Counted from the stretch's first letter, positions 1 to 64,000 are shown. The stretch: 64,000 bases of DNA from an uncultured Rhodobacteraceae bacterium (GCA_947487205.1 CANKVU010000004.1:110000-173999), one strand, 5' to 3'. Numbers and translations are program-made. Notes: generated by a model from the letters alone, not told the origin.

Positions 1-520
1 CGATGCCGGTCGCCGGGCTCTCCTCTCCCGTCACCTCCACGAAGGCGGCGCGGACGGCGCGCTGCACCGCGCCCTCGGGATCGACATACGGCCCCCGCGC
101 CCCCGATTGCCGCGCCAGGTGGAGAAAGCCCGCATGCTTGCCCGAGCACTGGTTGTGGGCCTGGTCGGGCGCGCCGCCGGCGCGGATCATCCGGTGCTTC
201 TCGGCGCGGTCGCGGGGCGGCTCGGGCCCGCAGAGCAGCGCCCCGTCGTCGAGGCCCAGATCGGCCAGCCAGCGCGTCGCCTGGGCGACATGCCCGGGCG
301 CGCCCTCGTGGCTGGCGCAGGCGATCGCCAGCCGTTCGGGGGGCAGGTCCGCCCCCGATTCCGCCAGCGGCAGCGCCTGGATCATCTTGATCGCGGACCG
401 GGGATAGATCACCGTCGCCGGATCGCCCCAGACCGCCACCGGATCGCCGTCGGGGCCGCAGACCACGGCGTGCCCGGCATGGCTGGACTCCAGGAGAGGT
501 CCGCGCAACATTTCAACCAT
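1..520 (-). CDS. Asparaginase family protein (Rhizobium-type L-asparaginase II, PF06089-like). N-terminal part only; the gene runs off the left edge.
   Basis: Hand translation of the minus strand from the ATG at 518-520 gives MVEMLRGPLLESSHAGHAVV...YPRSAIKMIQALPL...IACASHEGAPGHV...HNQCSGKHAGFL. The RSAxK, ASHxG and NxCSGKHAG motifs fit this family. It is absent from the ORF track because no stop lies in the window. An alternative in-frame ATG is at 536-538. Confidence 0.7.
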   Translation of the reverse strand, partial: MVEMLRGPLLESSHAGHAVVCGPDGDPVAVWGDPATVIYPRSAIKMIQALPLAESGADLPPERLAIACASHEGAPGHVAQATRWLADLGLDDGALLCGPEPPRDRAEKHRMIRAGGAPDQAHNQCSGKHAGFLHLARQSGARGPYVDPEGAVQRAVRAAFVEVTGEESPATGI

Positions 521-712
521 GGATTGTGCTCTGGGCATGACGTCTCCCGCTCCTGTGAGCCCGATCGGGCGACCGGGGGCTTTCATGTCTCCCCCCGTTG
601 GACTTAAGGTCGCCGCGCTTGTAGGAGATTGGCGCCGGCGAACGGAAGCCCCCGCGAGAGGGACGCCCCGCGCGCCGGCAGAGGCAGACGACGGCTGGAG
701 GCAGCGGGACGG

Positions 713-1240
713 ATGAAAGCGTTGACGGGATGGATGACGGGCCTGGCACTGGCCCTGTCGGCGAATGCGGCGATCGCGCAGGACGAGAGCACCAACAGGG
801 TGGCCGTCGAGACGGCCTGGAGCGTCTTCGTCGAGGACGAGCCGCAGGAATGCTGGAGCGTGTCCTCGCCGACGAACACCGTGAACACGCAGGACGGCGA
901 GGAAGTGTCGGTGCAGCGCGGCCAGATCCTGCTGTTCGTGACGTTCCGCCCCGGCGCGGACGTGGACGGCGAGGTGTCGTTCACGGGCGGCTACCCCTTC
1001 GCCGACGGCTCCACCGTCGAGGTCGATGTCGGCGGCACCAGCTACGAGCTCTTCACCGAAGGGGAATGGGCCTGGCCGGGCTCGCCGGCCGACGATGCGC
1101 GGATCGTCGCGGCGATGCGCGGCGGGGCCGACGCGGTGCTGACCGCCCGCTCCTCGCGCGGGACGACCACCAGGGACACGTTCTCGCTCATGGGGTTCAC
1201 CGCCGCGCTGGAGGAGGCCCAGTCGCGCTGCAGCGGCTGA
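713..1240 (+). CDS. Secreted protein, invasion-associated locus B (IalB)-like
   Basis: This is the internal Met of ORF 629..1240. It has a signal peptide (MKALTGWMTGLALALSANAAIAQ) and a size of about 175 aa. W/C-containing beta-rich sequence and a C-terminal Cys fit IalB-family proteins. The family call rests on resemblance only. Confidence 0.5.
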   Translation: MKALTGWMTGLALALSANAAIAQDESTNRVAVETAWSVFVEDEPQECWSVSSPTNTVNTQDGEEVSVQRGQILLFVTFRPGADVDGEVSFTGGYPFADGSTVEVDVGGTSYELFTEGEWAWPGSPADDARIVAAMRGGADAVLTARSSRGTTTRDTFSLMGFTAALEEAQSRCSG

Positions 1241-1262
1241 CGCTCCCGACCCCCTCGAGGCC

Positions 1263-1300
1263 GCCCGGCCCCCGTCGCGGGGCGCGCCCGGGCTTTATTT
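1263..1300 (+). terminator. Intrinsic terminator downstream of the IalB-like gene
   Basis: A GC-rich hairpin (gcccgg...ccgggc with inner ccccg/cgggg) is followed by tttattt. Confidence 0.55.
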
Positions 1301-1348
1301 GCGCGCGGCTTTGCCTTATGTCCCGCCCATTCGGACGAGGATGAACCC

Positions 1349-2530
<1,182 letters not shown>

Positions 2531-2560
2531 GCGGCACCCGCGCCGGGACATCGCGTCGCG

Positions 2561-2586
2561 GGAACGCTCCCGCCCCGAACGCCGTT
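2561..2586 (+). promoter_or_regulatory. Sigma-EcfG (general stress response) type promoter, GGAAC-N17-CGTT
   Basis: GGAAC is at 2561-2565, followed by a 17-nt spacer and CGTT at 2583-2586. This lies about 34 nt upstream of the ATG at 2620. Confidence 0.55.
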
Positions 2587-2619
2587 CGCCCCCCGATCAA
2601 CTCCGCGGGAGAGAGCGCG

Positions 2620-2841
2620 ATGACCAAGCATTTCGACGACGGCGACAAGGTGGAATGGGATTGGGGCAACGGCACCGCCACCGGCATCGTGCGGCAGAAA
2701 TACACCCAGAAGCACACGTTGAAGATCAACGGCAGCGAGGTCACGCGGGACGCCGACGAGGACGATCCCGCCTACCGGCTGGAGCAGTCCGACGGGCAGA
2801 CGGTGCTCAAGAAGCATACCGAGATCCGCAAGGCCGGCTGA
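2620..2841 (+). CDS. DUF2945 (HVA-Tudor-like) small protein
   Basis: 73 aa, beginning MTKHFDDGDKVEWDWGNGTATGIV. It has the GDxVxWxWG...G motif and ...YxxE..dG... typical of DUF2945. Codon bias fits the genome. Confidence 0.6.
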   Translation: MTKHFDDGDKVEWDWGNGTATGIVRQKYTQKHTLKINGSEVTRDADEDDPAYRLEQSDGQTVLKKHTEIRKAG

Positions 2842-2845
2842 CCGC

Positions 2846-3502
2846 TCAATGCTCGGTCATGCGGGGGTCCATCATCCCCTCCTTCACGCCGAACCGGATC
2901 AGGGCGACGTTGACCGGATAGGCGGCGAAGAGGCCGAGCGTCAGCGAGGTGATGAGCGAGGACCAGAACAGCGGCTCGCCCATGGTCGCGTCGCCGGCCA
3001 GGTAGAGGTCGGCGCCGATGGCCACGACCTCCATGACGGTGATGGAGGGCGTCTCGGCGATGATCGCGTCCTTCATCGCCGTCCCGAACGGCACGCCCTC
3101 CTGCATCATCGGACCGACCGTCAGGATGATCCCGAAGATGTAGGCCAGCGAGAAGGTGATGATCGCCAGGGTGACGTTGCCCGCCGCGAGGAGCCCCACC
3201 GAGATGGTGACGCCCAGGATCTCGCCCAGGCCGCAGCCCGAGTAGCAATGCGCGACCGAGCGGAAGCCCCGCCGCCACATGCTGTCGGTCGAGATCTCCT
3301 TGCGGCCGGTGGTCCAGTAGACGAGGAGGCCCAGCGGTCCCGAATAGACCACCGTCAGCGCCCAGACGACCTTCATCAGCGACATCAGGTGGGAATTGTT
3401 CACGTTGAGGTCGCGGACGACGATTACCAGGCTGATCACCATCGTGACGGCCCAGACGATCAGGAACCAGGGCGATGACAGGATCGAGATCACGATGTCC
3501 AA
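2846..3502 (-). CDS. DUF4396 family integral membrane protein
   Basis: 218 aa with multiple TM segments. The Cys/His block (HCYSGCGLGEI) is characteristic of DUF4396. The apparent start is TTG at 3500-3502, with AAGAGG 7 nt upstream. Confidence 0.6.
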   Translation of the reverse strand: MDIVISILSSPWFLIVWAVTMVISLVIVVRDLNVNNSHLMSLMKVVWALTVVYSGPLGLLVYWTTGRKEISTDSMWRRGFRSVAHCYSGCGLGEILGVTISVGLLAAGNVTLAIITFSLAYIFGIILTVGPMMQEGVPFGTAMKDAIIAETPSITVMEVVAIGADLYLAGDATMGEPLFWSSLITSLTLGLFAAYPVNVALIRFGVKEGMMDPRMTEH

Positions 3503-3540
3503 GAGGCGGCCTCTTCGTTCGGGTACGATTGGGCAGGCGG

Positions 3541-3566
3541 AACGGGAGCGGCGGGGCCGCGGTTCC
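3541..3566 (-). promoter_or_regulatory. Sigma-EcfG type promoter, GGAAC-N17-CGTT (minus strand)
   Basis: On the minus strand, GGAAC is the reverse complement of 3562-3566. A 17-nt spacer follows, then CGTT as the reverse complement of 3541-3544. This lies about 38 nt upstream of the DUF4396 start. Confidence 0.5.
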
Positions 3567-3575
3567 GCTCGCCCT

Positions 3576-4415
3576 CTAGCGGCCCGGAACCGTCTGGCGG
3601 GCCTCTCCGGCCCCCGGCCAGGTCTCGATCGCCTCCACCGCCTCCTCGGCGGTCTCGACGAAGGCGAAGAGGTCCAGATCCTCGGGCGCGATCGTGCCGG
3701 CCTCGGCCAGGGCGTGGAAATCGATGATCGAATCCCAGAACGACTTGCCGAAGAGCAGGACCGGGATCCGCTCCATGCGGCCGGTCTGGATCAGGGTCAG
3801 CGATTCGAACAGCTCGTCGAGGGTGCCGAACCCGCCCGGAAAGACGCAGATCGCCCGCGCCCGCATCAGGAAATGCATCTTGCGGATCGCGAAGTAGTGG
3901 AAGTTGAAGCACAGGCCCGGCGTCACGTATTCGTTCGGCGCCTGTTCGTGCGGCAGCACGATGTTGAGCCCGATGGACTGGCCGCCCGCGTCGGCGGCGC
4001 CGCGATTGCCCGCCTCCATCACGCCGGGGCCGCCGCCGGTGACGATGACGTTGTCGCGCCCGTAGGATTGCATCGAGCGTTCGGTCATCAGCCGGGCGAA
4101 GCGCCGCGCCTGGTCGTAATATTGCGACAATCCCGCCAGCGCCTCCGTGCGCGCGCCGTCGGGGCGTTCGGGAATCCGGGCGCCGCCGAAGAGGACGATG
4201 GTGGAGTGGATGTTCATCTCCTCCATGATCATCTCGGTCTTGAGCAGTTCGAGCTGCAGCCGGACGGGGCGCATCTCGGCCCGGCTGAGGAAATCCTCGT
4301 CGGCGAAGGCGAGCCGGTAGGACGGCGCCCGGGTCTGGGGGGTGTCCGGGATCTGCTCGGCCGTCTCGCGGTCCGTCGGCGCGTCGCGGAACGGCGAGGC
4401 GTGGCGATCTGTCAT
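3576..4415 (-). CDS. LOG family (TIGR00730) Rossmann-fold nucleotide-binding protein
   Basis: 279 aa with the PGGFGTLDELFE motif and GGGPGVMEA, which are hallmarks of LOG/lysine-decarboxylase-like proteins. Confidence 0.8.
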   Translation of the reverse strand: MTDRHASPFRDAPTDRETAEQIPDTPQTRAPSYRLAFADEDFLSRAEMRPVRLQLELLKTEMIMEEMNIHSTIVLFGGARIPERPDGARTEALAGLSQYYDQARRFARLMTERSMQSYGRDNVIVTGGGPGVMEAGNRGAADAGGQSIGLNIVLPHEQAPNEYVTPGLCFNFHYFAIRKMHFLMRARAICVFPGGFGTLDELFESLTLIQTGRMERIPVLLFGKSFWDSIIDFHALAEAGTIAPEDLDLFAFVETAEEAVEAIETWPGAGEARQTVPGR

Positions 4416-4521
4416 GGAATCCTCCGTGGGTCGCGCGGAGCCTAGACACCGCCGATGACGAGCGAAAGCGGGGGGCCCGAGGTCCCGCGACGGGCGAGGC
4501 GCGGGACCGCGGGCGGGGCGG

Positions 4522-5346
<825 letters not shown>

Positions 5347-5513
5347 GATGTCTCCCTTGTGCGCGGCCCGGTCTACGCGCGGCGGCGGGGCGGGGCAAGT
5401 TTCCGCGATGCAGCGAGAAAGTCCTTGCCCGCCGCAGAATCCATTTCCAATACTGGATAAAGTGTGCCAGAACCCCAGATGGGGATATGGAATACTTGGG
5501 AAATTTGGATATT

Positions 5514-6104
5514 ATGGTTACGAAGTTTAACGCTCTTGTACTCGCCGCCGCGCTGTCGGCCATCGCGGGATCTGCCTCCGCGCTGACGATCACGTCCGCC
5601 GAAGGCGATTGCGCCTCCGACGCCTCGCTGAGCGGCTGCAGCGCGAGCGCCGCGCGTCGTGATCTGGGCAATGTCGAACTGGCGAGCGCGGGCAACGGCT
5701 CGTTCTACTCGCTGGGCGTCGGCCAGTCCGCGTCGTTCTATTTCGACCGCCAGGTGACCGGTTCGCTCAGCGTGTCCGAGGTGACCTTCGGCCGCGCCGG
5801 GTATTACGAGGAAACCGCGCTCGTCTATGGCGGCGTCGTGACCGATGGCGGCTACGACTTCTCGGCGCTGCTCGGCTCGCTATCGAACAAGTCTGACGAC
5901 GGCTTCGCCTCGCTGGCCTTCTCGGGCCGCTACGACGCGCTGCGCTTCGTCGACACGACCGAGGTTCCGGCCGGTATGCCCGCCAATGCCGACGGCTTCG
6001 ACATCGATTCGATCGAGGTCGCGGCGGTGCCGCTGCCGGCTTCGGCGCTGATGCTGATCGCCGGCCTCGGCGGTCTCGGAATGGTGCGCCGCCGCAAGGC
6101 GTGA
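5514..6104 (+). CDS. Secreted protein with a VPLPA-CTERM sorting tail
   Basis: The signal peptide is MVTKFNALVLAAALSAIAGSASA. The C-terminus is VPLPASALMLIAGLGGLGMVRRRKA, that is, motif, TM helix and basic tail. The start is taken at the internal Met of ORF 5487..6104. Confidence 0.7.
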   Translation: MVTKFNALVLAAALSAIAGSASALTITSAEGDCASDASLSGCSASAARRDLGNVELASAGNGSFYSLGVGQSASFYFDRQVTGSLSVSEVTFGRAGYYEETALVYGGVVTDGGYDFSALLGSLSNKSDDGFASLAFSGRYDALRFVDTTEVPAGMPANADGFDIDSIEVAAVPLPASALMLIAGLGGLGMVRRRKA

Positions 6105-6156
6105 TCCCTTCGCCGGGGCCCGCTTGGGTGCTTGCCCCGGAGAGTGGAATTTCGAA

Positions 6157-6191
6157 GGCCCTGCCGCATCGCCGGCAGGGCCTTTTCGATT
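6157..6191 (+). terminator. Rho-independent terminator after the VPLPA-CTERM gene
   Basis: A perfect 10-bp stem (ggccctgccg / cggcagggcc) has a 6-nt loop and is followed by ttttcgatt. Confidence 0.7.
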
Positions 6192-6880
6192 CGTGACCTG
6201 CCTCTCGGCCCCGGCCGCGGGGGCGGTGGGCCCGATCGCGGCGGGCGGCCCGTCCCCATTCGACCGCCCGCGATGATTCGCGGGCGTGAAGGTGCCGCGG
6301 ACCGGCCTGATCGTCCGACCGCGTCGATCCCCCGGCGCTCACCGCCGGACCCGTCCCGTGCGCCCCTCCGAGCGGCGCGCCGGCAGCCGGGACCGGAGAG
6401 CAGGAGAACGGCGTCCGCCGCCGTGGCCGTCGCGGCAACCACCGGGGCGGAACGCGCCGCGATGCTCCGCGACGCGACCTTCGCCGTCGCGGCCGCCTCC
6501 CCGCGGCTGACCGACAGGTTCGCCGTCGCGGGGCCCGATCGCCCGCAGCGGACAAGGGGCGCCCCGGCGCGACGGGTGGGGGCGTCGATCCGGACGGATC
6601 GGTCGGCGGGGCGCCGCGCGGCGACCGGCGGCGATAAGGGGACCCTCGGCGGCGCGGGCGGAGTGGAGCGGGGCATGGATCCGGCCCCCGCCGACATCGG
6701 CATCGCCGCCCCGAATCGGATGGCGGCGCCCCGATCCTCCTCCAGACCGCAGGCGCCGGCGATGCGGGCCTCGCCCTCGACCGCGGCGGGGCCGACCCGG
6801 CACCGGCCCCGGCGGACCGCCCCGGGCGGCCTGGCGGGGGCGCTGACATCGGGCCGCTCGCATTGATCCCACGGCGGGTT

Positions 6881-6905
6881 GGAACCGTGGCGGGGCAGAG
6901 CCGTT
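6881..6905 (+). promoter_or_regulatory. Sigma-EcfG type promoter, GGAAC-N16-CGTT
   Basis: GGAAC is at 6881-6885, followed by a 16-nt spacer and CGTT at 6902-6905. This lies about 35 nt upstream of the ATG at 6940. Confidence 0.6.
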
Positions 6906-6939
6906 ACCGGTGCGACTGTATGCTTCCACGGAGAAAGAC

Positions 6940-7194
6940 ATGACCGGAATCGGCATCATCGGATCGATCATCATCGGCGCGCTCGCCGGGTGGATCGCCG
7001 AGAAGATCATGAACGCCAATCATGGCCTGATCACCAACATCATCCTCGGCATCCTCGGCGCGGTGGTGCTGAACTTCCTGCTGACCGCGATCACCGGGTC
7101 CACGCTCGGCGGCGTGATCGGCCAGCTGATCATCGCGATCATCGGTGCCTGTATCCTGATCTTCGCCTGGAGGGCCGTGAAGGGCCGCGCCTGA
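6940..7194 (+). CDS. GlsB/YeaQ/YmgE family stress-response membrane protein (transglycosylase-associated)
   Basis: 84 aa, beginning MTGIGIIGSIIIGALAGWIAEKI, with Gly-rich TM helices. This is the internal Met of ORF 6910..7194. Confidence 0.8.
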   Translation: MTGIGIIGSIIIGALAGWIAEKIMNANHGLITNIILGILGAVVLNFLLTAITGSTLGGVIGQLIIAIIGACILIFAWRAVKGRA

Positions 7195-7218
7195 CACCGG
7201 CGCGCCGTTCTCAGGCCG

Positions 7219-7252
7219 GAACGGGCCGCCCCGGCGACGGGGCGGCCCGTTC
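7219..7252 (+). terminator. Strong GC hairpin downstream of the yeaQ-like gene
   Basis: A perfect 14-bp stem (gaacgggccgcccc / ggggcggcccgttc) has a 6-nt loop. The T-tract is weak (tcgt). Confidence 0.5.
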
Positions 7253-7343
7253 TCGTCCCGGCCCCCTTGCACGCCGCGCATCGCTGTCGCACTGCCCGGG
7301 TGCCCGGGCCGCGATCGACACGGGCCCCATCGACGGAGCCGCC

Positions 7344-7661
7344 ATGACCAGACAGCAACAGGTCTTTACCCTCCTGGTGGAAGTCGGCCGCGCCGCGGGC
7401 GACGGCCTGCCGCCCACCGCGACGGGGGCCGGCCTTCTGTGCTATGCCACCGGGGTGGACGAGGCCGAGGCGGTGCGCGAGACGGTGGCGGTCCTGAAAC
7501 AGGCCGACATGGCGCCGCTCGACGTGACCGGCTACGGCACGCTCGACGAGCGCCTGGCCGCGGGACAGGAGATCGACGAGGAGGAACGCGCCCTGATGGG
7601 CCGGGCGCTGGACGAGAACGCGGTGATCGTGGCACAGGCGACGCCGTTCTACCCCGAATGA
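7344..7661 (+). CDS. Hypothetical acidic protein (105 aa)
   Basis: This is the in-frame ATG inside ORF 6879..7661. From here the codons show strong G/C-ending bias and a normal amino-acid composition (MTRQQQVFTLLVEVGRAAGDG...). I recognised no family. Confidence 0.45.
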   Translation: MTRQQQVFTLLVEVGRAAGDGLPPTATGAGLLCYATGVDEAEAVRETVAVLKQADMAPLDVTGYGTLDERLAAGQEIDEEERALMGRALDENAVIVAQATPFYPE

Positions 7662-7711
7662 GGCCCGCATCGCCCCGCGCCACGGGCGCGCACGGCGCCC
7701 GAGGAGCCACG

Positions 7712-8842
7712 ATGCCGGTCGATCCCGTCGAACTGACCCAGGACCTGATCCGCCTGCCCTCAATCACCCCCGACGCGGGCGCGCCCATCGCGCACCTGGC
7801 GGCGCTTTTGTCGGCGCACGGCTTCGCCTGCACGCGGGTCGACCGCAACGGCATCGCGAACCTCTATGCCCGGCACGGCACGGCGGGGCCCGTCCTGGGC
7901 TTCAACGGCCATGTCGACGTGGTCCCCGAAGGCGACCCGGCGGCCTGGTCGCACGACCCCTGGGGGGGCACGATCCATGACGGCGCGCTCTATGGCCGGG
8001 GGGCCTGCGACATGAAGGCCGCCGTCGCCGCCTTCGCCGCCGCCGCGATCGGGGCCGCACGCGACTGCCCCGGATCGCTGGTCCTGACCGTCACCGGCGA
8101 CGAGGAGGGGCCGGGCGTGGACGGCACGGCCGCCATCCTCGACTGGATGGCGCAATCCGGCGAGCGGATGGATGCCTGCATCGGCGGCGAGCCGACCTGC
8201 CCCGAGCGGATGGGCGAGATGATCAAGATCGGCCGGCGCGGCTCCATGACCGCCTGGGTCACGGCCACCGGCGTCCAGGGCCATTCGGCCTATCCGCAGA
8301 ACGCCCGAAACCCGGTCCACGGCATGATCGCCTACCTGTCGCGGCTGACCGGGACGGTGCTCGACGCCGGGACCGACCATTTCGACGCGACCACGCTGCA
8401 GGTGACCGGAATCGACACCGGCAACCGGGCCAACAACGTCATCCCCGCGACCTGCCGGGCGATGGTCAACATCCGCTTCAACGACGCCCATACCGGCGCC
8501 GCCCTGTCGGAGTGGCTGCGGGCCGAGGCCGAGGCCGCCGGGGGCGCGCATGGCGTGGCCTTCGACCTCGACATCCGCATCTCGGGCGAAAGCTTCGTCA
8601 CCCCGCCGGGGCCGCTGACCGACATCGTCGAGCGCGCCGTCGCCGCCGAGACGGGGCGCCGGCCGGTCCTGTCGACCTCGGGCGGGACGTCGGACGCGCG
8701 CTTTCTCAAGGACCATTGCCCGGTGGTGGAGGTGGGGCTGGTGAACGCCACCATGCACCAGGTGGACGAGCGGGTGGAGGTGGCGCATATCCGGCAGCTG
8801 GCCGCCATCTACGGCCGCATCATCGGGGATTTCTTCGCATGA
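7712..8842 (+). CDS. dapE: Succinyl-diaminopimelate desuccinylase
   Basis: 376 aa from the internal ATG of ORF 7439..8842. M20 peptidase motifs are present (GHVDVVP, GRGACDMK, GDEEG, GGTSDARF). The N-terminus MPVDPVELTQDLIRLPSITP is typical of DapE. Confidence 0.9.
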   Translation: MPVDPVELTQDLIRLPSITPDAGAPIAHLAALLSAHGFACTRVDRNGIANLYARHGTAGPVLGFNGHVDVVPEGDPAAWSHDPWGGTIHDGALYGRGACDMKAAVAAFAAAAIGAARDCPGSLVLTVTGDEEGPGVDGTAAILDWMAQSGERMDACIGGEPTCPERMGEMIKIGRRGSMTAWVTATGVQGHSAYPQNARNPVHGMIAYLSRLTGTVLDAGTDHFDATTLQVTGIDTGNRANNVIPATCRAMVNIRFNDAHTGAALSEWLRAEAEAAGGAHGVAFDLDIRISGESFVTPPGPLTDIVERAVAAETGRRPVLSTSGGTSDARFLKDHCPVVEVGLVNATMHQVDERVEVAHIRQLAAIYGRIIGDFFA

Positions 8843-9273
8843 GCCTGATCGTCGCCCGCACCGAGGATGTCGCGGCCTGCCACGACCTGCGCCGCACCGT
8901 CTTCGTCGACGAGCAGGGCGTCTCGGAGGCGGAGGAGATCGACGGGCGCGACGCGGAGGCCGTCCACCTGCTGGCGCGCCTCGAGGGCCTGGCGGTGGGC
9001 ACCGCGCGGATCCTGCTCGCCCCGCCGACGGGCAAGATCGGCCGGGTCTGCGTGCTGCCCGCCCATCGTGGCACCGGGGTCGGCGTGGCGCTGGTGGAGG
9101 CGGCGGTCGGCGGCCTGCGGGAAGAGCCGGGGATCGCGACCGCGAGCCTGGGTGCCCAGGTCCATGCGCTCGGCTTCTATCGGAACCGGGGATTCGTGGC
9201 CCAGGGGCCGATCTTCGACGATGCGGGGATTGCCCACCGGCAGATGGTCCTGTCGCTCGGGCCCCTGGACTGA
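8839..9273 (+). CDS. GNAT family N-acetyltransferase
   Basis: 144 aa. It overlaps the dapE stop in an ATGA junction. The acetyl-CoA binding block is RVCVLPAHRGTGVGVALVEAA, with FYRNRGF near the C-terminus. Confidence 0.8.
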   Translation: MSLIVARTEDVAACHDLRRTVFVDEQGVSEAEEIDGRDAEAVHLLARLEGLAVGTARILLAPPTGKIGRVCVLPAHRGTGVGVALVEAAVGGLREEPGIATASLGAQVHALGFYRNRGFVAQGPIFDDAGIAHRQMVLSLGPLD

Positions 9274-9285
9274 TAGGCGGAACGC

Positions 9286-11556
9286 ATGGCCCAGATCCCC
9301 TCCAAGGTCGAGATCCTGAACTGGATCGCGGACAATCCCACCAAGACGGCGAAGCGCGACATCGCCCGCGCCTTCGGGCTGAAGGGCGCCGACCGCATCG
9401 ACCTCAAGCGCCTGCTGAAGGAGCTGGAGGCCGAGGGCCACCTGGAAAAGCGCAAGAAGACCTATCGCGACCCCGACACCCTGCCCCCGGTCTCGGTCTG
9501 CGAGGTGGTGGGCCCCGATTCCGACGGCGAGCTGATCGCCCGGCCGATGGAATGGCGCGGCGACGGGCCCGAACCCCGCATCCTGATGGTCGAGCGGCAG
9601 AGCGACGGGGCGCTGGGGGCCGGCGACCGCGCGCTTTTGCGCCTGCAGAAGGTCCAGGGCGAGGACCACCATTACGAGGGCCGCCTGATCCGCAAGCTGA
9701 ACCGGACGGCGATGCGGATGCTGGGCATCTTCCGCGCCACCTCGGACGGCGGCCGGATCGTTCCGATCGACAAGGGCAACGACAAGGAATGGCAGGTCCG
9801 CGCCGCCGACGCGAACGGCGCGAAGGACGGCGAGCTGGTCGAGGCCGAGCGCGCCCCCAAGGACCGGCTGGGCCTGCCCCGCGCGCGCGTGCTGGAGCGC
9901 CTCGGCGACCCGACCGCGCCGAAATCCGTCTCCCTCATCGCGATCCGGCAGCACGGCATCCCCGACGCGTTTCCCGACGAGGCCGTGGTCGAGGCCGAGG
10001 CGGCCACGCCCGTGGACCTCGGCGACCGCACCGACCTGCGCGACCTGCCCCTGATCACCATCGACCCCTCGGACGCGCGCGATCACGACGACGCCGTCTG
10101 CGCCCTGCCCGACGACGATGCCGGCAACGAGGGCGGCCATGTGCTCTGGGTCGCCATCGCCGACGTGGCCCATTACGTCCGGCCCGGTTCCGCGCTCGAC
10201 CGCGAGGCCCGGACGCGCGGCAATTCCACCTACTTCCCCGACCGCGTCGTGCCGATGCTGCCCGAGGCGCTGTCGGCCGATCTCTGCTCGCTGGTCGAGG
10301 GGGAGGACCGCGCCTGCCTCGCCGTGCGCATGGTGCTCGACGCCCAGGGCAACAAGCTCTCGCACCGCTTCCACCGCGGCCTCATGCGCTCGCCCGCCTC
10401 GCTCTCCTACGAGGAGGCGCAGGCGGCCCAAGACGGCCACGCGTCGGAGAAGACCGCCGAGCTCGCCGACACGGTGATCGCTCCGCTCTTCGCCGCCTAC
10501 CACGCCCTCCGCGCCGCCCGCGCCCGCCGCCAGCCGCTGGAGCTCGACCTGCCCGAGCGCCGGATCGTGCTCTCGGAGGACGGCCGCGTGACCTCCATCG
10601 CCTTCACCGAACGCCTCGACGCCCACCGGCTGATCGAGGAATTCATGGTGCTGGCCAATGTCTGCGCCGCCGAGACCCTCTCGGCGAAGCGCCAGCCCCT
10701 CCTCTACCGCGTCCACGAGGAGCCCAGCCCCGAGAAGCTCGAGGCGCTGCGCGAGGTGGCCGAGGCGGCGGGCTTCCAGCTGCCGAAGGGGCAGGTCCTG
10801 CAGACCGCGCACCTCAATCGCCTGCTGGCCCAGGCCGGCGAGAGCGAGTTCGCCGAGCTCATCAACATGTCCACGCTCCGCGCCATGACCCAGGCCTATT
10901 ACGCGCCGCGCAACTTCTCCCATTTCGGGCTGGCGCTGCGCCAATACGCCCATTTCACCTCGCCGATCCGCCGCTACGCCGACCTGATCGTGCACCGCGC
11001 GCTGATCACCGCCCATGGCTGGGGCCCCGACCCGAAGGCCGACGGCCTCTCCCCCGCCGACGAGGAGATGCTGGAGGAGACGGCCGAGGCGATCTCGGAC
11101 ACCGAGCGCCGCTCCATGGTGGCCGAGCGCGACACCACCGACCGCTACCTCGCCGCCTATCTCTCCGAGCGGGTGGGGGCCGAGATGACCGGCCGCATCG
11201 CCGGCGTGCAGCGCTTCGGCCTCTTCGTGAAGCTCGACGAGAGCGGCGCCGACGGTCTCGTCCCCGTCCGCGCGCTCGGCGGCGAGTTCTTCCATTACGA
11301 CGGCGACAGCCAGACCCTGATGGGCGCCGATTCGGGCCGCGTCATCGGGCTCGGCCAGCGCGTCACCGTGCGCATCGCCGAGGCGGTGCCGGTCACCGGC
11401 GGCCTCGTCCTCGACCTTCTGGAGGTGGAGGGCGACCGGGTGCCGCCGGGCCGCTCGCGGGCGCGGCGCGGCCCCCCGCCGCGCCGCAAGAAGGGCAAGG
11501 AGAAGGCCCGCGCCAAGGCCCGCGAGCGCAAGGTGACCCGCACCCGCCGCGGCTGA
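9286..11556 (+). CDS. rnr: Ribonuclease R
   Basis: 756 aa. It has an RNB catalytic domain (ITIDPSDARDHDDAV, YFPDRVVPMLPE), an S1 domain, and a Lys/Arg-rich C-terminal tail. Confidence 0.93.
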   Translation: MAQIPSKVEILNWIADNPTKTAKRDIARAFGLKGADRIDLKRLLKELEAEGHLEKRKKTYRDPDTLPPVSVCEVVGPDSDGELIARPMEWRGDGPEPRILMVERQSDGALGAGDRALLRLQKVQGEDHHYEGRLIRKLNRTAMRMLGIFRATSDGGRIVPIDKGNDKEWQVRAADANGAKDGELVEAERAPKDRLGLPRARVLERLGDPTAPKSVSLIAIRQHGIPDAFPDEAVVEAEAATPVDLGDRTDLRDLPLITIDPSDARDHDDAVCALPDDDAGNEGGHVLWVAIADVAHYVRPGSALDREARTRGNSTYFPDRVVPMLPEALSADLCSLVEGEDRACLAVRMVLDAQGNKLSHRFHRGLMRSPASLSYEEAQAAQDGHASEKTAELADTVIAPLFAAYHALRAARARRQPLELDLPERRIVLSEDGRVTSIAFTERLDAHRLIEEFMVLANVCAAETLSAKRQPLLYRVHEEPSPEKLEALREVAEAAGFQLPKGQVLQTAHLNRLLAQAGESEFAELINMSTLRAMTQAYYAPRNFSHFGLALRQYAHFTSPIRRYADLIVHRALITAHGWGPDPKADGLSPADEEMLEETAEAISDTERRSMVAERDTTDRYLAAYLSERVGAEMTGRIAGVQRFGLFVKLDESGADGLVPVRALGGEFFHYDGDSQTLMGADSGRVIGLGQRVTVRIAEAVPVTGGLVLDLLEVEGDRVPPGRSRARRGPPPRRKKGKEKARAKARERKVTRTRRG

Positions 11557-11557
11557 C

Positions 11558-11626
11558 CGCCCCCGCCCCGTCCGAGCGCCCCTGCCCCGTCCGAGCGCCC
11601 CCGCCCCGTCCGAGCGCCCCCGCCCC
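11558..11626. repeat. Tandem repeat, 19-bp unit x ~3.6 (cgcccc[c/t]gccccgtccgag)
   Basis: Read directly. There are three full contiguous units with one C/T difference, plus a 12-nt partial unit. The array starts right after the rnr stop, and the unit length is not a multiple of 3. Confidence 0.85.
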
Positions 11627-11752
11627 TTCACCCTTTTTGCAAATACCCAAGGCCGGCGGCCGGCCAGGCGGGGCGCACGCACGCACGGCGCACCTTGACG
11701 GCCGCCCGGCCCGGGGCCAGTGCTGGGCACGATCCCTTCCCCCGGAGGCCCC

Positions 11753-12352
11753 ATGCCGGACGCCGCAGACGCCCTTCTCGTCATCGACATGCAGGTCGAC
11801 TTCCTGCCCGGCGGCGCGCTCGCCGTGCCGCAGGGCGACGCGCTCGTGCCCGGCATCAACACGCTCATGGCCGGGTTCGGCGCGGTCATCCTGACCCAGG
11901 ACTGGCATCCCGCGGGCCATTCCTCCTTCGCCAGCCGGTACGCCGACAGGCGCCCCTTCGACAGCGTGGAGATGCCCTACGGCCCGCAGGTGCTCTGGCC
12001 CGACCATTGCGTGCAGGGCACGCCCGGCGCGGCCTTCGCCCCGGGCCTTCGCACCGATGGCGACCTCATCCTGCGCAAGGGGTTCCGCCCCGGGATCGAC
12101 AGCTATTCGGCCTTCTTCGAGAACGACCGCGCGACTCCCACCGGGCTCGAGGGCTATCTCAGGACCCGCGGCATCGAGCGGCTGACGCTCGTCGGGCTGG
12201 CCTTCGATTTCTGCGTCGGGTTCTCGGCCCTCGACGCCGCCGCGCTCGGCTTCGAGGTGACGGTGCGGCGCGACCTCTGCCGCGCCATCGACATGGACGG
12301 CTCCGAGGCCGAGGCCGCGCGGGCGATGGACGCGGCCGGCGTGCGGCTCTGA
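11753..12352 (+). CDS. pncA: Nicotinamidase/pyrazinamidase (isochorismatase family)
   Basis: 199 aa from the internal Met of ORF 11720..12352. Motifs include ALLVIDMQVDFLPGGALAV, TQDWHP and a C-terminal catalytic Cys region (FDFCV). Confidence 0.8.
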   Translation: MPDAADALLVIDMQVDFLPGGALAVPQGDALVPGINTLMAGFGAVILTQDWHPAGHSSFASRYADRRPFDSVEMPYGPQVLWPDHCVQGTPGAAFAPGLRTDGDLILRKGFRPGIDSYSAFFENDRATPTGLEGYLRTRGIERLTLVGLAFDFCVGFSALDAAALGFEVTVRRDLCRAIDMDGSEAEAARAMDAAGVRL

Positions 12353-13245
12353 TGGACCTGCGCTCCCTCGCTCTCGGGATCGGCTTCGCGGTGATGTGGT
12401 CCTCGGCCTTCACCTCGGCCAAGTTCATCGTCGCCGACGCCCCGCCCCTGACGGCGCTGGCGCTGCGATTCCTGATCTCGGGCCTCGTCGGGGTCGCCAT
12501 CGCCCGGGCGATGGGGCAATCCTGGCGGTTGACGGGGGCGCAATGGCGCGCGACGGCGGTCTTCGGCCTCTGCCAGAACGCGCTCTATCTCGGGCTCAAC
12601 TTCATGGCGATGCGGAGCGTCGATGCGGGGCTCGCCTCCATCGTCGCCTCGACCATGCCGCTCCTCGTGGCGCTCGCCGGCTGGGCGGTGCTGGGCCAGC
12701 GGCTCCGCCCGCTCGGGGTCGCGGGCCTCGCCGCCGGGCTGACGGGCGTCGCCGTGATCATGGGCAGCCGGATCTCGGGCGGGGTGGACGGCACCGGGCT
12801 GGCCTTGTGCGTCGCCGGGGTGCTGGCGCTGACGCTGGCCACCCTGTCGGTGCGCGGCGCCTCCTCGGGCGGCAACGTGCTGATGGTCGTCGGCCTGCAG
12901 ATGCTGGTGGGCTCGGCGATCCTGGCCGTGGCGGCCGCGATCTCGGAGCCGTGGCAGGTGGAATGGTCGGCGCCGCTGGTCTTGGCCTTCCTCTACACCA
13001 CGCTGGTGCCGGGGCTGCTCGCGACCTTCGCGTGGTTCGTCCTGGTCGGGCGGATCGGGGCGGTCCGGGCGGCGACCTTCCACTTCCTCAACCCGTTCCT
13101 GGGGGTGGCCATCGCCGCGATCGTGCTCGGCGAACGGCTGGGCCTCCTCGACGTGGTGGGCGTGGCGATCATCATGGCCGGCATCCTGGCGGTGCAGCTG
13201 GCCAAGGCGCCCGCCCCCTCGGCGCCGCGCCGCACCGCCGCCTAG
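12352..13245 (+). CDS. DMT superfamily (EamA-like) transporter
   Basis: 297 aa with about 10 TM segments and duplicated EamA-type halves. Its ATG overlaps the pncA stop. Confidence 0.75.
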   Translation: MDLRSLALGIGFAVMWSSAFTSAKFIVADAPPLTALALRFLISGLVGVAIARAMGQSWRLTGAQWRATAVFGLCQNALYLGLNFMAMRSVDAGLASIVASTMPLLVALAGWAVLGQRLRPLGVAGLAAGLTGVAVIMGSRISGGVDGTGLALCVAGVLALTLATLSVRGASSGGNVLMVVGLQMLVGSAILAVAAAISEPWQVEWSAPLVLAFLYTTLVPGLLATFAWFVLVGRIGAVRAATFHFLNPFLGVAIAAIVLGERLGLLDVVGVAIIMAGILAVQLAKAPAPSAPRRTAA

Positions 13246-13997
13246 CAGGGACGCGGCGCGCCGCGCTCGTCGGCGATCACGGCGGCAAGCGTCGGGGCGT
13301 CGACCCGGCCCAGGATCACGGTGCGGTTGACGACCAGCGCCGGCGTCCCCGGAAACCCGAAGATCCGGGCCAGCGCCCGGGCCCGCTCCAGCGCCCGTGC
13401 GACCGGCGGTGCCGCCATGTCGCGGGCCAGCCGGTCGGGGTCGAGCCCCGCCTGCCCCGCGATCCGGTCGAGCGCGCGCGGCGTGACCGAGAGCGCGGTC
13501 CCCATCAGCGCCGCGTTCAGCGCCCCGAAGGCGTCCTGGCCCCGCGCCGCCAGCGCCGCGCGCGCCGCCAGTTCCGAGGCGCGCCCGAAGAGCGGCGTGA
13601 AATGATGGGAGATCCGCAACCCCTCCCGCGGCGCCAGCCGCGCCAGAAGGTCCGACAGGGTCCGGCAATAGGGGCAGTAATGGTCGGTGAAATAGGCCGC
13701 CGGGACCTCGCCCGCGCCCGCGCCCGCATAAAAGAGCGCCCCGCAGAGATCGGCGCGCACCGCCGCCATCGCCGCCGGCGGGATGCCGGGCCCCGGATCG
13801 ATCCCGGCCAGCGCATCGCGGGCGCCGCCCCGCGACAGGCCGTCGCCGGCGTCGATCCGGCGGAACCCATCCACGGGGGCGTAATCGGAATAGCGCGGCC
13901 CGCGCAGCCGCGAGACCAGGCCGGGCGCGAGCTGGAACCCCGCCACCAGGGCGGCGGCGCCGGCTCCGGCGGTCAGAACGCCGCGTCGCGTGGCCAT
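13242..13997 (-). CDS. DsbA family thiol:disulfide oxidoreductase with a Tat-type signal
   Basis: 251 aa. The N-terminus is MATRRGVLTAGAGAAALVAG, a twin-arginine-like signal. A CPYC active-site motif sits in a thioredoxin-fold context. Confidence 0.7.
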   Translation of the reverse strand: MATRRGVLTAGAGAAALVAGFQLAPGLVSRLRGPRYSDYAPVDGFRRIDAGDGLSRGGARDALAGIDPGPGIPPAAMAAVRADLCGALFYAGAGAGEVPAAYFTDHYCPYCRTLSDLLARLAPREGLRISHHFTPLFGRASELAARAALAARGQDAFGALNAALMGTALSVTPRALDRIAGQAGLDPDRLARDMAAPPVARALERARALARIFGFPGTPALVVNRTVILGRVDAPTLAAVIADERGAPRPC

Positions 13998-14019
13998 GCG
14001 CGCCCCTTGGGATCTGAGA

Positions 14020-14095
14020 TGGTGAGCCGGCAGGGGCTCGAACCCTGGACCTACTGATTAAAAGTCAGTTGCTCTACCAACTGAGCTACCGGCTC
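14020..14095 (-). tRNA. tRNA-Lys (anticodon UUU)
   Basis: The reverse complement folds as a 76-nt cloverleaf. The acceptor stem is GAGCCGG/CCGGCTC, the D-arm is AGCTCAGTTGGTAGAGC, the anticodon loop is CTTTTAA and the T-arm is CAGGGTTCGAGCCCTG. CCA is encoded. Confidence 0.93.
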
Positions 14096-14351
14096 ACAGG
14101 CGGGGGAGGTAAACGGGCCCATCCGGCCCGTCAAGCGCAAAGCATCCCCTTTTCCGGCACCGGATCGGCGCGCCGATCCCCCGGGCGGCGGCGCGGCCCC
14201 CGCCCCCCGCATCGAGCGAGCCGCAGCCTTGACGTGTGGTATATATAAATTTTGCGCCGATACGCATCCCTGAGTTGCAGGCCACGCGCCGGTCCCGGGC
14301 GGGCGCGGGGCCGCTTTTCACCGGGCGCCGCGACGCGTATAGGGGCAAGCC

Positions 14352-15182
14352 ATGCAGACCCGCCCCGACCGATACCCCTTCGCCAAGATGCACGGCCTCG
14401 GCAACGACTTCGTCGTGATCGACCGCCGCGCGGGCGTGCCCGAGATGACGCCGGCCCTGGCCCGCGCCATGGGCGACCGGCATCGCGGGCTGGGCTTCGA
14501 CCAGCTGGTGGAGGTGGAGGCCGACCCGGAGGCGGATGTCCGGCTGACCTTCTGGAACGCGGACGGCTCGCGATCGGGCGCCTGCGGCAATGCCACGCGC
14601 TGCATCGCCGCGGACCTCCTCGCCGAGACCGGCGCGGCGGCGGTGAGCCTGCGTACCGAACGCGGCATCCTGTCCGCGCGCCGCTCCGAACACGGCGTCG
14701 CGGTGAACATGGGGCCGCCGATCCTCGACTGGCGGCAGATCCCGCTGGCCCGTGACGTGGACGTGGATCGCCTGCCCATCGACGGGGCGCCGGTCGCGAC
14801 GGGCATGGGCAACCCCCATTGCACGTTCTTCGTCGAGGATGCCGAGGCGGTGGACCTCGCCACCTTCGGCCCCGCGCATGAACGCCATGAACTCTTCCCC
14901 GAACGGACCAACGTGCAGGTGGCCCACGTGGTGGGCCCCGACCATATCCGGATGCGGGTCTGGGAACGGGGCGCGGGGATCACGCTCGCCTCCGGCTCCT
15001 CCTCCTGCGCGACCGCCGTGGCGGCGGTGCGGCGCGGCCTGACGGGGCGGTCGGTGCGGATCACGCTCGACGGCGGCGACCTGTTCGTGGACTGGCGCGA
15101 GGACGGCGTCTGGATGGCCGGGCCCACCGCCCACGTCGCCAGCGGCGCGTTCACCGCCGCCTTCCTGCGGGGCCTGGCATGA
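14352..15182 (+). CDS. dapF: Diaminopimelate epimerase
   Basis: 276 aa. Motifs include [13 protein letters not shown] and two catalytic Cys regions ([18 protein letters not shown]). Confidence 0.92.
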
Positions 15183-16435
15183 GCGCGCCGGTCTTCTCCA
15201 ACCACGGCTGCCGGCTCAACGCCTACGAGACCGAGGCGATGAAGGAGCTCGCCGCGGGCGCGGGGGTGGACGACCTCGTGGTGGTGAACACCTGCGCCGT
15301 GACCGCCGAGGCGGTCCGCAAGGCCAAGAAGGACATCCGCCGCCTGGCGCGCGAGAATCCGGGCAAGCGGGTCGTCGTCACGGGCTGCGCCGCGCAGACC
15401 GAGCCACAGACCTTCGCCGCCATGCCCGAGGTCGCCCGCGTGATCGGCAATGCCGAGAAGATGCAGGCGGGCACCTGGGCCGCCATGGCCCCCGACTTCA
15501 CCGGCGCGACCGAGCGCGTCCAGGTCGACGACATCATGTCGGTGACGGAGACGGCGGGTCACCTGATCGACGGGTTCGGCACGCGGAGCCGCGCCTATGT
15601 CCAGGTCCAGAACGGCTGCGACCATCGCTGCACCTTCTGCATCATCCCCTATGGGCGCGGCAATTCCCGCTCGGTGCCCGCCGGCGTGGTGGTGGAGCAG
15701 ATCCGCCGGCTGGCGGAGGCGGGCTTCGAGGAGGTGGTGCTCACGGGCGTCGACCTCACCTCCTGGGGCGCGGACCTGCCGGGGGCGCCGCGGCTGGGCG
15801 ACCTGGTGATGCGGATCCTGAAGCTGGTGCCGGAGCTGGCGCGGCTCAGGATCTCGTCGATCGATTCGATCGAGGTGGACGACAACCTGATGCGCGCCAT
15901 CGCGGAGGAGGCGCGGCTGATGCCGCATCTCCACCTGTCGCTCCAGCACGGCTCCGACCTGATCCTGAAGCGGATGAAGCGCCGCCACCTGCGCGCCGAC
16001 GCGATCCGCTTCTGCGAGACGGCGCGCCGCCTCCGCCCCGACATGACCTTCGGCGCCGACATCATCGCCGGCTTCCCGACCGAGACCGAGGACCACTTCG
16101 CCGATTCGCTGCGCCTCGTGGAGGAATGCGGCCTGACCTGGCTCCACGTCTTCCCCTATTCCGCCCGGCCCGGCACGCCCGCGGCGCGGATGCCCGCCTT
16201 GGACGGCCGGGCGGTCAAGGAGCGCGCCGCGCGTCTCCGCGCCGCCGGGTCGGCCGCGGCGGAGCGGCACCTGGAGGCGCAGGTCGGCCGCGCGCACCGG
16301 GTCCTGATGGAGGGCCCGCGCATGGGCCGGACCGAGCACTTCGCCGAGGTCGCCTTCGACCGCGACCAGCCCGAGGGGCGCATCGTCGAGGCCCGGATCG
16401 CCGCCCGGGACGGACGGCGCCTCCGGGCGGCCTGA
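15179..16435 (+). CDS. mtaB: tRNA (t6A37) methylthiotransferase MtaB (MiaB-like radical SAM)
   Basis: 418 aa. It overlaps the dapF stop in an ATGA junction. It has an N-terminal UPF0004 Cys triad, a radical-SAM motif ([11 protein letters not shown]) and a TRAM-like C-terminus. Confidence 0.85.
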
Positions 16436-16437
16436 CC

Positions 16438-16740
16438 TCAGGCGGGGTCGATCCCCACGAACTCGCCGTCGGCGGTGAAGGTGCAGGTGAAGAAGTCCTC
16501 CTGATTCTCGGTATAGCCGGGAACGGTGTACATCCCCTGGTCGGGCTCCGCCGGCAGGGTGGTGATGTATTGCGGCGACCCGCCATAGAGCGCGGCCGCC
16601 TCGCCCCGGCAGAAGACCGGCATCTGCGCCGGGGTCTGCCGGTCGGGCGCGGCGGTGGAGGCCGACATGTCCTCCATGTCGGTGTCGACGCATCCCGCCA
16701 GCGCGGCTAGCATCGCTGCAGGAACAAGAAGGCGGATCAT
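16438..16740 (-). CDS. Small lipoprotein, hypothetical
   Basis: 100 aa with a lipobox (LAALAGC) after a hydrophobic signal. Codon bias fits the genome. I recognised no family. Confidence 0.5.
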   Translation of the reverse strand: MIRLLVPAAMLAALAGCVDTDMEDMSASTAAPDRQTPAQMPVFCRGEAAALYGGSPQYITTLPAEPDQGMYTVPGYTENQEDFFTCTFTADGEFVGIDPA

Positions 16741-16878
16741 CGTGCAAAATCCTCTGATGACTGATTGCGCCGGGGCCGCGGCGCCCCGGAATCCTCACCG
16801 CTCGGACCCGTCCGGGCAAGCCCGCACGGCCCGTCGGTCGGGCCTTCGGCGGGCCGGCGCCCATCGGCGGATCGCCTG

Positions 16879-17481
16879 ATGGACCTGTACTATTCCCCCG
16901 CCTCGCCCTTCGCCCGCAAGGTGCGCGTCACGCTGATCGAGACCGGGCAGGACGCCGACGTCCGGCTGGTGGCGAGCCAGCAGACGCCGCTCGCTCCCGA
17001 TCCCGCGAACGTGGCGCAGAACCCGCTCGGCAAGGTCCCGGCGCTGACCCGGCCCGACGGGCCGGCGCTCTATGACAGCCGGGTGATCTGCCGCTACCTC
17101 GACGCGCGGGCGGGCGGGCGCCTCTATCCCGAGCGGCGCATCTGGGAGGTGCTGACGCTGGAGGCGACGGCGGACGGCATCCTCGATGCCGCGCTCCTCA
17201 TGGTCTACGAGGAGCGGCTGCGCCCCGAGGCGCAGCGCGCCTCCGATTACGTCGCCGCCCAGTGGGACAAGGTCCTGCGCGCGCTTGACGCGATCGAGGG
17301 GCGGTGGATCAGCCACCTGTCGGGGCCGCTCGACATGGGCCAGATCGCGACCGGCTGCGCGCTGGCCTATCTCGACTTCCGCCATGGCGGACGGGCGTGG
17401 CGCGCCGCGCGCCCGGATCTGGCCGCGTGGTTCGCCCGCTTCGACGACCGGCCGGCCATGGCCGCCACCCGCCCCGCCTGA
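16879..17481 (+). CDS. Glutathione S-transferase family protein
   Basis: 200 aa from the internal ATG of ORF 16765..17481. The N-terminal thioredoxin-like domain is MDLYYSPASPFARKVRV...GKVPAL...LYDSRVICRYLD. Confidence 0.78.
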   Translation: MDLYYSPASPFARKVRVTLIETGQDADVRLVASQQTPLAPDPANVAQNPLGKVPALTRPDGPALYDSRVICRYLDARAGGRLYPERRIWEVLTLEATADGILDAALLMVYEERLRPEAQRASDYVAAQWDKVLRALDAIEGRWISHLSGPLDMGQIATGCALAYLDFRHGGRAWRAARPDLAAWFARFDDRPAMAATRPA

Positions 17482-17694
17482 GGCGGACGCCCAGTCGCGC
17501 GTGACCCGGCCGCGGCCGCGGCGGGCGCCGTCGAAACGGGACCGGCCGGACGACCGCCGCGCGGCTTTGTCCGCTGGACCCACGCCGCGAAGGGGGCTAG
17601 ACAGCGGCCAAAGCGCCGGATTGCGTCCGGGACGTGCCGGCCCCGCCCGATGTCCCGACCGGTCCGACCGGCCCGGAAGAAGGAGAGTAACCCC

Positions 17695-18276
17695 GTGTCC
17701 CACGCTGACGACCATGGCGGCACGCGCCGCGACTTCCTCTACTACGCGACAGCCGGGGCCGGCACCGTGGTCGCCGGCGCCGCGGTCTGGCCGCTGGTGA
17801 ACCAGATGAACCCCTCGGCCAACGTGCAGGCGCTGTCCTCGATCCGCGTCGACGTGGCCGGCGTCGATGCCGGCACGCAGCTGACGGTGCAATGGCTGGG
17901 CAAGCCGGTCTTCATCCGCCGCCGCACCCAGGAGGAGATCGACGAGGCCAACGCCGTCGACGTGAGCAGCCTGCCCGACCCGATCGCGCGCAACGCCAAT
18001 ATCGACGGCGAGGCCCCGGCCACCGACGAGAACCGGGCGCTGAGCCAGGGCGTGGAAGGCGAGACGCCGGAGGAATGGCTCGTCATGATGGGCGTGTGCA
18101 CGCATCTGGGCTGCGTGCCCCTGGGCGACGGGGCGGGCGATTTCAACGGCTGGTTCTGCCCCTGCCACGGCTCGCATTACGACACTGCCGGGCGGATCCG
18201 CCGCGGCCCCGCGCCCGAGAACCTGCCGGTTCCCGTCGCCGCCTTCGACGGCGAAACCACAATCGTCCTGGGATAA
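17695..18276 (+). CDS. petA: Ubiquinol-cytochrome c reductase Rieske iron-sulfur subunit
   Basis: GTG start with AAGGAGA 6-7 nt upstream. The sequence begins [19 protein letters not shown] (Tat signal). Rieske boxes CTHLGC and CPCHGSHY are present. Confidence 0.9.
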
Positions 18277-18289
18277 GGAGGACCGACAG

Positions 18290-19633
18290 ATGGCCGGAAT
18301 CCCGCACGACCATTACGAACCGAAGACCGGGGGCGAGCGCTGGCTGCACCGCCGCCTGCCGATCCTCGGGGTCCTCTACGACACGGTGATGATCCCGACG
18401 CCCAAGAACCTCAACTGGATGTGGATCTGGGGCATCGTGCTGACCTTCACGCTGGTCCTGCAGATCGCCACCGGCGTGGTGCTGGTGATGCACTACATCC
18501 CCTCCACCGAGCAGGCCTTCGCCTCGGTCGAGCACATCATGCGCGACGTGAACGGCGGCTTCATGCTGCGCTACCTGCACGCCAACGGCGCGTCGCTGTT
18601 CTTCGTCGCCGTGTACCTGCACATCTTCCGCAACCTCTATTACGGCTCCTACAAGGAACCCCGCGAGGTGACGTGGATCATCGGCATCCTGATGTACCTG
18701 CTGATGATGGGCACCGCGTTCATGGGCTACGTGCTGCCCTGGGGGCAGATGTCGTTCTGGGGCGCCACGGTGATCACCGGCCTCTTCGGCGCGATCCCCT
18801 TCATCGGCGAGGCGATCCAGACTTGGCTCCTGGGCGGGCCGGCGGTCGGCGAATACACCCTGACGCGGTTCTTCTCGCTGCATTACCTGCTGCCGATGAT
18901 CCTGGTCGGGCTGACCGTGGTCCATATCTGGGCCTTCCACACCACCGGCAACAACAACCCCACCGGGGTCGAGGTGCGCCGCTCCTCGAAGGAGGACGCG
19001 GCCAAGGACACGCTGCCGTTCTGGCCCTATTTCGTGCTGAAGGACCTCTTCGCCCTGGCGCTGATCCTGGCGGTGTTCTTCGCGGTGGTGGGCTTCATGC
19101 CCAACTATCTCGGCCACCCGGACAACTACATCGAGGCCAACCCGCTGCAGACGCCCGCGCATATCGTGCCGGAATGGTACTTCCTGCCCTTCTACGCGAT
19201 CCTGCGCGCCTTCACCTCCGAGGTCTGGGTGGTCCAGTTCGCGAGCTTCGTCACCGGCGGCATCATCGACGCCAAGTTCTTCGGCGTGCTGGCGATGTTC
19301 GGCGCCATCGCGGTGATGGCGCTGGCGCCCTGGCTCGACACGTCGAGCGTGCGCTCGGGCCGCTACCGGCCGATGTTCAAGTGGTGGTTCGCGCTGTTCT
19401 TCGTCAACTTCTTCGTCCTGATGTGGTGCGGCGCGATGCCGGCCGAGGAGCCCTATGCCACCATCTCGCTGATCGCGACGACCTACTGGTTCGCGTATTT
19501 CCTGGTCATCCTGCCGCTGCTCGGCGTGATCGAGAAGCCGCTGGCCCAGCCGGCGACGATCGAGGACGACTACGCCACACACTACGCTCCGGCCACCGGC
19601 GGCACGCAGACCGTCAGCACCCCGGCGGAGTGA
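18290..19633 (+). CDS. petB: Cytochrome b
   Basis: 447 aa with the conserved haem-ligand His pairs and a [14 protein letters not shown] motif. Confidence 0.94.
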
Positions 19634-19644
19634 GAGGGACGACA

Positions 19645-20460
19645 ATGACGCTCAAATCCACGCTCACGGCGGCCCTCGCCGCGCTCCTGATCCTCCCCGC
19701 GGCGGGCTTCGCCGCGGAGGAGGAAAGCCACGTCGTCGATTACGACTTCCCCTTCGAGGGGCCGTTCGGCACCTACGACCAGTTCCAGCTGCAGCGCGGC
19801 CTTCAGGTCTATACCGAGGTCTGCTCGGCCTGCCACGGGCTGCAATACGTGTCCTACCGCACGCTGGGCGACGCGGCCGGCCCCGGCCTGCCCGAGGAGC
19901 AGGTGCGCGCCTATGCCGCCAATTACGAGGTCTTCGACGAGACCCTGATGGAGGGCGAGGGCGATTACCGTCCGGCGACGCCCGTGGACAGCTTCCCGCA
20001 ATCGGCGATCTCGAACGCGCCCGACCTCAGCCTGATGGCCAAGGCGCGGGCCGGGTTCCACGGCCCCTACGGCCTGGGCATCAACCAGTTCCTGCGCGGC
20101 ATCGGCGGGCCGGAATACATCGCCTCGCTCCTGACCGGCTATACCGGCGAGCAACGCCAGCAGGCCGGCGCGACCTTCTACGAGAACACCGCCTTTCCCG
20201 GCGGCTGGATCGCGATGCCGCCGCCGCTCTATGGCGAGGACGTGATCTACGAGGACGGCACCGAGGCCACGATCGAGCAGCAGGCGCGGGACGTGTCCGC
20301 CTTCCTGATGTGGACCGCCGAGCCCAAGCTCGCGGCCCGCAAGCGCGCGGGCTTCGCCGGCGTGCTGATGCTCGGCGTTCTGGCGGTGCTGCTCTACCTG
20401 ACGAACAAGCGGATCTGGGCGCCCCACAAGCGCAAGATCAAGGACGTTCCCGCCGAATGA
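19645..20460 (+). CDS. petC: Cytochrome c1
   Basis: 271 aa from the internal ATG of ORF 18421..20460. It has a signal peptide, a CSACHG haem-binding site and a C-terminal TM anchor. Confidence 0.9.
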
Positions 20461-20493
20461 GGCGACCTCGACCGGCGGGATGACCCGCCCGTC

Positions 20494-20534
20494 CGGCGCG
20501 GATCCCTCGGGGGCTCCGCGCCGTTTTCGTCTTC
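20494..20534 (+). terminator. Rho-independent terminator of petABC
   Basis: A 9-bp stem (cggcgcgga / tccgcgccg) with an inner ccc/ggg pairing is followed by ttttcgtcttc. Confidence 0.75.
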
Positions 20535-20561
20535 GCCCCCTGCCCGACGGACCCGCCGCCG

Positions 20562-21329
20562 ATGCCCCGCTACGCCTTCCGGATCGAATATGACGGCGCC
20601 CCGTTCCGGGGCTGGCAGCGGCAGGCCGACCAGCCGTCGATACAGGGCGCGCTCGAGGCGGCGCTGGCGCGGCTGGACCGTGCCCGCCCGCCGGTCGCCG
20701 CGGCCGGGCGCACCGATGCCGGCGTGCACGCCACGGGCCAGGTCGCGCATGCCGACCTGTCCGCCGAATGGGACCCGTTCCGCCTGTCCGAGGCGCTGAA
20801 CTACCACCTGAAGCCCGCCCCGGTGGCGGTCGCGGCCTGCGCCCCGGTGCCCCCCGACTGGCATGCGCGCTTCTCGGCGACGGGGCGGCGCTACCTCTAC
20901 CGGATCGTCCGGCGGCGGGCGCCGCTCGTCCACGACCGCGGCCGCGCCTGGCATATCCGCCAGCCGCTCGACCCGGCGGCGATGCAGGCGGGTGCCGACC
21001 GGCTGGTGGGGCATCACGACTTCACCACCTTCCGCTCCACCCAGTGCCAGGCGCCCTCGCCAATGAAGACGCTGGACCGGCTGGAGGTGGAACACCACGC
21101 GCTGCCCTGCGGCGGCGAGGAGATCCGCCTCCATGTCGCGGCGCGCTCGTTCCTGCACAACCAGGTTCGCAGTTTCGCGGGCACGCTGGAGCGGGTGGGC
21201 TCGGGCGCCTGGGCGCCCGACGACGTGGCCCGCGCGCTCGCGGCGCGGGACCGCACCGCCTGCGGGCCGGTGGCCCCGCCCCAGGGGCTGTTCCTGGCCC
21301 GCGTGACCTACGACCGCGAGCCGTTCTGA
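20562..21329 (+). CDS. truA: tRNA pseudouridine(38-40) synthase
   Basis: 255 aa. Motifs include [12 protein letters not shown], the catalytic GRTDAGVHA, and FLHNQVR. Confidence 0.92.
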
Positions 21330-21363
21330 GCCGCGGGCACGGACGGGGACGCGGGCGCGGGCG

Positions 21364-22248
21364 TCAGACCTCGTCGCGCCAGCGGACCTGCGGGTCGTAG
21401 CCGACCAGGCGGCGGGCCTTGTCGATGGAATAGATCGTCTCGTGCGGCTCCATCGCGCGGGTCTGCGGCACGCCGCCATAGAACCGCTCCGCGATCTCGG
21501 CGCTGGTTAGGTCCACCGACGGCTCGGCATTGGCGACGTTGAACACCTCGTAGCCCAGCCCGTCCGTCTCCAGGCAGCACGAAACCATCCGCCCCAGGTC
21601 GCGGGCGTCGATATAGGCGAACATGTTGCGCCGCCTGAGCGCGGGGTCCTCGACGAAGGCGGGGAACATCGCGGCATATTCGTGCGGCTCGATCACGTTG
21701 TTGATCCTGAGCCCGTAGATGTCGGCCCTGGAACGGTGCTGGAAGCTGCGCGCCGTGGCCTCGTTGCACACCTTCGACATCGCATAGCTGTCGCCGGGCA
21801 CCGTCGGGTGCGCCTCGTCCACGGGGATGTAATCCGGCTTGCGCTCGCCGTATGCGAAACAGATGCCGTAGGTCGTCTCGCTCGAGGCGAAGATCACCTT
21901 GCGGATGCCGAGGCCCAGCGCCGCCTCGATCACGTTGTAGGTCCCCATCGTGTTGACGCGGAACGTCTCGCCGTCGGGGGCGATCATGATGCGCGGGATC
22001 GCGGCGAAATGCACCACCGCGTCGTAGCCCGGCACGCCGTCGCCGCCGTCGAGGTCGTCCCAGCCCGAGGGTTGCGTCAGCGCGCCCCAGACCTGTCCCG
22101 CCTCGGTCACGTCGCCCCGCAGGTTGCGCACCCCCTCCGCCTCCAGCGGCTGGAGGTCGAAATTCGTGACCGTGTGCCCCTGTCCGATCAGCCAGGGCAC
22201 CACGTGGCGGCCGGCCTTGCCGGTTCCGCCGGTGAAGAATACGCGCAT
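21364..22248 (-). CDS. NAD-dependent epimerase/dehydratase family protein
   Basis: 294 aa. It has an N-terminal GxxGxxG motif (FFTGGTGKAG) and a YxxxK motif (YAMSK) typical of the extended SDR fold. Confidence 0.75.
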   Translation of the reverse strand: MRVFFTGGTGKAGRHVVPWLIGQGHTVTNFDLQPLEAEGVRNLRGDVTEAGQVWGALTQPSGWDDLDGGDGVPGYDAVVHFAAIPRIMIAPDGETFRVNTMGTYNVIEAALGLGIRKVIFASSETTYGICFAYGERKPDYIPVDEAHPTVPGDSYAMSKVCNEATARSFQHRSRADIYGLRINNVIEPHEYAAMFPAFVEDPALRRRNMFAYIDARDLGRMVSCCLETDGLGYEVFNVANAEPSVDLTSAEIAERFYGGVPQTRAMEPHETIYSIDKARRLVGYDPQVRWRDEV

Positions 22249-22350
22249 TCTCTCTCTCCCGTCGGGATTGTCTGCCGCAGCTAGGCGCGCGGCGCCGGGA
22301 GTAAAGTCGCACTTGACCGCAGGTTACGGCACGTCCATGCAGGATGCGGC

Positions 22351-23112
22351 ATGAAACAGCATTCCACCCCCTCCCTGGACGCGCCCGAATTGCGGCAGGC
22401 CCGGCTGGCCGAGCGGCTGGCGGACGGCGCCGCCTTGTCGGCGACGGCGCTGGCGGCGGAACTGGGCGTGTCCGTCGATACCGTCCGCCGCGACCTCGCG
22501 CGTCTCGAAGGGGCGGGTCTGGCCCGCCGGGTCCGGGGCGGGGCGCTGCCCGCGACGCCCGCCGCGCCGCTGCACCAGCGGAGGGGCGAGGTGCCCGCCG
22601 ACCTGATCCGCCGCGCCGTGGCCGCGCTCGCGCAGGCGCCGACGCTGATCCTCGATGGCGGCACCACGCTGGCGGCGCTGGCCCGCGCTCTGCCCCCGGG
22701 CCCGGGGCGGCTGGTCATCACCCCCTCGCCCCATATCGCCGCGATCACCCATGGCCGGGGCATCGCCACCGTCACCATCGGCGGCCCGGTCAGCGCCTCG
22801 GGCGGCATCGCCACCGGCAGCGCGGCCGAGGCCGCGTTCGCGGGCCACCACGCGGACATGGCCATCCTGGGGGCCTGCGGCCTCGACCCCGCCTTCGGCC
22901 TCTCGTCCGACGACCTCGCCGAAGCCCAGGTCAAGCGCGCCATGGCCGGGGCCGCCGGGGCGGTGGCCGTCCTGACCGGCGCCGCCAAGATCGGCCGCCG
23001 CGCCCGCCACCGCACGCTCCGCCCCCCGGAGATCGACCTGATCGTGACCGACGCCGCCGCCGAGGCGACCGCCCCCTTCGCCGCTCTGGGCATCGCCCTG
23101 CCCGCCGCCTGA
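22351..23112 (+). CDS. DeoR/GlpR family transcriptional regulator
   Basis: 253 aa. It has an N-terminal HTH (ATALAAELGVSVDTVRRDLARLE) and a C-terminal sugar-phosphate sensor domain. Confidence 0.8.
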   Translation: MKQHSTPSLDAPELRQARLAERLADGAALSATALAAELGVSVDTVRRDLARLEGAGLARRVRGGALPATPAAPLHQRRGEVPADLIRRAVAALAQAPTLILDGGTTLAALARALPPGPGRLVITPSPHIAAITHGRGIATVTIGGPVSASGGIATGSAAEAAFAGHHADMAILGACGLDPAFGLSSDDLAEAQVKRAMAGAAGAVAVLTGAAKIGRRARHRTLRPPEIDLIVTDAAAEATAPFAALGIALPAA

Positions 23113-23134
23113 GCGCCCCATCACAGGACATCCG

Positions 23135-24265
23135 ATGCCGCTTCCCCGATCCCCCCGGCTGGCCGTCGCCGCCATCTTCGCGCTGAACGGGGGCCTCTTC
23201 GGGGTCTGGGCCTCGCGCATCCCTGCCTTCGTGCGCCGGTTCGACCTGACGGAGGAGCGCCTGGCGCTCCTGCTCCTGTGCATCGCGGGGGGCGCGATCC
23301 TGGCCTTCCAGGCGGCCGGCCGGCTGTCGGACCGCCACGGCGCCGACTGGCTCGGCCGGCGGGCCATCGCGCTCTACCTCCTGGCGTTCCTGGCGCTGCC
23401 GCTCTGGCCCAACGTATGGCTGCTGGCGGCGGGGCTGGCGCTTTTCGGGGCGACATACGGCGCCGCCGACGTGGCCATGAACGCCTGGGCGGCCGAGGTG
23501 GAACGGGCGGCGGGGCGGCCGATCATGTCGTCGTTCCACGCCATGTATTCGCTGGCCGCGGGCCTCGGCGCGGGCAGCGGCTGGATCGCGGTCGCGCTCT
23601 CGGCCCCGCCGGGGCTGCATTTCTGGGTCGCGGGCCTGGCCGCCGGGGCCGCGACGGCGGCGCTGGCCACCGCCCCCTGGACCGCGACCACCAGCGTCGA
23701 GGACGGCCCCGCGATCGCCCTGCCCCGCGGCCCGCTGATCCTCGTCGGGCTGATCGGCTTCGCCTCGGCGGTCGGAGAGGGGGCGATGGCGGATTGGTCG
23801 GCGGTGTTCCTCGTCGAGGTGACGGGCACGACCGAGGCGCGCGCGGCGCTGGGCTTTGCCGCCTTCTCCACCACCATGGTCGTCCTGCGCCTGGTGGGCG
23901 ACCGGGTCCTGGCCCGGATCGGCGCCGTCGCGGCGCTGCGCCTGAGCGGCCTGGCCGCCGCGGCGGGGATCGCCTGCCTGGTCGCGGCGCCGGGCCTGGG
24001 GCTCGCGCTCGCGGGCTACGCGCTGCTGGGGATGGGCTTCGCCGTGGTCTTTCCCGTCATCGTCACCCGCGCGGCGGCCGAACCGGGGGTGCCGGCGGGC
24101 CGCGCCATTGCGGGCGTCGCGACGCTGGGCTATGGCGGCATGCTCTTCGGCCCGGCCCTGATCGGCGGGATCGCGGCGCTGACCTCCCTGCCCGCCGCCT
24201 TCGGCCTGATCGGGGCGCTGGGCCTGCTGATGTCGGCGCTGGCACCGGCCGTGCGGCGCCCGTGA
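23135..24265 (+). CDS. MFS transporter
   Basis: 376 aa with about 12 predicted TM helices and an MFS-like loop motif (GRLSDRHG). Confidence 0.7.
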   Translation: MPLPRSPRLAVAAIFALNGGLFGVWASRIPAFVRRFDLTEERLALLLLCIAGGAILAFQAAGRLSDRHGADWLGRRAIALYLLAFLALPLWPNVWLLAAGLALFGATYGAADVAMNAWAAEVERAAGRPIMSSFHAMYSLAAGLGAGSGWIAVALSAPPGLHFWVAGLAAGAATAALATAPWTATTSVEDGPAIALPRGPLILVGLIGFASAVGEGAMADWSAVFLVEVTGTTEARAALGFAAFSTTMVVLRLVGDRVLARIGAVAALRLSGLAAAAGIACLVAAPGLGLALAGYALLGMGFAVVFPVIVTRAAAEPGVPAGRAIAGVATLGYGGMLFGPALIGGIAALTSLPAAFGLIGALGLLMSALAPAVRRP

Positions 24266-24329
24266 CGGTTGCCCCCGCCGGGTGGCCCTGACAAGATCCG
24301 CCGAACCCCAGACGAGGACCGGAGCAGCC

Positions 24330-26279
24330 ATGGCCGACGACCTTCTCAAAGGCGGCAAGGAGCCTGCCTACGACGCCTCCTCCATCGAGGTGCTGGAGGG
24401 GCTGGAGCCGGTCCGCAAGCGCCCCGGCATGTATATCGGCGGCACCGACGAGCGGGCGCTGCACCACCTGGTGGCCGAGGTGCTCGACAATTCCATGGAC
24501 GAGGCGGTGGCCGGCCACGCCAACCGCATCGAGGTGGAGCTGCACGCCGACGGGTCCTGCACGGTGCGCGACAACGGCCGCGGCATTCCCACCGACCCGC
24601 ACCCGAAATTCCCCGACAAGTCGGCGCTGGAGGTGATCCTGTGCACGCTCCACGCGGGCGGCAAGTTCTCGGGCAAGGCCTACCAGACCTCGGGCGGCCT
24701 GCATGGCGTCGGCATCTCGGTCGTCAACGCGCTGTCGGACCGGCTGCGCGTCGAGGTGGCGCGCGACCGCAAGCTGGTGGCGCAGGATTTCGCCCGCGGC
24801 ACGCCGCAGGGCCCGGTCCACGACGCGGGCCAGGCGCCGAACCGGCGCGGCACCTCCGTCACCTTCCACCCCGACGCCGAGATCTTCGGCAAGCTGGCGC
24901 TGAAACCCGCGCGCCTGCTGCAGATGGTGCGCTCCAAGGCCTATCTCTTCTCGGGCGTCGAGATCCGCTGGAAGAGCGCCCAGGACGACGGCGAGACGCC
25001 GCGGGAGGCGACGTTCCACTTCCCCGGGGGCCTCTCGGACTACCTCAAGGAAACGCTGGGGAATGCGGCGACCTATGCCGACGCCCCCTTCGCGGGCTCG
25101 GTCGAGTTCCGCGACGCGCCGGGCAAGGTGGAATGGGCGATCAACTGGACGCCCGCGCGCGACGGCTTTCTGCAAAGCTACTGCAACACGGTCCCCACGC
25201 CCGAGGGCGGCACCCACGAGGCGGGGTTCTGGGCCGCGATCCTCAAGGGGATCCGGGCGCATGGCGAGCGCGCGAACGTCCGCAAGGCGGCCAACATCAC
25301 CCGCGAGGACCTGACCGCGGGGGGCTCCGCGCTGGTGTCGTGCTTCATCGCCGATCCCGAATTCGTGGGCCAGACCAAGGACCGGCTGGCCACCGCCGCC
25401 GCCGCCAAGCTGGTGGAGAATGCCGTGCGCGACCGGTTCGACACCTGGCTCGCCTCCGACACGAAATCGGCCGGGGCGATCCTCGACTTCCTCGTCCTGC
25501 GGGCCGAGGAACGCCTGAAGCGCCGCCAGGAGAAGGAGACGCAGCGCAAGTCGGCGACCAAGAAGCTGCGCCTGCCCGGCAAGCTGGTCGATTGCTCGGT
25601 CAAGACCCGCGACGGCACCGAGCTGTTCATCGTCGAGGGCGATTCGGCCGGCGGCTCGGCCAAGATGGCGCGCATGCGCGAGACGCAGGCCCTGCTGCCG
25701 CTCAGGGGCAAGATCCTGAACGTGCTCGGCGCCGCCTCCTCCAAGCTGGGCCAGAACCAGGAGATCAACGACCTCTGCCAGGCGCTTGGCGTCGGCATGG
25801 GCACCAAGTTCAACGTCGAGGACCTGCGCTACGACCGCGTCATCATCATGACCGACGCCGACGTGGACGGGGCGCATATCGCCTCGCTCCTGATGACGTT
25901 CTTCTACGCCCAGATGCGGCCGCTGATCGACGCGGGCCACCTCTACCTCGCCTGCCCGCCGCTCTACCGGCTGACCCAAGGGGCGCACCGCGTCTATGCG
26001 CTGGACGAGGCCGAGAAGGAGGCCTGGATGAAGAAGGGCCTGGGCGGCAAGGGCAAGATCGACGTGTCGCGCTTCAAGGGCCTGGGCGAGATGGACGCCA
26101 AGGACCTGAAGGAGACGACGATGAACCCCAAGACCCGCAAGCTGATCCGCGTCCGCATCGTCGACGAGGCGCCGGGAGAGACGGGCGACCTGGTCGAGCG
26201 GCTGATGGGCAAGAAGCCGGAACTGCGCTTCGAGTACATCTCGCAGAACGCGAAGTTCGTAGAGGAGTTGGATGTTTAA
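24330..26279 (+). CDS. parE: DNA topoisomerase IV subunit B
   Basis: 649 aa from the internal ATG of ORF 24282..26279. It has a GHKL ATPase domain (EVLDNSMDE, GGLHGVG), a Toprim domain (ELFIVEGDSAGGSA, IMTDADVDGAHI) and a PLRGKILNV motif. Its length and lack of a GyrB-type insertion favour ParE over GyrB. The last 7 codons switch to rare A/T-rich codons (see findings). Confidence 0.88.
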   Translation: MADDLLKGGKEPAYDASSIEVLEGLEPVRKRPGMYIGGTDERALHHLVAEVLDNSMDEAVAGHANRIEVELHADGSCTVRDNGRGIPTDPHPKFPDKSALEVILCTLHAGGKFSGKAYQTSGGLHGVGISVVNALSDRLRVEVARDRKLVAQDFARGTPQGPVHDAGQAPNRRGTSVTFHPDAEIFGKLALKPARLLQMVRSKAYLFSGVEIRWKSAQDDGETPREATFHFPGGLSDYLKETLGNAATYADAPFAGSVEFRDAPGKVEWAINWTPARDGFLQSYCNTVPTPEGGTHEAGFWAAILKGIRAHGERANVRKAANITREDLTAGGSALVSCFIADPEFVGQTKDRLATAAAAKLVENAVRDRFDTWLASDTKSAGAILDFLVLRAEERLKRRQEKETQRKSATKKLRLPGKLVDCSVKTRDGTELFIVEGDSAGGSAKMARMRETQALLPLRGKILNVLGAASSKLGQNQEINDLCQALGVGMGTKFNVEDLRYDRVIIMTDADVDGAHIASLLMTFFYAQMRPLIDAGHLYLACPPLYRLTQGAHRVYALDEAEKEAWMKKGLGGKGKIDVSRFKGLGEMDAKDLKETTMNPKTRKLIRVRIVDEAPGETGDLVERLMGKKPELRFEYISQNAKFVEELDV

Positions 26280-26283
26280 AAGA

Positions 26284-26312
26284 TTGCCGACCCAATAGGC
26301 TCGTTATATTCT
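26284..26312 (+). promoter_or_regulatory. Possible sigma70-like promoter (TTGCCG-N17-TATTCT) giving a near-leaderless DUF3800 mRNA
   Basis: The hexamers were read directly. The -10 element ends 6 nt before the ATG at 26319. No Shine-Dalgarno-like purine run is present in that gap. Confidence 0.3.
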
Positions 26313-26318
26313 CTTATC

Positions 26319-27110
26319 ATGACTTATTCTTACAAAGTGTATATTGATGAGTCTGGGGACGATGGTATTGCGAACTTCCGCCAGCCAGGTAGCGGAGGCG
26401 GCGCTAGCCACTGGTTGGTTATCGGAGCATGTATTGTAAGGGCTAATCGGGATCTGGAACTTGTTGCGGCCCGAGATAAAATCAAAGAGGAATGCAAACC
26501 GAAGACCAAAGGCCGATCTATTCATTTTAAGGATCTCAACCACAGCCAGAGAAGACGAGCGTGCCAAATAATCTCTGAGCAGCCACTCCGATTTTCAGCA
26601 GTTCTTGGCTTGAAGAATACTCCTAAAGCAACGGCTTTCACTGATAAGAACCAGCTATATTTTTATCTTACTCGCTACCTTCTAGAGAGGGTTTCTTGGC
26701 TCTGTCGTGATCTGCGAAAGCGGGTGCCAGAAGGAAATGGGAAGGCCCAAATAATTTTCTCACGTAGAGGAGGAATGAGTTACGATGCTTTTAAGTCATA
26801 TCTACGCAATTTGCAGGAAAGAGATGACGTCAAAATTCATTGGCCTGCTATCGATATTGAAGCAGTAGATGCCCAAGATCATTCCAGGCTAGCGGGCTTA
26901 CAAATTTCTGACTGTGGAACAAGCGCTATAGCTGCTATGATTGAGCCAGATCGTTACGGAAATGTAGAAGGTGTATATGCGGAAGAACTGGCCCAAAAAA
27001 TATATTGCAGAAGTGAAAATTACTTCAGCTATGGTCTAAAGATGCTGCCGAACATCGATGAGGTTCGACTTTCGGATCAGCAATCAAAAACCTTACAGAG
27101 ATTTAGGTAG
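26319..27110 (+). CDS. DUF3800 domain-containing protein
   Basis: 263 aa. The N-terminus has the DUF3800 hallmark YIDESGDDG (D10/E11). There is a mid-protein IHFKDL motif (H69) and a C-terminal LQISDCG motif (Q195/D198). The gene is AT-rich with a TAG stop, unlike all its neighbours. Confidence 0.75.
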   Translation: MTYSYKVYIDESGDDGIANFRQPGSGGGASHWLVIGACIVRANRDLELVAARDKIKEECKPKTKGRSIHFKDLNHSQRRRACQIISEQPLRFSAVLGLKNTPKATAFTDKNQLYFYLTRYLLERVSWLCRDLRKRVPEGNGKAQIIFSRRGGMSYDAFKSYLRNLQERDDVKIHWPAIDIEAVDAQDHSRLAGLQISDCGTSAIAAMIEPDRYGNVEGVYAEELAQKIYCRSENYFSYGLKMLPNIDEVRLSDQQSKTLQRFR

Positions 27111-27227
27111 GGTAGCCCCCCGGGCCATAATTGCATTTCTGCCTGCGGTCGTTAGACCACTTTGGCTAGTTCCGGCGCTTGACTACCCTGAGGCCAATAT
27201 GGCCCGAACTACGGCATACTGCAAGAG

Positions 27228-27629
27228 TCAAGTATATTTTCTAGAGACGCATACTTTAAAGCGCTCATGGAAACTTCCTACCCCCCATCGATACACCCGC
27301 CCACCCCAGCGCTCCTTCTCCGTATCCAACACCCCCGGCACCCGGCCTTGGGGGACCGCCTCCAGGAAGGCGCGGCCGGGGGCGACCTTCTCGCCGATGG
27401 GGAGGCAGTTCCAGGTCTCGCCCCAGATTGCGGGCAGTTGGACTGGGCTCGGCGGGTACTCCGCCCGGCGGCGGAGGGCGGCGATCGGGGCGTCGGTCGT
27501 CTCATGCCCGGTCGGCGCCCGGCGGAGTTCCGGTGCCGCGACGGCGTCGCAGGCAATCGCAAAGCGCGGATCGGGCGCCCTTTCCCCCGCAGGTGGTGCG
27601 AAACGGCCACGCGCCGAAAGTCGGCACAC
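27228..27629 (-). CDS. Hypothetical protein, possibly 3'-truncated or chimeric at the islet border
   Basis: 133-codon ORF with a GTG start. Codons from about 27295 to 27600 show native G/C-ending bias (…PAIWGETWNCLPIGEKVAPGRAFLEAVPQGRVPGV…). The last ~20 codons (…GVGSFHERFKVCVSRKYT*) are AT-rich islet sequence. I recognised no family. Confidence 0.3.
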   Translation of the reverse strand: MCRLSARGRFAPPAGERAPDPRFAIACDAVAAPELRRAPTGHETTDAPIAALRRRAEYPPSPVQLPAIWGETWNCLPIGEKVAPGRAFLEAVPQGRVPGVLDTEKERWGGRVYRWGVGSFHERFKVCVSRKYT

Positions 27630-27723
27630 GTCAAGATTGCCAAGGCCGGGTTAATTGCCCTAAGGTAAGGATACGCAAGTACCGACGGGCCTGACCGCCC
27701 GGCGGGTTTCTCCCTGAAGGACT

Positions 27724-27751
27724 GGCCGCGCCGCCCGGCGTGGCCGTTTTT
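27724..27751 (+). terminator. Plus-strand intrinsic terminator with no annotated plus-strand gene upstream
   Basis: A 9-bp stem (ggccgcgcc / ggcgtggcc, one G.U pair) has loop gccc and is followed by gttttt. On the minus strand the G.U pair becomes a C.A mismatch and no U-tract follows. Confidence 0.5.
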
Positions 27752-27760
27752 CGGTGGGGG

Positions 27761-28552
27761 TCAGGACAGCAGCGCGTCGGTGAGCAGGCTGTCGGGCCGG
27801 GCGAGGCCGTCGATCACGTCGAAATGGTGGCGGCCGGGCTCCTCCACCAGCTCCGCCTTCCAGGCGCGCGCCAGGTCCCGCGCCTGGTCGAGGAAGGCCG
27901 GCAATTCCGCGCCCCCCACCCAGACCGTCATCGGCACGTCGAGCGCCGGCACCAGCAGCGTCGGGCTTTCCGCCGCCGCCTCGGCCGGGTCGAGGTTCAG
28001 ATCCGCGTTCATCGACAGCTCGGGCAGCGGGCGCAGGTCCCCCAAGGGCGAGATCGCCACGACCCGGGCCAGCCGCCCGGCCACCTCGGCGGGCAGCATC
28101 ACGTCGGCGCACAGCATCCGTGCCACCAGGTGCCCGCCGGCGGAATGGCCCGCCAGCCGCACCGGCACGTCCGGCACCTCGGTGGCCAGCATCGCCACCG
28201 CCTGGGCGATCTGCAGCGTGATCTGCGAGATCCGCGCCTCGGGCGCCAGCGTGTAGGAGGGCATCGCCACCGCCTGTCCCCGCGCCAGCGCGCCCTGCGC
28301 CAGGTGCGACCAGTCGTGGCGGTGGCGCGAGCGCCAGTAGCCGCCATGCACGAAGAGGACGAGCCCCTCGGGCCTCCCCTCGGGCAGGAACAGGTCGGCG
28401 CGCTCCCGCTCGGTCGCGCCATAGGCCAGGCCCAGCCGCGCGCGGGCCCCGATCTCGCCCCGGAACGCGGCCGCGGCGGCCTGCCACATCGCCGACAGCT
28501 TCTCCGATCCCGGCACCGCGCCGGAATTGTCGTAATCCTGGTCCGTGATCAT
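27761..28552 (-). CDS. Alpha/beta hydrolase (arylformamidase/esterase-like)
   Basis: 263 aa from the internal ATG of ORF 27761..28669. It has an HGGYW oxyanion motif and a GHSAGGHL nucleophile elbow. Confidence 0.75.
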   Translation of the reverse strand: MITDQDYDNSGAVPGSEKLSAMWQAAAAAFRGEIGARARLGLAYGATERERADLFLPEGRPEGLVLFVHGGYWRSRHRHDWSHLAQGALARGQAVAMPSYTLAPEARISQITLQIAQAVAMLATEVPDVPVRLAGHSAGGHLVARMLCADVMLPAEVAGRLARVVAISPLGDLRPLPELSMNADLNLDPAEAAAESPTLLVPALDVPMTVWVGGAELPAFLDQARDLARAWKAELVEEPGRHHFDVIDGLARPDSLLTDALLS

Positions 28553-28640
28553 CGTGCCCCCATTCCCCCCGCGCGGTGGCGTGACACCGGGCGGCGGGGG
28601 GATTATGAGCGCCGGGAACGGACGCGGAAAGGACAAATCC

Positions 28641-30119
28641 ATGCACGAGACCACCGATCTGAAATCCATGCTTTCCGATCCGGACCTGCTGACCGGCCGC
28701 GCCTATCTGGGCGGCGAGTGGGCCGACGCCGATGGCGGCGCGACGTTCGAGGTGACGAATCCCGCCCGGGGCGATGTCATCGCCCAGGTCGCCGATCTGG
28801 GCCGGGCCGAGGTGGGCCGGGCCATCGACGCCGCCTTCGAGGCGCAGAAGGACTGGGCGGCCATGACCGCGGCCGAGCGGGGCGCGATCCTGCGCAAATG
28901 GGCCGACCTGATGAAGGAGAACGCCGAGGACCTGGCGAAGATCATGACCGCCGAGCAGGGCAAGCCCCTGACGGAATCGCGCGGCGAGATCAATTACGGC
29001 GCCGGCTTCGTCGATTTCTATGCCGACGAGGCGAAGCGGGTCTACGGCGAGATCATCCCCGGCCATGCCCGCGACAAGCGCATCCACGTCACCAAGCAGC
29101 CCGTGGGCGTCGCCGCCGCGATCACGCCCTGGAACTTCCCCAACGCGATGATCACCCGCAAGGCCGGCCCGGCGCTCGCCGCCGGCTGCGCCTTCGTGGT
29201 GCGCCCCGCGACGCTGACGCCGCTCTCGGCGCTGGCGCTCGGCGTGCTGGCGACCCGGGCGGGCCTCCCGAAGGGCGTCTTCTCGGTCCTGCCGTCGTCC
29301 GACGCCTCGGGCATCGGCAAGGAATTCTGCGAGAACCCCAAGGTCCGCAAGCTGACCTTCACCGGCTCGACCGAGGTGGGCCGCATCCTGCTGCGCCAAT
29401 CCGCCGACCAGGTGATGAAGACCTCGATGGAGCTGGGCGGCAACGCGCCGTTCCTGGTCTTCGACGACGCCGATCTCGACAAGGCGGTCGAGGGCGCCAT
29501 CGCCTGCAAGTTCCGCAATGCGGGGCAGACCTGCGTCTGCGCCAACCGGATCTACGTGCAATCGGGCGTCTATGATTCCTTCGCGGAGAAGCTGAAGGAG
29601 CGGCTGTCCAGGATGAGCGTGGGCGACGGGATGGACGATCCCGATTTCGGCCCGCTGATCGAGGAGAAGGCGGTCGAGAAGGTCGAGGAGCACGTCAAGG
29701 ACGCCACGTCGAAGGGCGCCGACGTGATCTATGGCGGCAGCCGGCACGAGAACGGCGGGCTGTTCTTCCAGCCGACCATCATCACCGGCGCGACCCAGGA
29801 CATGGCCTTCGCCACCGAAGAGACCTTCGGCCCCCTCGCCCCGCTCTTCAAGTTCGAGACCGAGGAAGAGGGCGTCCGGCTGGCCAACGACACGATCTTC
29901 GGCCTGGCCTCCTACTTCTTCTCCAAGGACCATTCCCGCGTGATCCGGGTCAGCGAGGCGCTGGAATACGGCATCGTCGGCGTGAACACGGGCCTCATCT
30001 CCACCCCCGTCGCGCCCTTCGGCGGCGTCAAGCAATCCGGCCTCGGCCGCGAGGGGTCGAGCCACGGCATCGACGAATACCTGGAGATGAAATACGTCTG
30101 CCACGACGTGGACATCTGA
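28641..30119 (+). CDS. gabD: NAD(P)-dependent succinate-semialdehyde dehydrogenase
   Basis: 492 aa from the internal ATG, with GGAAAGGA upstream. ALDH motifs are present (ELGGNAPFLVFDDADL, catalytic Cys in FRNAGQTCVCANR). The N- and C-termini are typical of GabD. Confidence 0.88.
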   Translation: MHETTDLKSMLSDPDLLTGRAYLGGEWADADGGATFEVTNPARGDVIAQVADLGRAEVGRAIDAAFEAQKDWAAMTAAERGAILRKWADLMKENAEDLAKIMTAEQGKPLTESRGEINYGAGFVDFYADEAKRVYGEIIPGHARDKRIHVTKQPVGVAAAITPWNFPNAMITRKAGPALAAGCAFVVRPATLTPLSALALGVLATRAGLPKGVFSVLPSSDASGIGKEFCENPKVRKLTFTGSTEVGRILLRQSADQVMKTSMELGGNAPFLVFDDADLDKAVEGAIACKFRNAGQTCVCANRIYVQSGVYDSFAEKLKERLSRMSVGDGMDDPDFGPLIEEKAVEKVEEHVKDATSKGADVIYGGSRHENGGLFFQPTIITGATQDMAFATEETFGPLAPLFKFETEEEGVRLANDTIFGLASYFFSKDHSRVIRVSEALEYGIVGVNTGLISTPVAPFGGVKQSGLGREGSSHGIDEYLEMKYVCHDVDI

Positions 30120-30141
30120 TCGGTCCGCGACACCGATCCGA

Positions 30142-30165
30142 AGCGGGGCCCTGCGGGGCCCCGCT
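30142..30165. terminator. Hairpin between convergent gabD and the MFS gene
   Basis: A perfect 9-bp stem (agcggggcc / ggccccgct) has a 6-nt loop and a short T-run (gtcgttt) on the plus side. Confidence 0.55.
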
Positions 30166-30171
30166 GTCGTT

Positions 30172-31452
30172 TCAGCCCGCGCGGTGGGCCACCCGGCTCG
30201 TGGTCATGTCGAACACCCCGTAGGCCGCCACCACCAGGAAGCAGGCCGCCGGCACCACGTAGGACAAGGTCGCCCCGAAGGCGTCGATCATCGCCCCCTG
30301 CACCATCGGCATGAGCGCGCCGCCCAGGATCGCCATGACGAGGCCCGCGGCGCCGAACTTGGTGTCCTCGCCAAGCCCCTCGAGCGCGATGCCGTAGATG
30401 GTCGGGAACATGAGCGACAGGCACGCGGACAGCGCCACCACCGCCCAGACGCCGGCAATGGTGGGCGTCAGCACCGCAAAGAGCGACAGCGCCGTGCCCG
30501 ACAGCGCCAGGATCGCCAGGAGCAGCGCCGGGTTCACGTAGCCCATCACCCACACCATCACGAAGCGCGAGATCAGGAACACGATCAGGCTCGCCTGCAG
30601 GTACCACCCCGCCGGCCCCGGCTCGATCCCGAGCGCCGCGCCGGCATACTGGATCGTGTAGGTCCAGATGCAGGTCTGCGCGGCCACGTTGAAGAATTGC
30701 GCGATCACCCCGAACGCGTAATGCCGGTTCGACAGCAGCCGGCGGAACGTGCCCGCCGACATCGGGCCGGGGCCCGCCGCCTCGTCGCGCGCCCGCATCG
30801 GGATGACCGCGACGGCGATCCAGATCGCCAGCATGACGCAGGCATAGCCCACATAGGGGACCATCACCGCCTGCAGTTCCTCGGAGCGCACGGCGACCAG
30901 TTCGGCCTGGCTCATCGCCGCGCGTTCGGCATCCGTCGCGGTGTTGAGGTTCGGCAGGATCAGCGCCGCCGACAGGAACACGCCGATATTGGTGCCAACC
31001 GGGTTGAACGCCTGGGCGAAGTTCAACCGCCGGGTCGCGTTCTCCTCCGGTCCCATGGCGATGACGAAGGGGTTGGCCGATGTCTCCAGGATCGACAATC
31101 CGCCGGCGAGCGCAAAGAGCGCCAGCAGGAAATACCCGTAGGTCATCGCGACCGAGGCGGGATAGAACAGGAACGCCCCCGCGATCGCCAGGCCCAGACC
31201 CAGCAGCACCCCGGTCTTGTAGCTGAAGCGGCGGTTGATGAAGGCCGCGGGCAGCGCCAGCAGGAAATACGCCCCGTAATAGGAGAACTGCACCAGCGAG
31301 GATTGCAGCGTGCTCATCGAGAAGACGCGGCTGAACACCTGCACCAGCGGGTCGGTCATGTTGGCGGCCACGCCCCAGGCCGCGAAGCAGGTCACGAGCA
31401 GGATGAAGGGCACCTTCATCCCGGGATAGATGAATCGCTTGTCCTCGGGCAT
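30172..31452 (-). CDS. Sugar MFS transporter (FucP/GluP family)
   Basis: 426 aa with 12 TM helices. The N-terminal block is FILLVTCFAAWGVAANMTDPLVQVF…LQSSLVQFSYYGAYFLLALPAA, typical of fucose/glucose-galactose permeases. Confidence 0.75.
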   Translation of the reverse strand: MPEDKRFIYPGMKVPFILLVTCFAAWGVAANMTDPLVQVFSRVFSMSTLQSSLVQFSYYGAYFLLALPAAFINRRFSYKTGVLLGLGLAIAGAFLFYPASVAMTYGYFLLALFALAGGLSILETSANPFVIAMGPEENATRRLNFAQAFNPVGTNIGVFLSAALILPNLNTATDAERAAMSQAELVAVRSEELQAVMVPYVGYACVMLAIWIAVAVIPMRARDEAAGPGPMSAGTFRRLLSNRHYAFGVIAQFFNVAAQTCIWTYTIQYAGAALGIEPGPAGWYLQASLIVFLISRFVMVWVMGYVNPALLLAILALSGTALSLFAVLTPTIAGVWAVVALSACLSLMFPTIYGIALEGLGEDTKFGAAGLVMAILGGALMPMVQGAMIDAFGATLSYVVPAACFLVVAAYGVFDMTTSRVAHRAG

Positions 31453-31521
31453 CGGCTCCCCCCGGTTACCTCAGGGGACCACCATGCAGACGGGGCGGCG
31501 ATACCGCAAACCCCGAGTCCC

Positions 31522-32256
31522 TCAGACGTAGCTCCGCACCAGGGCGCCCGAGATCAGCGTGAAGCCGTCGGCCACCGCGAAGAAGGCGAGCTTGAAGGGC
31601 AGCGAGACGATCGCCGGCGGCACCATCATCATCCCCATCGACATCAGCACCGCCGCCACGACGAGGTCGATGATCAGGAACGGCAGGAAGATCAGGAAGC
31701 CGATCTGGAAGGCGCGCTCGATCTCGGACAGCAGGAACGACGGCACCAGCACCGACAAGGCCGAATCGGGCCCGAGCGCGGCGTCCTCCATCCCCGGCCG
31801 CAAGGTCGCCAGCGCCTCGAACGTGTCCGGGTCGATGCGCGCGGCCATGAAGGCGCGGAACGGCGCCAGCGCCGCGGCCACGCCCGCCTCGACCTCCACC
31901 TCGCCGTTGATCAGCGGGTCGACGCCGGCGGTCCAGGCATCGGTGAACACCGGCTCCATCACGAAATAGGTCAGGAACAGCGCCAGCGTCACGATCAGCA
32001 TGTTGGGCGGCGATTGCTGCAGCCCGATCCCCTGCCGCAGGATCGACAGGACCGTGACGATGAACGGAAAGCAGGTGATCATCACCAGGAGCCCCGGCAC
32101 CAGGCTGAGGACGGTGACGAGCACCAGAAGCTGGATCGAGCGCCCGGCCAGCGTCGCCTCGCCCGCGCCGAGGTCGATCGACAGCTCCTGCCCGAAGGCC
32201 GGCCCGGCAAGGAGAAGGGCGGCGAGGGCCAGCCCCGCCGCGCGGCCGCGTGTCAA
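31522..32256 (-). CDS. fliP: Flagellar export apparatus protein FliP
   Basis: 244 aa with a signal peptide and conserved FliP blocks (TSFTRI-like CFPFIVTVLSILRQGIGLQQSPPN, GFLIFLPFLIIDLVVA). Confidence 0.93.
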   Translation of the reverse strand: MTRGRAAGLALAALLLAGPAFGQELSIDLGAGEATLAGRSIQLLVLVTVLSLVPGLLVMITCFPFIVTVLSILRQGIGLQQSPPNMLIVTLALFLTYFVMEPVFTDAWTAGVDPLINGEVEVEAGVAAALAPFRAFMAARIDPDTFEALATLRPGMEDAALGPDSALSVLVPSFLLSEIERAFQIGFLIFLPFLIIDLVVAAVLMSMGMMMVPPAIVSLPFKLAFFAVADGFTLISGALVRSYV

Positions 32257-32546
32257 AATCCGCTCTCCAGGTCGGCGATGTCGATCAGCCGGACGGCCAG
32301 CTGGCCCGCCTGGTCGCCCTCCAGCTCCTGCAGTTCGCCCCGCGCGATCAGCCTGTCGCCCACATAGAGCTCGACCGGGTCCTCGACCCGTGTGTCGAGC
32401 GGCAGCACCGCGCCCTGCTCGATCCGGAGCAGGTCGCCGAGCTTTGGCCGCGCCTTGCCGACCGAGATCATGATCTCGATCGGCACCTGGGTGAGGGGGT
32501 TTCGGGCGTGCGGCGCGGCCTCCCTCAGATCGGTTTGCTCATCCAT
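32253..32546 (-). CDS. fliN: Flagellar motor switch protein FliN
   Basis: 97 aa with a SpoA domain (VPIEIMISVGKARPKLGDLLRIEQGAVLPLD…VELYVGDRLIARGEL). It overlaps fliP by 4 nt. Confidence 0.88.
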   Translation of the reverse strand: MDEQTDLREAAPHARNPLTQVPIEIMISVGKARPKLGDLLRIEQGAVLPLDTRVEDPVELYVGDRLIARGELQELEGDQAGQLAVRLIDIADLESGF

Positions 32547-33138
32547 TGCTCAGCATCTCCTTGGATTGCGTGTCGAGGGCGGCGAGCGCGTCGGCCAGCC
32601 CGCGTTCGAGCCCGGCCAGGTCCAGCTCGCGCTCGATCCGGCCCAGGCGGACATGGTGCAGCCCCGCGTCGAGCCCGGCATCCTCGCGCACCACCAGGGG
32701 GAAATGGACCCGCCCCTCCAGCGCCCGGCGCAGGGGATCGGCGGCGTCCGGGGCGACGCGGATCTCGATCTCGGCGCTGGAGGCATCGGCGGCCAGCGTC
32801 TCGACCATCTCGGTCAGGCGCGCGCCCAGCGTCTCGCGCAGGACGGTGGGCACGATCCGGTCGGCCACCGCCCCGATCAGCGGCAGGAGCGAGCGCAGGA
32901 CATGGGCGCGCGCCTCGTGATAGGTGAAGGTCAGGTCCTGCAGCCGCGCCAGCGCCGCGTCGGTGTCGTCGGCGCGGGCGCGCTCCGCCGCGGCGGTGGC
33001 CTCCGCCCAGCCGGCGGCATGGCCCTTGTCGTAGGCGGCGAGCTTCTCGGCCTCCAGCCGCTCGCCGTCGACGGTCTCCACCGGAACGGGGCCCGAGGAA
33101 TGGCCGAAATCCTCCAGGATCAGCGGTCGCGCGCTCAT
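32539..33138 (-). CDS. fliH: FliH-like flagellar assembly protein
   Basis: 199 aa from the internal ATG of ORF 32539..34734. It overlaps the fliF stop. It lies between fliF and fliN, and its Ala/Glu-rich N-terminal half (…AYDKGHAAGWAEA…) resembles FliH. The call rests on context and weak motifs. Confidence 0.5.
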   Translation of the reverse strand: MSARPLILEDFGHSSGPVPVETVDGERLEAEKLAAYDKGHAAGWAEATAAAERARADDTDAALARLQDLTFTYHEARAHVLRSLLPLIGAVADRIVPTVLRETLGARLTEMVETLAADASSAEIEIRVAPDAADPLRRALEGRVHFPLVVREDAGLDAGLHHVRLGRIERELDLAGLERGLADALAALDTQSKEMLSNG

Positions 33139-34718
33139 GCCTTCTCCTCGTCTTCCATCCAGGATTTCAGGATCTGCAGCGATTCGTCCTGCCGCGCGTC
33201 GATCAGCTGGCGCAGCCGTTCGACCGCGCTGTCGGTGTCGCTCTGGCCGCGGCCCCGATCGGCCATCACGTCGGGCAGGTTGGCGGGCATGTTCGCCGGG
33301 TCGATCTCGCCCGACAGCGCCCGGATCTGCGGCTGACCGGCCGCCGGTCCCTCGAGTTCCTCCACCCCGGCCTCGTCGCGGCGGGCGAAGATCGGCCGGA
33401 TCACGAACAGCGCGATGACGATCGCCACCAGCGCCAGGATCGCCACCTGGATCAGCCGCATCGTGTCGAGCGGGCCGAAGAATCCCGCCGTGACCGGGCC
33501 CGATCCCTCGATGGGCAGCGCCTCGAACTGCATCGATCGCAGCGACAGCGTGTCGCCGCGCTCGGCATCGAAGCCCACCGCCGCCGAGACGAGCTCGCGC
33601 AGCGCCTCCATCTCGGCCTCGGGGCGGGGCGACCAGGTGGCGGTGCCGTCGGCGCCGGTCTCGCGGATCCCGTCGATCAGCACGGCGGTGGTGATCCGGG
33701 CCACGGCGCCGGGGGCGCGCGTGACCTGCCGCTCGACCTCGGAGACCTCGAAGTTCACCCGCTCGCGGGTCTCGGTGCTCGACCGCGACGACTGGTTCTG
33801 GCCCTCGGCGGCGTCCCCGTCGGGCAGGTTCGAGGCGACGGTCACGTCGCCCTCGCCCGAATCGGACGAGCTCTCCTGCGACTGGCTGGTATCCTGGCTG
33901 ATCGCGACGCGGCTCTCGGGATCGATCCGCCGCTCGCGGATCTGCTCCGATTCGGTGACGGTGTCGACATTCACCTCCACCACCGCCTTGCCGTAGCCGA
34001 CGCGCGCCTCCAGCAGGCGCTCGACATTGCGCTTCAGCGTCGCGGCGCGGTCGGCCCCGCTGGCGGCGACCTGCGGATCGTCCTCGGCCGACAGGATGAC
34101 GCCGCCGGAGGCGTCGATCACCGACACGTTCTCGGGCGACAGGCCGGCCACGGCCGAGGCGACGAGATAGCGCAGCGCCCGCGCCTGCTGCGCCCCGATC
34201 CCGCCCGCCGCGGGCGTCACCGTGACCGAGGCCGAGGCCGTGCGGTCGCGCTGGAACGGCTTGGTGGCGGAATTGGCGATATGCACGCGCGCCGCCCGGA
34301 TCGACGGCGAGGCGACGATCGTGCGGGCCAGTTCGCCTTCCTTGGCGCGCCAATACGCGGCGTCGAACATCTGGCTCGTCGTTCCGAACCCGGTCATCTG
34401 GTCGAGCAGCTCGTAGCCCTGGGTGGCGTCCCCCGGCAGGCCCTCGCTCGCCAGCGTCATCCGCAGCTCGTCGCGCCGGAGCGAATCGACGAAGATCGCG
34501 CCGCCGCGCACCTCGTAGGGCACGCCGCGCGCCTCCAGCGCCGCGACGACCTCGCCGGCGGTGCCGCTCTCGAGCCCGGAATAGAGCAGGGTCAGGTCCG
34601 GCGCGGTGGCCATCCGGGCGATTCCCAGCACCATCGCGAACATCGCCGCCGTCGCGGCCACGACGATCACGCGCCTCTGCACGGAGAGGCCCTTCCAGAC
34701 CGAAATCAGCTGCTGCAA
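33135..34718 (-). CDS. fliF: Flagellar M-ring protein FliF
   Basis: 527 aa with an N-terminal TM segment, a YscJ/FliF domain (LYSGLESGTAGEVVAALEARGVPYEV) and a second TM segment near residue 430. Confidence 0.92.
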   Translation of the reverse strand: MQQLISVWKGLSVQRRVIVVAATAAMFAMVLGIARMATAPDLTLLYSGLESGTAGEVVAALEARGVPYEVRGGAIFVDSLRRDELRMTLASEGLPGDATQGYELLDQMTGFGTTSQMFDAAYWRAKEGELARTIVASPSIRAARVHIANSATKPFQRDRTASASVTVTPAAGGIGAQQARALRYLVASAVAGLSPENVSVIDASGGVILSAEDDPQVAASGADRAATLKRNVERLLEARVGYGKAVVEVNVDTVTESEQIRERRIDPESRVAISQDTSQSQESSSDSGEGDVTVASNLPDGDAAEGQNQSSRSSTETRERVNFEVSEVERQVTRAPGAVARITTAVLIDGIRETGADGTATWSPRPEAEMEALRELVSAAVGFDAERGDTLSLRSMQFEALPIEGSGPVTAGFFGPLDTMRLIQVAILALVAIVIALFVIRPIFARRDEAGVEELEGPAAGQPQIRALSGEIDPANMPANLPDVMADRGRGQSDTDSAVERLRQLIDARQDESLQILKSWMEDEEKA

Positions 34719-34779
34719 GACGACCTCCTGTCATCCCCGGGGCTCCTCCCCGGTCGGTGGCGACATTCTCCGAGGCGGC

Positions 34780-34794
34780 TTAACAATCGGTTAG
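34780..34794. promoter_or_regulatory. CtrA-like box TTAA-N7-TTAG in the divergent fliF/fliL promoter region
   Basis: ttaacaatcggttag was read directly. It differs by one mismatch from the TTAA-N7-TTAA consensus and lies 53 nt upstream of the fliL ATG. Confidence 0.35.
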
Positions 34795-34846
34795 AGGCTT
34801 GGGGTTTATCCCCGCCCCGTCACCGGACTTCACGGGCGAGGGCAGA

Positions 34847-35377
34847 ATGGCCAAGACCGACGGACAGAAAGACGCCGCACCGAAGAAACCCCGCAAGCTC
34901 GGCCTGCTGGTCGGCGCCGCGGCATTGCTGCTGGGCGCCGGCGGCGGGTTCTACGCCGTCCGCTCGGGGCTGATTCTGGGCGGCGCCGAGGCCGCGGCGG
35001 AGGCCACCGCCGACGCGCCCGCAGAGGCCCACGATCCCGCCGGGGACGCCTTCGCGGGGGCGGGCGGGGATGGCGCCGCCGTGGTGTTCCTGCCGGTGGA
35101 GCCGCTGGTCGTCTCGCTCGCCGCGCCCGCGCAGGGGCGCCACCTGCGGTTCCGCGCCGAGCTGGAGGTCGACGCCGCCCATTCGGCCGAGGTCGCGCAC
35201 CTGATGCCGCGCATCGTCGACGTGATGAACGGATATCTCCGCGCGGTCGATCCGGCCCGCCTGGAGGCGCCGGGCGGCCTGGCCGACCTCAGGGCGCAGA
35301 TGCTGCGCCGGGTCGAGCTCGTCGTGGGACGCGACCGCGTCTCGGACCTGCTCGTCATGGAATTCGTACTGAGCTGA
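34847..35377 (+). CDS. fliL: Flagellar basal-body-associated protein FliL
   Basis: 176 aa from the internal Met of ORF 34799..35377. It has an N-terminal TM segment and a C-terminal FliL block (FLPVEPLVVSL…RHLRFRAELEV…LMPRIVDVMNGYLR). Confidence 0.8.
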   Translation: MAKTDGQKDAAPKKPRKLGLLVGAAALLLGAGGGFYAVRSGLILGGAEAAAEATADAPAEAHDPAGDAFAGAGGDGAAVVFLPVEPLVVSLAAPAQGRHLRFRAELEVDAAHSAEVAHLMPRIVDVMNGYLRAVDPARLEAPGGLADLRAQMLRRVELVVGRDRVSDLLVMEFVLS

Positions 35378-35391
35378 AAGGGGCCGGGATC

Positions 35392-35985
35392 ATGAGTCTC
35401 ATCGCCGACATCCTCCTGGCCGGCGGCGCCCTCGGCGTCGCGGTCTATTGTTTCGTCCTCTCGCGCCGGCTGACCCGGTTCACCGACCTGGAACGCGGCG
35501 TCGGCGGCGCCGTCTCGGTCCTGTCCTCGCAGGTCGACGAGCTGACGCGGGCGCTCGAATCGGCGCGCGCGGCGGCGGACGGCTCAGGCGAGAAGCTGCA
35601 GGCGCTGACCGGCCGCGCCGAGGAGGTCTCGCGCCGGCTCGAACTGCACGTGGCCTCGCTCCACGATCTCGAACCGGCCCCAGCCGCCCCCCGCCCGGTC
35701 GCCGACCCCGCCGCCGAATCGCCCGCCGAAGCCGACCCCGCCGAGGCCGAGGCCGAGGATGACGGCCCCGCGCCCGCGGCCTCCTCCGAGCCGATCTCGT
35801 TCAGCGCCCACGCGGCCCGCCAGCCGGCGCCGCGCAAGGTGGCCGCGATCGCGCCCCGATCGGGCACGGTCCGGCCGGTGCCCGCGCCGCTCGCCGAAGA
35901 GCCGCCCGTGACCGCGAAGCCGGCCGCCGCCACGCCGAAGGTGCCCTCCTTCTTCGCGCGCCGCCCCGGGGGGGACGCGAAATGA
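35392..35985 (+). CDS. Hypothetical membrane-anchored coiled-coil protein (flagellar cluster)
   Basis: 197 aa with an N-terminal TM helix, then heptad-like sequence, then a Pro/Ala/acidic low-complexity tail. It sits tightly between fliL and the MotE-like gene. I recognised no family. Confidence 0.5.
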   Translation: MSLIADILLAGGALGVAVYCFVLSRRLTRFTDLERGVGGAVSVLSSQVDELTRALESARAAADGSGEKLQALTGRAEEVSRRLELHVASLHDLEPAPAAPRPVADPAAESPAEADPAEAEAEDDGPAPAASSEPISFSAHAARQPAPRKVAAIAPRSGTVRPVPAPLAEEPPVTAKPAAATPKVPSFFARRPGGDAK

Positions 35986-36587
35986 CCCGCAGGCCCGTCC
36001 GCCGGCGCAAGAGCACGCGCGCCCTGCCGGTCCTGGCCGGCCTCCTGCTCGCCTCGGCGCTGCTGCGGCTCGGCGATCCCGCGGCGATCGCGGGCCTCCG
36101 CGACCTGCTCGACACCGGGCGCGCCCATGCCGCCGACACCCCCGGCGGCGACGTGGACGAGCTCGACACCGTCCTCACGGCCCTGAAGGAGCGGGAGGCG
36201 GCGCTCGACGCCCGCGAGGCGGCGCTCGACGAGCGCGCCGCCGTGATCGCCGAGGGCGAGGCGGCGCTGGCCGCCCAACTGGCCGAGATCGAGGCCGCCG
36301 AGGCGCGCCTGCGCGACCTGGTCAAGATGGCCGACAAGGCGTCCGAGCAGGACCTGACCCGCCTCGCCGCCGTCTACGAGAACATGAAGCCCGCCGAGGC
36401 GGGCCCCCTCTTCGAGAAGATGCCGCCGGCCTTCGCCGCCGGCTTCCTGTCGCTGATGCGGCCCGAGACCTCGGCCGCGATCATGGCCCGGGTCACGCCC
36501 GACGCCGCCTACGCGATCAGCGTCGTGCTGGCCGGGCGCAATGCCAAGAACCCCCCGATCGACGCCGCCACCGGAGAGCAAGAATGA
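35982..36587 (+). CDS. MotE/FlbB-like flagellar protein (MgtE-N-type domain)
   Basis: 201 aa with a signal/anchor, a coiled coil and a C-terminal block (LAAVYENMKPAEAGPLFEKMPPAFAAGFLSLMRPETSAAIMA) resembling the MgtE_N/MotE family. It overlaps both neighbours by 4 nt. Confidence 0.5.
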   Translation: MTRRPVRRRKSTRALPVLAGLLLASALLRLGDPAAIAGLRDLLDTGRAHAADTPGGDVDELDTVLTALKEREAALDAREAALDERAAVIAEGEAALAAQLAEIEAAEARLRDLVKMADKASEQDLTRLAAVYENMKPAEAGPLFEKMPPAFAAGFLSLMRPETSAAIMARVTPDAAYAISVVLAGRNAKNPPIDAATGEQE

Positions 36588-37447
36588 TCGCCATCGTCGG
36601 AATTGTCGTCATCTTCGTCATGGTGTTCGGCGGCTACCTCGCCGCCGGCGGCAAGATGGGCATCATCCTCAAGGCCATGCCGTTCGAGCTGACCATGATC
36701 ATGGGCGCCGGCATCGGCGCGTTCCTCCTGTCCAACAGCGGCGCGGTGGTGAAGCACACGCTCAAGGACATCGCGCGGGTCTTCAAGGGGCCGAAATGGA
36801 AGGCGCAGGATTACCGCGACCTCCTGTGCCTGCTGTTCGAGCTGATCCGCCTGGCCAAGAGCGATCCGCTGGCGCTCGAATCGCATATCGAGGCGCCCGC
36901 CGACAGCGCTGTCTTCGGCCGCTACCCCCGGATCCAGTCCGACCGCATCGCGGTGGAGCTGATCTGCGACACGCTGCGATCGGCGTCGATGAACTACGAC
37001 GACCCCCACCAGGTCGAGGAGGTTCTGGAAAAGCGGATGGACGCGAACCTGCATTCCGCGCTCCATTCCAGCCACGCGATCCAGAACCTGGCCGACGCGC
37101 TGCCCGCGCTCGGGATCGTCGCCGCCGTGCTCGGCATCATCAAGACCATGGCCTCGATCAACGAACCGCCCGAGGTGCTGGGCAAGATGATCGGCGGCGC
37201 GCTCGTGGGCACCTTCCTGGGCGTTTTCCTGGCCTACGGCTTCGTCGGCCCCTTCGCCGCCCGGATTCGCTCGGTGGTGGAGGAGGACGCCCAGTTCTAC
37301 CAGCTGATCCGCGAGGTGCTGGTGGCCAACCTGCACCAGCACAGCCCCAACATCTGCATCGAGGTCGGGCGCCAGAACACCCCCGACCACGTCCGCCCCG
37401 CCTTCGACGACCTCGAAGAGGCGCTGAAGGAGACCAAGGCGGCATGA
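36584..37447 (+). CDS. motA: Flagellar stator protein MotA
   Basis: 287 aa with 4 TM helices and conserved MotA/TolQ/ExbB channel blocks (LPALGIVAAVLGIIKTM, GALVGTFLGVFLAYGFV). Confidence 0.9.
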   Translation: MIAIVGIVVIFVMVFGGYLAAGGKMGIILKAMPFELTMIMGAGIGAFLLSNSGAVVKHTLKDIARVFKGPKWKAQDYRDLLCLLFELIRLAKSDPLALESHIEAPADSAVFGRYPRIQSDRIAVELICDTLRSASMNYDDPHQVEEVLEKRMDANLHSALHSSHAIQNLADALPALGIVAAVLGIIKTMASINEPPEVLGKMIGGALVGTFLGVFLAYGFVGPFAARIRSVVEEDAQFYQLIREVLVANLHQHSPNICIEVGRQNTPDHVRPAFDDLEEALKETKAA

Positions 37448-39444
37448 GACGCGCGCTGGCCACCCTCCTCCTCGCCGCCTGCCCGGCCGCGCTCGCCGCA
37501 CAGGAGATCGACGTGCGGACGGGCGAGCACGGCGAGTTCACCCGCATCGTCGTCGATTTCGGCGACCGCCCGGACTGGCGCCTCGAGCCGCGGGGACGCG
37601 TCTGGCGCCTGTCGACCGGCGGCACGGCGCAGTTCGACCTGGCGGGTATCCACCGCCGGATCGGGCGGGAGCGGATCCGCGACATCGTCCAGCCGGCGCC
37701 GGGGCGGCTCGACATCGTCGTCGACTGCGATTGCGGCCCCCGCACCTTCGAGCTGCGGAACGGCGGCCTGGTGATCGACGTGGTCCCGGGCGCGGACACC
37801 CCCGACACCGGCGCGGCCGGCTCCGGCGCCGCTCCGCCCACCCGCCTCATCCGCGCGATGAGGGGAGAGATCACCCTTCCCGGCGCCGGGACCGATTACG
37901 GGTCCGATTACGGGGCCGATGCCGGGGGCCGCGCGCCGCGGGACCGCTCCGAACCGGTCGCGCCCGCCCCGCCCCCCGTGCCCGCGCGGTCCGGCGACCG
38001 GGCGGAGGAGCTGCGCCGCAACGTGCTGGCCGGCCTGACCCGCTCGGCCGACCAGGGCCTCGTCAACCTCAGCGGGGCGCTGCCCGACGCGGCCGGGCCG
38101 GAGGCGCCCGAACCGGTCCCCGCCCCGTCCGGGCCCACGCCCGACCTCGCGCCCGGATCGAACCTGCGGGTCGAGACGCGGGCCGAGCGGGACCGCCGCG
38201 GCACCCTGCCGCTGCCGGCCGCCGCGGCCTGCCCCGAGGGGCTCTCGGGCACGCGGTCGGACTGGCAGGCGGAAGGCCGGGGGCTCGACCTCGCCGCGCC
38301 CCCGGCCGACCTGGCGCGGGCCGAGGCGATGGCGCTCATTGCGCGCGGCCTCGGCGCCGAGGCCGCGACGCTGCTGCGCCCGCATCTCGACACCGCCGCG
38401 GATGCTGCGCTCCTCACCCAGATCGCCGGCATCGTGGACGCCCCCGCCCACGCGCCGCAGGTGCGGATGCTCGGGGAATGCTCCGACCTCCTGGCGCTCT
38501 TCGCGGTACTCGCCGACCCGCCGGCGGACCCCGTGCGCGTCGATCCGCTGATCGCCGGCCTGCGCCAGTTCGACGCCACGCTCCGGGCGCAGTTCGGGCG
38601 GCGGGTGCTGGCGGCGCTGTCGGGCCTCGGCCGGGACGAGGACGCGCGGGTGGTCGGGAACGCGCTGCGGCGCCTCGACCCCACGCTGGACGCGGCCGAC
38701 CTGGCGCCGCGCCGGTTCGGCCCCGGCGCGCCCGCGGCGAGCCCCGACGAGGCCCGCGCCGAGATGGCCGAGCGTACGCCCGAGGCGGCCGCCGCGCTGG
38801 CCTCGCTGATCGACGGCATGCGCGAACGCGACGAGGCCGTTCCCGCCGACGTGATCGACCATGCCGCGGCCCTGGCGCCCGAACTGGCGCCGACGGAGCG
38901 CGTGGCGCTCCTTTCCTCGGTCATCCGGGCCGAGATCGCGCAGCTGGGCCTTGCGAGCGCCGCGCGCCGGATCGACGCGCTGTCCCGCCTCGACGCGGAG
39001 CGCGCGGACGCGCTGGCGGCCGATCTCTACGACGCGCTGGCCGCGATCCCCGACGACGCCGTCTTCCTCCAGCAGGCGACGCGCTTCGCGGGCGACCCGG
39101 CCCCGGCGGCGGCGCAACGGCTGGCGATCGCGCGGCGGATCGCGGCGCTGCACGTGCCCGAACTGGCGATCGACCACCTTGCGCAGGGCGCCGGGGCGGA
39201 GCCCGCCGAACGCCTGCTGACGGCCGGGATGCTGCTCGACCTCAACGCGGCCCAACGCGCGCTCGACGCCCTCTCCGATCTGCCCGGCCCCGAAGCGGAG
39301 GACCTGCGCGCCCGGGCGCGCGCGCGCCTCGCCCCCGCGCCGGTGGCCGCCGCGCCCCGCCCGGCCGGGACCGGCCCGCTGGCGGTGCTGGAACGCAGCG
39401 CCGCGCTGCGGGAAAAGTACCGCAGCCTCCTGGCGGCGGAATAG
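37444..39444 (+). CDS. Secreted 666-aa Ala-rich protein with an AMIN-like N-terminal domain, uncharacterised (flagellar cluster)
   Basis: The ATG overlaps the motA stop, and this is the in-frame tail of ORF 36541..39444. The signal peptide is MRRALATLLLAACPAALAAQ. A beta-rich module follows with TRIVVDF…GRLDIVVD…GLVIDVV strands, then a Pro-rich linker and about 400 aa of Ala/Leu/Asp/Arg helical repeats. Confidence 0.6.
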   Translation: MRRALATLLLAACPAALAAQEIDVRTGEHGEFTRIVVDFGDRPDWRLEPRGRVWRLSTGGTAQFDLAGIHRRIGRERIRDIVQPAPGRLDIVVDCDCGPRTFELRNGGLVIDVVPGADTPDTGAAGSGAAPPTRLIRAMRGEITLPGAGTDYGSDYGADAGGRAPRDRSEPVAPAPPPVPARSGDRAEELRRNVLAGLTRSADQGLVNLSGALPDAAGPEAPEPVPAPSGPTPDLAPGSNLRVETRAERDRRGTLPLPAAAACPEGLSGTRSDWQAEGRGLDLAAPPADLARAEAMALIARGLGAEAATLLRPHLDTAADAALLTQIAGIVDAPAHAPQVRMLGECSDLLALFAVLADPPADPVRVDPLIAGLRQFDATLRAQFGRRVLAALSGLGRDEDARVVGNALRRLDPTLDAADLAPRRFGPGAPAASPDEARAEMAERTPEAAAALASLIDGMRERDEAVPADVIDHAAALAPELAPTERVALLSSVIRAEIAQLGLASAARRIDALSRLDAERADALAADLYDALAAIPDDAVFLQQATRFAGDPAPAAAQRLAIARRIAALHVPELAIDHLAQGAGAEPAERLLTAGMLLDLNAAQRALDALSDLPGPEAEDLRARARARLAPAPVAAAPRPAGTGPLAVLERSAALREKYRSLLAAE

Positions 39445-39601
39445 GCGATAAATCCTTTGGTAAGCGCCCGCGCGCTAGGGTCCGGCGGAACCCGCGAAAC
39501 GGAGATCCCAGAATGGGATGCATGACGGCGCCCCCGGCCCGCGACCCCGGCCGGACGAACGCGACGACCCCCTCGAACACGCCTGCGGACGGGGGGCGGT
39601 G

Positions 39602-41677
39602 ATGTCGCTGCGCATGGTCTTCCAGCCGACGGTGCTGCTGGCGCTGGCGCTGATGGCGGTGATCGTGATGATGATCCTGCCGATGCCGGCCTGGATCCTC
39701 GATATCGGCCTGGCGGCGTCCTTCGCGCTCGCCATCCTGATGTTCACCACCACCCTCTTCATCGAGCGGCCGCTGGATTTCTCGGCCTTCCCGACGGTGC
39801 TGCTGGCCTCGTTGATGCTGCGCCTGTCGCTCAATGTCAGCTCGACCAAGCTCATCATCGGCGAGGGGCATACCGGCACCGGCGCGGCCGGCAACGTGAT
39901 CCAGGGCTTCGCCATGTTCGTCATGGGCGGCAGCGTGTTCCTGGGGCTGGTCGTGTTCGGCGTGCTCCTGATCGTGAACTTCATGGTCATCACCAAGGGC
40001 GCGGCCCGCATGGCCGAGGTCGGCGCGCGGTTCGCGCTCGACGCGATGCCGGGCAAGCAGCTCGCCATCGACGCCGACATGAGCGCCGGCGCCATCGACC
40101 ACGCCCAGGCCCGCGAGCGCCGCGAGACCGAGCAGCTCGAGACGACGTTCTTCGGCTCCCTCGACGGGGCGTCGAAATTCGTCAAGGGCGACGCCGTGGC
40201 GGGCCTGCTGATCACGCTCCTGAACCTCGTCATGGGCCTCGCGATGGGGGTGATCGTCCACGGCATGGCCTTCGGCGACGCGATCGAGACCTACGCGATC
40301 CTGACGGTGGGCGACGGGCTGACCACCCAGATCCCGGCCGTCATCATCTCCATCGCCTCGGCGCTCCTCCTGGCGCGCGGCGGGGCGACCGGCTCCACCG
40401 ACCTGGCGCTGTTCACCCAGTTCGGCCGCTACCCCGCGGCGCTGGCGACGGTGGCGGTGCTGCTGGCGCTGTTCGCGCTGGTCCCGGGACTGCCGTTCCT
40501 GCCCTTCATCGCCGGCGCGGCGGGGCTGGGCGCGCTGGCCTGGAAGGCGCGCGAGGTCACCCGCCGGACCGAGGCGAAGGCCGACGCCGCCGCGGCCCCC
40601 GCGCCCGCGCCGCGCCCCTCGATCGGCGACGTGCTCGACCTCGACGACATCCACGTCGAATTCTCCGCCGACCTGGTGCCGCTGGTGCTCGACCCGGGCA
40701 CCGGGCTCGACGCGCGGATCGGCAACATGCGCAACCACGTCGCCACCCTCTACGGCCTCGTCCTGCCCGAGATCCGCCTGACCGACGACCCCGCCCTGCC
40801 CGACGGAACCTACGTGATCCGCATCCAGGGGGTGGAACAGGTGCGCGACCGGCTGATGGCCGACCACGTCCTGGCCCTCGCCAACGACGGCACCCACCAC
40901 CTGCCCGCCGGCCGCGACGTGGCCGAGCCGGTCTACGGCGCCCCGGCGCGCTGGATCGCGGCGGCCGACCAGGAGGAGGCGGCGCTCACGGGGACCACCA
41001 CCGTCACCCCGGCCGAGGTGCTGGCCACGCACCTGCTCGAGGTCATCAAGACCAATTTCCACCGCCTGATGACGCTGAAGACGCTGCGCCGGCTGCTCGA
41101 CGAGCATACCCGCCTGACCGATCCCGACCGCGCCGCGGCCAACCGGCGCCTGATCGACGAGCTGGTGCCCGACAAGGTGCCCCTGGAACTGTTGCTCCAC
41201 GTCCTGCGGCTGCTGCTGGAGGAGCGGGTCTCGATCCGCAACCTGCCCCTGATCCTCGAGACGGTGGCCGCCGCGCGCGGCCAGGCCGGCACGCCGGAGG
41301 GCATCTGCGAGATCGTCCGCCAGAGGTTGAACTTCCAGCTCATCGCGGGGCTGAAGCGCGGCGACGGCACCGTGCCGCTGGTCCAGCTCGACCCCGCATG
41401 GGAGAAGCTCTTCACCGAGCACAACCTGTCGGGCGAGCTGGGCGAGGTCTCGGTCGCGCTGCCGCCCGACGACTTCAACCGCCTGGCCGACAATGCCGCC
41501 ACGAGCCTCGGCGCGGCCGCCGAAAGCGGCAGCTTCCCCGCCCTCATCACCTCCGCCCGGCGGCGGCGGTTCCTGCGGCTGGTCCTGTCGGCCAAGGGGC
41601 TGCAGAACCCGGTCCTGAGCTTCGAGGAGCTGGGGACCGAGGGGCGCCCGGCGCTCGTGGGCACCGTGGCGGCATGA
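39602..41677 (+). CDS. flhA: Flagellar export apparatus protein FlhA
   Basis: 691 aa from the internal ATG of ORF 39518..41677. It has an FHIPEP domain (FPTVLLASLMLRLSLNVSSTKLII, GARFALDAMPGKQLAIDAD). Confidence 0.93.
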   Translation: MSLRMVFQPTVLLALALMAVIVMMILPMPAWILDIGLAASFALAILMFTTTLFIERPLDFSAFPTVLLASLMLRLSLNVSSTKLIIGEGHTGTGAAGNVIQGFAMFVMGGSVFLGLVVFGVLLIVNFMVITKGAARMAEVGARFALDAMPGKQLAIDADMSAGAIDHAQARERRETEQLETTFFGSLDGASKFVKGDAVAGLLITLLNLVMGLAMGVIVHGMAFGDAIETYAILTVGDGLTTQIPAVIISIASALLLARGGATGSTDLALFTQFGRYPAALATVAVLLALFALVPGLPFLPFIAGAAGLGALAWKAREVTRRTEAKADAAAAPAPAPRPSIGDVLDLDDIHVEFSADLVPLVLDPGTGLDARIGNMRNHVATLYGLVLPEIRLTDDPALPDGTYVIRIQGVEQVRDRLMADHVLALANDGTHHLPAGRDVAEPVYGAPARWIAAADQEEAALTGTTTVTPAEVLATHLLEVIKTNFHRLMTLKTLRRLLDEHTRLTDPDRAAANRRLIDELVPDKVPLELLLHVLRLLLEERVSIRNLPLILETVAAARGQAGTPEGICEIVRQRLNFQLIAGLKRGDGTVPLVQLDPAWEKLFTEHNLSGELGEVSVALPPDDFNRLADNAATSLGAAAESGSFPALITSARRRRFLRLVLSAKGLQNPVLSFEELGTEGRPALVGTVAA

Positions 41678-42453
41678 TCCCGGCGCTGACCGCGCTCGCC
41701 GAGATGGCCGGGATCGGCATCGCCACGGCCTTCGTCGTCTTCCTCAGGGTCGGCGCCGCGATGGCGATGCTGCCGGCCTTCGGCGAGCAATCGGTGCCGG
41801 TGCGCGTGCGCCTGGGCCTCGCGGTGGTGTTCACGCTGATCGTGGCGCCCTCGGCGGGGCCGATGCCCGCGCTCGACGGGCCGGGCGGCGTCGTCGGCCT
41901 GCCGCTGGCGACCGAGGTGGCGATCGGGCTGGCGCTCGGGGCGACCATCCGGCTCTTCGTCGTGGTCCTGCAGATGGCCGGGTCGATGGCGGCGCAGACG
42001 ATGTCCCTGGCGCAGATCTTCGGCGGCCAGACGGGGGCCGATCCGCTCCCGGCCTTCGGCCACATCATGGTCATGGCGGGCCTCGCCTTGGCCGTGGCCA
42101 TGAACCTGCATGTCAAGCTCGCCGCGTTCCTGATCGGCTCCTACCAGATGCTGCCGGCCGGGCAGTTCCCCGACCCGGCCGATTTCGCCGCCTGGGGGGT
42201 GGACCGGATCGGCAAGGCCTTCGCGCTGGGCTTCGCGCTGGCGATCCCGTTCGTGATCACGTCGCTCATCTACAACCTCACGCTCGGGGTCATCAACCGC
42301 GCCATGCCGCAGCTGATGGTGGCCTTCATCGGCGCCCCGGCGATCACGCTGGCGGGCCTGGCGCTCCTGGCGGTGTCGCTGCCCTTCGTGCTGGGGGTGT
42401 GGCTCTCGACCATGGACGCGTTCCTCGCCGATCCCGCGGGGGCGCCCCGATGA
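41674..42453 (+). CDS. fliR: Flagellar export apparatus protein FliR
   Basis: 259 aa and polytopic. It overlaps flhA in an ATGA junction. A FliR block is present (FLRVGAAMAMLPAFGE). Confidence 0.85.
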   Translation: MIPALTALAEMAGIGIATAFVVFLRVGAAMAMLPAFGEQSVPVRVRLGLAVVFTLIVAPSAGPMPALDGPGGVVGLPLATEVAIGLALGATIRLFVVVLQMAGSMAAQTMSLAQIFGGQTGADPLPAFGHIMVMAGLALAVAMNLHVKLAAFLIGSYQMLPAGQFPDPADFAAWGVDRIGKAFALGFALAIPFVITSLIYNLTLGVINRAMPQLMVAFIGAPAITLAGLALLAVSLPFVLGVWLSTMDAFLADPAGAPR

Positions 42454-43538
42454 GCGGCCAGGACGATGACGCCGAGAAGAGCCTCGAGGCCTCCCAGAAG
42501 AAGCTCGACGACGCGCGCAAGAAGGGCGAGGTGCCCAAGTCCAACGACCTGATCACCGCCGCCGCCTATGCCGGGATGCTGGGCGCGCTGCTGTTCGGCG
42601 GCGCCGCGGGCCTGTCGGAACTGGGCGCGGCGCTCACGGGCCTGCTGGGCGACGCCGACCGGATCGCGGCCAGCCTCGGCGACGGCGATGGCGGCGGATC
42701 GCAGCTTGCCGGCGCGCTGATGGTCGAGACGGCGCGGGCCATGGGCCCGCTCTTCGTGCTGCCGCCGGCCTTCGCGCTGATCTGCGTGCTGGCGCAGCGC
42801 GCCTTCACCGTCACCGGCTCCAAGCTGCAGCCGAAGCTGTCGCGCATCTCGATCCTGTCGAACGCCAAGCAGAAATTCGGCCCCGAGGGGCTGGTGGAAT
42901 TCGCCAAGAGCGCGGTCAAGCTGCTGACCTACGCCGTCATCCTGTCGGTTTTCGTGGCCTCGACGCTGCCCACGATCCTGGCCTTCGTGTCGCTCGATCC
43001 GGGCCTGTCGATGGCCGCCTCGCTGCGCCTCGTCGTGCGCTTCCTGTGGATCGTGCTGGCCGTCGCCGTGGTGATCGGGATGGCCGACCTGCTCTGGCAG
43101 CACCACCACCACCTCCAGAAGAACCGCATGTCCCGCAAGGAGATGACGGACGAGCACAAGGATTCCGAGGGCGACCCGCATTTCAAGGCCCAGCGCCGCC
43201 GCCGCGGCCAGGAGATCGCGATGAACGGCATGCTGGCCGACGTGCCCGACGCCTCGGTGGTGATCGTCAACCCGACCCATTACGCCGTGGCGCTGAAATG
43301 GAACCGGGCCGATGCCGGGGCGCCGGAATGCGTCGCCAAGGGCGTCGACCACGTCGCCGCCCGCATCCGCGAGGCGGCGGAGGCGGCCGGCGTGCCGATC
43401 CATTCCGACCCGCCCACCGCCCGCGCGCTCCACGCCGTGGTCGAGATCGGCGAGGAGGTGCGGCCCGAACATTACGCCGCCGTCGCGGTGGCGATCCGCT
43501 TCGCCGAGGACATGAAACGGAAGGCCCGCGCGCGATGA
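42450..43538 (+). CDS. flhB: Flagellar export apparatus protein FlhB
   Basis: 362 aa. The N-terminus reads …EKSLEASQKKLDDARKKGEVPKS. The NPTH autocleavage site is present (VIVNPTHYAVAL). Confidence 0.92.
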   Translation: MSGQDDDAEKSLEASQKKLDDARKKGEVPKSNDLITAAAYAGMLGALLFGGAAGLSELGAALTGLLGDADRIAASLGDGDGGGSQLAGALMVETARAMGPLFVLPPAFALICVLAQRAFTVTGSKLQPKLSRISILSNAKQKFGPEGLVEFAKSAVKLLTYAVILSVFVASTLPTILAFVSLDPGLSMAASLRLVVRFLWIVLAVAVVIGMADLLWQHHHHLQKNRMSRKEMTDEHKDSEGDPHFKAQRRRRGQEIAMNGMLADVPDASVVIVNPTHYAVALKWNRADAGAPECVAKGVDHVAARIREAAEAAGVPIHSDPPTARALHAVVEIGEEVRPEHYAAVAVAIRFAEDMKRKARAR

Positions 43539-43885
43539 AGACCGACGGAATGCAGGACCTGGCGGCCATCTCGGCCATGATGCGCGACCGCGACCTGGGA
43601 CGGGTGGAGGGGATCGTGGCCCAGATGCGCCGAATCGAGGCCGAGGCCGCAGCGATCCGCGAGATCCGCGACCAGCGGCTCGGTCAGGCCGATCTCGACG
43701 CGTCGCGTCTGGCCGGCGCCGACCCGGTCTGGCTGGCCTGGGCCGAAGAGCGCCTGGCGCGGTCGATGGCCCAGCTCGCGCAGCTCCGCGTCAGCCACGA
43801 GGCCGCGCTCGGCGCGGCGCGGCGGTCCTTCGGCCGGGCCGAGGCGACCGCCGCGCTGGCCCGGATCACACGTCCCGGCGGTTGA
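43535..43885 (+). CDS. Hypothetical coiled-coil protein (116 aa) coupled to flhB
   Basis: The ATG overlaps the flhB stop, and this is the in-frame tail of ORF 43046..43885. The sequence is helical and Ala/Arg/Glu-rich. No family was recognised; FliJ-like is only a guess. Confidence 0.45.
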   Translation: MKTDGMQDLAAISAMMRDRDLGRVEGIVAQMRRIEAEAAAIREIRDQRLGQADLDASRLAGADPVWLAWAEERLARSMAQLAQLRVSHEAALGAARRSFGRAEATAALARITRPGG

Positions 43886-44405
43886 TGTCGAGGATCAGCA
43901 CGTCGTTCAATCCCGGCCCGATCTCGGCCCGTCCCGCCGCCAGCAGGTCGTTTCGCAGCCGGTCCACCGCGCCGTTGGCGGTGAAAGCGCCGCTGAACCC
44001 GCCGGTATTGGCATGGTCGAGCATCACCCGCAGGAAGCGGTCGCGCAGCCGCGGCTGGCGCGCGCGCGCCGGCTCCTCGGCGTCCGGCACGACATCGAGG
44101 GTCAGCCCCAGGACCACCATCGAATCGACCCGCCCCCCGGACAGGACCGGGACGATGAATTGCTGGTCGAAGCGCACATAGGTCCCCTGCGCCCCGGCCT
44201 CGCCGTGACCGCCCTCGGCCGTCGCGGAATGCGGCGCCGCCTCACCGGATGCGGCGGGGACCGCTGCGGGCGCCCCGGCGGCGTCCGCGCCGGGGCCGGC
44301 CTGCGCGACGGGCTCGGGGTCGGGGGCGAGGAGGACCCCCACGCCGACACCGATACCGGCACCGGCCGCGGCCAGCCCGAGGGGGAGGAGTTTCGCGAGC
44401 ATCAT
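43866..44405 (-). CDS. FliL family protein (second paralogue)
   Basis: 179 aa from the internal MM start of ORF 43866..44492. It has a TM anchor and a C-terminal FliL-like block (YVRFDQQFIVPVLSGGRVDSMVVLGLTLDV…RLRDRFLRVM). Confidence 0.65.
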   Translation of the reverse strand: MMLAKLLPLGLAAAGAGIGVGVGVLLAPDPEPVAQAGPGADAAGAPAAVPAASGEAAPHSATAEGGHGEAGAQGTYVRFDQQFIVPVLSGGRVDSMVVLGLTLDVVPDAEEPARARQPRLRDRFLRVMLDHANTGGFSGAFTANGAVDRLRNDLLAAGRAEIGPGLNDVLILDINRRDV

Positions 44406-44412
44406 GTGTCCC

Positions 44413-45144
44413 TCAGAACGGCGAGATCGTGTCGACGACCCGCTGGCCCCAGCGCGGCTGCTGGATTTCCTGGATGCGGCCGCGACCGCCATACGAGATC
44501 CGCGCAGCGGCGATCTTGTCGTAATTGACCTCGTTGCGGCGCGAGATGTCCTCGGGCCGCACGAAGCCGGTGACGATCAGTTCGCGCAGCTCGAAGTTCA
44601 GGCGCACCTCCTGTCGGCCCTCGATGGCGAAGCTGCCATTGGGCAGGATCTCGGTCACCGTGGCGGCGACGCGCAGGGTCAGCTCCTCGTTGCGCCGGGT
44701 CGATCCGTCGCCGCGCGAGGCGCTGTCGGCATTGTAGCCCACCGCCGTGTCGAGCGAGACACCGGCGGGCAGCTTGTCCTCCAGCCGCTGCGGCAGGCCC
44801 AGCATGTTGGGCATGCCGACCGAGCCCGAGGAGCTGCGCGAGCGTTCGGAGGTGTTCGAGAATTCCGCCTCGTCGTCGATCTCGATCACCACGGTGACGA
44901 TGTCGCCGCGCGTCTCGGCCCGCCGCGTCCCCAGAAGCGACCGCCGCTCGCCCGACCACAGCGACGCGGCATCCACCGGACGGTCGGGATCGAGGGAGAC
45001 GGGCATGCCGGGGCTCTGCATCGCGACGAGCTCAGGGCTCTCGCTGACCGGCGACAGGTCGGGCGCGCGCACGAAGTCGGACCGCGACCCGCAGGCCGCC
45101 ACGGCCGTGGCGAGGAGGAGGGGCAGGACGAAGGGTCGGGTCAT
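44413..45144 (-). CDS. flgH: Flagellar L-ring lipoprotein FlgH
   Basis: 243 aa with a lipobox (LLLATAVAACG) and conserved blocks (GDIVTVVIEI, LPNGSFAIEGRQEV, ISYGGRG). Confidence 0.92.
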   Translation of the reverse strand: MTRPFVLPLLLATAVAACGSRSDFVRAPDLSPVSESPELVAMQSPGMPVSLDPDRPVDAASLWSGERRSLLGTRRAETRGDIVTVVIEIDDEAEFSNTSERSRSSSGSVGMPNMLGLPQRLEDKLPAGVSLDTAVGYNADSASRGDGSTRRNEELTLRVAATVTEILPNGSFAIEGRQEVRLNFELRELIVTGFVRPEDISRRNEVNYDKIAAARISYGGRGRIQEIQQPRWGQRVVDTISPF

Positions 45145-45578
45145 CTGTATGTTCCGTTGACGATGATGGAGCCGGTCTCGTCGACTTCGCCGACGATGAT
45201 GTTGCGCGAGCCGAGATTCATGACCCGCACCCGTTCGCCCGCGCCGGCGCGGTCGAGCGCGCGGCCGTCGGCCTGGATCGACAGCCCCCCCTGCCGGAAG
45301 GACAGGGTGACGATCTGGTTGCGGTCGACGAGCGCGGGTTCTCCCACGTCGCCGCGGCGCACCGGGCGGCCGGCATAGAGGGTCACGCGCGCCTCCTTTC
45401 CCACCACCTCGTCGAGGTCGGCGGCGATGCCGCCCGCATCGCCCTCGCCGAGCGTCACGTCGCCCGGCCCGATCACCGACTGGGCGCGGATGGTGCGGGC
45501 CGCCATCACCATCTCGGCGGCGGCGGGCGCCGCACCGAGCACCAGCAGGACGAGGGCGGGGAGGGCTCTGCGGTTCAT
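45141..45578 (-). CDS. flgA: Flagellar P-ring assembly chaperone FlgA
   Basis: 145 aa from the internal ATG of ORF 45141..47312. It has a signal peptide and a SAF/ChapFlgA domain (…VRRGDVGEPALVDRNQIVTLSF…GERVRVMNLGSRNIIVGEV). Confidence 0.8.
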   Translation of the reverse strand: MNRRALPALVLLVLGAAPAAAEMVMAARTIRAQSVIGPGDVTLGEGDAGGIAADLDEVVGKEARVTLYAGRPVRRGDVGEPALVDRNQIVTLSFRQGGLSIQADGRALDRAGAGERVRVMNLGSRNIIVGEVDETGSIIVNGTYR

Positions 45579-46360
45579 CGGATCTGCGTCGTCGCGCCGA
45601 GCATCTGGTCGGCGGCCGAGATCACCTTGGAGTTCAGCTCGTAGCCGCGCTGCGCCTCGATCAGGCGGGTGATCTCGCGCACCGGGTCGACGGCGCTGTC
45701 CTCGAGATATCCCTGCCGGAAGGTGCCGAGCCCGTCGGTGCCCGGCTGGCCCACCAGCGCCGCCCCCGAGGCGGCCGTCTCGAGGAACAGGTTCGAGCCC
45801 ATCGCCTCCAGCCCCTTGGCGTTGGAGAAGGTGGCGAGCGTCAGCTGGCCCAGCATCTCGGGCTCCGGCTCGCCGTTGAAATAGCCATAGACCTCGCCGT
45901 CGGCGTTGATCGAGATCGAGCGCGCATCCTCGGGGATGACGATGCCCGGCACCGCCGGATAGCCGTCCGAGGTGACGATCTGGCCGTCGGCCGAGCGCTT
46001 CAGCGCGCCGTCGCGGGTATAGGCCGACCCGCCCGAGGGCAGCTCCACCTCGATATAGCCGTTGCCCTCGATGGCCACGTCCAGGTCGCCGCCGGTCTGC
46101 ACCAGCGACCCCTGCTTCAGCTCCACGGTCACCGAGGAGGGCCGCACGCCGAGGCCGAGCTGCACCCCCGTGGGCAGTTCCGTGCCCGTGGTCGACGAGA
46201 TCGTCCCCGGCCGGGCGGCCTGCTCGTAATGCAGGTCGGCGAATTCGGCGCGGCGGGCGTTGTAGCCCGTGGTGCTCATGTTGGCGAGGTTGTTGGAAAT
46301 CACCTCGACCCGCATCTGCTGGGCGCTCATGCCGGTGGCGGCGATGGAAAGGGCGCGCAT
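45575..46360 (-). CDS. flgG: Flagellar distal rod protein FlgG
   Basis: 261 aa. The N-terminus is MRALSIAATGMSAQQMRVEVISNNLANMSTTGY and the C-terminus is GYLEDSAVDPVREITRLIEAQRGYE. Confidence 0.93.
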   Translation of the reverse strand: MRALSIAATGMSAQQMRVEVISNNLANMSTTGYNARRAEFADLHYEQAARPGTISSTTGTELPTGVQLGLGVRPSSVTVELKQGSLVQTGGDLDVAIEGNGYIEVELPSGGSAYTRDGALKRSADGQIVTSDGYPAVPGIVIPEDARSISINADGEVYGYFNGEPEPEMLGQLTLATFSNAKGLEAMGSNLFLETAASGAALVGQPGTDGLGTFRQGYLEDSAVDPVREITRLIEAQRGYELNSKVISAADQMLGATTQIR

Positions 46361-46369
46361 GAAAGGCTC

Positions 46370-47083
46370 CTATCGTCCGAGTGTCTGCAGGACGCCGCGG
46401 ATGCGGCCGTCCTCTTTTTCGAGAAAGCTCTGGCCGAGCTCGTAGGCGCGCTGGACCTCGACCATGCGCGAGATCTCGGCGATCGGGTTCACGTTCGACT
46501 GCTCCAGGTGTCCCTGCAGGATGCGCCCCCCCTCGGCCGGGACCGGCGCCTCCTTCAGCGCGAAGACAAGGCCCGAGCGGCGCTCCACGTCCTCGGGCGC
46601 GGCCGGCGCCCAGAGGCCGAGCTGCGCCACCGGCACGCCGTCCGCCGAGACGGTGCCGTCGCGCGAGACAGACAGCGCGCCGCCGTCGAGCGGCAGCAGT
46701 ATCGGCCCGCCGCCCGCGTCGAGCACCCGCAGCCCCTCGTGGGTGACGAGCTCGCCCATCGCGTTGGGCGTGAAGGCGCCGGCGCGGGTCAGGGCCTGAC
46801 CGTCGGGCGTCTCCACCAGGAAGAACCCCTCGCCCTCGATGGCGAGGTCGAGCGTGCCGCCGGTCTGCTCGAGCGCCCCCTGCAGGTGCGACGTGGTGCG
46901 GACCCGCCCGGCGGCCATCGACAGCGATGGGCCGTCCTCCACCTTCTGCACGTATTCCGAGAACACGACGCCTTCCTTGCGATAGCCGTGGGTGCCGGCA
47001 TTGGCGACGTTGTTGGCCGTCGCCTGCATCTCGCGGGCGAGCCCCGAGAGCCGGGTGAGCGAGGTGTAGATCGAGTTGTCCAT
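46370..47083 (-). CDS. flgF: Flagellar proximal rod protein FlgF
   Basis: 237 aa with an N-terminal rod motif (ANNVANAGTHGY) and a C-terminal GHLEQSNVNPIAEISRMVEVQRAYE. Confidence 0.9.
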   Translation of the reverse strand: MDNSIYTSLTRLSGLAREMQATANNVANAGTHGYRKEGVVFSEYVQKVEDGPSLSMAAGRVRTTSHLQGALEQTGGTLDLAIEGEGFFLVETPDGQALTRAGAFTPNAMGELVTHEGLRVLDAGGGPILLPLDGGALSVSRDGTVSADGVPVAQLGLWAPAAPEDVERRSGLVFALKEAPVPAEGGRILQGHLEQSNVNPIAEISRMVEVQRAYELGQSFLEKEDGRIRGVLQTLGR

Positions 47084-47086
47084 GGG

Positions 47087-47356
47087 TCAGCCTCCGGCCA
47101 CGAGCGGGACGATCGAGGTCTCGAAGAACGACAGGAGCGTGCGGGTCATGAATCCCATCGTGATCCAGAACACCCCGGCGATGCACAGCAGCTTGGGCAC
47201 GAAGGTCAGCGTCATCTCCTGCACCGAGGTCAGCGCCTGGAACAGGCCGATCACCAGCCCCGAGATCAGCGCCACCGCGAGGATCGGGGCCGAGATCATC
47301 ACCGACACCCACAACCCCTCGCGCAGCACGTCGAAGAGGACGGCCTCACCCAGCAT
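47087..47356 (-). CDS. fliQ: Flagellar export apparatus protein FliQ
   Basis: 89 aa with two TM helices and a conserved block (GLFQALTSVQEMTLTFVPKL). Confidence 0.9.
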   Translation of the reverse strand: MLGEAVLFDVLREGLWVSVMISAPILAVALISGLVIGLFQALTSVQEMTLTFVPKLLCIAGVFWITMGFMTRTLLSFFETSIVPLVAGG

Positions 47357-47360
47357 GGGA

Positions 47361-47639
47361 TCAGACCGGCATCCTGAGGATTTCCTGGTAGGCCTCGACG
47401 ACCTTGTCGCGCACCGTCACCGCGGCATCGACGGCGAACTTCGCCCGGCCCAGCGCCTCGACCAGCTCCTGCGGGTTGGCGGTGCCGGTCATGGCGGCCT
47501 GCGCGGTCTCGTCGGCGGCCTTCATCGTCTCGGCGAAGCCCTTCGCCGCGTCGGTGGCGGCGCCGATCACCGGATCGGCGGCGGTCGCGGGTTTCTGGGC
47601 GGCATAGCGCTGCGCCGCGAAGGCGGTGGAGATGTCCAT
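47361..47639 (-). CDS. fliE: Flagellar hook-basal body protein FliE
   Basis: 92 aa with a C-terminal FliE block (…VTVRDKVVEAYQEILRMPV). It lies between flgC and fliQ. Confidence 0.85.
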   Translation of the reverse strand: MDISTAFAAQRYAAQKPATAADPVIGAATDAAKGFAETMKAADETAQAAMTGTANPQELVEALGRAKFAVDAAVTVRDKVVEAYQEILRMPV

Positions 47640-47665
47640 TCTGGACCTCCTTTTCTATGTGGGGT

Positions 47666-48043
47666 CTATCGTTTCAGCAGGTCCAGCAGGCCCTGCGCCA
47701 TCTGGCGGGACTGGTCGAAGAGCTTGAGGTTGGCCTCGTAGGAGCGCTGCGCCTCGCGGGCATCGGTGATCTCGACGATCAGGTCGACGTTCGAGCCCTC
47801 GTAATGGCCCGATTCGTCCGCCATCGGGTGGCCGGGGTCGTAGACCTGCGGCAGCGCGCGGCGGTCGAGGCGGACGGGGCCGGGTTCCACCCCGCCATCC
47901 ATCATCTCGCGGAACGGCACCGTCTTGCGCCGGTAGCCGGGCGTGTCGGCGTTGGCGATGTTCTCGGACAGGTGGCGCAGCCGGTCGGCCTGCGCCTTCA
48001 TGCCGCTCGCGGAGATGCCGAAGGTTCCCAGGATGTCGCTCAT
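47666..48043 (-). CDS. flgC: Flagellar rod protein FlgC
   Basis: 125 aa with the motifs ISASGMKAQADRLRHLSENIANADTPGYRRK and …SNVDLIVEITDAREAQRSYEAN. Confidence 0.92.
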   Translation of the reverse strand: MSDILGTFGISASGMKAQADRLRHLSENIANADTPGYRRKTVPFREMMDGGVEPGPVRLDRRALPQVYDPGHPMADESGHYEGSNVDLIVEITDAREAQRSYEANLKLFDQSRQMAQGLLDLLKR

Positions 48044-48050
48044 GTCGTCC

Positions 48051-48425
48051 TCACTTCCGGCCCAGCGCCGTGGACCTGATCTGACTGACGGTGGTGTAGA
48101 TCGAGAGCGCCATGTCGTGGCTCTGGCGGATCTCGGCCGCCTTCATCATCTCGGTCTCCAGCGACACGGTATTGCCGTTCGGCGACGCCTCGGCGGCCCG
48201 CTCCACCGGCTCGGCGTCGCGGCGGCCCGGCTCCCAGCCGATATGGCCGGCGCGCGTCGCCTTCAGCCCCGCCCCCGTCTCCAGCGTCTCGGCGAAGGAG
48301 GGCAGGTCGGCCGCGCGATAGCCCGGCGTGTCGGCATTCGCCATGTTGCGCGCCACGACCTCCTGCCTGGCCTGGGCATGGGCCATGAGGTCGTGCGCCA
48401 TCGATGTGATCCTGAGATCGGCCAT
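48051..48425 (-). CDS. flgB: Flagellar rod protein FlgB
   Basis: 124 aa with the motifs RQEVVARNMANADTPGYRA and …NTVSLETEMMKAAE. Confidence 0.9.
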   Translation of the reverse strand: MADLRITSMAHDLMAHAQARQEVVARNMANADTPGYRAADLPSFAETLETGAGLKATRAGHIGWEPGRRDAEPVERAAEASPNGNTVSLETEMMKAAEIRQSHDMALSIYTTVSQIRSTALGRK

Positions 48426-48510
48426 CCTGGTCGTCTCCGTCTGCGTTCAAGGAAGGTTTAACCGGCAGACCTTTAGAAAGGGTTGCAGAGCCTGGAACGG
48501 AGAGAACGCC

Positions 48511-49833
48511 GTGGCCCATATCGACCTGGACACCCTGACGGCGCTGGTCCGGCGCACCCGGATCGACCGCCAGGTCGGGCGGATCGTGTCGATCGCCGGC
48601 GGCACCGTGCGAATCGCCAACCTGGACGACGCGGCGATCGGCGACCGGGTGCGCCTCGGCCCCGAGCGGCTGGAGGGAGAGATCGTCGCGATCGAGGGGG
48701 AGGCGCGGATCGCCCTCGCCGACGGGCCCGTCGCGGGGCTGTCGGCGGGGCAGGCGGCGGTGGCGGCGGGGCCGCTGCGGCTGGCGCCGGACGATTCGTG
48801 GATCGGCCGGATCGTCGATCCGTCGGGCGCGCCCATGGACGGGCGGCCGCTGATCGCCGGCCGCGACGACCGCCCGCTCTTCGGGCCCGCCCCCGACGCG
48901 GCGCGGCGCCGCGGCCTCGGCGCCCGGATCGAGACCGGCCTGAAGGCGTTCAACACCGTCCTGCCCGTGGTGCGCGGCCAGCGCCTGGGCCTCTTCGCGG
49001 GCTCGGGCGTGGGCAAGTCCACCCTCCTGGCCGCCCTCGCCCGCCGGGTGGAGGCCGACGTGGTGGTGCTGGCGCTCATCGGCGAGCGCGGCCGCGAGAT
49101 GCGCGAATTCGTGGACAAGGTCCTGGGCCCCGAGGGGATGGCGCGCACCGTCGTGGTGGGCGCGACCGCCGACCGCCCCGCCTCGCTCCGCGCGCGCTGC
49201 CTGCCGGCCGCGCTCGGCATCGCCGAGCATTTCCGCGACCAGGGACGGCACGTCCTGCTGCTAGCCGATTCGGTCACCCGCCACGCCGAGGCGCACCGCC
49301 AGGTCGCCGCGGCGCGGGGCGAGGCGCCGGTGCTCGGCGGCTTTCCCGCCTCGATGCCGCAAGAGATCATGGGCCTGTGCGAGCGCGCCGGTCCGGGCGC
49401 CGATACCGCCGGCGACATCACCGCGCTCTTCACCGTGCTCGTGGCCGGCAGCGACATGGAGGGGCCGGTGGCCGACACGCTGCGCGGCGTCCTCGACGGC
49501 CATGTCGTGCTCGACCGCGCGATCGCCGAGCGCGGCCGCTTCCCCGCCATCGACCTGTCGCGCTCCGTCTCCCGCTCCCTGCCCGAGGCGGCCGAGCCGC
49601 AGCAGAACACCCTCATCTCAGAGGCGCGGCGCCTGATCGGCGCCTATGAACGGTCCGAGATGATGATCCGCGCGGGCCTCTACGCCGCCGGCTCGGACCG
49701 GACGCTGGATCTCGCCATCCAGGCCTGGCCGAAGCTCGACGCCTTCCTGGGCCAGTCCGAGCCCAAGGGCATCGCCGAAAGCTTCGTGGCCCTCGCCCGG
49801 TGCCTGTCGCGCCGCCCCGACGCCGCCGGCTGA
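48511..49833 (+). CDS. fliI: Flagellum-specific ATPase FliI
   Basis: 440 aa from the GTG at 48511, with GGAGAG about 7 nt upstream. It is in frame with ORF 48328..49833. Walker A is GSGVGKST, Walker B is VLLLADSVTR, and the motif GDITALFTVLVAGSDM is present. Confidence 0.9.
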   Translation: MAHIDLDTLTALVRRTRIDRQVGRIVSIAGGTVRIANLDDAAIGDRVRLGPERLEGEIVAIEGEARIALADGPVAGLSAGQAAVAAGPLRLAPDDSWIGRIVDPSGAPMDGRPLIAGRDDRPLFGPAPDAARRRGLGARIETGLKAFNTVLPVVRGQRLGLFAGSGVGKSTLLAALARRVEADVVVLALIGERGREMREFVDKVLGPEGMARTVVVGATADRPASLRARCLPAALGIAEHFRDQGRHVLLLADSVTRHAEAHRQVAAARGEAPVLGGFPASMPQEIMGLCERAGPGADTAGDITALFTVLVAGSDMEGPVADTLRGVLDGHVVLDRAIAERGRFPAIDLSRSVSRSLPEAAEPQQNTLISEARRLIGAYERSEMMIRAGLYAAGSDRTLDLAIQAWPKLDAFLGQSEPKGIAESFVALARCLSRRPDAAG

Positions 49834-49878
49834 CGGGGACGCGAACGGGGACGGGAAAGGGGCGCCCGCGCGCCGCCC

Positions 49879-50673
49879 TCAGCCCTGGAGGAGCGCCAGC
49901 GCGGCGGTGGCGGAATTCAGCGACGCGGCGCTGACCTGCGCCAGCTCGGAGCGCAGCAGGAAGGTCCGGACGACCTCCTCTACCATCGCGGGCTTGGACA
50001 GCTCGGCCAGGTCCGCGGTGCCGAAGGTCGCCTCGGCGCGGGACTGGAATTCCTCGACCTGCCGGTCCACGTCGATCTGCCCGAACGAGGCCGGCAGCCC
50101 CAGAGCCGTCTCCATGACCGAGCGCAGCGGAGGCATCGACATCACCGTGAACCACTTGGCGCGCTGCGATTCCGGGCCCGCCGCGATCTCGGCCAGGTCG
50201 CGGCCGAACCCCAGCGCCAGGCGCATGTCCGCGTCCACGTCGCCGGCGGCGATCTCGAATTGCCGGTCGGTGTAGCGCGCCAGGATGCGGTCGGCGAACC
50301 CGGGCTCGCCGGTACGCGGCCCCGCCGCGGCGCCGAAGCCGAACGCGTCGGCCAGCGCCTTGTAGCGCCGGTCGGCGAAGCGCGAGGCCATCGAGGTCTT
50401 GTCCGACGTGTCCGATTCCAGGATCTTCTGGACGAAGTACTTGTTGTTCAGGTCGTCATCGAGGCCGAACGCCCCCAGCGCCACCTGCAGAAGCTGGCGG
50501 TCGCCCACCAGGTCGGCGGCGGTCTTCACGTCCGCGATCCGCGCCTCGAAGGCGCGGAGGTTGCGGTCGATCGACGGCGTCGCCTCCATGAGGTCCTGCT
50601 GGCGGTCGCGGGTCCTGTCGAGGAACAGGTACCCGCCATAGCCGCCGAAGGGGACGATCGGAGAGAAGGTCAT
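49879..50673 (-). CDS. DUF1217 domain flagellar-cluster protein
   Basis: 264 aa from the internal ATG of ORF 49879..51084. It overlaps the flbT stop. The N-terminus is MTFSPIVPFGGYGGYLFLDRT, followed by repeated helical modules typical of DUF1217 proteins found next to flbT/flaF. Confidence 0.6.
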   Translation of the reverse strand: MTFSPIVPFGGYGGYLFLDRTRDRQQDLMEATPSIDRNLRAFEARIADVKTAADLVGDRQLLQVALGAFGLDDDLNNKYFVQKILESDTSDKTSMASRFADRRYKALADAFGFGAAAGPRTGEPGFADRILARYTDRQFEIAAGDVDADMRLALGFGRDLAEIAAGPESQRAKWFTVMSMPPLRSVMETALGLPASFGQIDVDRQVEEFQSRAEATFGTADLAELSKPAMVEEVVRTFLLRSELAQVSAASLNSATAALALLQG

Positions 50674-51074
50674 CTGGACGCGACGGAGAGCAGGAACGCC
50701 TCCGTCTCGATCAGGCGGCGCAGGAATTTCAGCGCGTAATACGCCTTGCCTTCCTGGGTCGCGCGGCGCGCGGCCGACAGGATCTCGTGGCTCTCCGCGT
50801 CGCGGAAGACGGCCGACAATTCGTCGATCCCCCGCATCAGGCGCGGCGCCACCTCCGCCATGGGGGCATCCCCCGACAGGACCAGCTGCGCCTGGTAGCA
50901 GAGCCGCTTGACCGGCGTGTCGCTCTCGTCGGGGCGGATCGCGTCGCGCAGGCGCAGGATGTGGGCGCCCGGCGTCAGGACGTTCAGCCGGCCGCGCCGG
51001 CTGCCGTTCTCGATCACCGCGCCGTTGATCAGAAGCCGTTCGTTCGGAGCCAGCTTCAGCACCAGGCCGCTCAT
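50670..51074 (-). CDS. flbT: Flagellin synthesis repressor FlbT
   Basis: 134 aa, beginning LKLAPNERLLINGAVIENGSRRGRLNVLT…ILRLRDAI, the canonical FlbT N-terminus. Confidence 0.88.
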   Translation of the reverse strand: MSGLVLKLAPNERLLINGAVIENGSRRGRLNVLTPGAHILRLRDAIRPDESDTPVKRLCYQAQLVLSGDAPMAEVAPRLMRGIDELSAVFRDAESHEILSAARRATQEGKAYYALKFLRRLIETEAFLLSVASR

Positions 51075-51433
51075 GCCGGTGCACCGCTCTGGCGCAGGCC
51101 CGCCATGACGGTCGCGTTGATCTCGACCAGCACGTCGATCTCCGCCTCGCGGCGCAGGACCTTGCTCGTGTGGGCGTTGGTGAATTCGGCCAGCGACAGG
51201 AGGTCGGCGCGCAGCGCGTCGGGCAGGCCGTTGCCCTCTCCCGAAAGGTCGGCGGCCAGGGTGATCCAGAGGCGGCGGTTGTCGGTCAGCGCCGCGGCCG
51301 TCTCGGCGAAGGTCTGGGCCTTCTTCATGGCGGCGGTGACGCGCGAGAAGATGGCGTATTCGTCGGCGCGCGGGGTGCGGACCGCCCGGTTGGAGGAACC
51401 GTAGGCGTCGCGGGCGAGGAGGGTGGCGTTCAC
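51071..51433 (-). CDS. flaF: Flagellin synthesis regulator FlaF
   Basis: 120 aa with the motif …AYGSSNRAVRTPRADEYAIFSRVTAAM…NRRLWITLA. It overlaps flbT by 4 nt. Confidence 0.85.
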   Translation of the reverse strand: MNATLLARDAYGSSNRAVRTPRADEYAIFSRVTAAMKKAQTFAETAAALTDNRRLWITLAADLSGEGNGLPDALRADLLSLAEFTNAHTSKVLRREAEIDVLVEINATVMAGLRQSGAPA

Positions 51434-51485
51434 GTCGCGTCCCTTTCTAGACTGGCGTGGAAATCTGGGGGCCCGAAGGCAGGGT

Positions 51486-51510
51486 CGGGGGCGCCGTTCG
51501 GGCGCCCCCG
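51486..51510 (-). terminator. GC hairpin immediately downstream of flagellin
   Basis: A 10-bp perfect stem (cgggggcgcc / ggcgcccccg) has a 5-nt loop and lies 11 nt past the flagellin stop. No clear U-tract follows. Confidence 0.5.
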
Positions 51511-51520
51511 GAAGCCGCTA

Positions 51521-52753
51521 TCAGCGGAAGAGCGACATGATCGCGCCCGGCGCCTGGTTGGCGATGGACAGCGACTGCACGCCCAGCTGCTGCTGGGTCT
51601 GCAGCGCCTTCAGCTTGGCCGAGGCCTCCTCCATGTCGGCGTCCACGAGGGAGCCGATGCCGGATTTCAGCGAATCGGTCAGCTTGCCGACGAACTCGTT
51701 CTGGATCGAGATCCGCTTTTCCACCGAGCCGAGCTCGGCGGCGCTGTTGACCGATTTCTGGATCAGGCCCTCGATCTCGCTCAGCGCGCTCGCCGCGCCC
51801 TCGGCGGTGGTCACGTCCACGCTGCTCAGCGCGAACATGTCGCCGCGTCCGCGGTCGATGCTGGTCGCCACCGAGATGTCGGCGTCGGTGGAATTGGTGA
51901 AGACCAGACCGGTAGAGTCAGAGGCGGTGATGTCGGCGATCCCGGCCTGCTTCAGGGCGTCGTTCATGCCCTTGACCACGTCGGCGGCCGTGTCGCCGGC
52001 CCCCACGCGGTAGCTCACGTCGATGCCCGCGTCATCGTCGCCGGTATCGGCGTCGATGGTGACGGTGATCACGTCGCCGGCGAGGATCGTGTCGAGGTCG
52101 CTCGTGTCAGCGGTCTTGTCGGACGATTTCATCGCCTCGGTGCCGCCGCCCTGGAACGTCAGCGCGACCGCGGTGGAGGCGGCGGTGCCGCCCGTGCTCA
52201 GCGTTTCGGCGGCCTGGACCAGGGTCAGCGCATCGCCGCCATCGGTGCTCAGGTTGACGCCGTCGACCGAGATCGAGCTGGAGGTGACGCTGCCATCCGA
52301 GGCGCGGTTCAGCGACGACAGGACCTTGACCGGGTCCTTCGCGCTGCCGTCGAGCAGGTTCAGGCCGTTGAACTGCGCGGCGCCGACGATGCCCTTGATC
52401 TGGCTCGTCAGGGCCTCGATGTCCGTCTGCAGCTTGTTGCGGTCGACGTTCTCTTCCTGCGCGCCGGTGATCTTGCCTTTGATCTCGGTCAGCAGGTCGG
52501 TGACGCTCTCGGCGGCGTTGCGGCCGGTGGCGACGGTCGATTCGCCCAGCGACAGGCTGTCGGAGATCGCCTTGAAGCCGGACACGTCGGCTTCCATGAC
52601 CTTGGAGATGGCCCAGGTGGCCGCGTTGTCCTTGGCCGAGGAGACCTTCTTGCCGGTGGAGATCTCGTTCTGCGTGGTCTCGAGGTTGTTGTTGATCGAC
52701 TTCAGGGTCTGCAGCGCCACCATGGCGCCGTTGTTGGTCAGAATGCTGGTCAT
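51521..52753 (-). CDS. fliC: Flagellin
   Basis: 410 aa. The conserved N-terminus is MTSILTNNGAMVALQTLKSINNNL…ISTGKKVSSAKDNAA and the C-terminus is QQQLGVQSLSIANQAPGAIMSLFR. The central region is variable and Thr/Ser/Asp-rich. Confidence 0.93.
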   Translation of the reverse strand: MTSILTNNGAMVALQTLKSINNNLETTQNEISTGKKVSSAKDNAATWAISKVMEADVSGFKAISDSLSLGESTVATGRNAAESVTDLLTEIKGKITGAQEENVDRNKLQTDIEALTSQIKGIVGAAQFNGLNLLDGSAKDPVKVLSSLNRASDGSVTSSSISVDGVNLSTDGGDALTLVQAAETLSTGGTAASTAVALTFQGGGTEAMKSSDKTADTSDLDTILAGDVITVTIDADTGDDDAGIDVSYRVGAGDTAADVVKGMNDALKQAGIADITASDSTGLVFTNSTDADISVATSIDRGRGDMFALSSVDVTTAEGAASALSEIEGLIQKSVNSAAELGSVEKRISIQNEFVGKLTDSLKSGIGSLVDADMEEASAKLKALQTQQQLGVQSLSIANQAPGAIMSLFR

Positions 52754-52899
52754 TCTTCGTCCTCAAAAACGTGGATGCTTTCCGCATCGGGAAGCGGCCG
52801 CCGGGGCGGCCGGGTGCAAGGTCGTTCTGACCGGCGCGGGGTGGGTCGCGGCCTTCTCTGGCCTGCCCTCCCGGACGCTCTCAATCTGACCTCGAATCT

Positions 52900-52914
52900 C
52901 TAATCATTGCCTAA
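52900..52914. promoter_or_regulatory. Degenerate CtrA-like box (minus strand TTAG-N7-TTAG) upstream of flagellin
   Basis: ctaatcattgcctaa was read directly. It lies about 150 nt upstream of the flagellin ATG. Both half-sites carry an A-to-G change relative to TTAA. Confidence 0.25.
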
Positions 52915-52973
52915 CGCGGGCCCGCCGGGGCGGTGTCTTTTTCAAGGCAGATCCGGCAAATTCGAAACTGTTT

Positions 52974-53600
52974 TCACACAGTTACGACGCACCCTCCGGC
53001 GGCCTCGGCATCCTCGGGATCGTGGGTGACCATGACCACCGGCAGGCCCCGGTCGCGCACCGTGGCGAACACCACCGACCGCGTCGCCGCGCGCCGCTCG
53101 GCGTCGAGCCGGGAGAAGGGCTCGTCGAGCAGCAGCGCGTCGGGGCGCGCCAGCAGCGTCCGCATCAGGGCCACCCGCGCGCGCTGCCCGCCCGACAGGG
53201 TGTCGGGGTCGCGCCCGCCCATCCCCTCCAGCCCGACCTCCGCCAGCGCCGCCGCGATCGCGCGGCGCCGTTCGGCGCGCGGGGCCCGCGGCAGGCCGAA
53301 TCCCAGGTTCCCCGCCACCGACAGGTGCGGGAACAGCAGGTCGTCCTGGAACAGGATGCCGATGCCGCGCGCCTCCGTCGGCAGGCCGGTCACGTCGCGC
53401 CCGCCCAGGATCACCCGGCCGCGCGCCGCGAAGGCGGGGGCGAGCGTGCCCACGAGATAGGCCAGCAGCGTCGATTTCCCGCTGCCCGACGGGCCCATCA
53501 CCGTCAGCACCTCGCCCGGGGCGACCTGCGCGTCGAGCGCGACGAGCACCCGCCCCTCCAGCGCCACGGACACCTCCTCCAGCCGCAACCCCTCAGCCAT
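52974..53600 (-). CDS. ABC transporter ATP-binding protein (YnjD-like)
   Basis: 208 aa from the internal ATG of ORF 52974..53690. Walker A is GPSGSGKST, the signature is LSGGQRARVAL and Walker B is LLLDEPFS. Confidence 0.85.
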   Translation of the reverse strand: MAEGLRLEEVSVALEGRVLVALDAQVAPGEVLTVMGPSGSGKSTLLAYLVGTLAPAFAARGRVILGGRDVTGLPTEARGIGILFQDDLLFPHLSVAGNLGFGLPRAPRAERRRAIAAALAEVGLEGMGGRDPDTLSGGQRARVALMRTLLARPDALLLDEPFSRLDAERRAATRSVVFATVRDRGLPVVMVTHDPEDAEAAGGCVVTV

Positions 53601-55266
53601 GCAGGCCCCGCCGGTTGCGGAACGCGATCGCCGGCACCAGCAGCGCCAGCGCGAAGGGCAAGAGCGCCGCCGCCGTCTGCGCCAGCGCATAGACGCCGAT
53701 CGCCCGCCGGTCCCCGCCCGAGGCGAGCGCCACCGCCTCGGTCGTCAGCGTCGCGACCCGGCCGCCCCCGATCAGCAGAGTGGGCAGGTATTGACCGACG
53801 CTGACCGCCACGCCCACCGCCGCCGCCGTCAGCACCGGGCCCATCAGCATCGGCAGCCGCACCGCCCAGAGCGTGCGCCCCGGCCCCGCGCCCAGCGCCG
53901 CGGCCACGGTGGCATAACGCGCGTCCCAGGCCCGCCACGGATCGCCGAGCGACAGGAAGACATAGGGCAGCACGAAGACGAGATGCGCGGCCACCACCGG
54001 CCCCAGGCCGATATCGGCGCCCGCCGACAGCAGGAACGATTGCAGCCCCGGCAGGAACGCCGTCTGCGGCATCAGGAGCGGCAGGTACAACAGCCATGCC
54101 GCCCCCGCCCCCATCGCCCGCCCGCGCCGGTGCTCGGCCTCCAGGCAGCCGATGGTCAGGGCGAGCGCGATCGCCGTGGCGATCGCGGCCACCAGGAAGG
54201 TCTGCCGCGCCCCGGCCGCGACCCCGTCCGCGTGCCGCGCCCAGCTGCGCCCGGTCAACCCCTCGGGCCAGAGGTCGGGATAGCTCCACAGCCCCGCGAC
54301 CGACCACAGCGCCAGGATCGCCAGGCCGACGGTCACGCTCGCCGCCGCGACCGTGCCGAGCACCAGCCCCGCGCCGCGCAACGCCGCATCCGCCGCCCGG
54401 CGCCCGCCACCCTCGGCCCAGGCCCGCCCGGCGCGCGCCACGGCCCCCTCTCCCGCGCGCCAGAGCGCCAGCGCCATCCCCACCAGCAGCAATTGCCAGA
54501 TCGCCCCGGCCGAGGCGAGCAGCCGCTGCGACAGGTCCGGATCGCCCATCCAGCGCACGATCTGCACCGACAGGGTCGGCGGCGTGGTGGGCCCCAGGAT
54601 CAGCGCCACGTCCACCACCGACATGGAATAGGCCAGCACCACGTAGACCGGCAGCCGGATCTGCGCGTAAAGTGCCGGGAACACCGTCTTGAACCACCCC
54701 GTCATCCGCCCGTAGCCCAGGCTCCGCGCCACCAGGAGCGACCGCCGCGGCCGCGTCTGCGGCAGCGCCGCCAGCGCCATCAGGAGCAGGAACGGCACCT
54801 CCTTGGCGACCATCCCCGCCATCAGCGCCAGCCCCCAGGGATCGCCCACGACCAGCACGTCGGGCGGCCGCTCCCACCCCGCCAGGGGCGCCGCGATCCG
54901 CGCCAGCCAGCCCGACGGCGCGATCAGGAAGGCCAGACCGAAGGCCGCCGCGGCGTGGGGCACCGACAGAAGCGGCGACAGCAGCCGCTGCAGCCAGGCG
55001 AAGGCCCGCGTGCCCGACCAGCCACCGACCGCCAGCGCCACGATCCCGAGGGAGGCGAGCGTCGCCCCGACCCCCGTCGTCACCGACAGGCGCGAGGCCT
55101 CGAACAGGCCCGGCCAGGCGGCCAGCCGCCCGATCGCGGCGCCCGAGGGCCCCTCGAACCCGGCCGCCGGCAGGTGCCCCAGCGCCGGCAGCACCGCCCC
55201 CCACAGCCCCGCCGCGACGGGGCCCAGCATCGCGCAGAGCGTCAGGGCGGGCAGGGCCCGGATCAC
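53593..55266 (-). CDS. ABC transporter permease with duplicated permease domains (YnjC-like)
   Basis: About 557 aa from the GTG at 55266, in frame with ORF 53593..55575. It is polytopic with two BPD-type halves and overlaps the ATPase gene by 8 nt. Confidence 0.75.
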   Translation of the reverse strand: MIRALPALTLCAMLGPVAAGLWGAVLPALGHLPAAGFEGPSGAAIGRLAAWPGLFEASRLSVTTGVGATLASLGIVALAVGGWSGTRAFAWLQRLLSPLLSVPHAAAAFGLAFLIAPSGWLARIAAPLAGWERPPDVLVVGDPWGLALMAGMVAKEVPFLLLMALAALPQTRPRRSLLVARSLGYGRMTGWFKTVFPALYAQIRLPVYVVLAYSMSVVDVALILGPTTPPTLSVQIVRWMGDPDLSQRLLASAGAIWQLLLVGMALALWRAGEGAVARAGRAWAEGGGRRAADAALRGAGLVLGTVAAASVTVGLAILALWSVAGLWSYPDLWPEGLTGRSWARHADGVAAGARQTFLVAAIATAIALALTIGCLEAEHRRGRAMGAGAAWLLYLPLLMPQTAFLPGLQSFLLSAGADIGLGPVVAAHLVFVLPYVFLSLGDPWRAWDARYATVAAALGAGPGRTLWAVRLPMLMGPVLTAAAVGVAVSVGQYLPTLLIGGGRVATLTTEAVALASGGDRRAIGVYALAQTAAALLPFALALLVPAIAFRNRRGLHG

Positions 55267-55276
55267 CGGCCCGGGC

Positions 55277-56470
55277 CTAGTCGGTGGCGTAGCGTTCGAT
55301 CCAGCCCGCCTCGATGGCGTCGGACCAGCTCGCATGGGGCTCGGGGCGGACCGCGCCCAGCGCCTCGGGCGGCAGGGTGGCCACGCCCAGGTCGAGGTCG
55401 GCGAAGGCCTGCGCGGCCGCCTCGGGAAGGGCCTCCATGTCGAGCACGGTGCCGTAGCCCAGCACGTCGGGGTCCTGCGCGCGCAGCTGCGCCTCGGGCG
55501 ACAGGAGCGCATTGGCCACCACCATCGCCCCCGCCTTCGATCCCGAATTGTAGGGGATCGCCACGAAGCTCGCATTGCCGATCGTGCCGCCCTCGGGGAC
55601 GAAGGTCCGCACCGTCTCGGGCAGCTGGAAATTGGCGATCGCGGTCGAGGCCTCCGAGGGCGAGAGGCTGGGGGCGATGTCGATCTCGTCGTCGGTGACG
55701 AGCTGGAACTGCGCCGGCCCGCTGGCGGGATAGGCCGCGCCCCCGCGCCACAGGTTCGGCGTCAGATCCTCGAGCCAGGCCCAGAGCGGCGCCGTCACCG
55801 CCTCCACGTCGTGCTCCGAGGCCGGGTCCTGCAGGACCGCGGGATCCTCCGCCAGGCTCACCAGAGCCTGCTTGAGGAAGGTGACGCCCAGGAAATCGGG
55901 CGGCTGGGGAAAGGTGAAGCGCCCCGGATTGTCCGCCGCCCACCGGCCCAGCGCCGCGATCGAGGGCAGCGGCTCGGCATCCCGGGAATCGTACATGAAC
56001 ACGAACTGCGCCTTGGCCCAGGGGCTTTCCAGCCCGTCGACGGAGGTGCCGAAATCGGTGGTGACGATCTCGTCCTCGGCCACCAGCGACCGGTTCGGGA
56101 TCGCCTCGGCCCAGGGGCCCCACAGCAGGTCGGCGCCCTTCATCGAGACGAAGTTCTCGCCGTTGATCCAGATCAGGTCCACCGCCCCGTCCGCGTCCCG
56201 CCCGGCCTGCTTCTCGCTCAGCACCCGGGTCACGGCGTCGGCGGTGTCGGTCAGCTTCACCTGCTCCAGGGTGACGCCGTATTCCTCCTGCACCCGGTCG
56301 CCGATCCAGGCGATGAAGTCGTTCGTCGCCGTCGATCCGCCCCAGGCGTGCCAATAGACGGTCTGCCCCCGGGCCTCCGCCAGCACCGCCTCCCAATCGC
56401 CGGGATCGGGCGCGGCGAGGGCCGCACCGGGCACGGCGAGCAGGGCGGCGAGGCGGAACAGCGATCTCAT
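55277..56470 (-). CDS. ABC transporter periplasmic substrate-binding protein (YnjB-like)
   Basis: 397 aa from the internal ATG of ORF 55277..56593. The signal peptide is MRSLFRLAALLAVPGAALAA, followed by a block (VYWHAWGGS…) typical of YnjB-type binding proteins. Confidence 0.75.
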   Translation of the reverse strand: MRSLFRLAALLAVPGAALAAPDPGDWEAVLAEARGQTVYWHAWGGSTATNDFIAWIGDRVQEEYGVTLEQVKLTDTADAVTRVLSEKQAGRDADGAVDLIWINGENFVSMKGADLLWGPWAEAIPNRSLVAEDEIVTTDFGTSVDGLESPWAKAQFVFMYDSRDAEPLPSIAALGRWAADNPGRFTFPQPPDFLGVTFLKQALVSLAEDPAVLQDPASEHDVEAVTAPLWAWLEDLTPNLWRGGAAYPASGPAQFQLVTDDEIDIAPSLSPSEASTAIANFQLPETVRTFVPEGGTIGNASFVAIPYNSGSKAGAMVVANALLSPEAQLRAQDPDVLGYGTVLDMEALPEAAAQAFADLDLGVATLPPEALGAVRPEPHASWSDAIEAGWIERYATD

Positions 56471-57093
56471 GCGTCTTGGTCCTTTCGATCGGGAAAGATC
56501 TGCCGCGCGGCGGCGATCCTGAGCGCGCCCGTCACCATGCAAAGCGCGGCGAAGGCATAGGCCAGCGGCGCGAAGGCCCCGGGAAACAGGCACAGGACCA
56601 CGAAGAACAGGATCGTCTCGGTCCCTTCGAGGAGCCCGTTCGAGAAATAGAGCGTCTTCTCGCCGCGCGCGGCGGTGGTCATGCGCCGCCGCTCGGCCAG
56701 GATCGCATAGCCCAGAAAGCTCGTGCCGTTGAAATAGAAGCTGGTCAGCAGCACCGCCCCCGCGATGCCGTTGGCGTCGGGATCGGCCACCACGAAGGCC
56801 AGCGGCACCACGCCGTAGAACAGGAAATCCGCCGCGATATCGACATAGCCGCCGAAATCGGTCTTCTGCGTGGCCCGCGCCACCGCCCCGTCGAGCCCGT
56901 CGGCCAGCCGCGAGGCCAGCAGCGCGACCAGCGCGGCGCCGAACGCCTCCGCCGCGATCAGCCCCGCCGAGACGAGGCCCAGCGCCAGCCCGGCGGCGGT
57001 GACGGCGTTCGCGCCGACCCCGCGCCGCGCCAGCCCGGCGCCGATCCGGTTCAGCGGCGGATCGATCAGCCTTCGGGACAGCGGGTCGAGCAA
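56467..57093 (-). CDS. CDP-alcohol phosphatidyltransferase family protein (YnjF-like)
   Basis: 208 aa with a TTG start. The family motif is present (DGLDGAVAR…D…D), with multiple TM helices. It overlaps the SBP gene start by 4 nt. Confidence 0.78.
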   Translation of the reverse strand: MLDPLSRRLIDPPLNRIGAGLARRGVGANAVTAAGLALGLVSAGLIAAEAFGAALVALLASRLADGLDGAVARATQKTDFGGYVDIAADFLFYGVVPLAFVVADPDANGIAGAVLLTSFYFNGTSFLGYAILAERRRMTTAARGEKTLYFSNGLLEGTETILFFVVLCLFPGAFAPLAYAFAALCMVTGALRIAAARQIFPDRKDQDA

Positions 57094-57178
57094 CGGGATA
57101 CCTCCGGGGTTCCCGCCGTTCTGACCCAGGCCGCGGCGCCCCGCAATCGGGGGTGTCGAAGTTTTGACCGCGCCCCGT

Positions 57179-57514
57179 TCAGGCCCGGCGTTCGAGCCGC
57201 CGGCGCGCGCCGCCGATCTCGGTGCAGTGCCCGGCGGCCGAATAGGTCTGCGTGGTCACGCCGCCCGCCAGCGCGCGGACCACCCGCTCGGCCGCCCGCG
57301 CGCCGTCGCGCGCCGCCGCCAGGAGCGGCGCGTTGCGCTCCGCCGCCCGGCGGATCGCCGCCAGGATCTCGGCCTCGGCGCCGTCGCGCTCCAGCGCCTC
57401 GGCCAGTTCGCTCTTGGGCGCCAGAAGCGCCGCGGCGGCGGTCACGTCGCCGGCGCGCAGCAGCGCGCGCTCCCGTTCGAGAAGCCGCAGAAGGCTCTGT
57501 GCGGTGCGGCTCAT
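57179..57514 (-). CDS. FlgN-like flagellar chaperone (hypothetical)
   Basis: 111 aa from the internal ATG of ORF 57179..58915. It is all-helical and Leu/Ala/Arg/Glu-rich (LLRLLERERALLRAGDV…), and it overlaps the rod-binding gene by 4 nt. The family call is tentative. Confidence 0.45.
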   Translation of the reverse strand: MSRTAQSLLRLLERERALLRAGDVTAAAALLAPKSELAEALERDGAEAEILAAIRRAAERNAPLLAAARDGARAAERVVRALAGGVTTQTYSAAGHCTEIGGARRRLERRA

Positions 57515-57774
57515 TCGTCGTACTTCGCCATCTGGTGGAACAATTGCTCGGCCAGGCCGATCCCCCCGGCCTCCACCATGGTGCGGGCCTGTTCCTCGCG
57601 CATCAGCGAGGCGAATTGCGCCTCGCCCTCGCCGCCCCCGAAGGGGCCGGCCATCGCGTCCAGTCCCGCGCCCTTCAGCATCTCGGACAGGAACGCCGCC
57701 TCGAGCTTCTTGGCCGCGTCGTACATCGCCATCTGGCGGGGCGTCTGGATCGAGGCAATCTCCGCGATCTGCAT
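57511..57774 (-). CDS. Rod-binding protein (FlgJ N-terminal domain-like)
   Basis: 87 aa from the internal ATG of ORF 57511..59133. The Rod_binding block is AAKKLEAAFLSEMLKGAG…FASLMREEQARTMVEAGGIGLAEQL. Confidence 0.7.
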   Translation of the reverse strand: MQIAEIASIQTPRQMAMYDAAKKLEAAFLSEMLKGAGLDAMAGPFGGGEGEAQFASLMREEQARTMVEAGGIGLAEQLFHQMAKYDE

Positions 57775-57826
57775 CTGGTCCTCCGGGGGTTCGGGCAGGA
57801 TGTTTCCGGCACGATCCGCGATTCCC

Positions 57827-57841
57827 GTAAAGGATTGGTAA
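57827..57841. promoter_or_regulatory. GTAA-N7-GTAA element in the divergent flgJ-like/fliK promoter region
   Basis: gtaaaggattggtaa was read directly. It overlaps the 9-mer TTGGTAAGC, which also occurs upstream of flhA at 39457-39465. Confidence 0.2.
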
Positions 57842-57885
57842 GCCTTCGCTGGTTGTTTCGGGGACGAGTTTCCCGGAGCGACGCG

Positions 57886-59331
57886 ATGATTCCCTCGATC
57901 TCTTCCCCGTCCGCCGACCCCGCGACGCCCGGCGCGCGCCTGGCCCCGGCCCGCGGCGCGGAAACCGGCGCCTTCGGCCGGCTGGTGGGCCCCGACCGCG
58001 CGAGCGGCCCGGGGCGCGCCGCCGATCCCGGCCCCGCCGCCGAGGCCGGGCCGGACGCCGCCGCCGACCCCGGAACCGAGACGGCCGGGACGGCGGAGGC
58101 GCGAACCGGCGACGCGGCGGCCCCGCAAGAGACCCCGGACGCGCCGGCCGAGCATGGCGGCGAGGGGGAGAGCGACACCGATCTGGCCCCCGATCTCGCC
58201 CCCGATCTCGACGTGATCGCGGCCACCGCCGACGAGATCGCCCGCGCCGCGGCGGAGGCCGAGACCCCCGCCGAAACCCCCGATGGCCACGCCGCCGAAG
58301 ACGCCGAAGACGCCGAGGGGGACGGCGCCGCCGAAAACGCCGAGGAAGACGGCGCCGCCGATCCCGACGCCCCCGACGCTCCCGCCGCCGAGGACGCCGC
58401 GCGCGCCCCCGCCGCGCCGTTGGCCGCCCCCGCCGCGCCGTCCGGCCCCGGCGACGCGCCCAAAGGGGGCGACCCGGCCACCCTGGCCGCCGCCGCGCCC
58501 CGCCCCGACGCGGCCCGCGTCGAGGGCCCGGCCGGGGCGGTGCCCGCTCCGGGCCGCTCCGGGCCGTCCGGCCCCGAGGCCGCCGCGGCGATCCCCGGCC
58601 CCGCCGGCGCGGCGCTCGCGCGGCTGGGCGAGGGCGCGCGCCACGCGGCGCGCGACCGCGACGAGGCCCGCCGCGACGCCCCCGCGATCGCGCCGAGGGA
58701 GGCCGCCGCCCCATCCCTGGCCGACGGCCGCGCGGCCCCGCCCGCGCCCGTCGGCCCCGCCGCCTCCCCCGGCCCCGCCCGGGCGGGCCAGACCCCGGCC
58801 GACGGGGCCGCGTCCGCCGCCCTGCCGGGTGCCCTGCCCGGCGCCGCCCCGGATGCGCCGGTGGCCGACTTCCTGTCCGCGTCCCCGGCCGCCGCCCCCG
58901 GCGGGACGGAGGCACGGGCGCCGGGCGCGCCGACCGCGACGGCCTTCGCCGCCGCGGCGGCGCCGCGCCAGATCGCCGAGGCGGTGGTCACGGCCCGGAG
59001 CGACCGGCTGGAGATCGCCCTCTCGCCCGAGGAACTCGGCCGCGTCCGGATCACGATCAGCCAGGGCGAATCGGGGCTCAGCGTCCATCTCGCCGCCGAT
59101 CGCAACGACACGATGGGCCTGCTGCGGCGCCACGCCGCCGATCTCGGCCGCGCCCTGGCCGAGATGGGGCTCGGATCGGCGGACATCGATTTCGGCGACC
59201 GCCCGGGCGAGCGCGCGCCGCGGGGCGGCGGACAGGCGGTAAGGCTCGGCCTGGCCGGCGAACCCGACACCCCCCTCGCCCCGGCCGGCCGCCCCGCGGC
59301 CCTGTCGGACCGCATGGATATCAGGATCTAG
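57886..59331 (+). CDS. fliK: Flagellar hook-length control protein FliK
   Basis: 481 aa from the internal ATG of ORF 56476..59331. A long Ala/Pro/Asp/Gly low-complexity ruler includes a perfect 12-bp direct duplication (gcccccgatctc x2, about 58190-58213). The C-terminal Flg_hook domain reads RLEIALSPEELGRVRITISQGESGLSVHLAADR. Confidence 0.75.
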   Translation: MIPSISSPSADPATPGARLAPARGAETGAFGRLVGPDRASGPGRAADPGPAAEAGPDAAADPGTETAGTAEARTGDAAAPQETPDAPAEHGGEGESDTDLAPDLAPDLDVIAATADEIARAAAEAETPAETPDGHAAEDAEDAEGDGAAENAEEDGAADPDAPDAPAAEDAARAPAAPLAAPAAPSGPGDAPKGGDPATLAAAAPRPDAARVEGPAGAVPAPGRSGPSGPEAAAAIPGPAGAALARLGEGARHAARDRDEARRDAPAIAPREAAAPSLADGRAAPPAPVGPAASPGPARAGQTPADGAASAALPGALPGAAPDAPVADFLSASPAAAPGGTEARAPGAPTATAFAAAAAPRQIAEAVVTARSDRLEIALSPEELGRVRITISQGESGLSVHLAADRNDTMGLLRRHAADLGRALAEMGLGSADIDFGDRPGERAPRGGGQAVRLGLAGEPDTPLAPAGRPAALSDRMDIRI

Positions 59332-59339
59332 GAGAGAGC

Positions 59340-60053
59340 ATGGACATCACCCAGCCCCCGGCCGCCACCCGGGCCGCCGCCGCCGCGCAGAAGCAGGCCG
59401 TCGCGCCGCAGGGCGCCGCCGCGCCCGGCGGAACCGGCACCGGAACCGGCACTGGCAAGGCCGCGATCAGCTCGGATTTCCAGACCTTCCTGACGCTCCT
59501 GACCACGCAGATCACCAACCAGGACCCGATGAACCCGATGAAGGCCGAGGAATTCGCGGTCCAGCTCGCCACCTTCTCCAGCGTCGAGCAGCAGGTGAAG
59601 ACGAACGACCTGCTGAGCCGGATGGCGGGCGGCGGCGCGGGCGGGCTGTCGGCCGCCACCGGCTGGATCGGGCGCGAGGTCCGCACCTCGGGCGCGGTGC
59701 AGTTCACCGGCGCCCCGGTCTCGATCGACCCCGATCCCGCCATGGCCGGCGGCGCGCACCAGCTCGTCGTCACCGACCGCAACGGGGTGGAGGTCGACCG
59801 CCGCGCGATGGGCGGCGACGGGGCGGCGTTCCTCTATGACGGGCGCACCGCCTCGGGGGCGACGCTGCCGCGCGGCACCTATTCCTTCGCGATGGAAAGC
59901 TTCGAGGGCGGCGCCCTGGTCGCCACCGCCCCGGTCGCCGGCTACGGCCGCGTGGTCGAGGTCCGGAGCGGCGCCGCGGAGCCCGAACTCGTCCTGGCCG
60001 GCGGCCTGCGGGTGCCGATGAGCGACGTGACCGCCGTGCGCGAGGCCGGCTGA
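59340..60053 (+). CDS. flgD: Flagellar hook capping/assembly protein FlgD
   Basis: 237 aa. The FlgD N-terminal block is [24 protein letters not shown]…[14 protein letters not shown]. An Ig-like C-terminal domain follows. Confidence 0.9.
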
Positions 60054-60057
60054 CCCC

Positions 60058-61587
60058 TCAGCCGCCCACGAGGAGCACGGTCAGGATCACCGCGACGAAG
60101 GCGCTGCCCACCCCCGCGGCCACGGGCAGGATCCAGTCCGTCGCGGTGTCCGAGATCTCGTCGCGCGCCTCGGCCATCAGCCGCTGCTCGGCGATCTGCG
60201 GCAGGCGCGGCCCGAACCGCGCCAGCACCCGCATGGTGTGCACCAGGTCGCGGAGCAGCGCCTTGGGCCCGATGTTGTCCTTGATGTAATCCTCGACCAC
60301 CGGCTGGGCGACCTGCCAAATGTTGATCTGGGGATGCAGCGAGCGCGACACCCCCTCGACCACCACCATGGTCCGCTGCAGCAGGATCAGCTCGGTGCGC
60401 GTCTCCATCCCGAACCGCTCCGTCACCTCGAAGAGGTAGCTCAGGAGCCGCCCCATCGAGATCCGGCTGGCATCCATGCCGAAGATCGGCTCCCCCACGG
60501 CCCGGAGCGCGCGGGCGAACTCGTCCACGTCGCGGTCGGGGGGCACGTAGCCGGCCTCGAAATGGACCTCTGCCACGCGCTTGTAATCCTTGCGGATGAA
60601 GCCGTAGATGATCTCGGCATAGACGCGGCGGGTATATTCGTCGAGCCGCCCCATGATCCCGAAATCGAGCGCCACGATGTCGCCGTTGCGCGCCACCTTC
60701 AGGTTGCCCTGGTGCATGTCGGCGTGGAAGAAGCCGTCGCGCAGCGCGTGGCTCAGGAACAGGCGCAGCACCCGCTCGCCCAGCGCCCGGCGGTCGTGTC
60801 CGGCCGCGTCGATGGCGACCAGGTCGTTGGCCGGGATGCCCTCGGCCCATTCCAGCGTCATCACCCGCCGCGTCGACAGGAACCAGTGCACCGCCGGCAC
60901 GCGGAACCCCTCGTCGCGCTCGGTATTGGCGGCGAACTCGGCCGAGGCCGAGGTCTCCAGCCGCAGATCCAGCTCGCCCTGCACGACGCCGTCGAAATGG
61001 CGGATCACCTCCATCGGCCGCAGCCGCTTGGCGCCGGGCGCCAGCAGCGACACCGTCCGCGCCGCCAGGTAGAACGCGTCCACGTCGCGCCGGAACGCCC
61101 GCTCGATGCCCGGACGCAGCACCTTCACGGCCACGTCCTCGCCGGTCTCCGCCAGCCGGGCGTGGTGGACCTGCGCGATCGAGGCGGCGGCCACCGGCTC
61201 CGAGAACTCGGCGAAGATCGTCTCCGGCTCCACGCCCAGCTCGCGGCGGATCGTCTCCAGCGCCACCTCGCGCGGGAACGGCGCCAGCTTGTCCTGCAGC
61301 ACGCCCAGCTGCTCGGCCAACTCGGCGCCGACCACGTCGGGCCGGGTGGACAGGATCTGCCCGAACTTGATGTAGGCGGGACCGAGCGCGGTGATCGCCC
61401 GCGTCGCCGGCGGCAGCGACGGGTCGCCCTTGTAGCCCAGCCACTTGAACGGCCAGCCGAGCGCCCGGGCGGCCAGCCGCAGCGGCCGCGGCGCGTCGAA
61501 GGCGTCGAGCACCACGGTCATCGCGCCGGTGCGTTCCAGCGTGGCGCCGGTCCTGACCAGGCGCCAGATGTTGTGGGGGCCGCGCAC
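60058..61587 (-). CDS. ubiB: Ubiquinone biosynthesis protein kinase-like UbiB
   Basis: 509 aa with an ABC1/ADCK domain ([41 protein letters not shown]) and C-terminal TM helices. Confidence 0.9.
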
Positions 61588-61590
61588 CGC

Positions 61591-62343
61591 TCAGATCTTC
61601 CAGCCGGAATGCAGCGCGGCGATGCCCATGGAAAGGTTGCGATAGCGGACCTGCTCGAAGCCGGCCGTGCGGATCATCCCCGCGAAGGTCTCCTGGTCGG
61701 GAAAGCGCCGGATCGATTCAACGAGGTACTGGTAGCTGTCGCGGTCGCGCGCGATCGCCTGCCCCATCCGCGGGATGACGTTGAAGGAATAGAGGTCGTA
61801 GGCGCGCTGCATCATGTCGTTGGGGATCTGCGAGAATTCCAGCACCATCAGCCGCCCGCCGGGCCTGAGCACGCGGAACGCCTCGGCCAGCGCGTCCTCG
61901 GGCCGGGTCACGTTCCGGATGCCGAAGCTGATCGTGTAGACGTCGAAGCTCGCCGCCTCGAAGGGCAGCGCCATGGCGTCGCCCACCACCCAGTCGAGCC
62001 GCCCCTCCATGTCCTCGGCCTCGGCGCGCGCCCGGCCCGCCTCCAGCATCGATTCGGTCAGGTCCAGCACCGTGGCCCGCGCCGAGGGCGCGCGATCGAG
62101 GAAGCGGAACGCCACGTCGCCGGTGCCGCCGGCCACGTCCAGCAGGCGCTGGCCGGGCCGGGGCGCCAGCCAGTCCATCATCGCGTCCTTCCACAGGCGG
62201 TGGATGCCCAGGCTCATCACGTCGTTCATCACGTCGTAGCGCGAGGCCACCGAGGTGAAGACCCCGTGGACGCGTCCTGCCTTCTCGTCCTCCGGCACCG
62301 TCTGGAAGCCGAAATGGGTGGTGCGGTCGTCGCTGTCGGCCAT
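61591..62343 (-). CDS. ubiE: Demethylmenaquinone/ubiquinone C-methyltransferase UbiE
   Basis: 250 aa from the internal ATG of ORF 61591..63276. Motifs include [32 protein letters not shown] and the SAM motif [10 protein letters not shown]. Confidence 0.92.
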
Positions 62344-62430
62344 GGGCACTTGCGTCCTTGGATGCTCGGGCCTTCTTACATGTCTCCGCCCGCCGGGTAC
62401 AATGCGGGCGCAGCGACAAGGGGTCCCACC

Positions 62431-63282
62431 ATGCCCGAACTTCCCGAGGTCGAGACCGTGCGCCGCGGGCTGGAACCCGCCATGGCGGGGCGAATCGTCG
62501 ACCGGGTGGAGGTGCGGCGCCCCGACCTGCGCTGGCCCTTCCCCCCGCGCATGGCCGAGCGCCTGTCGGGCGCGCGGATCGACCATCTGGGGCGACGGTC
62601 GAAATACCTGCTCCTGACGCTCGACCGGGGCGAGACGCTGATCGTCCACCTGGGCATGTCGGGCCGGATGCTGGTCGATGCCGCGCCGCTCGCGGCCCAT
62701 GCCCACGAGATCGCCCCGGCCGACCGCCACGACCACGTCGTCTTCCACATGGCGGGGGGCGCGCGCGTCACCTTCAACGATCCGCGCCGCTTCGGGGCCA
62801 TGGACCTCGTGGCCACCGCGGCGCTCGACGCGCATTGGCTGCTGGCCCGGCTCGGCCCCGAGCCGCTCGGCAACGCCTTCGACGAGGACCACCTCGTCGC
62901 CGCCTTCCGGGGCCGCCGCATGCCGGTCAAGGCGGCGCTGCTCGACCAGCGGATCGTGGCCGGGCTCGGCAACATCTATGTCTGCGAGGCGCTGCACCGC
63001 GCCGGCATCTCGCCGCTGCGCAAGGCGGGGCGCATTGCCGCGCACCGGGTCCGCGCGCTCGTCCCCGCGATCCGCGCCACGCTCGACGACGCGATCCGGG
63101 CGGGCGGCTCGTCGCTGCGCGACTACCGCCGGGCCGACGGGGCCATGGGCTACTTCCAGCACGATTTCCGGGTCTACGGGCGCGCCGGCCGGCCCTGCCC
63201 GACGCAAGGCTGCACCGGCACCGTGCGCCGCGTCGTGCAATCGGGCCGCTCCACCTTCCACTGCCCGGCCTGTCAAAGATAG
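62431..63282 (+). CDS. mutM: Formamidopyrimidine-DNA glycosylase
   Basis: 283 aa from the internal ATG of ORF 60238..63282. The N-terminus is [14 protein letters not shown], and a C-terminal zinc finger is present ([27 protein letters not shown]). Confidence 0.93.
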
Positions 63283-63346
63283 CTTGATCGGGCCGCCCCG
63301 GTTGATAAGGCTCGGTCCCTGGACCTAACAGCCAAGGCAGGACCGC

Positions 63347-64000
63347 ATGGCCTTCAAGACCATCGTCGTCGAGATCGAGGACCACGTCGCCCTCATCCGG
63401 CTCAACCGCCCCGACGCCATGAACGCGCTCAACAGCACGCTCCTGACCGAGCTGGCGCAGGCGGTGGGCGAGGCGGAGCAGAACGACAAGGTCCGCTGCC
63501 TGGTGCTGACCGGCTCCGAGAAGGCCTTCGCCGCCGGCGCCGACGTGAAGGAGATGGCCGAGAAGGGATTCGTCGACGTCTTCACCGCCGACATCTTCGG
63601 CCGCCAGGCCCGCGCGATCGAGCATTGCCGCAAGCCGATCATCGCCGCCGTGTCGGGCTACGCGCTGGGCGGCGGCTGCGAGCTGGCGATGATGTGCGAC
63701 TTCATCATTGCCGCCGACAGCGCCAAGTTCGGCCAGCCCGAGATCAACCTGGGCGTCGTCGCCGGCATCGGCGGCACCCAGCGCCTGACCCGCTTCGTGG
63801 GCAAGTCCAAGGCGATGGAGATGCACCTGACGGGGCGCTTCATGAACGCCGACGAGGCCGAGCGCTCGGGCCTCGTCAGCCGCGTCGTGCCCGCCAAGAA
63901 GCTGATGGAGGAGGCGCTGGCCGCCGCCCAGAAGATCACCGAGAAGAGCCAGATCGCCGTCATGGCCGTCAAGGAGGCGGTGAACCGCTCCTACGAGACG
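63347..64000 (+). CDS. Enoyl-CoA hydratase (crotonase family). N-terminal 218 codons only; the gene runs off the right edge.
   Basis: Hand translation from the ATG at 63347 gives MAFKTIVVEIEDHVALIRLNRPDAMNAL…FAAGADVKEM…GYALGGGCELAMMCDFIIAADSAKFGQPEINLG. It is absent from the ORF track because no stop lies in the window. Confidence 0.88.
   Translation, partial: MAFKTIVVEIEDHVALIRLNRPDAMNALNSTLLTELAQAVGEAEQNDKVRCLVLTGSEKAFAAGADVKEMAEKGFVDVFTADIFGRQARAIEHCRKPIIAAVSGYALGGGCELAMMCDFIIAADSAKFGQPEINLGVVAGIGGTQRLTRFVGKSKAMEMHLTGRFMNADEAERSGLVSRVVPAKKLMEEALAAAQKITEKSQIAVMAVKEAVNRSYET

Follow-up and report, generated by a model that had tools for sequence, protein, structure and literature searches.

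A DUF3800 gene and a small structured RNA form a two-part cassette in an AT-rich islet next to parE

The genome of an uncultured Rhodobacteraceae bacterium carries, next to parE, a kilobase of AT-rich DNA that raises the question of what it encodes, how it reached this site, and what it could do there. The locus was analyzed within a stretch of 64,000 nucleotides (the window), for which an initial annotation had described an islet at 26259–27290 and had read its lone DUF3800-type gene as a standalone defense module. In a 200-nt GC profile, values of 0.66 to 0.70 in parE dropped to 0.41 to 0.49 over ca. 26200–27200 and were back at 0.745 by 27300. The lowest GC content of any 1-kb segment was 0.456 (start at 26251) versus 0.718 ± 0.033 for the rest of the window (z = −7.8), and the same kilobase was the top tetranucleotide outlier. 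Whole-window GC is 71%, and the islet is the sole stretch so AT-rich within it; no further 300-nt stretch across the 64 kb fell below 0.58. Similarity to relatives ends at ca. 26280, at the parE stop codon, which gives the left border, and change-point analysis placed the right border at 27280. The islet (26280–27280, no strand assigned) is thus delimited by GC profile, change-point, tetranucleotides, and the end of similarity, all of which bear out a compact, compositionally foreign segment of about 1 kb at parE; the earlier borders were correct within about 20 nt, and the last 21 nt of parE fall inside their left end.

The islet has space for one ORF, and it holds exactly one intact protein gene, as annotated before. 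This gene, at 26319–27110 on the plus strand, encodes a 263-amino-acid DUF3800-family protein that is predicted to be a metal-dependent nuclease from Pfam, alignment, AlphaFold2, and Foldseek results; its neighbors are parE and an alpha/beta hydrolase gene. The "native ORF" that had been placed to the right of the islet found no support, since the ORFs at 27228–27668 have GC3 values of 0.74 to 0.76 versus 0.93 to 0.94 for native genes, and they yielded neither a Pfam match above cutoff nor similarity to relatives. The DUF3800 gene uses AT-rich codons seldom found in the host (GC3 of 0.40 versus 0.94 for the genome), with codon-position GC values of 0.53/0.41/0.40 versus 0.67/0.45/0.94 in parE. 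Its family assignment was verified by a profile search with PF12686, which matched residues 7 to 205 over profile positions 2 to 147 of 149 with 41.5 bits (cutoff, 21; E = 2.7e-10); none of the NCBIfam models matches the protein. The literature gives no demonstrated function for DUF3800, as the annotation had stated.

Three motifs had been proposed for the protein. The DE and QxxD motifs, defined as in PMC7736814, are both present, and D10/E11 and Q195/D198 are invariant among 35 orthologues. The "HF-x-D" motif was upheld in part, in that H69 and F70 are invariant in the 35 orthologues but its D is not conserved. Invariant positions of the 35-sequence alignment include D10, E11, G13, D14, D15, G16, H69, F70, E123, R149, R150, D179, Q195, D198, and E209, and the invariant acids besides the DE pair are E123, D131, D179, D198, E209, and E217. 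Comparison with the L086 relative gave identities of 0.79/0.92/0.40 by codon position, which points to strong purifying selection on the protein.

Upstream of the gene, a promoter-like element was found at 26284–26312 on the plus strand, composed of a −35 box TTGCCG (26284–26289), a 17-nt spacer, and a −10 box TATTCT (26307–26312), and matching the sigma-70 consensus at 8 of 12 positions. A score of at least 8/12 at this geometry occurs in 25% of homologous loci versus 0/186 control positions; for transposon-borne copies, this conservation is confounded by a small divergent ORF that the region encodes as well. The ATG lies only 6 nt past the −10 box, and the mRNA would thus have no leader or almost none. 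There is no Shine-Dalgarno sequence, and a Shine-Dalgarno-like motif is present in just 7 of the 63 homologous loci. The self-contained promoter and near-leaderless start of the initial annotation are therefore plausible, and the mRNA from which the DUF3800 protein is translated is apparently leaderless.

The description of the islet as a "lone" or "single-gene" module did not survive, because an RNA partner with its own promoter lies convergent with the gene. This 82-nt structured small RNA of the DUF3800-VII motif (Rfam RF02967) occupies 27106–27187 on the minus strand. Its structured core (27111–27187) consists of five helices, and the 3′ helix strand ends at 27111, touching the TAG stop codon of the gene (27108–27110). 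RF02967 matched over the full model (1 to 90) with 41.4 bits versus a gathering threshold of 36.2 (E = 2.3e-6 in a 2.1-kb scan and 7.1e-5 for the whole 64-kb window), and our own covariance model scored the window copy at 88.5 bits. Across 54 distinct RNA sequences, 97.2% of the cells are paired, versus at most 42% in slid controls. Both sides have changed in 18 of the 27 pairs, covariation is seen within all five helices, and 0 of 500 shuffles matched the observed pairing values. G.U cells outnumber A.C cells by 80 to 8, an asymmetry that identifies the minus strand as the RNA strand and indicates selection on the minus-strand transcript rather than on the mRNA. The minimum free energy fold of the minus strand is the consensus structure (−31.8 kcal/mol; z = −2.3), versus z = −0.4 for the plus strand.

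The RNA promoter, at 27196–27224 on the minus strand, comprises a −35 box TTGCAG (27224–27219), a 17-nt spacer, and a −10 box CATATT (27201–27196) that ends 7 to 8 nt ahead of the RNA 5′ end. The window copy matches a sigma-70-type promoter at 7 of 12 positions, and scores of at least 8/12 at this geometry were found in 50 of 60 same-clade loci (83%) versus 1 of 176 controls (0.6%). The element is also visible in a cross-genome alignment. Past the promoter lies an AT-rich tail (27225–27280, no strand; GC of 0.27 to 0.57 in 30-nt windows), which cannot be aligned with the L086 relative; similarity to that relative stops at 27188. At its other end, the RNA is followed by CUACCUAAAUC and has no U-rich 3′ tail, unlike the Rfam consensus (uuuuUU). 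At least five U residues within the 13 nt after the outer helix occur in 38 of 67 RNA copies elsewhere, and the U-rich tail is probably a consensus feature and not a defining one.

How constant the association is was apparent from searches with our covariance model, which found exactly one RNA copy per locus, always just past the gene and in the reverse orientation, without exception across the loci of the window's clade whose downstream sequence is available; no extra copies away from the gene were detected in 1.44 Mb. The RNA abuts a DUF3800 gene in the same arrangement at 69 loci, and two phage copies and one plasmid copy show the same layout. No more than 12 of 80 loci share the commonest neighboring protein family, and the cassette needs no further protein. 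The RNA is thus an obligate partner of the DUF3800 gene, and the islet is a two-part cassette in which the gene and the small structured RNA stand tail to tail. These data bear directly on the earlier idea of a single-gene defense module whose product acts alone. That idea accords with the one protein gene in the islet and with DUF3800 being an accessory protein of some defense loci, but the RNA partner is present, with its own promoter, both in the islet and at every homologous locus that could be assessed, and we regard this version as highly improbable.

The same layout, with the RNA 3′ end at the stop codon and a U-rich tail in those 38 copies, could instead mean that the RNA works in cis, as an antisense regulator or a bidirectional terminator, and governs how the gene is expressed rather than acting on the protein; the latter would have a function of its own, for example the removal of RNA-DNA hybrids. 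Five helices with many invariant unpaired bases, however, exceed what a terminator needs, the G.U asymmetry places selection on the minus-strand transcript, and the window copy is devoid of a U-tract. Since the patchy, horizontally spread distribution of the pair also disfavors a housekeeping enzyme, this explanation appears unlikely.

The pairing itself is already catalogued, and the islet cassette belongs to it: DUF3800 genes with the RNA motifs DUF3800-I to -XI were described in 2017 (Weinberg et al., PMC5737381), motif VII being RF02967, with no functional hypothesis given. As in that description, the RNA lies here on the strand opposite the DUF3800 gene. The window copy differs from the Rfam family as a divergent alphaproteobacterial variant, scoring 41 bits versus 73 to 76 for betaproteobacterial plasmid and phage copies, with a bulged A in helix 3 and a shorter fourth hairpin in addition to the missing U-rich tail. 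In the searchable literature, we did not find the RNA's own promoter, the leaderless gene, IS1595 carriage, or the 100% co-occurrence.

The kind of enzyme encoded by the gene was suggested by structure prediction. AlphaFold2 modeled the DUF3800 protein with a pLDDT of 94.2 and a pTM of 0.92, and a Foldseek search of the PDB returned RNase HII, HIII, or H2A for all of the top 19 matches (probability, 1.0; E = 2e-5; TM, 0.42 to 0.51). Structure prediction with Foldseek, as proposed in the initial annotation, has therefore identified an RNase H-type fold, and the protein is confidently modeled as a nuclease-like enzyme of one domain, whose type-2 RNase H fold is recognized by structure alone. Thus, alignment of the 35-sequence profile with E. 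coli RNase HII by hhalign gave a probability of 0.04 and no sequence-level similarity (the sequence used was checked against PDB 7uwe), and a PDB profile search with the DUF3800 protein returned no RNase H. As in type-2 RNases H, an N-terminal D-E pair closes strand 1. In the DE-x-G-R-G motif of RNase HII, the GRG senses the 2′-OH at the RNA-DNA junction; in the DUF3800 protein, it is replaced by GDDG (D10-E11-S-G13-D14-D15-G16, invariant in the family). Of the DEDD catalytic tetrad of type-2 RNases H, the DE pair is present, and the DUF3800 family has the further invariant acids listed above. A "catalytic rearrangement" has been described by Altae-Tran et al. The catalytic centre of the predicted metal-dependent nuclease would be formed by D10/E11 and Q195/D198 together with neighboring invariant acids.

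An RNase H-fold enzyme with a dedicated RNA could be an RNA-guided nuclease, with the RNA as a guide or targeting scaffold that steers the enzyme to complementary nucleic acid in the manner of omega RNAs. Transposon-encoded RNase H-fold nucleases with dedicated RNAs provide a precedent (TnpB and IscB), the RNA-protein pairing is strict, and separate DUF3800 subfamilies carry separate RNAs (Weinberg et al., PMC5737381). Among the 54 sequences, however, each RNA segment is conserved or covaries in a helix, and variation is confined to a 5-nt junction and to hairpin loops of about 4 to 13 nt, which leaves no variable stretch as long as a guide. The RNA ends, moreover, are set by the promoter and by the stop codon of the gene. 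A guide function is accordingly quite improbable.

How the cassette came to parE was addressed by comparing site occupancy. It is missing downstream of parE in four related genomes, and the DUF3800 gene is therefore accessory, not core, as the parE-site comparison proposed by the initial annotation was meant to decide. The notion of a private recent insertion had to be abandoned, because the closest homologue (81% identical) fills the same parE site in a genus-level relative, and the host of this homologue is as diverged as the Palleronia genomes that have no cassette. As first reported, no mobility gene accompanies the islet: it has space for its one ORF, and a screen for the IS1595 transposase family was negative, with no transposase remnant found near the islet by tblastn in the window. 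The earlier lack of flanking repeats and of a tRNA target also stood, in that searches found no terminal direct or inverted repeats flanking the islet and the only tRNA gene of the window is at 14023–14095. The IS1595-type inverted repeat GGCGATWNTATA does not occur within 3.5 kb of the islet.

Elsewhere, the vehicles are still present. IS1595 transposase sequence adjoins the module in 16 of 63 clade loci (13 full-length and 3 truncated remnants), and at six of them (L001, L002, L029, L034, L048, and L056; transposase DDE_Tnp_IS1595) the cassette lies in complete IS1595-family elements with matching inverted repeats and perfect 8-bp target duplications, as in IS1595-family transposons with passengers. 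Locus L002 is from Paracoccus lutimaris. In the transposon versions, the cassette comes with a small ORF that is conserved and divergently oriented. The window copy, in contrast to those elements, lacks the transposase, the inverted repeats, and the duplication. The pair is thus a passenger of IS1595-family transposons that also travels on temperate phages and plasmids; the cassette is mobile, the window holds a stranded copy whose vehicle is lost, and since that loss the pair has been vertically inherited at the parE site. No paper naming both DUF3800 and IS1595 was found in the searchable literature.

The module might therefore be nothing but a selfish stabilizer or regulator of the transposon, controlling transposition or punishing element loss with no benefit to the host, and the window copy a leftover. 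The complete elements in six genomes, the 16 transposase-adjoining loci, and the small ORF of the transposon versions would all fit. Nevertheless, the 47 of 63 loci with no transposase trace have retained both the gene and the RNA intact under purifying selection, and the pair also resides in R-M operons, phages, and plasmids that lack IS1595. We thus consider a purely selfish role rather unlikely.

Neighborhoods gave a divided picture on defense. R-M genes were found within three genes of the module in 9 of 19 distant-clade loci, several of the DUF3800 genes lying 6 to 15 nt after hsdM or overlapping hsdS and some between hsdM and hsdS. One phage copy adjoins int-attP, and another starts 12 nt after a CI-like repressor gene. 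Loci of the clade to which the window belongs mostly have the module alone among housekeeping genes, and few immediate neighbors match defense models (BstA three times and others once). A PADLOC screen, proposed in the initial annotation, turned up nothing, as 0 families of the PADLOC-DB 2.0 models matched the protein at E ≤ 1; this result and the mostly housekeeping neighbors in its own clade stand against defense.

Several known systems resemble the cassette in part. DUF3800 is the effector of type VII retrons, which consist of a reverse transcriptase and a noncoding RNA (Mestre et al. 2020, PMC7736814), and here, too, a protein of this family is coupled to a structured nucleic acid. Unlike these retrons, the islet has no reverse transcriptase, its RNA matches DUF3800-VII and no retron family, and Q195 is invariant, whereas retron DUF3800 proteins lack the Q of QxxD (PMC7736814). 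DUF3800 is also among the accessory genes of some Cas12/Cas13 loci (PMC10910872, PMC12669027), and a strain-specific DUF3800 gene of Legionella, whose product may belong to another subfamily, scored as essential in Tn-seq, as antitoxins do (10.1101/2020.10.01.323287). The likeness to type III toxin-antitoxin systems (ToxIN, CptIN, and TenpIN) is conceptual, namely a nuclease that is paired not with a second protein but with a small RNA encoded in cis, and both are mobile and defense associated. In type III systems, however, the RNA comes as an array of tandem repeats that precedes the toxin gene in the same orientation, and it is processed by the toxin, which has the ToxN/AbiQ fold; the islet protein is modeled with an RNase H fold, and its RNA consists of one structured unit that lies past the gene in convergent orientation. 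A repeat search of 26150–27750 reported no tandem repeats. The cassette architecture differs from that of every established toxin-antitoxin type, which speaks against a toxin-antitoxin reading. PrrC and RloC are restriction-linked ORFs of type I R-M operons. The distant-clade DUF3800 genes resemble them in lying right after hsdM/hsdS or between both; the window copy differs in having no R-M genes beside it, and the protein family is another one.

Taken together, we interpret the islet as a stranded mobile cassette that most likely encodes a nuclease under RNA control with a toxin-antitoxin-like or defense role, a reading whose functional part is inferred and to which we assign a probability of about one half. 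The RNA would bind its cognate protein and control it as an inhibitor or sensor. Protein dosage would be low because the gene has a GC3 of 0.40 in a genome with a GC3 of 0.94, and an abundantly transcribed RNA would restrain the poorly translated nuclease. The pair would then behave as a toxin-antitoxin or abortive-infection module that stabilizes itself and its carrier, possibly with protection against phages. We infer the defense role, or the addiction flavor, of the module from the R-M loci in the distant clade, the phage lysogeny positions, and the literature links to retrons and Cas loci. A more far-reaching proposal, which we put forward tentatively and hold to be somewhat doubtful, is that DUF3800 proteins with their dedicated RNAs may constitute a new class of RNA-controlled nucleases, in which a structured single-copy RNA would serve as the antitoxin or sensor of an RNase H-fold effector, mechanistically separate from toxin-antitoxin systems of types I and III and hitchhiking on IS1595 transposons, temperate phages, plasmids, and R-M operons to provide abortive infection-type immunity or addiction. 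If this proposal is true, the 1-kb cassette of the window would be its minimal natural example.

The drop in GC content beside parE, from which the initial annotation had started, proved to be real and sharp. Measured over 200 nt, GC content was 0.66 to 0.70 toward the 3′ end of parE, dropped to 0.41 to 0.49 between about 26200 and 27200, and reached 0.745 by 27300. The lowest 1-kb value was 0.456 versus 0.718 ± 0.033 in the remaining window (z = −7.8), and over the 64 kb this low-GC islet was the sole dip at the 300-nt scale, all other 300-nt stretches being at 0.58 or higher. The same kilobase was also the top tetranucleotide outlier of the window. Its left border lies at about 26280, where similarity to related genomes stops at the parE stop codon, and its right border was placed at 27280 by change-point analysis. 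The second-strongest tetranucleotide outlier (56476 to 59331, chiefly 57988 to 58781) is composed of GC-rich short tandem repeats with periods of 12 to 42 within a 951-amino-acid (aa) open reading frame (ORF). It probably represents a Pro/Ala-rich low-complexity protein region, and this signal (about 57.7 to 59 kb) was dismissed as unrelated to the islet. Two very long spurious ORFs run across parE in different frames (641 aa at 24063 to 25988, minus strand, and 692 aa at 24269 to 26347, plus strand); these are typical at a GC3 of about 0.94 and call for caution in ORF-based annotation of the window.

The islet carries an intact ORF at 26319..27110 (263 aa), with a GC3 of 0.40 versus 0.94 in parE. 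Its assignment to DUF3800 was borne out by a Pfam match of 41.5 bits (cutoff, 21). Motif conservation was judged on 35 aligned orthologues sharing 51 to 81% identity: the D10/E11, H69/F70, and Q195/D198 residues proposed as signatures are invariant, but the aspartate of the "HF-x-D" motif is not conserved. Among 1.84 billion representatives the subfamily comprises a modest 94 clusters at E ≤ 1e−30 and 914 at E ≤ 1e−3, and nearly all members are single-domain proteins of 250 to 280 aa. An AlphaFold2 model built on the 35-sequence alignment had a pLDDT of 94.2 and a pTM of 0.92, and its best 19 structural matches in the PDB were all type-2 RNase H enzymes, including Bacillus RNase HIII, archaeal RNase HII, and human RNase H2A (probability 1.0 for nearly all, E down to 2e−5, top TM-scores of 0.42 to 0.51). 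This fold agrees with published predictions for DUF3800 (PMC7736814). A profile search of PDB sequences returned chance matches only, hhalign against E. coli RNase HII gave no relationship, and GDDG stands in place of the GRG found after DE in RNase HII. Thus, the predicted relationship to RNase H is structural only, and we treated the protein as a predicted RNase H-fold nuclease rather than an RNase HII. Neither PADLOC nor NCBIfam contained a model matching it.

The module had been described as a lone gene, and a structured RNA partner was overlooked. An Rfam scan of the islet revealed DUF3800-VII (RF02967) at 27106 to 27187 on the minus strand with 41.4 bits (gathering score, 36.2), a match that also passed in a search of the whole 64-kb window. 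The last helix strand of the RNA ends at 27111, abutting the TAG stop codon of the gene (27108 to 27110). Species-representative genomes provided 80 loci with a related protein, from which the element was taken. For 54 distinct sequences, 97.2% of the cells were paired in a five-helix structure that equals the Rfam structure plus one bulged A, versus at most 42% in a control in which the 3′ partner was slid by 1 to 3 columns. Compensatory changes were present in 18 of 27 pairs, across all five helices, and G·U cells outnumbered A·C cells by 80 to 8, indicating that selection acts on the minus-strand transcript. Conservation extends to unpaired bases of the RNA, namely, CA-G near position 8, GCAG at 42 to 45, and CAAU at 55 to 58. 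In the window, the minimum free energy fold of the RNA is the consensus (−31.8 kcal/mol, z = −2.3, versus z = −0.4 for the opposite strand).

The RNA has its own sigma-70-type promoter of fixed geometry, TTGCAG-17-CATATT in the window (7/12), ending 7 to 8 nt ahead of the RNA 5′ end; scores of at least 8/12 were found at 50 of 60 loci versus 1 of 176 control positions. A covariance model derived from the alignment detected exactly one RNA per locus, immediately after the gene and on the opposite strand; among the closer DUF3800 relatives (the window's clade) this was so at every locus with downstream sequence present, and no extra copies were found elsewhere in 1.44 Mb. Clustering of all flanking ORFs yielded no obligate protein partner. 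The pairing of gene and RNA is obligate, and a third protein is not needed. The RNA could be thought to guide the protein to its targets, but it holds no guide-length variable segment, which argues against an RNA-guided role.

On the gene side, the 41 nt that separate the ATG from the parE stop contain TTGCCG-17-TATTCT followed by 6 nt, a spacing with which transcription would start at the ATG or right beside it. Scores for this geometry averaged 6.5 of 12 across the clade versus 4.8 in controls, and a Shine-Dalgarno-like motif was present in only 7 of 63 loci; on these grounds the near-leaderless start proposed previously is plausible. In transposon-borne copies the region upstream of the gene doubles as a small divergent ORF, so that the conservation signal is confounded there. 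These promoter assignments rest on cross-genome geometry; a generic promoter scan gave one unrelated site only, not above shuffles, and was discarded. We also rejected an apparent match seen by eye (AGUCAU/AUGACU), through which the RNA might pair with the leaderless mRNA at its 5′ end; the match shows no covariation between loci and falls within helix 1.

On the basis of ParE (88 to 90% identity), the host's neighbour within the Rhodobacterales is Palleronia. Four related genomes share the gene order upstream (MatE, epimerase, MFS, parE); past parE each of them is different, and none has DUF3800 there. One of them has two transposases past parE, of the rve and DDE_Tnp_1 types, and the others carry unrelated ORFs without Pfam matches; the variable flanks span 8863 to 11894, 7950 to 9629, and 8065 to 9056 in loci L081, L082, and L084, respectively. 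In this group, the 3′ flank of parE seems to be a hotspot of repeated insertion or replacement. The closest homologue of the protein (81% identical, on metagenome contigs; locus L086) also lies directly downstream of parE, and a rival history is that the same site was targeted independently in the two lineages. The window aligns with that relative unbroken from parE to 27188, the RNA 5′ end. Identity at third positions of parE is 0.72 to this relative and 0.71 to 0.75 to the Palleronia genomes, and such equal divergence indicates that the cassette is not a private recent insertion. Of the insertion envisaged initially, the accessory nature is upheld by its absence from the four relatives, and a private recent event is contradicted by the shared parE site. 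The simplest reading is an old insertion that two lineages have retained and that others lack or have lost.

Identities of 0.79, 0.92, and 0.40 at the three codon positions, measured against L086, show purifying selection on the protein. GC3 is 0.40 in the window's gene (26319 to 27110) versus 0.60 in its L086 counterpart (673 to 1434) and 0.94 in the host genome, and this low value persists though the insertion appears older than a genus-level split. Either AT-richness is selected, e.g., for limiting expression or for silencing, or the copy was replaced by recombination. A GC content below that of the host is a family-wide trait, seen at 70 of 80 loci (mean difference, −0.106).

To the right of the islet, the ORF previously regarded as native found no support. 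The interval from 27290 to 27690 has a GC content of 0.67 to 0.75 and no convincing gene: its three overlapping ORFs (121 to 133 aa) have a non-native codon bias (GC3 of 0.74 to 0.76 versus 0.93 in native genes), the only Pfam match, DUF1413, is below threshold (17.3 versus 25 bits), and comparison with the relatives' genes gave no similarity. This stretch may have come along with the cassette, or it may be a decayed gene. Next, at 27688 to 27751 (plus strand), comes a SorX-like element that includes a strong intrinsic terminator (stem at 27723 to 27746, then TTTTT); the element scored 26.9 bits on Rfam SorX, under the gathering score of 46.6. A 44-nt core of it, including CUCCCUGAAGGACUGGCC, recurs with 89% identity in a relative resembling Palleronia (L084, 9115 to 9158), some 1.2 kb past the parE of that genome. 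The element may correspond to the ancestral right-hand limit of the variable region.

At the 61 loci of the window's clade, the genes directly flanking the module were unrelated housekeeping genes, with one recurring exception, an IS1595-family transposase. Transposase sequence adjoins the module in 16 of 63 loci; 13 transposases are full-length, 11 of them on the strand opposite to the gene and about 100 to 300 nt past its stop, and the other 3 are truncated remnants of unchanged position and orientation. Six complete elements of 2.45 to 3.24 kb were delimited by matching terminal inverted repeats of about 24 bp starting GGCGATWNTATA and by perfect 8-bp target duplications, in loci L001 (346 to 2922, AAGGAAAA), L002 (9473 to 11924, TAAAAGTT), L029 (9196 to 11921, TTTCATTT), L034 (8768 to 12004, TTTTTTTT), L048 (8270 to 11010, GCAAACCA), and L056 (9156 to 12035, CGCCGCGC). 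These are complete transposons with the gene and the RNA as passengers, and a literature search found no report joining DUF3800 and IS1595. Such carriage also admits a rival reading, in which the module plays a selfish role for the transposon.

A small, conserved, divergent acidic ORF (49 to 60 aa, motif SQLDRFKEAARELE-DDDE), whose start codon lies 12 to 20 nt from that of DUF3800 in six elements, was considered as a third component. It occupies the minus strand at 875 to 1024 of L001, 9840 to 9989 of L002, 207 to 356 of L008, 9806 to 9988 of L029, 9811 to 9984 of L034, and 9811 to 9981 of L056. It was rejected because the window lacks it and almost all of the 13 loci that have it also contain IS1595 or its remnants. 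No IS1595 transposase remnant, inverted repeat, or target duplication was found in the window either, and a direct IS1595 origin of this copy was set aside, the vehicle being deduced from other genomes only. The simplest history would be delivery on an IS1595-type transposon followed by transposase decay, with the cassette retained.

In the distant clade (19 loci at about 40% identity, with the RNA family unchanged), restriction-modification (R-M) genes occur within three genes of the module in 9 loci, and in several loci DUF3800 overlaps hsdS, is enclosed by hsdM and hsdS, or lies 6 to 15 nt past hsdM. Plasmids and phages rarely carry the family (4 plasmid records and 3 phages). In the P2-like Ralstonia phage RsoM1USA the gene is found at the genome end beside int-attP, and in Rhizobium phage RHph_TM3_3_3 it is located 12 nt past a CI-like repressor; both copies, and one on a Burkholderia conjugative plasmid, have the RNA within 6 to 9 nt of the stop (50 to 76 bits). 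PADLOC matches among immediate neighbours in the window's clade were few, BstA occurring three times and others once. The BstA-like abortive-infection protein is an immediate neighbour in 3 of 61 loci (best E of 5e−112, PADLOC model), and KilA-N domains are immediate neighbours in two loci of this clade.

These data revealed a self-contained two-component cassette, in which a protein of predicted RNase H fold and the structured RNA dedicated to it are served by independent convergent promoters. The strict pairing, the fixed spacing, and the possession of its own RNA by each DUF3800 subfamily suggest specific RNA-protein recognition, in which the RNA would bind and control the protein; the rival here is a pure cis-antisense or terminator role of the RNA. 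We put the probability that the cassette is a toxin-antitoxin-like or abortive-infection module, i.e., an RNA-restrained nuclease, at roughly one half. A good RNA promoter set against a leaderless, rare-codon mRNA would fit a nuclease held back by RNA, and both the survival of the cassette beyond transposase decay and the placement of the gene in R-M and lysogeny modules would fit a toxin-antitoxin-like or abortive-infection module. We also counted in its favor the use of DUF3800 as a retron and CRISPR accessory (PMC7736814, PMC10910872, PMC12669027) and the scoring of one DUF3800 gene as essential in Legionella (10.1101/2020.10.01.323287). The observation of the initial annotation is confirmed and its interpretation is supported in part, and the RNA, the shared insertion at the parE site, and the IS1595 vehicle have to be added to it.

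The gene-RNA pairing itself is on record (Pfam PF12686, Rfam RF02967; Weinberg et al. 2017), and its kind is functionally uncharacterised. Weinberg et al. (PMC5737381) described eleven unrelated candidate structured RNAs that lie beside DUF3800 genes, upstream or downstream and in either orientation, and offered no functional hypothesis for them; our literature searches on PF12686 and on drum and skipping-rope RNAs returned nothing functional. The comparative analysis adds the conserved promoter of the RNA, the obligate pairing, the carriage on active-looking IS1595 transposons, and the persistence of the cassette long after transposase decay. The window's copy is near-minimal and clean: about 1 kb holds a leaderless gene, an 80-nt RNA, and a promoter for each, and no other partner lies nearby. 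It is therefore suited to testing the nine-year-old question on DUF3800 RNAs. If DUF3800 proteins are indeed RNA-regulated RNase H-fold effectors, this would explain the recruitment of the domain by type VII retrons and some Cas12/Cas13 loci.
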